Below the pieces are notes generated by a model, which worked only from the letters and a program-made list of their open reading frames with translations, had not been told where the DNA came from and did not search any database. Positions 1-24,983 of a stretch of DNA of 24,983 bases are shown piece by piece. The first letter of the stretch is position 1. The number at the start of each line of letters is the position of its first letter. The translations under genes and the position numbers were made by a program. Source of the DNA: Candidatus Thermosaccharophagus tengchongensis (lineage in GTDB: Bacteria > Armatimonadota > Fervidibacteria > Fervidibacterales > Thermosaccharophagaceae); assembly GCA_032161105.1 (NCBI GenBank), contig JAVHTD010000033.1; one strand, given 5' to 3'.

Positions 1-2
1 CC

Positions 3-1469
3 CCGGCAGGCTCAATACTTTCGGCGCTTGAGTTCCTCGTCCATTACCCGTATGGATGCGTTGAGCAAACGATGAGCGGCTTCATGCCGGATGTGCTTGC
101 GCATCGTGCTTGGAATGAATTGGGATGGGCTTTCCCCGAACGGCTTAAAAGGGATTTGCCGAGGATGGTTGGACATGGCTTGGTGAGGCTATACAAATAC
201 CAGCATGAGGATGGCAGCTGGGGATGGTGTTACTATGACGATGCCGATTTGTGGATGACAGCTTATGTTGCCTATGGCTTGCTTGAGTGCCGCAGGAGCG
301 GGTTTGAAGTTGATCCATCCGTTTTGGATGGAGCTGTATCATGGCTCAAGGAGCATTTGCCATCAGCCTTGCGCAATCATTCGGATGATTACGCCTATGC
401 ACTTGCATGCTATGCACTTGCGATGTTGGGCGAACGAAAATTTGCAGTGCCATCACCACAATGGCTTAAGGGGGCAACACCAAAGGCAAGGGCGCTAATT
501 GCTATGGCAGCGATTAACTTGGGTGATAGCGTCACATTCAATGCTGCAATAAGACAACTGGTTAACGACGCTAATGAGGGTGCTGAGGAGTGCACATGGG
601 GAACGGTTGAAGATACAGCGTGGGCGTTACGAGCGTTGTTGTGTGCTGAGGACAGGGTTGATGTGAGTGAACGCCAGAGGCTCCACGAGCTTGCCGACAA
701 GACAGCGAATCACCTCCTCTCAATCCGCACCGGTGAGTGTTGGGAATCAACGAGGCAAACCGCAGTAGCTGTGGCTGCGCTTCTTGATTACCTCAAGAAA
801 CGCCATTGGGCACTGCCGAGGGGAAATTTGACAGCCACCTTGAACGGCGGAAGGCACAGCATCAAGGTTGAGCCAACGCAAGTTTGTCAGCGTGATTTGA
901 TTTTGCGCATCAACATTGAGGAAGTGATAAAGGGCGGTGGTGCACTCACATTGCAGTTTGACGGCAGTGGCACGGTTTACTATTCAGCCATGCTCAATTG
1001 CTTGAAGCGCATCAGCACTCAGACACGCTACATTGCCTCAAGCTGCATCACCGTTACAAGGCATTATAAGCTCGTCACATATGGCGAGGGCGGGAGGGAA
1101 TACTTGAGCGAGTTTGCAGGTCGGTTAAAGTGCCATCAGGGTAGCATCCTTAGATGCACATTAACTGTGAGCAGCTCAAAGCCGCTCAAGTATTTGCTGA
1201 TTGAGGAACCAATCCCAGCCGGTTGCGAGGTTATTGAGAGCGGTGAACTTGAAAGGTCTGAGTGGGATTGGTGGTATGCCGAACGAGATGTCCGTGACGA
1301 AAGGGTCGTTTTCTTCGTCCGGGAAATGCCGCCGGGGAGAAGACAGCTTTCATACATGCTGCGTGTTGAGTGCAATGGAAACTTCACAATACTTCCGACA
1401 ACCGTGAGCGCGATGTATGAGCCAGCCGTTATAAGCAGGGGTTCACCTCACACTCTCACCGTGAAATAA
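3..1469 (+). CDS. Bacterial alpha-2-macroglobulin family protein, C-terminal part (5' truncated by the window)
   Basis: The frame is open from the window start. Upstream of the tracked Met it reads LEFLVHYPYGCVEQTM, with thioester motif GCxEQ at 54-68. This is followed by YQHEDGSWGW, D-x-WMTAYV, W-x-STRQTA, and the C-terminal EPIPAGCE / RDVRDERVVFF / G-x-F-x-x-x-P-x-x-x-x-x-MYEP motifs. Confidence 0.93.
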   Translation, partial: PAGSILSALEFLVHYPYGCVEQTMSGFMPDVLAHRAWNELGWAFPERLKRDLPRMVGHGLVRLYKYQHEDGSWGWCYYDDADLWMTAYVAYGLLECRRSGFEVDPSVLDGAVSWLKEHLPSALRNHSDDYAYALACYALAMLGERKFAVPSPQWLKGATPKARALIAMAAINLGDSVTFNAAIRQLVNDANEGAEECTWGTVEDTAWALRALLCAEDRVDVSERQRLHELADKTANHLLSIRTGECWESTRQTAVAVAALLDYLKKRHWALPRGNLTATLNGGRHSIKVEPTQVCQRDLILRINIEEVIKGGGALTLQFDGSGTVYYSAMLNCLKRISTQTRYIASSCITVTRHYKLVTYGEGGREYLSEFAGRLKCHQGSILRCTLTVSSSKPLKYLLIEEPIPAGCEVIESGELERSEWDWWYAERDVRDERVVFFVREMPPGRRQLSYMLRVECNGNFTILPTTVSAMYEPAVISRGSPHTLTVK

Positions 1470-1617
1470 AATCCCTCCGAAAGCCCGTCGCGCATCATCA
1501 CAGGAGGGCACACATGATACCTCTCTTGAGATGAGTTGAGAATGCGTCAACGATGCCCGCGAATAATGGCGGTGTCATCTTGGTGATATCTTGGCTAAGC
1601 CATTGGGGACAGCCATC

Positions 1618-1661
1618 AAAAAAGAGGAGTGCCCCGCAAGGTAACAACCTTGCGGGGCACT
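1618..1661 (-). terminator. Intrinsic terminator of the SLH/beta-barrel gene
   Basis: Perfect 14-bp stem AGTGCCCCGCAAGG / CCTTGCGGGGCACT (1628-1661) with a 6-nt loop. On the minus strand it is followed by CCTCTTTTTT, 30 nt past the stop codon. Confidence 0.88.
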
Positions 1662-1690
1662 GTGTTCAGAGCCCGAGGGGCGACACGCCA

Positions 1691-3436
1691 TCAGAATTTG
1701 TAGCTGCCGCCCAACCGGATGAAGTGCCTATCGTTGCCATTAATTTTGGCGTTGTAGTAGCCGTAAAGCGCATCCAGGTTGATTCGCTCACCGAGCACCC
1801 ACCTGTAGCCAACTGTCAAAGCCCAGCCGAGGTCTGTGCCATCAGTGGCGTCACCGCTGAACCAGCGCACATTCAACCAGTTGCCGGCTATCTTCCATGC
1901 CAGACGGACGTCAAGCACATTGCGCAACATTACACCGGTAGGTGTTAGTGCGCCGATTGCTGGCAAGCCCGGACGGAACAGTAGCTCGCCCCTGGAGAGA
2001 TAGAATGGAAAGAGCACCGACGCAGGATGCGGTGCGTAGCCCTTGTCGCTTGACGCCCACGAGAAATCAAGCTTGAGTGACGGCAAGTTGAGCACATTCA
2101 AGTCAATCCACCACAGGTTCTCGCCCTCGGGATCGGCATTATCCCAATCCTTGTCAGTGTAGACCCACTCAGCACGCACCTTCGTCAGGTAATTGCCCTC
2201 GGGGAAGATGTCAAAGTGCAGGTCAGCACCATAACCCTTGTAGTCGCCAATACCGGTGTAAAGCGCGTTTGCACCGACATGCCAGCGCTCTTCGTCAGTC
2301 CTCCACGAGAGCCTCGCTCCAAACACGCCGTCATTTTCAGGGATCTTTATTCCCCAGGTGTTGTAGCCCCTAAAGTCGTCATTCGCGTCCACATCGGCTG
2401 CGAGCAAGCTCAGGTTTATTGAACCAAATGCGCGGTCCCAGCGCACTCCATCAAATGCCGAGAACTGGTTATCAAGCAAGAAGCCGTAGCCATACTTGAC
2501 GAATTGCCTGCCAAGGACAAGTTGCCCACCGATTATTGGTGCAGGACCTGTGAGCTTACCCTCATAGATGTCAATGCGGCCAGTGTCCCTAATCCTGTCC
2601 TCCGTCCCGTTAACCCACAACAGGTGCAGGTTGGCATTCCAGTCTTCGTTCACACGGAAGCCGAGGTTCAGGTCAGCACGCAAGAAGCCGTAACGATCCT
2701 CAGGCCAGTCAAGTGAATCCATATCGGGGCTAACATCACTGAGCCAGTCAACCGTATATGATGCAGAACCCTCAACGCTAAGCCTCGGGACGCCAACTGC
2801 TGCTGTCTCCTCCAGCTTCCTCACACGCTCCTCAAGTGCTCCCATGCGCTCCTCAACTTGCTTGAGCTCGGCACGGAACTCGTCACGCAAGCGGTTGATT
2901 AACTCCTCAAGCTTCTTCACATCCACAGCCACGGGTGGCTTAGCTGCCAGATACTTCTCCACGGCTGCCTGAATCTCCTCTGGCGTTGGTGGGCGCCCAG
3001 GTGGACCTGGAGGACCTTGTGGACCCTCTGGACCCCTCGGACCTTCTGGACCACGCGGACCTTCAGGACCTCTCGGACCCTCTGGACCTGCTGGACCCCT
3101 CGGACCTTCTGGACCACGCGGACCCTCTGGACCCCTCGGACCTTCTGGACCTGGCGGACCTTGGAGCAGCTTACGCCATTCGGGGTCGGTGCGTATCTTG
3201 TTCAGGACACGCCAGACAGCCAGAGCAAACTCGTATCGTGTCAGAGGTTGTGAACCCTTGAAAGTCCCGTCTGGGTAGCCCTCAAGGATGCCCCACTCAA
3301 CGAGTTGGCGCACCGCTTGATACGCCCAGTGGGTTGGTGGAACATCCTTTGTCTGTGCAGATGCCATTGAGCGGAAGCCAATGGTGAAGAAGGTTACTGC
3401 TACCGTTCCGACAACCATCCAACTTACTTTCCGCAA
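1691..3436 (-). CDS. SLH-domain outer-membrane beta-barrel protein (OmpM/SlpA-like) with a collagen-like insert
   Basis: TTG start with AAGGAGG RBS and a signal peptide ending ASA-Q. SLH motif [12 protein letters not shown]...[13 protein letters not shown]...LTRYEFA, then (G-P-X)n, then coiled coil ([25 protein letters not shown]). The C-terminal region is beta-strand rich and ends in YKF. Confidence 0.88.
2990..3160 (-). repeat. Coding 9/18-bp tandem repeat encoding 19 Gly-X-Y triplets (mostly GPE-GPR)
   Basis: Repeated GGACCYTCT/GGACCMCKC units on the + strand; the translation is [15 protein letters not shown]...[12 protein letters not shown]. Confidence 0.95.
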
Positions 3437-3670
3437 GGCTCATCCCTCCTTACCACCACTTGTGGGATTGATTTAACGGCTTCGCATGCTGCGTTTATGC
3501 TTCATCACACACCGCCCGCTTGGGCAGGATTTGACCACCACTCGCAAGCCAACGCGCCTTGCGGCAGCTTCTCATGGGGTGCATGGAATGAGTTTGCTGA
3601 GCATCCATCGTTTCCTCAGCTCACCATTCCTACCCCTTTTCCTGCGTGCCGCAAGCGCCTTCCTTCCCAC

Positions 3671-3681
3671 ATCACCTCCTT
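3671..3681 (-). promoter_or_regulatory. Perfect orphan Shine-Dalgarno sequence (AAGGAGGTGAT) near the 5' end of the long SLH-gene leader
   Basis: ATCACCTCCTT on the + strand, ~235 nt upstream of the start codon and ~25 nt downstream of the predicted transcription start. Only short uORFs follow it. Confidence 0.55.
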
Positions 3682-3711
3682 GTTTTTAAGGTGCAACCTT
3701 TTTCGTCCATC

Positions 3712-3740
3712 ATTATAGCAGCATTGCTTCCAGTTGTAAA
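3712..3740 (-). promoter_or_regulatory. Sigma70-type promoter P1 of the SLH gene
   Basis: Minus strand: TTTACA (3740-3735), 17 bp, TATAAT (3717-3712), with an extended -10 TGn. Confidence 0.75.
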
Positions 3741-3793
3741 GCTGCACTCGGCTATGCGTTAGTAGCAGGTGCAACTTTACATTTCGGTGTCAC

Positions 3794-3821
3794 ATTATAG
3801 CGCACGCTTGCGCGGTGTAAA
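3794..3821 (-). promoter_or_regulatory. Sigma70-type promoter P2 of the SLH gene
   Basis: Minus strand: TTTACA (3821-3816), 16 bp, TATAAT (3799-3794). Confidence 0.6.
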
Positions 3822-3970
3822 CGATCCAAGTTCAACTTTGATTTAACTCGGTGATCAATTCGGTGTGGTGCATAATTGGGGTGTGCAAGGCACTCGCGAT
3901 CGGAAGTTGGCTGATGTCGCTGTGATGGCGAGGCATTTACGGGCATAGTGTAATAAGGGGTGAGTGAGCG

Positions 3971-4894
3971 ATGCATGAGTGGGTTGAGATCAGCATAACC
4001 ACTGATGCTTGTGGGGCTGACATAGCATCAGCATTGCTGATCATGATTGGTTGCAATGGCACCGTTCAAGACAATGGAGGTGGCGATGGGATTGTCGTTA
4101 GAGGTTATCTGCCCGCAAGTGATGAAATCGTTGAGCTCGTTGATTGGCTATACCGACGCATGAAAGTGGCGCACAAAGAGGGTTTGACAAAGCACCCCGC
4201 AAAGATAAGCGTTAATTTGGTTGAGCGCTCCGATTGGGAAGAACAATGGCTGTCGGAACTTGAGCCGTTGATGATTGGGCGATTGTTCTTAGTGACACTG
4301 CCATCGCTTGAAGGGAAGGCGAGCCCAGTCCTTGAAGCGCATTCCAGAATCAAGGTCGTCATATCGGCAGCTGGCGGCTTTGGGACTGGACATCACCCGA
4401 CAACGAGGATGTGCCTTGAGTTGATGGAGGAGATAAGTGGCAGGTTTGTCGGTGCCGATGTGCTTGATGTTGGATGCGGTTCTGGGATACTCTCAATAGC
4501 TGCTGCAAAGCTTGGTGCGCGCTCTGTCACCGCAGTTGACATTGAGCGGAGCGCGCTTGAATGCACGCTCCGAAATGCATCGCTCAATGGTGTTCGTGAT
4601 AGAGTCCGGGTCAAACTGAGCGATCTTGCGAGTGCCGTTGACGGAAGCTACGATATCATCCTCTCAAACTTGCTCACGGAACTTGTTCAAAGGCTTGCCA
4701 TTCAAATTCACTCAAAGCGCCTTTTGCGCACTCACGGCGTGGGGAAGGCTTATTGGATAGCATCCGGCATACCGGTTCACAAATTTGACGAGGCTACATG
4801 GAGGGGCGAGTTGGCGAAACTCGGCATGCGCATAGTCAGCATTCGCAGGGATGAGTTTTGGGTCGCATTCATGGCAGTCAATGAGCGCAGATGA
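3971..4894 (+). CDS. prmA: Ribosomal protein L11 methyltransferase
   Basis: FGTGHHPTT motif, SAM-binding VLDVGCGSGILSIAAAKLGA, DW..QW motif; lies directly upstream of rsmE. Confidence 0.93.
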   Translation: MHEWVEISITTDACGADIASALLIMIGCNGTVQDNGGGDGIVVRGYLPASDEIVELVDWLYRRMKVAHKEGLTKHPAKISVNLVERSDWEEQWLSELEPLMIGRLFLVTLPSLEGKASPVLEAHSRIKVVISAAGGFGTGHHPTTRMCLELMEEISGRFVGADVLDVGCGSGILSIAAAKLGARSVTAVDIERSALECTLRNASLNGVRDRVRVKLSDLASAVDGSYDIILSNLLTELVQRLAIQIHSKRLLRTHGVGKAYWIASGIPVHKFDEATWRGELAKLGMRIVSIRRDEFWVAFMAVNERR

Positions 4895-4908
4895 GGTGCG
4901 CATGAGCT

Positions 4909-5649
4909 GTGCATGTGTATCGTCTATACGCGCCAATTCAACCGAGGGTTGGACTTGTGAGCCTGAGGGGCGATGTAGCGCATAGGATTATCAATGTTCT
5001 GAGGATGCGTCTCGGTGACGAATTTGCGTTGACCGACGGTGAAGGGAATGAGATGCGCGCAAGGATAATCACGATGCAGCGAGGTGAAGTGGTCGCTGAG
5101 GTATATGAAGTCAGTCAGCCATCAAGGGAGCCGAACATGCATACCTGTCTTGCGGTCGCCCTCTTGAAGGGCGAAAGGTTTGATTGGCTGATTCAGAAGG
5201 CAACGGAAATCGGCGTGAGAGAGATACTGCCGCTTCTAACGAGAAACACCGTGGTGCGCGCTTCTCGGGATGAGTTGCACAAGAAGAGGAAGCGTTGGCT
5301 CTCAATAGCCATAAGTGCAATGGAGCAATCTGGCGGATGCTTCGTTCCGACTGTGCATGAGCCAACATCCCTATCTGAAGCGTTGGTGAGGATGAAGGAT
5401 TGCGATGTCCGCATTATGCTCCATGAAGGGGCGAGGCTTACTTTGCGTCAAGCCATCGGCGAATTGAGGTGTGTGAAAAGCGCAGCATTGCTCATCGGTC
5501 CTGAGGGTGGGTTTGACGATGCTGAGGTTAAGGAAGCTATCTCACACGGTGCAATGGTGGTGAGCTTAGGCAAGCGCATACTGCGTGCGGAGACAGCGGC
5601 AATAGTTGGTGCTTCAATACTTTTACATTGCCTTGCTCAATCCGAATGA
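4909..5649 (+). CDS. rsmE: 16S rRNA m3U1498 methyltransferase
   Basis: H...VLRM, K..RFDWLIQKATEIGV, EQS, IGPEGGF and SLGKRILRAETA motifs. Confidence 0.96.
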   Translation: MHVYRLYAPIQPRVGLVSLRGDVAHRIINVLRMRLGDEFALTDGEGNEMRARIITMQRGEVVAEVYEVSQPSREPNMHTCLAVALLKGERFDWLIQKATEIGVREILPLLTRNTVVRASRDELHKKRKRWLSIAISAMEQSGGCFVPTVHEPTSLSEALVRMKDCDVRIMLHEGARLTLRQAIGELRCVKSAALLIGPEGGFDDAEVKEAISHGAMVVSLGKRILRAETAAIVGASILLHCLAQSE

Positions 5650-5755
5650 TACCCGAAGCGGGCATTTGGCACAACCAAGTAAGCAGCAGCCACCTCGTAA
5701 AGTTGCACTTCAAATTGCAGCGCGGGAATGCGAGAGGGGCAAAGAGGGATAGCCA

Positions 5756-7468
5756 ATGCGAGTGATTGCAAGCAGAGCTACATGGGTTAATTCAATGTCG
5801 GTGGCGATGTTAACGATGTTATTTGTGTTGTCATCCGAGCTGTGCGCCGCCTCTGCGGGCAAAGGCGACGAGATTCAAGGTGTGGCATGTGAGGTTAAAG
5901 GGTGTAAATGCATTGCAGCTCTGATAAGCCAGGTAAACGCTATTGCGCAGCGTCTCTCGGTAGCACAGCGCATCTCTGGCAGGTTGATTGTGAGCAAGCT
6001 CGTAAAACTCAAGCGCCTGTATGGGAGCAATTTCAGCATGCATGGGCGTGCGACCTCGTTATTGGCGTGGCTGAGCAGAGAGCCGATGTGCATCTTTGCA
6101 ACGGAGCCATTTGATGGGGAGCCAACCGCTTTCCCCGGCGATGGCGTGCTCATTTATGGCGCTGTTGAGTCCGGCGCTGTGGTGACGGTAAATGGCACTG
6201 TGGCGCCGCTGGATGAGCGTGGCAGGTTTGCAGTCATTGCGGGACTTAAGCCGAATGGAAGTTGCATAACGATCTCCGTTGCAAAGGGCGGGTTGAAAAA
6301 GGAGTGGAAAGCCAGCGTGCCGGTTAAGCTTGATAAAAGGTTGGATTTGCTTGATGAGCTATGTAAGCGTGCGGAGGAATTTGGGATGCGCCTTGAGGGC
6401 GCTCGCACAATCCTCAATGAAGCGTTGAGAAGGGCATCAGCAGGTCAGTATGGGCGTCGTGATGCCAAACGCTTGGATGAAATTATTGGTCATGTCAAAG
6501 TCAGCCTAATTCAGCACAGGCTAAGCATGCTGGCTGGTTCATCATGCGCTCAACTTAGAGCGCTCTGGGAAATAGCGCGCACATTCGTTGCAGCGGGCGA
6601 TATTAACCGTGCCGAATTAATACTTGAGCAGCTTGAGGCATACAGAGGGGCTGATCCAAACGATGTGCCGTGCAAAGTTGAGCCTGTGCTACGGGACAGA
6701 GATTGGTGCTACAGCATCTCAAATGGCTACATGAGCGCAGTCCTATCACGCCGTGGCGGGCGAGTGGTTGAATTGCGCTCGTTTGGGATACCAATGCTCG
6801 GTGAGGATGGCATAACTGACGACCTCGGAGGTGAAGCCGGGCGGAGGGACTGGGTGCTCATAGTTGAGCATGCTTCAGATGAGTCAGTGTTGCTCAAGGC
6901 ACATACATTTGTCGGAAACGAAGTTGAAGTCAGTCGCGTCGTCAGTTTAGTTAAAGGCTCTCCGCTGCTCATGCTGCATTATTGCATCTCCAACCAAGCG
7001 CAAAGTGATGTCGCCTCAAGGTGGCGTCTTCTCATTCACCCGGCGATAGGCTACAAAGATGGCGGTGGCAATCCAATGTGGGACACCCTGTTTATGCCGT
7101 CCTCTGAGCACCCACGCATCGTTATCTCTACGAGCCGCTCTGGAGGCGCATTCAAGCGCATACCTTTGAAGCCGGCTGAAGATGTAGTTGGCGCATACGA
7201 TAGCGCGTATAAGGCTGGCTTGGGCATCATCTTTGATAGGAAGGTCTTTAATGCCCATGTGTTGTATGACGGCTCTCGGTATGCTTTTGAGCTCTCGTTG
7301 AATCCGAGCCACTCAGCGAATTCGCAAAAGGGCAAAGTTGAGTTTGCGCTGTCAGTAGCAGTAGTTGTGGGATGCGAGAGCTACAGAAGCTTTGGCGAGG
7401 CGCTGCGCACAATCGCAATGGGGATGCGCGATTGGAAGACAACGCCGCTTATAGGTCGTCCCAAATGA
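5756..7468 (+). CDS. Secreted hypothetical protein with an Ig-like module, a helical region and a possible mutarotase-like beta-sandwich C-terminus
   Basis: GAGGG RBS and hydrophobic signal peptide. Ig-like motif IYGAVESGAVVTVNG...DERGRF. ISNGYMSAVLSRRGGRVVEL resembles the start of a galactose-mutarotase-like fold. The domain calls are by eye. Confidence 0.65.
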   Translation: MRVIASRATWVNSMSVAMLTMLFVLSSELCAASAGKGDEIQGVACEVKGCKCIAALISQVNAIAQRLSVAQRISGRLIVSKLVKLKRLYGSNFSMHGRATSLLAWLSREPMCIFATEPFDGEPTAFPGDGVLIYGAVESGAVVTVNGTVAPLDERGRFAVIAGLKPNGSCITISVAKGGLKKEWKASVPVKLDKRLDLLDELCKRAEEFGMRLEGARTILNEALRRASAGQYGRRDAKRLDEIIGHVKVSLIQHRLSMLAGSSCAQLRALWEIARTFVAAGDINRAELILEQLEAYRGADPNDVPCKVEPVLRDRDWCYSISNGYMSAVLSRRGGRVVELRSFGIPMLGEDGITDDLGGEAGRRDWVLIVEHASDESVLLKAHTFVGNEVEVSRVVSLVKGSPLLMLHYCISNQAQSDVASRWRLLIHPAIGYKDGGGNPMWDTLFMPSSEHPRIVISTSRSGGAFKRIPLKPAEDVVGAYDSAYKAGLGIIFDRKVFNAHVLYDGSRYAFELSLNPSHSANSQKGKVEFALSVAVVVGCESYRSFGEALRTIAMGMRDWKTTPLIGRPK

Positions 7469-7560
7469 ATCGCCTCAATTGCCTGATGGGTGGTGAGACA
7501 CTGAAAGCCGCTTGGTTGCTCAAAGGGATAGTGCCAAGCCGATGGCGTTCAATTGCCCAC

Positions 7561-9309
7561 TCAGTTTATCGCAAGGCGCCAACGCGGCATCTTCTGTGGG
7601 CGCTTTAATAACAGGAGCGCAAATACGGACGGATTGCGAAAGTCATTTGCCCAACCGAATGCCGCCATCTGTTTTGCCCTCCCGCCCCTTTCGTCAGCGT
7701 CATCAACGAGCACATCAAAGCTTATTGCGGGCAACCCTTTAAAGGTGGTCATCGGTATCATCAATTCAAATTCGTATCCCGTCGCTGTAAAGTTGGACTC
7801 CACGCTTACGCCATGCCACTTGCCACTCGGCTTAACGAATGTCGGCTCAACTTCATCAAACGACCACGAGGCAATGCGCACAGCTTCGCTTCCGGGGACA
7901 ACAGCGAGCATCGTCACATCCTCGTCAAAGAATGGTTTCCCCTGCATTTGTGGCTGGCGATGGTCAATGAAAATCTCAACGCAATCACCGAGCAGCAGGC
8001 AGCTGAAGTCCCATGTTGGCTTAGCAATGACAACATCGTCACTCACTGCGATGGTCATCTTTAGGAATTTGCCATCGCTTGAGCAGCGCAGGCGCATGCG
8101 AAAGCTCAAGTCATCCCGACCACGCCAGTGCCGTTCACCGAAGGTGATGTGTTCACGACTCGCGAATTCAAGCCAGCCATCAATGCGCTGGTTGCCAAGC
8201 CACATTGCCGAATTGTCACAGTATAGCGCTGGTGTCCATGTCGCCCATTTCGCGTCCCAACCAAAGCCGTCGTTGCAGCGCGCAATCGCCGTTATGCGTT
8301 CTCGGACAAACTTCAGCAAATGGGTCATGGGTGGCTTTAGCTTGAGCTTGCATTCAGCAGTTGACTCGGCATCAACTGCAGCTGTCCAGTGATGCCATAC
8401 ACCAGCATGGTCAACCATCAGCTCAGCTCCCAACGGCTTTTGGGAGAAGTTGACGACGGCTATCGGCAGCTCAACTGTTGCACCGCTTTCAAGCCATGTG
8501 ACTCCAGTTCCGATGCGCACATCCAATTGGCGCTCAATGCCGAGCATGCGGTGAAGCGCCTTCCACAGTTCCCTCGCCATAATCACATGGCTGTATTCGC
8601 CGGGGTGAGTTGGTGGCGGTGAAAACCAACCGCGAAAGTCATGCTCATGCTCATGCAGCGCACGGTCAAAATCAGCCAGGGTGACATTGGTCTCCCTTGC
8701 GAGCTTTCGTATGGCTTCGGCGACGGGCGAGTCGGGCTTCAAATTTTGGAATGGCGGGACGATAAGTATGATGCTCGCCTTGCTATCCTTGCGCAACCTT
8801 TCAATCATGCTCGCCAAGTTCGCTTTGACGGCTTCCGGATGATAGCGCAGGCGTGAATCATTTCCGCCGAATTGCAGCAGCACCAAGTCGGGCGAGTTTA
8901 AAATGACAAAGTCAATCTCACGGACGCCGACTTCGGTGGTTGCTCCGGGTATGCCATACCTTATGAGCTTCACCCTCGTTGGCGCAAGCCACTTGGCGAG
9001 CATGCGCGAAAACAATTCGGCGTAGCAATCCTCCTCCGGGTTATCCAAGCCAACGCCGGCAGTGATTGAATCTCCGAGGGAGACAATGACGATGCCATCT
9101 TTGTTGCGCCATCGTTCTAAGAGTTCGCTACCCACTTTGGCGGCAGCGGTTGCCGGCTCACCCGATGCAGCATTAACTCCCGAAACGGAGCGCACCAAGC
9201 AAAAGCTCAGCAAAGCCGTAACAGCCGTGATCGCAATAACCCTTGAATTGCGCCGCTTCATGCTGCATCCCATCTTTGGGGTCACTTTGCCTTCGGCTTC
9301 ACCATGCAT
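7561..9309 (-). CDS. SGNH/GDSL hydrolase with a C-terminal CBM9/DOMON-like sugar-binding domain
   Basis: Blocks LGDSITAG, GIPGAT, QFGGND and THP. The C-terminus has W.G.DDLS, AVSDDV, GDCVEIFID, GYEFEL.IP and FDVLVDDAD. Signal peptide from M at 9261 (alternative start); the ATG at 9309 overlaps the apgM stop (TAATG). Confidence 0.85.
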   Translation of the reverse strand: MHGEAEGKVTPKMGCSMKRRNSRVIAITAVTALLSFCLVRSVSGVNAASGEPATAAAKVGSELLERWRNKDGIVIVSLGDSITAGVGLDNPEEDCYAELFSRMLAKWLAPTRVKLIRYGIPGATTEVGVREIDFVILNSPDLVLLQFGGNDSRLRYHPEAVKANLASMIERLRKDSKASIILIVPPFQNLKPDSPVAEAIRKLARETNVTLADFDRALHEHEHDFRGWFSPPPTHPGEYSHVIMARELWKALHRMLGIERQLDVRIGTGVTWLESGATVELPIAVVNFSQKPLGAELMVDHAGVWHHWTAAVDAESTAECKLKLKPPMTHLLKFVRERITAIARCNDGFGWDAKWATWTPALYCDNSAMWLGNQRIDGWLEFASREHITFGERHWRGRDDLSFRMRLRCSSDGKFLKMTIAVSDDVVIAKPTWDFSCLLLGDCVEIFIDHRQPQMQGKPFFDEDVTMLAVVPGSEAVRIASWSFDEVEPTFVKPSGKWHGVSVESNFTATGYEFELMIPMTTFKGLPAISFDVLVDDADERGGRAKQMAAFGWANDFRNPSVFALLLLKRPQKMPRWRLAIN

Positions 9310-10547
9310 TATGCTCGGAACTTTTGCAGCCTCCCGCCGTGAGCGAGCATGAGGCTCATCGTCTCAATCATTGGGAAGTGACCGAGCATCCCCTTAGCAC
9401 AAGCCCTCTCGTTAAACCCGCTCGCATCGCTGTCCGGTATGACCCATCGGGAATGCAGAAGGAATGGCACAGGATGCCAACTGTGAGCGCGCCAAACGGA
9501 TGGCGTGCTGTGGTCGCCAGTTATGACGAGCACATCGGGATTGAGCTCAAGCACCCTCGGAAGGTGCTCATCAAACTCCTCAATCACCTTCACCTTGCCG
9601 TGCGCATCGCCATCCTCGCCGCGTGAGTCCGTTGGCTTGATGTGCAGGAAGAAGTAGTCAAACTCCCCGTAGTGCGTGCGTAGGGCTTCAATCTCGTCCG
9701 AGATGCTCTCGCCGCCGACCTCAATGAGTTTCATCCCGACAAGCTTCGCCAAGCCGCGATACATCGGGTAAACCGCAATAGCGCATGGTGTGAGCTTGAA
9801 CAACTCGTTCATGCTGGGCAGCTTTGGCACCTTTGAGAAGCCACGAAGCAGAACGAAGTTGGCTCTCGCCTCATTTCGCAGGAGCTCAGCAGCTCGCTCT
9901 ATAAACTGCGCAGCCAGCCTTGCCGTCCTCTCTGAAGGCTCATCCTCACCCTTTGGCGTTAGCGCCGGCGCACCAACAACTTGTGGATCTGTATCGTTTA
10001 CGGAATCGCCAAGTCCCTCGCCGCGAAATACGACGACAAACCTGTGCTCCTTCACCGGTCGGACAATAACCTCAACATCATCAATGCGCTCAACCGAGCT
10101 TTGAAGTAGCTCGCACAGCCTTTTGCATTCGTCGGTCGGAATTCGCCCCGCACGCCTGTCTGTGACTATCCAACTCCCGTTGTGCAGCTCAGCCGTAGCG
10201 AAGTTAGCCCTTATAGCCACATCATTCTCGGTCAGCTCCAATCCTATGCCGATGGCTTCAAGGACACCCCTTCCAATCTCGCATTCAATCGGGTCGTAGC
10301 CAAATAGCGCCATGTGTCCGGGGCTGCTTCCCGGCGTTATTCCGTGCCCAACTGGATATGCCAGTCCGAGTGCCGAGCGCCTTGCAAGTTCATCCAAGTT
10401 TGGCGTCATCGCAGCTTCAAGTTCTGTTCTCCAACCGAGTTCCTCAACTGGCAATCCACCAAGCCCATCAAGCACGATCAGCAATAGCTTTGTCTCGGCA
10501 GGCTCAACGAGCATGCTCAGAAGTTGTTGCTTGCTCATCGCATTCAT
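9309..10547 (-). CDS. apgM: 2,3-bisphosphoglycerate-independent phosphoglycerate mutase (archaeal-type)
   Basis: LDGLGG, TELEAA.TPNLD, PGS.PGH.ALFGYDP, GRGVLEA.G, DRRAGRI, D..GEDG, TGDHSTP and HSWHPVP motifs. The GGAGGTGG RBS places the start at ATG 10547. Confidence 0.93.
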   Translation of the reverse strand: MNAMSKQQLLSMLVEPAETKLLLIVLDGLGGLPVEELGWRTELEAAMTPNLDELARRSALGLAYPVGHGITPGSSPGHMALFGYDPIECEIGRGVLEAIGIGLELTENDVAIRANFATAELHNGSWIVTDRRAGRIPTDECKRLCELLQSSVERIDDVEVIVRPVKEHRFVVVFRGEGLGDSVNDTDPQVVGAPALTPKGEDEPSERTARLAAQFIERAAELLRNEARANFVLLRGFSKVPKLPSMNELFKLTPCAIAVYPMYRGLAKLVGMKLIEVGGESISDEIEALRTHYGEFDYFFLHIKPTDSRGEDGDAHGKVKVIEEFDEHLPRVLELNPDVLVITGDHSTPSVWRAHSWHPVPFLLHSRWVIPDSDASGFNERACAKGMLGHFPMIETMSLMLAHGGRLQKFRA

Positions 10548-10861
10548 CCTGACCACCTCCACAACCTCAAAGAGCGAGCGCCTCTCAAACGGGGAGCGGC
10601 TTCATCAGCGAACCCTTGCCCCTTTGTTTGCAGCTGCATTTGTTAGTTTCACACTGCACCCTCTTTCACTCATCAGATGGGCAAGCTGCATCTTTGGTTT
10701 CCCATTTTGGCATCACAAGCCAACGATTAGGATGCCGCAGAAGTGCTCCCCTGAGAGCACGCACAGCTAAAGCGCCAGATGGCAACAGGTGTGGTGATGT
10801 TGTCATCTTAATCATTGGCGCTTGCACAATTGATTGCCATTTGGTGGGAGTGATTGCGTGC

Positions 10862-13800
10862 ATGAGGATAAATGTTTCCCCTGCCCATTTGCGTTTGGCG
10901 CTCTGTTGGTTGACTGCTTTGCTGCTATCGCCTTACAGGTGCGCAAGTGGATTTCCTGAGGGGCAAGTTGCGAGGGTGCTAAATGCGCCAAGGGCTAATG
11001 TGAAGATGCAAATTGATGCCCTGCCAATTGAGTGGGCTATGACAGCGCCGTTGGCTGTCGGGAGCAGGGAACAAGTTCGTCCGAAGACTGCATGGGATGG
11101 TCCTCATGACTTGAGCGCTCTCATTCGGTGCATGTGGGATGAGGATGCGCTTTACGCCCTCATTGAAGTCTGCGATAGCAATGTCGTCATCAGCGACGAG
11201 ATCAGCCTTAGCGACCATCTTGTGATTTGGTTGGGCGAATACGGCATCCGCGTCGTTCCGCCTTTTGGGAAACAAGGCGCACGCGCATTTGATGCGCGGA
11301 CAAATTTGCAACTGCTTGAGGATGGCACATGGGCTGCTTCAGCGAACGGCGATTCTTGGTCTGTTGAGCTCCGCATCACATGGGATAAGCTCGCACAGCC
11401 AAATCCAGAAGGCGGAACTAAACTCGCCTTAAGCCTTGAAGTGAATGATGTTGACTCGTTTGGCGACAAGAAGACATTGAACGCTGCTGATATGAACTGC
11501 ATCACAGTCGTGCTTGATGATAGGGGACCGAGCCAATTGCTCACCGATACTGGTGTGCTTAGCGGCGCATGTTTGATAGAGACGAGCGCAAGTGAGCTCG
11601 TGCCGAATACCGAGTTGCAGATTGACATCCTGTTTCCACGCCTTCTCCTCGGCATAAGCGGAGTTGAGGCGGCTGTCGTGGATGACGCCGGAAACGAACT
11701 CGAGATGAAGCCGCTACACAGGGAACGCTGCGGCATCTTTTGGCGCTGGAGATATTCGTGGCTGATACCGCCGGAGGCTCATGGCAACTACAGCTTGAAG
11801 CTCAGCTTGCTCGGTGCTGATAACAAGCTGCTCACTGTGGTGGCTTACAGCATTGGAAGCACGGTGCACATTTCAACCCTGGACATGCGGATGCAAATTG
11901 ATGAACTTGTGTCCGAAGCGCGCTCACAGACTTTCAGGGCAAGGAGGCTGGGCGATGAAGTTGCTTGCGGGCGTTGGGCGACGCTTTGGTTGCATGCGGG
12001 CAGGCTGCAGGACGACTTTACAAGGATGACAAACGAGGAGCCAACACTTGATGCGGCTAAAGCCTTCTTGGCGCGCCTAAGCGACCTTCAAGGGATGCGC
12101 AAAAACATACTCTCCGGCAAAGACCCATTTGATGGGCGTAGCGGCGTGATTGAGCGCGCATACCTATCCGAGTTGGATAACACATTGCAGCCGTATTCGG
12201 TCTACATCCCGCCAATCTATCATGATGTGCTTTCGGGGAAGCCCGTTAAGTTGCCAAATGAACTGACAAGGGTTCTTGCCGAGGATGAGGAGCTTGCGAA
12301 GGCGCTTGATTTGAAATCCTTTAGGGTCAGCGGCTTCCCTATGGTTGTGCAACTTCACGGGTTGGGCGGAACACACGGAATTAGCTCACCGCCGCCGTCA
12401 AGCCCGCTTTGGGCTGTAATCATCTTGTCGCCATATGGGCGAGGTCCAACCGACTACAAATTGTGGGGCGAGGCGGATGTAATTCGTGCCATTAAGGAGG
12501 TGATGCGCACATATCGCGTTGATGAGGACAGAGTCTACATGACGGGGGTCTCAATGGGCGGGACTGGGTGTTGGCAGATTGCAACGCATTACCCGGATGT
12601 GTTTGCGGCTATTGCGCCCGTATGTGGCAATGCTGACCACAGGGTTTGGGAGAGGGAATGGAATTGGGGGCAACCCGAGAGGACATTCATGACCGATGTG
12701 CGCAACTTCTTGGAGAACTGCGAGAGCCCAGTTTTCCTCGCCGAGAACTTGATGCATGTGCCCGTCTATTGTGTTCACGGTGATGCCGATGATGTCGTTC
12801 CAGTTGGGCACTCAAGGAGCATGGTTGGGAGATTGCGCGAGCTCGGTTACAGCGTCATCTACGATGAACAAAAGGGTGTTGGGCATGGTGGCTTTCATGC
12901 GGGCACCTTTGAGAAGTTACATGCTTGGATGCTGAAGCAGGTGCGCAATCGCTATCCAAAGAGGGTCGTCTACAAGACCGGTTGGCTGAGATACAGTGGC
13001 GCATATTGGGTTGAGATAAATCGCTTTGAGCGCTACCTCAACTTCGCCATCATTGATGCCGAGGTTGTTTCACCAAATGCCATTTCGGTGCGCACAAGCA
13101 ATGTTGCTCATTTCACTCTGCGCCTCAATGACAACATAGTTGACACAACCAAGCCCGTGAGTATCTCCATTGACGGCGAGTTTGTGTATCGTGGTGGCGT
13201 TGGCAGGGATGGCTCTTTGTCGTTTGCAAAGCGCTGCCTCCCCGACGGAACATCTCAATGGGTTCCATCCGCTCAACCACATGGCATGGTCAAGTCAGCG
13301 CGCCTTGAAGGTCCGATTGAGGCTGCCTTCTTATCGCACTTCATCATCGCTTATGGCACAGTCGGCGATGACAGCAACGAGGTTGAAGTGAACGAAGCTG
13401 AAGCGAGGAAGCTTGCAGCGCATTGGGCGAGGTGGGCGAGCGGGAGGGCAATCGTAAAGCGAGATGTTGATGTGACGAGTGATGATATCGCAAACGCCAA
13501 CATTGTGCTCATAGGCAACTTGAAGAGCAATCACATCGTCAGGCAGGTAAACTCATTCCTGCCGATAAGGTTTGATGTGGGCAGCAATGCAGTCTTGATG
13601 GCAAACGGATTGCGATTTGAGGGCGATGATGTCGGCATCAATCTGGTGTATCCGAACCCGCTCAATCCAAAAAAGCTCATCGTCATACTTGGTGGCACAA
13701 CATGGAAGGGCACATTTGATGTTGTCAGGCGCTTCGGTAACTGGTTTGATTGGGGCGTGCTTGACCACAGGAAGTGGTATGACTTTGCCATCTACGATGC

Positions 13801-16800
13801 GCGGACGAGAGACGCAGAGGCATTTTTGGCAGTTGGCTTCTTTGACCAAGATTGGATGCTCTCGGGCGAACTGACATTTTACGGCGATGCCAAGTTCAGA
13901 CAAGCAACGCCACCACACTCACCACCGAGCAGGCGATGGGCGGGAACGCTTGAGCGCGCCGTTTATTTGAGCGACTTGAAGCCAATCAACTTCTCATCCG
14001 ACAAGGGACCGCTCGGAATAGACCGCACGACAGACGGATACCAGTTAACGCTTGGCGGAAGGCAATACAGCAAGGGGCTGAGCGTCCACCCGGATGCCGA
14101 GATCGTTTACGACATTGGCGGGCGTTTTAAGGCGTTTGAGTGTGTCGTCGGGATTGACACATCCGGCGAGAAGCCGGTCTCAAGGGCGAGGGAGCAAGCT
14201 GAGACGGTCACATTCCAAATCTTTGGCGATGGCAAGCTGCTCGCCGAAGTCACCGATGTCAAGTGGAACACGCCGCCAAAGCGCATAATGGTCAGCGTTG
14301 AAGGCGTGAGCATCCTCAAGCTCGTTGCGAGGCGTCAGAGTGGCGCAAGGTGGCTTTACGGCAAGGTTGATTTTGCTGACGCAAAACTGCTCAACGATAC
14401 GATGCACCAGCCTGATGCAGTTGGCGCGTTTGCGCTCTCAAAAGCGATTGACGGTGAAGTGTATGTAGTGCTCCCGAGAAGCCTCTATCAGGAGATTGAG
14501 TTGAATGACAGCTGGCGCATGCGTCCTGCGAGCTATGGCGAAGGCGTTGAGAGGGGTTGGCACGAAAAACCATTTGAGGTTGCTGAAGATGGCGCAAAGC
14601 CTCCCGACGATGAGCAGTTAGTCGCGGATGCCAAGCTCAAAGGCGAGCCCGAATTTGAGCCGCAAGGTGAACAGCCGGATTTGCAGCAATGGCAATTTGG
14701 TCTCCCTGCGGATTTGGGTGAGGTTGATCAGAAGGCTGAGATTAAGGGGTTGGAGTTACAAGTTAAGCTGCCGATGAGCGTGCACGGTGCTCTCATCCAA
14801 CATGGCATTCTGCAAGACCCGTGCATCGGTGAGCATCGCGCCAATGACTTTTTGAAGGAAAACAAGCAGCTGAGGTTGGCGGTTGACGAGGTTGGTGAAT
14901 TTGAGTGGTGGTTGCAGAGGGTTTTCCAAGTTCCCGAGGATTGGCGTTACAGGGTGGTGCTGCTTGAGCTAAACGGTGTGAGCTATCAAGCCGATGTGTG
15001 GGTGAATGGGAAGCCTGCGGGGAATTTGCGCGGCATGTGGCAAAGGCGCTCATTTGACATCACGACATTGCTAAATTTCGGCGGCGAGAATTTGCTCTCA
15101 ATTCGCCTCACCGACAGGGGAGTGCCGTGGACTTGCCCACCAAGGCGCATTGAACCGCCAAAGCCGTATGAGGCGCTTTTGCCGTCACTGTTTGATGGTG
15201 AGAGTGGTGGCATGAAGCTCATCCCGATCGGCATATGGCAGCCGATAAAGTTGCGCACCGTTGGGATGTGCATGCTTTCAAACTTGCGCATCAAAACGCT
15301 GTCGGCATCGCTTCATGAGGCATTGGTGCGCGTAGCGGTTACGGCAGTGAATGTGCACCCGCAAAGAGCAATCAAGGTGATGCTGCATGGGCAAATTGGC
15401 GGGTGCGGGTTTGTTTGGGGACAGCAGATTGAGCCGCAGGTTGTGGAACTCTCGGGTGGGGAGGCAAAAGATGTGGTTTGGTATGTGAGGTTGGGCAATC
15501 CGAGGCTTTGGTGGACGCATGATTTGTCGCAGGCGAGCGTTTATCAAATCGTCATCACGGCAACGCTTGATGGTGGCATCGTCACGGATGAACTAAGGTG
15601 TGAATTTGGCATACGCAAGGTTGAAGTTGCTCCACCGCAGGCTGCGGTCAAAGTGGCTGGCGGCATGGTGCGGCTTAACGGTGAGAGGTTTGTGCCAATC
15701 AAGGGGACGACATGGGTTGCTTCGGATCAATTGCTCAGGTTCACTGAAGAGCGCTATGAGAGGCTCTTGAAGAGGTTGATCCAACTTGGCTTCAATTGCC
15801 TTTATGTGAGTGGCACGACGCTGCCGGAGAGTGACTCCTTTTACAGCCTTTGCGACCGCTATGGCATCTTCGTCATTCAGGAGCTCCCAATCAGCGCGAT
15901 TGATTTGAGCCGAATAAAGCGAGACGAGTTGCTTGAGGCTGTCAGGCAGCTTGCCTTGAGGTTGCGCAATCATCCGAGCTTGCTCATGTGGAGTCTTGGC
16001 GTGAGCGAGGCGCAGGAGGCACAAGCAGTTGAGTTTGTTCAGAAGCTCATGGAGTTGCTCGCAAGCGTTGATGATGAGCGCATGATAGTCGTCAGGCTTG
16101 AATGGGGCAAGCAAAACTGCATCGCTCAAAGGGCGACAGATGACGCACTTGACATTTTGCCAAGCATGCCCTTGCTGCTCTACATGGGGGGCTTGCCGCC
16201 GGCTAAAGTTGGCAGTGATAGCGTGCACGATTGGCTCGCAACCAAGAGCGCAGTTGAGAGGATGCTCAGTAGTGCAAATTATGGCGGGTTCATCATTGGG
16301 CAATTCAATGAGCCGCGCATTGGCAGCGGGAGGGCGCTTGTCCAGTATGATGGTGGGATTACTCCGCCAGCATATGCGTTTGCTCGTGCGCTTCGCTCAG
16401 AGTTGCTGTTGGCTTTCAACGATAATGCAGTTTGCGTTATGCGCCAAAAGGGCGCTCGCGGCAAATTGGACGCAGCATTGCAAGTGGTTGCGTGTGATAG
16501 GCATGGCTCAATAAGGCAATCAATCGTGCTGATGCGAAACATTCATCCGGGTGAGAGGCGCACCGTTAAGCTCTCCGAGATTTGTGGTGGGCTGCTGGAT
16601 GACTGCCTCATCGGTGCTGGAGTGTATGTGCTCGGTGAGCGTGCGCCGTCATTTGTGACCGTGTCTGGCAACATTGACATTGTTCAAAGGCTTGCTGAAG
16701 GAGATGTGAAACGCGCTGCGCACATTGGCGCTGTGCCAATTCACAAGGCGATTTGGGTGGCAAAGGATGTGAACGCAGCCAACAGTGTCGCATCTGCGAT

Positions 16801-17974
16801 TGGCATAGCTGGCACACAGATAAAAGTTGTGCCAGTTGAGGATGTGATAGCCGATGACAAAGTCCTCACAAGCGCGCTTGAAGAAGTTGATGCCATCATC
16901 GTTGACGGTGAGGCTGTGAAGGCGTTCATCCATGCTGGCGTTGATGAGCGAGTTGGTGAGGCTATCGCAAAGGCTGTCTGGCGGGGCATTGGCTTGCTCT
17001 TCAATGGCTTGCCAGAAGTCCAAATCGGCGAAGCACCATTAAGTGGTCACATTCCATCACTTATGCCGGCAGTGTCATTCCTTGGCGCAGCCGAATTGGT
17101 TGAAGCCGACCTTAAAGTTGAGGAGCCAGAACATATCGCATTGAAGTGGCTCAACACAGCGGGCGCAAAAATTCGCAGGTGCGAAATGAGGGTGATTGTG
17201 CGCAGGGGTGCCATCGTCATCATCAGTGACAACATTGGCACGCCAATCCTGATTGAGAGCGCATATGGCAAAGGGAGAGTGCTTGCGTGGGTGGTCAACA
17301 TTGCATCGGATGAGTCTGCCATTACTCCGGCATCGTTTGCACAAGGTGCATTTGCGCTAACTCTCCTGTATGCCTGCAAGGCGCCTTTCGCTGCCATGAG
17401 GGCGTTAGCTAAGGTGCTGCAAGGGGTTGAACGAGAGCCAACTGAGGGTGCATTGCCTGAAGGTGAGAGATGGCAGAAGGAGCCCATTGAGCAACCTCAA
17501 CAATTTGAAGGTGAGCAGCAGTTTGAGGAGCAACCTTTTGGTGAGCGTTGGGGGATCGGCACGGAGCAATTCAAGTTTGAAGGGCTTCAACAGCCAACAG
17601 TAGAGCGACAGCAAGTTGAGCAAAGGGAAGCAGCAGCGCTTGTTGAAGGGATGCGCAAAGGGCAAATTGGTTTGATTGAAGTTAGCATTGAGCCAAAGGC
17701 GATTGAGCTGACTGAGGATGGCTTTCGCATAGAGGTGCGAATCAAGAACGGATTTGCGTTTCCGATGCCAGCTGTGGTGATAGAGGGCGAGTTGGATGGC
17801 TTGGGGGCTGAATTTGAGGATAACATGTTTGACATGATGCCGATGCAGGAGAAGAGTGTATGGCTTTCCCTTGGCAAGGCTGGTTTAAATGGGGAGAAGG
17901 TATTGCAAGTGAAAGTGAGGACACTCATCGGTGATGCAAAGCTGCTACTCACATTGCAACTGCCAAAGCCATGA
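10862..17974 (+). CDS. Giant secreted multidomain protein (~2370 aa): CBM9-like, alpha/beta-hydrolase (esterase/S9-like), NPCBM/NEW2, GH2 beta-mannosidase-like, GATase-like and Ig modules
   Basis: ATG 10862 with GGGAG upstream and a signal peptide. Motifs: WDGPHDLSA...WDEDALY; LHG.GG, G-V-S-M-G-G, HGDADDVVP, GVGH; VYLSDL...YSKGLSVH...F...VGID; LELNGVSYQADVWVNG, GIWQPI, PRLWW, FGIRKVE, FY.LCD.YGI.V.QE, RLRNHPSL.MW; terminal FEDNMFDMMP. Confidence 0.85.
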   Translation: MRINVSPAHLRLALCWLTALLLSPYRCASGFPEGQVARVLNAPRANVKMQIDALPIEWAMTAPLAVGSREQVRPKTAWDGPHDLSALIRCMWDEDALYALIEVCDSNVVISDEISLSDHLVIWLGEYGIRVVPPFGKQGARAFDARTNLQLLEDGTWAASANGDSWSVELRITWDKLAQPNPEGGTKLALSLEVNDVDSFGDKKTLNAADMNCITVVLDDRGPSQLLTDTGVLSGACLIETSASELVPNTELQIDILFPRLLLGISGVEAAVVDDAGNELEMKPLHRERCGIFWRWRYSWLIPPEAHGNYSLKLSLLGADNKLLTVVAYSIGSTVHISTLDMRMQIDELVSEARSQTFRARRLGDEVACGRWATLWLHAGRLQDDFTRMTNEEPTLDAAKAFLARLSDLQGMRKNILSGKDPFDGRSGVIERAYLSELDNTLQPYSVYIPPIYHDVLSGKPVKLPNELTRVLAEDEELAKALDLKSFRVSGFPMVVQLHGLGGTHGISSPPPSSPLWAVIILSPYGRGPTDYKLWGEADVIRAIKEVMRTYRVDEDRVYMTGVSMGGTGCWQIATHYPDVFAAIAPVCGNADHRVWEREWNWGQPERTFMTDVRNFLENCESPVFLAENLMHVPVYCVHGDADDVVPVGHSRSMVGRLRELGYSVIYDEQKGVGHGGFHAGTFEKLHAWMLKQVRNRYPKRVVYKTGWLRYSGAYWVEINRFERYLNFAIIDAEVVSPNAISVRTSNVAHFTLRLNDNIVDTTKPVSISIDGEFVYRGGVGRDGSLSFAKRCLPDGTSQWVPSAQPHGMVKSARLEGPIEAAFLSHFIIAYGTVGDDSNEVEVNEAEARKLAAHWARWASGRAIVKRDVDVTSDDIANANIVLIGNLKSNHIVRQVNSFLPIRFDVGSNAVLMANGLRFEGDDVGINLVYPNPLNPKKLIVILGGTTWKGTFDVVRRFGNWFDWGVLDHRKWYDFAIYDARTRDAEAFLAVGFFDQDWMLSGELTFYGDAKFRQATPPHSPPSRRWAGTLERAVYLSDLKPINFSSDKGPLGIDRTTDGYQLTLGGRQYSKGLSVHPDAEIVYDIGGRFKAFECVVGIDTSGEKPVSRAREQAETVTFQIFGDGKLLAEVTDVKWNTPPKRIMVSVEGVSILKLVARRQSGARWLYGKVDFADAKLLNDTMHQPDAVGAFALSKAIDGEVYVVLPRSLYQEIELNDSWRMRPASYGEGVERGWHEKPFEVAEDGAKPPDDEQLVADAKLKGEPEFEPQGEQPDLQQWQFGLPADLGEVDQKAEIKGLELQVKLPMSVHGALIQHGILQDPCIGEHRANDFLKENKQLRLAVDEVGEFEWWLQRVFQVPEDWRYRVVLLELNGVSYQADVWVNGKPAGNLRGMWQRRSFDITTLLNFGGENLLSIRLTDRGVPWTCPPRRIEPPKPYEALLPSLFDGESGGMKLIPIGIWQPIKLRTVGMCMLSNLRIKTLSASLHEALVRVAVTAVNVHPQRAIKVMLHGQIGGCGFVWGQQIEPQVVELSGGEAKDVVWYVRLGNPRLWWTHDLSQASVYQIVITATLDGGIVTDELRCEFGIRKVEVAPPQAAVKVAGGMVRLNGERFVPIKGTTWVASDQLLRFTEERYERLLKRLIQLGFNCLYVSGTTLPESDSFYSLCDRYGIFVIQELPISAIDLSRIKRDELLEAVRQLALRLRNHPSLLMWSLGVSEAQEAQAVEFVQKLMELLASVDDERMIVVRLEWGKQNCIAQRATDDALDILPSMPLLLYMGGLPPAKVGSDSVHDWLATKSAVERMLSSANYGGFIIGQFNEPRIGSGRALVQYDGGITPPAYAFARALRSELLLAFNDNAVCVMRQKGARGKLDAALQVVACDRHGSIRQSIVLMRNIHPGERRTVKLSEICGGLLDDCLIGAGVYVLGERAPSFVTVSGNIDIVQRLAEGDVKRAAHIGAVPIHKAIWVAKDVNAANSVASAIGIAGTQIKVVPVEDVIADDKVLTSALEEVDAIIVDGEAVKAFIHAGVDERVGEAIAKAVWRGIGLLFNGLPEVQIGEAPLSGHIPSLMPAVSFLGAAELVEADLKVEEPEHIALKWLNTAGAKIRRCEMRVIVRRGAIVIISDNIGTPILIESAYGKGRVLAWVVNIASDESAITPASFAQGAFALTLLYACKAPFAAMRALAKVLQGVEREPTEGALPEGERWQKEPIEQPQQFEGEQQFEEQPFGERWGIGTEQFKFEGLQQPTVERQQVEQREAAALVEGMRKGQIGLIEVSIEPKAIELTEDGFRIEVRIKNGFAFPMPAVVIEGELDGLGAEFEDNMFDMMPMQEKSVWLSLGKAGLNGEKVLQVKVRTLIGDAKLLLTLQLPKP

Positions 17975-17983
17975 TGGCAGGTG

Positions 17984-18338
17984 GTTTGTAGTTAGGCACG
18001 AAACGAAGTGAAGTGCCGTCAATGATGATGTGGACGCCACTCCGCCATCGCTTCGTGGCTTACTACGAACGGCTGTGAGGTTCGTAGTTAGGCACGAAAC
18101 GAAGTGAAGTGCCGTCAATGATGTTATGATGGACGCCACCTCGCTTTTGCTTCGTGGCTTACTACGAACGATGTCATGATGACGCCACTCCGCTTTGTGG
18201 CGGAGGTTCGTAGTAAGGCACGAAACGAAGTGTAGTGCCGTCAATGATGTCATGATGAACGCCACTTCGCTATTGCTTCGTGGCTTACTACGAACAATAT
18301 CATGATGACGCCACTTCGCTTTGTGGCTTACTACGAAC
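17984..18338. repeat. Array of REP-doublet (REPIN-like) elements, family A: three full copies (17984-18070, 18080-18169, 18206-18295) plus two half copies
   Basis: Each copy runs GTTYGTAGTWAGGCAC-GAAACGAAGTGWA-GTGCCGTCA...ACGCCAC...GCTTCGTGGCTTACTACGAAC. These are two inverted arms, each with GTAG followed by a short palindrome. Confidence 0.9.
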
Positions 18339-18362
18339 GGTGCATTGCTCAATTGATGTCGT

Positions 18363-18393
18363 TTGACGAGATTGCAATGTGAGACTTTACAAT
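18363..18393 (+). promoter_or_regulatory. Possible sigma70 promoter of pilin-like gene 1 (identical copy at 19618-19648)
   Basis: TTGACG, 19 bp, TACAAT. The spacer is longer than optimal. Confidence 0.4.
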
Positions 18394-18525
18394 CAAATTG
18401 CGCCATGCCAAAGTTAGGTTGTGGGAGTTGGGTTTTCTGAATGGGGTCAATCTCACACCGAAGGAGGTGATGCGGTGAAAGTTCACAGGGGCAGTTGTCC
18501 GAGTTCACGACGAGGAACGATGTGA

Positions 18526-18547
18526 GGCGGACTATCGTCCGCCCTAC
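18526..18547 (-). repeat. Single GTAG-type REP (second copy at 19782-19803)
   Basis: Minus strand GTAG-GGCGGAC-GATA-GTCCGCC. Confidence 0.75.
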
Positions 18548-18618
18548 AATCTCCACATGATGTTGTGTGAGGCTTTGAATGTGGTGTGTTCAAAATAAAC
18601 TCAAGGGAGGGATGTGAA

Positions 18619-19329
18619 ATGAAGCGAGCAAGTAGAATGCTTAGGTTGAGATGGGTAGGTTTTACGCTGATAGAGCTGCTGGTGGTGATAGCGATAATCG
18701 CCATCTTGGCAGCGATTCTGTTCCCTGTGTTTGCGAGGGCGAGGGAAAAAGCGAGAACTGCGTCATGTCAAAACAACTTGAAGCAATTGGTTGTGGGCGT
18801 ATTGGCGTATGTTCAAGATTACGATGAGATGTTCCCAATATTCGGTCCTCAGTGGGGTCAGAACCCAGACCCACCAGGCAGCGGTGTTTGTTGGTGGTTG
18901 GGAATCTACCCGTATGTCAAGAATGCACAAATTTATGTATGCCCACGCTACCCAGTTACAGGACCGTTTACTTACTGGGGACGAACTTTTGAAGTGGTGC
19001 CCAGGTATGGCATGAACCCCCGCATACATGTCGGTGTTCCGCTGGGTGGCAGTGGTGGCTTACATATTGCCAGCGTTAGAGCACCTGCTATGTTGGTAGT
19101 ATTGGCAGATAGCTGCCATGCGATGGGAGACGACTGGCGCTTTGCATGGCCATTAGCTCCGGGAGGTTATAATTCCACTCCCCGAAAGTGTGATGCAGCT
19201 CGGACTCAGCAGAACGAGGATTGGGCACCACACTTGGGTGGCACCAATTACGCATTTGCTGACGGGCATGTTAAGTGGCTTAAGGACAAGACTTTTTGGG
19301 CTGACCGAAGCACATACATGACGCCATAG
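18619..19329 (+). CDS. Prepilin-type N-terminal cleavage/methylation protein with H-X9-DG motif (DUF1559-like)
   Basis: [84 protein letters not shown]. Confidence 0.93.
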
Positions 19330-19398
19330 GTGAGGTTAATCAAAGCCATCACACGGATTGCATGCGCTGTAAGGTGACAGGGCGAGAAGTGCCTTATT

Positions 19399-19593
19399 TT
19401 CGTTATCGCTTCGCAGCTTACTACGAATGATTGTGATGGACGCTATTTGAGGCACGAAACGAAGTGAAGTGCCGTCAACGATGTCATGATGAACCGTCAA
19501 CGATGTCATGTTAACGCCACTCCGCTATTGCTTCGTGGCTTACTACGAACGATGTCGTGATGACGCCACTTCGCTTTGTGGCTTACTACGAAC
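19399..19593. repeat. Family A REP-doublet cluster (degenerate half copy, near-full copy with internal duplication, half copy)
   Basis: GGCACGAAACGAAGTGAAGTGCCGTCA at 19451; CCGTCAACGATGTCATG duplicated; arms end in GGCTTACTACGAAC at 19550 and 19593. Confidence 0.85.
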
Positions 19594-19595
19594 AA

Positions 19596-19966
19596 TGCAT
19601 TGCTCAATTGATGTCGTTTGACGAGATTGCAATGTGAGACTTTACAATCAAATTGCGCCGTGCCAAAGTTAGGTTGTGGGAGTTGGGTTTTCTGAATGGG
19701 GTCAATCTCACACCGAAGGAGGTGATGCAGTGAAAGTTCACAGGGGCAGCTGTCCGAGTTCACGACTGAGGAACGATGTGAGGCGGACTATCGTCCGCCC
19801 TACAATCTACACATGATGTTGTGTGAGGCTTTGAATGTGGTGTGTTCAAAATAAACTCAAGGGAGGGATGTGAAATGAAGCGAGCAAGTAGAATGCTTAA
19901 GTTGAGATGGGTAGGTTTTACGCTGATAGAGCTGCTGGTGGTGATAGCGATAATCGCCATCTTGGC
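19596..19966 (+). repeat. Direct repeat copy 2: promoter, leader and prepilin N-terminus block
   Basis: About 98% identical to 18341-18710 (offset 1255-1256). Confidence 0.95.
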
Positions 19967-20642
19967 GGCTATACTGTTTCCCGTGTTTGCCAAGGCGAGG
20001 GAAAAAGCCAGGATGGCGAGCTGCCAGAGCAATCTGAAGCAACTCGGGATAGCGATGCGCGCTTACGCGCTTGATTATGATGGAATGCTCGTTCCATGGG
20101 GGTGTGGTCTATACAGCGCATTGCCAGCATACGAGAATGCGCCGTTCCGAGCTGATGAGGGTCCGCTCAGCAGGCTATATCCGTATGTCAAGAATGTCCA
20201 AATATATGTTTGCCCAAGTGCCCCTACTTTAACTTATGGGCGATGCAACATTACTCGTTCTGGCGTGCCTTGTGGCGCAGGTGCAAGCTACGGGTTCAAT
20301 TTATCCGCAAGTGGTAGAAGCGGGCGTCACGAGAGTGACCTTATATGGCCTGCTGAGACAATAGCGTTTGCTGACTCGGATGGTCAGCACTTCCTTAACG
20401 ACCCATTTTGCAATTACTGCCAGGGGAATGGAAACATGGTGCCAAGGCACAACGACATGTTGAATGTGCTCTATCAGGATGGTCATGTAAAAGCTCACAG
20501 GCTTGAATATCTACTCCCACCACCTTGGAACGCTGATAGGAACCGTAGGTTACCATCTCCGTCAGCGCAACCGGGTGACCCCGAAATTTCAAGGCTTTGG
20601 GTGCTATGGCGCGGCGTCACGACAACTGGTCTTGTGAGGTAG
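19875..20642 (+). CDS. Prepilin-type N-terminal cleavage/methylation protein with H-X9-DG motif (DUF1559-like)
   Basis: Same RBS and leader as gene 1; [14 protein letters not shown]...[38 protein letters not shown]. Confidence 0.93.
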
Positions 20643-20686
20643 CGAGTTAGGGGCATATGCAATTAGCAGCTGGGGGTGAAAATGTC

Positions 20687-20875
20687 GTGAAGAAGGTGTG
20701 GTATGGCGTTATAGCTGTTGTTGTCATCGTGTTTGCCATTGGTAGCCTTGTAGTTTGGTCAGTTAGGAGAAAGCAGGCTGTGGAGAAGTATATTCCCAAA
20801 GGTTCTCCGGAGAGATTTGAGGAAATGCAAAAGACGCCTGCTGCTACTGGTCAACAGCCACCGGGGCAACCATAG
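20687..20875 (+). CDS. Small single-pass membrane protein downstream of pilin-like gene 2
   Basis: GGGGGTGA RBS and GTG start; MKKVW, a ~20-aa hydrophobic helix, RRK and a Pro/Gln-rich tail. Confidence 0.7.
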   Translation: MKKVWYGVIAVVVIVFAIGSLVVWSVRRKQAVEKYIPKGSPERFEEMQKTPAATGQQPPGQP

Positions 20876-20960
20876 CCGAAGTAACAATTTGCCATAAGAT
20901 CCCAATTCGGATTAGCATTGCAGAGTAGCTATCATAAGCTAAAATGGGGGGTAATTAGCG

Positions 20961-21215
20961 TTGCGGATTGAGGTCATTGGAATTGAGCCACCATGCAAAA
21001 AATGCAAAGCGCTGCTTGAGAATGTTAGGCAAGCGTTAAATGAGCTTGAGGTGCAAGTGGAAGTTGTAAAAGTTGATGCCCTTTCAGATGAAGTTGGTGA
21101 GCGTTATGGCATTGTGATGACGCCTGCACTCGCAATTGATGGCTTTATCATCTCCGAAGGGAAAGTCCTGTCCAAAGAGCAAATTGTGCGCATTATTAAG
21201 GGCATGGCGAAGTGA
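20961..21215 (+). CDS. Small redox-active disulfide protein (thioredoxin family, MTH895-like)
   Basis: IEVIG..PPCKKC and YGIVMTPALAIDG...SEGKV.S; GGGGG RBS and TTG start. Confidence 0.88.
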   Translation: MRIEVIGIEPPCKKCKALLENVRQALNELEVQVEVVKVDALSDEVGERYGIVMTPALAIDGFIISEGKVLSKEQIVRIIKGMAK

Positions 21216-21237
21216 TGAGAGTAAGGTCGGCACAGCC

Positions 21238-21509
21238 GCAGGGGCAGGCGGTAGCCTGCCCGAAAAATGAGGCGTATTTTGCACACCCCTATGAGGGATG
21301 AACGAACGGATTTCATCTGCCCCCACGAAAAACGGGTGGATTTCATTCGCCCCTGTAGAACGGGCATGGAGTTCGTTAACTATGGGGTGGTTGGGGCATA
21401 CCCGGGAAATGAACGGACTACAAAAATCGGGCGGGTTTCACCTGCCACTGCAAAAACGGGCAGGTTTCACCTGCCCCTACAAAAACGGGCGGATTTCATC
21501 CGCCCTTAC
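21238..21509. repeat. Cluster of GTAG-type REPs (family C): one forward unit and tandem ~29-30-bp reverse units
   Basis: GCAG-GGGCAGGC-GGTA-GCCTGCCC at 21238. Tandem AAAAACGGGCRGRTTTCAYCYGCCCCTAC units at 21421-21509, with degenerate units at about 21300-21360. Confidence 0.85.
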
Positions 21510-21564
21510 ATTGTGATGTATGGCATAAAATGTGCCTGAAACTGTGGATGACGGTGTTAGCGTG

Positions 21565-22641
21565 ATGAATAGCCCTCAAATTTTTCAAAAGCTTGGCAAA
21601 AGAGCCGCACGCACAATATTTGGGTTAATTGGCGGTATAGGTGCGTGGATTTTGATTGAGCCGTTTGTAACGGATACAGCGCAGAGCATAAGCGAGTTGT
21701 TTACGGAATCCGCACCACAATCATCCTTAGCAATGTGGGCGCTTGGGTGTGCTCTCATTGGGATTTCCATTGTTGGGCTGGAGGAGTTGGTTTGGGGCAA
21801 CAAGAAAAGGGCAATTCATGGCGCTATAATTGCCGGGCTCGTTGGATTCTTTGGCGGAGGCATGTCGCAAATCATCGGCTCGCTTATCTGGTTCAAGGTT
21901 TTTGGACCGATTGTGTTGAGTTTTGGTGGAAACGAATTAATGCAATATTGCTGGCTAATTATCGCCAGAAGCTTCACATGGGCGCTTATGGGCGGCATTA
22001 TTGGGCTATCATTGGGCATCGTCAGGAAATCCTTGAAGGGGTCTATAAATTCAGCCATTGGTGGAGTTTTGGGTGGCTTAACTGGAGGGGTGCTTTTTGA
22101 CACAATTGCGCCATTCTTTGGGATGCTATTGACTTTTGGCTTAATTGAAGCTGGTTGGGCAAGCCGCTCAATCGGGCTTATGCTCATTGGTGCACTTATT
22201 GGGCTATTTAGCACGATTGCTGAGCAGCTCCTATCGCCTGCAACTTTGAAAGTCATCTCATCTGGGCGAATGGAAGGGCGTGAATTCGTTCTTGACAAGC
22301 CGATTCTCACAATGGGTCGTGACGAAAGATGCGATATTTCGCTGTATTATGACGATGAAATCCTCATGAGGCATGCGCTGCTGCAATGGTGTGGCGATGG
22401 ATATGTGATAACCCCGCAGGGCAACGCGAAAATTTTTGCCAATAATTTGCCAGTTATCTCCAAGAAGCTCGAAGATGGTGATGTCATCACCGTCGGAAAA
22501 ACACGCCTCCTATTCCGCAAGCGCAGGATGACATCGGTTAGCGCAACTTCCAGCGGGAGAATGTGCGAAGTTTGCGGCACAATTAACCGTGCGGGAGCAA
22601 AGTATTGCAGAAATTGCGGTAGCTCGCTCACGAAATTGTAA
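21565..22641 (+). CDS. Multi-pass membrane protein with FHA-like domain and C-terminal zinc ribbon
   Basis: Gly-rich TM helices; LKVISSGRMEGREFVL...MGRDERCDI...HA...LEDGDVITVG; CxxC...CxxCG. Start uncertain (21532/21562/21565). Confidence 0.85.
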   Translation: MNSPQIFQKLGKRAARTIFGLIGGIGAWILIEPFVTDTAQSISELFTESAPQSSLAMWALGCALIGISIVGLEELVWGNKKRAIHGAIIAGLVGFFGGGMSQIIGSLIWFKVFGPIVLSFGGNELMQYCWLIIARSFTWALMGGIIGLSLGIVRKSLKGSINSAIGGVLGGLTGGVLFDTIAPFFGMLLTFGLIEAGWASRSIGLMLIGALIGLFSTIAEQLLSPATLKVISSGRMEGREFVLDKPILTMGRDERCDISLYYDDEILMRHALLQWCGDGYVITPQGNAKIFANNLPVISKKLEDGDVITVGKTRLLFRKRRMTSVSATSSGRMCEVCGTINRAGAKYCRNCGSSLTKL

Positions 22642-22748
22642 TGGGGAAGACAAGTCGCAGATGAGTGTTAATCGTCTTATGGGCTGTCATCCACAACGGA
22701 TAGTATTGCAAATTTTGGTCGGGAAAACGCCATTAACTGGGGTGGTAA

Positions 22749-24983
22749 ATGGTGGGACAGTTTTTGGTTGTGTGGGAAGGACTTAGCAGAGGATGTGCAC
22801 TCCCCTTGCTACTGCTATTTTTTTCGCTCATTCCCTTCGGTATGGTGATGGGGCAGGTTGTTACGGATTTTGATCCCAATGAACCGATCGGCAAGCGACC
22901 TTATGAGATGGAGTGGGCGAATCGCAAAGAACCGCGCCCTCCGACAATCACCTTCAGCAACCTACAAGGTTGGCGGATGGAAGTTGAAGGCGGTGCGGTC
23001 GCAATTTTCCGACCAAGCCGAGAGCAAAATGTCTGGGACCGTCCAGTCGGCAAGTTAACCTATCGCGGCAACGGCGACCCAAATTCTCGTCCGAAAATTT
23101 TGCTTTACCCGCCAAAACCTATTCCCATCCCAGACGGCAGCGATTGCGTTGATGCTTGGATTTACGGCAACAGGTGGGGTTGGGAAAATCCGCCTGATAC
23201 GCCGCCAGTCCAAATTTTCCTTCACCTGCGCGACGGCAAAGGGCAAGTGCAACGAGTGCACTTGACAACTGTTAACTGGAAGGAATGGTGGCTCGCGCAC
23301 CGAAGGTTGTTCCCTTTGCCTCAAGGCGGCGAGACGAAAGGATGGGAGTTCATTGCACTTGAAATCGTTGGCGGTTGGCAACCACAAGACCGAACAATTT
23401 ACCTTGACAGTTTGACCTTTTACCGCGAACCGCTCTTGCCACTGAAATTCCCGCCGAGACCCAAACGCAACTTGACACTTTTTGAAGGACAATCTCCGGG
23501 GTTGAACATCGGAGGGCACGCCTCCGGCGTGCCGATTTTCGGTCGGGCAGGAGCCCGACCCTCCGAGAAAAAATTAGAGTTTCCGACGCGGGAAGAAACA
23601 ATCCTGCCCATCAACTTGACAAAGCGATTCCGCACGGAGGCGAAGCGAGAAGGCAATTTGTTCGTTTTCCGCTACATCGGCAGCGATTGCATTGTCACTT
23701 ACCGATTTGACCCTGCAAAGGGCTTATCGGGAATAACGGCAGTAGTGGAACATAGGGCAAGGGACACTGGGCAAGTTGGGAGAAGTTTAATCATCCAACC
23801 GCTCGCAGGTGCAGGTGTTAAGTTTGCTGGTGGAAGGCAAGTTCGTAGTGAGTCACAAAGCAGCAGCGGAGTGGCGTCATTTGACGGCACTTCACTTCGT
23901 TCCATGCCTAACTACGAACTTGAGGACAAATTGGTTCGTGCTGAACTGCGAAACGGGGTTGTGACCGCACGGTATGAAAGCGGAGTGATTTACCGCTTGA
24001 GGTTGTGGCAGAAATCGCTCGTTTTGGATGTCATTTGGGTTCGTAGTGAGTCACGAAGCGGTAGCGGAGCAGCGTCATCTAACGGCACTACACTTCGTTC
24101 CGTGCCTAACTACGAACCTATAGAAGTTTCCTTTGGCGAAATTCGCTTGCCCGAACTCAGCACCCCACACTCCGCACTTCGCACCATTTATGTGCCTTTC
24201 ATCACTTATGGTGGCAGCAACCCAGTTGTGGCGATGGTGGGAGGAGGGAGAGGGGACAAGGGGCGAGGTGTTTTCGTGAGCATTTGGCTTGATTGGTATC
24301 GCAGCAACGGGAGCGAACCTTACGCTTTTCCTGACGGTCAGTTTACGCCAACAGGTTTGCGAATTAACGGAGGTGTCCGATACCACCCGAAAACCGATGG
24401 CAAACGCAACGATGTCTTTGAACGAATTTTCGTCACGGTTTCGCCAACTTTTGAAGAAGTTCTGCCAGTCATACCGAACCCGAAAGGGCTTCACGCTCAC
24501 CTCGCTGTTGACAGGTTGTGGCAGGAAAGTTGGGGACCTGAGAATTACGAACGAGAGATGGAGCGAAGCCGAAGATTGCGTGCCTACGGAATTGTCAAGT
24601 TGATTCAATGCAACCACGAAATCACATGGCGAGACGGTGGTGAAAGTTTCACTCTGCGAACTAAGGCGGCGCCGGGCAAAGGCGGCGACGAAGCGCTGAA
24701 GCGTTACTTGGAGCACCAAAAGTCGCTTGGTTGGTTTGCTGGGCTTTACACAAATTACTGCGATTTCGCTCCCGTCAACGAATTTTGGAACCCTGATTTT
24801 GTCCAACGAACTCCCGAAGGAGAATGGCGACCTGCATGGCCGAGATGTTACGCCCTTAAACCTGCAGCAGCGGTGATGTTCCATGAAAAACTTGCGCCAA
24901 TCATAAAACGGAAGTTTCATGTTTGTAGTGAGGCACGAAGCATAAGCGGAGTGCCGTCAAAAACGCCACTTCGCTATCGCTCC
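22749..24983 (+). CDS. Large secreted protein, probable glycoside-hydrolase-like TIM-barrel region, carrying in-frame repeat insertions (3' truncated; absent from the ORF track)
   Basis: ATG 22749 after GGGGTGGT. Hand translation gives no stop to the window end: MVGQFLVVWEGLSRGCALPLLLLFFSLIPFGMVMG-QVVTDFDPNEPIGKRPYEMEWANR...WIYGNRWGW...FPTREETILP...WLDWYRSNGS...HEITWRDGGESFTLRTKAAPGKGGDEALKRY...LGWFAGLYTNYCDFAP...PAWPRCYALKP. The function call is weak; the coding status is strong. Confidence 0.85.
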   Translation, partial: MVGQFLVVWEGLSRGCALPLLLLFFSLIPFGMVMGQVVTDFDPNEPIGKRPYEMEWANRKEPRPPTITFSNLQGWRMEVEGGAVAIFRPSREQNVWDRPVGKLTYRGNGDPNSRPKILLYPPKPIPIPDGSDCVDAWIYGNRWGWENPPDTPPVQIFLHLRDGKGQVQRVHLTTVNWKEWWLAHRRLFPLPQGGETKGWEFIALEIVGGWQPQDRTIYLDSLTFYREPLLPLKFPPRPKRNLTLFEGQSPGLNIGGHASGVPIFGRAGARPSEKKLEFPTREETILPINLTKRFRTEAKREGNLFVFRYIGSDCIVTYRFDPAKGLSGITAVVEHRARDTGQVGRSLIIQPLAGAGVKFAGGRQVRSESQSSSGVASFDGTSLRSMPNYELEDKLVRAELRNGVVTARYESGVIYRLRLWQKSLVLDVIWVRSESRSGSGAASSNGTTLRSVPNYEPIEVSFGEIRLPELSTPHSALRTIYVPFITYGGSNPVVAMVGGGRGDKGRGVFVSIWLDWYRSNGSEPYAFPDGQFTPTGLRINGGVRYHPKTDGKRNDVFERIFVTVSPTFEEVLPVIPNPKGLHAHLAVDRLWQESWGPENYEREMERSRRLRAYGIVKLIQCNHEITWRDGGESFTLRTKAAPGKGGDEALKRYLEHQKSLGWFAGLYTNYCDFAPVNEFWNPDFVQRTPEGEWRPAWPRCYALKPAAAVMFHEKLAPIIKRKFHVCSEARSISGVPSKTPLRYRS
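23509..23566. repeat. In-frame REP doublet, family B (GGAG-type)
   Basis: TCGGAG-GGCACGCC-TCC-GGCGTGCC-GATTTTC-GGTCGGGC-AGGA-GCCCGACC-CTCCGA: terminal inverted repeat plus two perfect 8-bp hairpins. Confidence 0.85.
23841..23919. repeat. In-frame family A element, copy 1
   Basis: GTTCGTAGTGAGTCAC...GTGGCGTCATTTGACGGCAC...TGCCTAACTACGAAC; encodes VRSESQSSSGVASFDGTSLRSMPNYE. Confidence 0.93.
24039..24117. repeat. In-frame family A element, copy 2
   Basis: GTTCGTAGTGAGTCAC...GTGCCTAACTACGAAC; encodes VRSESRSGSGAASSNGTTLRSVPNYE. Confidence 0.93.
24151..24185 (+). repeat. In-frame degenerate heptamer tandem repeat (consensus CCGCACT)
   Basis: CCGAACT CAGCACC CCACACT CCGCACT TCGCACC. Confidence 0.7.
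24921..24983. repeat. In-frame family A element, copy 3 (truncated by the window end)
   Basis: GTTTGTAGTGAGGCACGAAGCATAAGCGGAGTGCCGTCA-AAA-ACGCCACTTCGCTATCGCTCC; encodes VCSEARSISGVPSKTPLRYRS. Confidence 0.88.

Follow-up and report, generated by a model that had tools for sequence, protein, structure and literature searches.

The stretch of DNA analyzed here (the window; 24,983 nt) belongs to a draft genome of 2.74 Mb that is 97.4% complete and Fervidibacter-like (Armatimonadota) in appearance (G000; draft assemblies were used throughout), and ends where its contig, C33, ends. The last ORF of the window, which begins at 22749 and encodes a product with a hydrophobic N-terminus, contains no stop across its 745 aa and carries, in frame, copies of a palindromic repeat that also makes up two arrays between genes, the first of these starting 10 nt past the stop of a 2452-aa ORF (Table 1). 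An earlier note on this DNA had placed the repeat three times in frame within this ORF, and this is indeed what we find: the three copies lie 1092, 1290, and 2172 nt from 22749, each offset being divisible by 3, so that all begin at codon position 1. The intergenic arrays belong, as that note also held, to the same family, with doublets of 87-90 nt versus the 79-nt coding copies.

Table 1. Features of the window, and single-unit inserts elsewhere in the same genome
Feature	Position	Strand	Basis or remark
Intergenic array, 7 units including three full doublets of 87-90 nt	17984..18338	.	same REP family
Second intergenic array, 3 units and one weak match	19402..19593 (start approximate)	.	same REP family
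Host gene, 5' half, 745 aa, runs off contig end	22749..24983	+	ORF list, translation
Tract 99% DNA-identical to G004:C4:41737-43878	22842..24983	+	left breakpoint ~22842-22869
In-frame doublet, second REP family, GGAGGG head, aa 255-272, GGHASGVPIFGRAGARPS	23511..23564	+	alignment, arm match
In-frame REP doublet, copy 1, 79 nt, aa 365-390, VRSESQSSSGVASFDGTSLRSMPNYE	23841..23919	+	motif, unit profile
In-frame REP doublet, copy 2, 79 nt, aa 431-456, VRSESRSGSGAASSNGTTLRSVPNYE	24039..24117	+	motif, unit profile
In-frame REP doublet, copy 3, cut by contig end	24921..24983	+	motif, unit profile
Single-unit insert	C13 frame (NlpC/P60), G000		
Single-unit insert	C9 frame (BNR), G000		

The repeat is built of units of ~37 nt, in which GTTC-GTAG-T is followed by a short stem-loop, GCCAC...GTGGC or GGCAC...GTGCC, with a stem of 5 bp and 2 inner pairs in the alignment of 52 units; GTAG occupies unit positions 5-8 in all 52, and with the conserved GTTC before it is subterminal. 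Two inverted units (GTTCGTAGT...ACTACGAAC) form a doublet of 79-94 nt that ends in perfect 9-nt terminal inverted repeats and folds, over its whole length, as one long hairpin. The window contains 18 matches to GTTCGTAGT with at most one mismatch, compared with a mean of 2.21 and a maximum of 7 in shuffled sequence, and none of 100 shuffles reached 18. Genome-wide, G000 contains ~26 tail-to-tail doublets, and the unit profile recovers 88 unit matches at E<10 and 23 loci on 13 contigs at E<1e-3. Single units and tandem arrays with ~10-nt spacers are common both there and in G004, a relative from a different family, and the distribution of the repeat among relatives is patchy, from 0 to 486 pattern matches per genome. 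REPINs consist of two inverted REP units that make up one hairpin-forming doublet, and the present repeat appears to be a similar element, that is, a dispersed, GTAG-type REP doublet.

The same perfect inverted ends, the length of 79-94 nt, and the whole-length hairpin potential would also be expected if the element were a DDE-type MITE, meaning a shortened insertion sequence that retains terminal inverted repeats, and the failure to find a cognate RAYT in G000 or 24 relatives (see below) points in the same direction. Target-site duplications are, however, absent: a flanking direct repeat was detected at 1 of 26 doublets for k=3, 1 of 26 for k=4, and 0 of 26 for k>=5. Furthermore, the single units and tandem arrays are organized as REP/BIME elements, the unit consists of GTAG and then a stem-loop, and no two units in G000 have the spacing expected for the ends of a full-length insertion sequence, so we regard a MITE origin as quite improbable. 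Because no target-site duplications are found, mobilization of the REP doublets would most likely have occurred via a single-strand HUH (RAYT-like) route or by recombination. A RAYT gene flanked by this REP, which the earlier note proposed to look for, did not turn up in the draft assemblies, which may lack it. In G000, there is no match to PF01797 or NF047646; PF01797 is matched in 4 of 5 chosen relatives, with no GTTCGTAGT unit nearby, and the NF047646 search covered 25 genomes; of the 15 RAYT-like loci in 10 of the 25, none has a GTTCGTAGT unit within ~1.5 kb. The RAYT of G004 (NF047646, 91 bits, cut-off 80) is flanked by GTAGGGGC... repeats, and that of G003, a genome of the same genus as G000, by GGGAGGGTGAGGCTCC... 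repeats. The repeats flanking the G003 RAYT gene are matched by an arm, GGAGGGTCGGGCTCCTGCC, of the second-family doublet inside the host gene.

The third copy in the host gene is whole only in the near-identical gene of G004, where it is 79 nt long (VCSEARSISGVPSKTPLRYRSVANYE) and the frame continues beyond it. That gene encodes about 1546-1547 aa in an open frame, which bears out, in an independent assembly, the expectation that no stops lie downstream, and contains six inserts, three from each of two REP families. The arm types of copy 3 are in reverse order relative to copies 1 and 2, which implies at least two separate insertion events. Compared with empty orthologue sites, the copy 1 insertion amounts to 81 nt. 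Between copies 1 and 2, there are 7 codon differences, each of them non-synonymous; the computed hairpin energies are -31.5 kcal/mol for copy 1, -27.2 for copy 2, and -40.1 for copy 3 of G004, against -37.6 to -42.2 kcal/mol for intergenic copies. Stops are absent from both frame +1 and frame +2 of each of the two 79-nt copies, so a shared phase of the three copies is only a mild coincidence, and the idea that frame +1 is forced has to be rejected. The short spacer, which the earlier note pointed out in the two complete coding copies, is not special to coding copies: doublets of 76-82 nt occur outside long ORFs in G004 as well, and with those of 77-78 nt lying outside long frames, we rejected the 2-nt spacer as an adaptation to coding.

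A clue to the identity of the host protein comes from its predicted fold. The Pfam search of the half encoded in the window found no family, but the structure model (mean pLDDT 83, pTM 0.81) has as its best Foldseek matches a GH101 structure (3ecq, E 6.4e-13, TMq 0.27) and a GH129 structure (5wzp, E 1.2e-7, TMq 0.33). By this likeness of fold, the gene product may be a large, GH101/GH129-like multi-domain protein of the glycoside hydrolase type, and it is probably secreted. Its 202 homologues, 1305-3725 aa in length, are labeled by their sources as Candidatus Fervidibacter or Armatimonadota.

Alignment to these homologues reveals the repeat-encoded peptides as insertions, as the earlier note had predicted. 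They are missing from 68 of the 68 other aligned homologues: residues 366-385, within copy 1, are occupied in none of the 68, residues 432-453, within copy 2, in 0-6, residues 729-745, within copy 3, in 2-3, and residues 256-272, within the second-family insert, in 0-1. At the level of the locus, 8 of 9 orthologues have none of the three copies, G004 being the one genome with all three. The predicted placement in loops is also borne out in the model. In the otherwise confident structure, pLDDT falls below 50 only at residues 1-12, 259-272, 363-388, 438-441, 447-449, and 727-745, so the inserts coincide with low-confidence segments that lie between predicted strands or after a helix; thus, the stretch at 363-388 (copy 1) is between the strands 356-359 and 395-401, and the dip at 438-449 (copy 2) is between the strands 423-430 and 457-461. 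Most likely, the inserts would be floppy surface loops that the fold tolerates; low pLDDT is, to be sure, expected wherever an alignment lacks depth, which weakens the loop placement derived from the predicted structure.

Given that contig C33 ends inside copy 3, and that copies 1 and 2 each interrupt the unitig-like contigs of the DNA run X11, one has to consider the possibility that the intragenic copies are assembly artefacts, with repeats wrongly threaded into the gene. This we deem extremely improbable: the identical arrangement recurs in G004, which was assembled independently, on a contig of 154,935 nt, the stretch is present in 17 DNA runs from hot springs, the X11 contigs tile all junctions, with one of 2101 nt crossing copy 3 and extending 1492 nt beyond it, and the frame is kept each time. 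The hairpins, at -27 to -40 kcal/mol, are strong, which could suggest that they are removed or bypassed at the RNA level such that the peptides are never made, an alternative that the earlier note had raised. We know of no bacterial mechanism for such removal, and no joint skipping an element was detected in the covered parts of the gene in three RNA-library runs and one DNA run. In the RNA library X19, a 158-nt contig covers 23816-23958, that is, copy 1 with its flanks; left of copy 1 it reaches just 25 nt, and contaminating DNA could be its source. Coverage of the gene body is incomplete in runs X18 and X20 and is confined to small pieces in X19. Moreover, the intragenic copies retain an open frame and a frame-preserving length, which would be needless if they were excised, making RNA-level removal highly improbable.

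A different question is to which organism the gene segment belongs. The tract that is nearly identical to G004 begins abruptly within the host gene, whereas in the rest of the window (~17.8 kb searched) matches come from same-genus genomes only, at 66-85%, with no comparable G004 match, so that the segment reflects either recent lateral transfer or a chimeric contig. If C33 is a chimera, with its join in conserved sequence close to the signal-peptide boundary, the segment would come from a G004-like organism of a different family rather than having entered G000 by real recent transfer or recombination. The abrupt switch fits such a chimera, as do the presence of a separate orthologue, 85% identical, at the syntenic position of the same-genus G003, and the counts of the GGAGGGTCGGGCTCCTGCC pattern, 128 in G004 and only 7 in G000; in addition, the C-terminal half of the gene is nowhere in G000. 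Conversely, the conserved run at the switch is short (~18-27 nt), giving an assembler little to cross. Furthermore, another gene of G000, the GH5-like gene on contig C12, is much nearer to G004 and the genome G006 (88-94% aa identity) than to the same-genus G003 (74-84%), as would be expected if genes are really exchanged between these lineages. Two strings across the junction, 22826-22869 and 22852-22891, had no exact match in metagenome contigs, a result that weighs neither way. On balance, we consider a chimeric C33 possible, if somewhat unlikely.

The host gene at 22749 is one of several. In G000, 7 of 23 element loci lie in frames of at least 300 aa, with 16 of 23 outside such frames, and in G004, this is the case for 20 of 66 surveyed loci, 5 of the 20 being at frame edges; this share of loci in long frames is high. 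The host frames are mostly glycoside hydrolase genes, and 9 of the 14 scanned contain a glycoside-hydrolase or carbohydrate-binding Pfam domain. In G000, at least two further genes, a GH42-like gene on contig C17 and the C12 gene, carry in-frame doublets that are missing from orthologues in which the matches on either side abut in the DNA. In every intragenic copy seen, the frame is open and the length keeps the host frame. The reading frame used differs by gene, yielding VRS...NYE, VCS...WLTTN, and FVVSHEA...CLTTN peptides, and therefore there is no single conserved peptide. A six-frame scan of G000 for G/R/D/K/T-rich peptides, a further candidate for an inserted repeat, gave only 9 matches in frames of at least 200 aa.

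Taken as a whole, these observations are likely to be best explained by REP doublets that inserted in the gene and are co-translated as tolerated loops, as selfish passengers. Doublet copies would have inserted into a large GH101/GH129-like gene of the Fervidibacter lineage; most insertions into genes presumably are lost, and survival would call for an added length divisible by 3 (here, 79 + 2 = 81), for a reading of the element in a frame free of stops, and for a site in a loop that separates secondary-structure elements, the survivors then being co-translated as putative disordered, Ser/Gly-rich loops of 26-27 aa. Such inserts would be passengers and not selected modules, a reading suggested by the codon differences between copies 1 and 2, all of which change the amino acid, and by the decayed hairpins of these copies. 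The central reading of the earlier note, an RPE-like family that would add new peptide sequence to proteins of an Armatimonadota-like lineage, is supported.

It is conceivable, instead, that the inserts have been exapted, for example as flexible or glycosylatable surface loops, rich in Ser, Gly, and Thr, on secreted enzymes, or that the hairpins are functional, as recombination hot spots or in transcript stabilization or translational pausing. Carbohydrate-active hosts are strikingly frequent, one gene contains 3 + 3 inserts of two families, and the hairpin of copy 3 is still strong. Also, the C17 insert is kept in frame in two species, G000 and G003, at only 81% protein identity, and its element arms are identical at 35/36 and 32/36 nt, above that level, which could reflect gene conversion, or a hairpin under constraint as DNA or RNA, rather than pure neutrality. 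Nevertheless, the divergence between copies 1 and 2, the use of different frames and different peptides in different genes, and the lack of inserts in most orthologues all speak against selection for the inserts, and the share of carbohydrate-active hosts is a raw count from the frames scanned. Very many CAZyme genes are reported for Fervidibacter (PMC11535203). Hence, we view exaptation as improbable, and the passenger reading as the one to retain.

The broader significance of these findings is that protein-coding palindromic repeats extend to a phylum for which we found no report of them: a full-text literature search yielded no paper on Armatimonadota with the phrase 'repetitive extragenic palindromic', and the words 'palindrom', 'transposase', and 'insertion' are absent from the Fervidibacter sacchari genome paper. 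Apparently, disordered inserts of 26-30 aa can be accommodated even in proteins active at very high temperatures. In practice, the inserts break assemblies, split homology matches, and could mislead annotation, and they affect expression constructs for glycoside hydrolases, the biotechnological interest of this lineage. The natural pairs of enzymes with and without inserts provide a test bed for the effects of loops born of selfish DNA on stability and activity. A bolder scenario, which we put forward as a long shot, is that REP doublets of at least two families preferentially persist in the loops of large, secreted polysaccharide-degrading enzymes of Fervidibacter-like hyperthermophiles, with up to six per gene, and that REP-laden genes move between family-level lineages. 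If so, the repeats would be a lineage-wide generator of surface-loop novelty and, possibly, recombination breakpoints for the exchange of gene segments, beyond tolerated junk.

Among the known systems that come close are the Rickettsia palindromic elements (RPE). In the work of Ogata et al. (2000 in Science and 2002 in Genome Res) and of Claverie and Ogata (2003 in TiBS), RPE are reportedly in-frame palindromic repeats in genes for unrelated proteins. They are said to be missing from orthologues, to occupy sites compatible with the protein fold, and to have been read as selfish DNA that creates new peptide segments. The repeat described here shares with RPE the in-frame insertion in protein genes, the orthologues without insert, and the placement where the fold tolerates it, in our case in predicted structure only. 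There is, however, no sequence relationship, and the tag is GTAG, not CGTC, so that the element works like an RPE but is not one. The available portions of two papers (PMC3733652, PMC10969869) describe RPE as about 150 bp long or, in short families, CGTC-tagged, and the RPE host is an obligate intracellular alphaproteobacterium, whereas here we are dealing with doublets of 79-94 nt in a free-living hot-spring lineage of Armatimonadota. As in REPINs, the doublets are dispersed in tens to hundreds of copies and patchy among relatives; the association of REPs with RAYT, described in the accessible text of PMC3733652, was not seen for this unit: in G000 and 24 relatives, no RAYT flanked by it was found, the RAYTs there being flanked by other REP families. 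Bacterial MITEs, as covered in the available part of PMC10969869, are similarly small, non-autonomous elements with inverted ends that form in-frame fusions with host ORFs; unlike them, the present repeat lacks target-site duplications and forms the arrays of single units typical of REPs.

A further close parallel is with the GTAG-tagged REPs of Di Nocera, De Gregorio and Rocco (2013, BMC Genomics 14:522, PMC3733652). According to the available portions of that paper, a minority of REPs lie entirely within ORFs, over half of these being inserted as dimers or groups that encode 20-30 aa, and some ORFs contain two inserts; a genome may lack REPtrons, and 5-bp stems were accepted for Thauera GTAG-1. 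The published intragenic GTAG and CGTC REP dimers imply that the earlier note was too strong in regarding REPs as almost always extragenic, with RPE as the classic case of coding insertion, even if the intragenic ones are the smaller part. In common with those GTAG REPs, ours has a short palindromic unit with GTAG beside a stem-loop, is dispersed and mostly intergenic, and occurs in inverted pairs able to form a larger hairpin. In the published units, GTAG is terminal, whereas here GTTC comes before it; the phyla named in the portions at hand are Proteobacteria, Cyanobacteria, Chloroflexi, and PVC, as opposed to Armatimonadota; and the hosts stressed there function in DNA replication and repair, those found here being mostly glycoside hydrolases. 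One gene here contains three doublets, and its full-length G004 copy, six inserts of two families. Intragenic palindromic repeats have, then, precedents in Rickettsia and a few other bacteria, and the repeat in the Fervidibacter lineage is a new example, not a new principle.

The open frame that begins at 22749 runs without a stop to the end of the contig and encodes 745 aa; the window is one entire contig (C33) of the source genome, an assembly of 2.74 Mb in 44 contigs. The earlier note had claimed that a single element forms intergenic arrays and also sits three times at codon position 1 of this frame, and motif counts, coordinates and offsets all confirm it. With at most one mismatch, GTTCGTAGT matches 18 times in the window, against a mean of 2.2 and a maximum of 7 in shuffled sequences (0/100 reach 18), and the three in-frame copies start 1092, 1290 and 2172 nt from 22749, each at codon position 1. 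Around the intergenic arrays, the ~285-nt stretch that follows each is duplicated almost exactly (18339-18620 and 19594-19880) and leads into paralogous prepilin-type genes with an N-terminal methylation motif (ORFs 18586-19329 and 19842-20642), so that the arrays travel with a duplicated upstream region. A 2452-aa ORF (10616-17974) stops 10 nt short of the first REP unit, and a minus-strand 203-aa ORF (17945-18556) covers an entire array; since several frames of the element lack stop codons, this minus-strand ORF is most likely spurious.

REP-type features of the window and RAYT genes of related genomes; residues are those of the 745-aa fragment, and occupancy is counted in the other 68 members of a 70-homologue alignment
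Feature	Location	Strand	Residues	Occupied in other homologues	Description
REP doublet copy 1	23841-23919	+	366-385	0/68	79 nt, paired inverted ends
REP doublet copy 2	24039-24117	+	432-453	0-6/68	79 nt, paired inverted ends
REP doublet copy 3	24921-contig end	+	729-745	2-3/68	truncated by contig end
Second-family doublet	23511-23564		256-272	0-1/68	GC-rich, arms with GGAGGG head
Intergenic array	17984-18338				same REP family as copies 1-3, doublets of 87-90 nt
Intergenic array	~19402-19593				same REP family as copies 1-3, doublets of 87-90 nt
RAYT gene L011 (G004:C11)	1198-2202
RAYT gene L039 (G003:C97)	967-2185
RAYT gene L035 (G008:C41)

A six-frame search recovered the host gene in 24/41 relatives, in most of which the match is interrupted between query residues 363 and 392, right around copy 1. 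The prediction that the encoded peptides are insertions absent from homologues was borne out, given the vacancy of the copy 1 residues (table) and the lack of all three peptides in 8/9 aligned orthologue loci. In DNA, 81 nt have been added cleanly at site 1, of which the element accounts for 79; at sites 2 and 3 the loops are variable, and some close orthologues hold other short inserts there instead of the element. Among the orthologue loci compared, the inserts are common to G004 only, a genome placed in another family, whose gene has 1547 open codons and three doublets, the frame continuing past copy 3. The loops that accept REPs hold, in orthologues, low-complexity inserts rich in G/R/D/K/T/Q/W (e.g. 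GTRDKGHGT and GQGTWDKGQ, and a 39-aa run in locus L007), seen in loci L003-L009 at window residues 255-275, 340-346 and 725-750 and in the window at 23757-23786 and 24231-24270; similar motifs (RDTGQGA, NTGQGTWDK) occur in proteins from contigs C12 and C17, and a crude six-frame scan found nine such runs in long frames of the source genome. A further G-rich repeat may have given rise to these inserts. Within the genus, every orthologue of the host gene is truncated by a contig end after 150-250 codons (G001:C2:2-754, G002:C81:4186-4575, G003:C79:63768-64364), as if repeats within the gene break these assemblies too.

The provenance of the insert-bearing segment calls for caution. Window 22842-24983 shares 99% DNA identity with G004:C4:41737-43878, and the switch in identity is abrupt, at ~22842-22869; the remaining 17.8 kb searched are 66-85% identical to same-genus genomes, with no comparable G004 match. 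The second half of the host gene is absent from the source genome. The segment may have come in recently from a G004-like lineage, by acquisition or recombination; otherwise, the contig is chimeric. Some support for lateral acquisition comes from a gene on C12 that is also nearer to G004 and G006 than to G003, a genome of the same genus; scans of metagenome contigs for the junction string returned no match. The phenomenon is real whichever origin holds, because the G004 gene is intact.

With the 70-sequence alignment as input, AlphaFold2 modelled the 745-aa fragment at a mean pLDDT of 83 and a pTM of 0.81; residues 1-12, 259-272, 363-388, 438-441, 447-449 and 727-745 fall below a pLDDT of 50. 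Apart from the N-terminus, these segments are the inserts, predicted in positions that separate β-strands or follow the last helix, in line with the surface-loop positions for which the earlier note had proposed a test; this placement is supportive, not decisive, because an alignment without depth also gives low confidence. Foldseek comparison links the model to GH101 endo-α-N-acetylgalactosaminidases (3ecq, E 6.4e-13) as well as to GH129 and GH36-type enzymes. A Pfam search of the host protein gave no match, and the homologues bear the source names of hypothetical proteins of Candidatus Fervidibacter, Armatimonadota, Verrucomicrobia and Planctomycetes.

Searched with a regular expression, the source genome yields 26 doublets (79-94 nt) as well as compound forms, and a half-unit profile gives 88 matches at E<10, those at E<1e-3 making up 23 loci. 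The unit, ~37 nt long, consists of GTTC-GTAG-T, a 3-nt linker and a short imperfect stem-loop of one of two stem types (GCCAC...GTGGC or GGCAC...GTGCC); in a doublet, two units of different type meet tail to tail, and full doublets form a single long hairpin (-37.6 to -42.2 kcal/mol for intergenic copies). Direct repeats of at least 3 nt flank 1/26 doublets, and the family also occurs as single units and as arrays with ~10-nt spacers; taken together, these features give the anatomy of the GTAG-type REPs and REP dimers set out by Di Nocera et al. 2013 (PMC3733652), which differs from that of a DDE-type MITE. The family is patchily spread over 41 related genomes: G003 has 486 pattern matches, G004 and G015 have 93 apiece, three genomes have 25-38 and the others 0-9, against 70 in the source genome. 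Two doublets (G000:C2:199165-199249 and G000:C8:107254-107338), both at most ~4 kb from a contig end, are mutual reverse complements, flanks included; probably a single locus was assembled twice, or an inverted duplication took place recently.

The host gene carries, in addition, a doublet of a second REP family, the GGAGGG-headed arm of which matches repeats flanking the RAYT gene of G003. The pattern of this family occurs 7 times in the source genome versus 128 times in G004, and the full-length G004 gene holds three GGAGGG-headed elements and three GTTCGTAGT doublets, six inserts in all.

In-frame insertion of the element is general in this lineage: 7/23 element loci of the source genome lie within open frames of at least 300 aa, and two of these host genes were compared with their orthologues. 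A GH42-like gene on C17 contains a 90-nt doublet (VCSKARSEAECREETEIKRHSAGASWLTTN) at a site where the orthologue matches abut in DNA in four genomes; in G003 (81% protein identity) this site does hold the element, in a version with a longer spacer. The 94-nt doublet of a GH5-like gene on C12, read in frame 2, is single in G004 and G006 and absent elsewhere, and is part of a 138-nt tandem duplication (G000:C12:13490-13721, L015) together with 44 nt of coding flank. A G004 survey with the unit profile, covering pattern-seeded places (~±3 kb around each 16-nt pattern match) and not the whole genome, yielded 98 units in 66 loci; 20 of the 66 are in frames of at least 300 aa, five of these at frame edges, where they may be non-coding. 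Glycoside-hydrolase or carbohydrate-binding domains were detected by Pfam scan in 9/14 host frames: GH32, GH123 (two), GH2_N, α-amylase, GH5 (two, mutual orthologues), CBM4_9 and GH42. Three others have BNR/sortilin, NlpC/P60-LysM and DUF6259, and two have no Pfam domain. Different genes read the element in different frames, so there is no single conserved peptide.

That the in-frame copies are an assembly artefact finds no support. The stretch 23500-24983 is present in 17 hot-spring DNA runs (all 20 runs containing it come from 11 studies), short contigs of one DNA run, X11, tile all junctions, though broken inside copies 1 and 2, and a 2101-nt X11 contig spans copy 3 and extends 1492 nt beyond. 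Removal or bypass of the hairpin at the RNA level, the alternative raised previously, is likewise unsupported: one DNA run and three RNA-library runs contain no joint that skips an element, and a 158-nt contig of RNA-library run X19 (23816-23958) spans copy 1, with 25 nt to the left and 39 nt to the right, although DNA carry-over is possible.

Copies 1 and 2 differ at 9/79 nt in seven codons, all 7/7 changes being non-synonymous, and their hairpins (-31.5 and -27.2 kcal/mol, respectively) are weaker than those of intergenic copies, with two non-compensatory stem changes in copy 1. Divergence of this sort fits selfish DNA that the host tolerates. In copy 3 the order of the arm types is reversed and the hairpin is still strong (-40.1 kcal/mol); this copy is hence a separate event, and probably a younger one. 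An observation against pure neutrality comes from the C17 insert: its arms are identical between the source genome and G003 at 35/36 and 32/36 nt, above gene-wide conservation, which could reflect hairpin constraint or gene conversion.

The expectation of a RAYT, the HUH transposase that mobilises REPs, flanked by this REP was disappointed: the source genome (97.4% complete) yielded neither a RAYT nor a Y1 transposase, and the GTTCGTAGT unit is near 0/15 RAYT-like places, which occur in 10 of 25 genomes. The RAYT of G004 is clear (NF047646, 91 bits versus a cut-off of 80) and forms a classic REPtron, flanked by repeats of another family (GTAGGGGC...). In the relatives, the RAYT genes listed in the table (L011, L039, L035) are surrounded by arrays of REP families other than the present one (GTAGGGGCRG..., GGGAGGGTGAGGCTCC..., GTAGCGTCG...); thus, the order hosts at least four REP families, only some with an identifiable RAYT. 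Our best guess, because target duplications are lacking and the GTAG motif is present, is that an HUH single-strand route would move the element. REP-bearing species may lack REPtrons, as noted by Di Nocera et al. (PMC3733652).

We found no report of protein-coding palindromic REPs in Armatimonadota, the F. sacchari genome paper included. What makes the present case noteworthy is the combination of three to six inserts in a single gene, CAZyme hosts, a thermophile and a gene possibly shared laterally between lineages. The 2013 study (PMC3733652) describes GTAG and CGTC REPs wholly inside ORFs in several species, O. terrae and R. conorii having the largest numbers; of such intragenic inserts, over half are dimers or groups that encode 20-30 aa, and certain ORFs have two. 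Compared with the GTAG-REPs as presented there, the element agrees mostly but differs by its subterminal GTAG and the missing cognate RAYT. RPEs, which a 2024 MITE review (PMC10969869) treats as the extreme case of in-frame fusion, resemble the element in manner of working, although by sequence it is not an RPE. It is well supported, then, that the in-frame doublets are real and of a kind already known from GTAG-REPs and RPEs.
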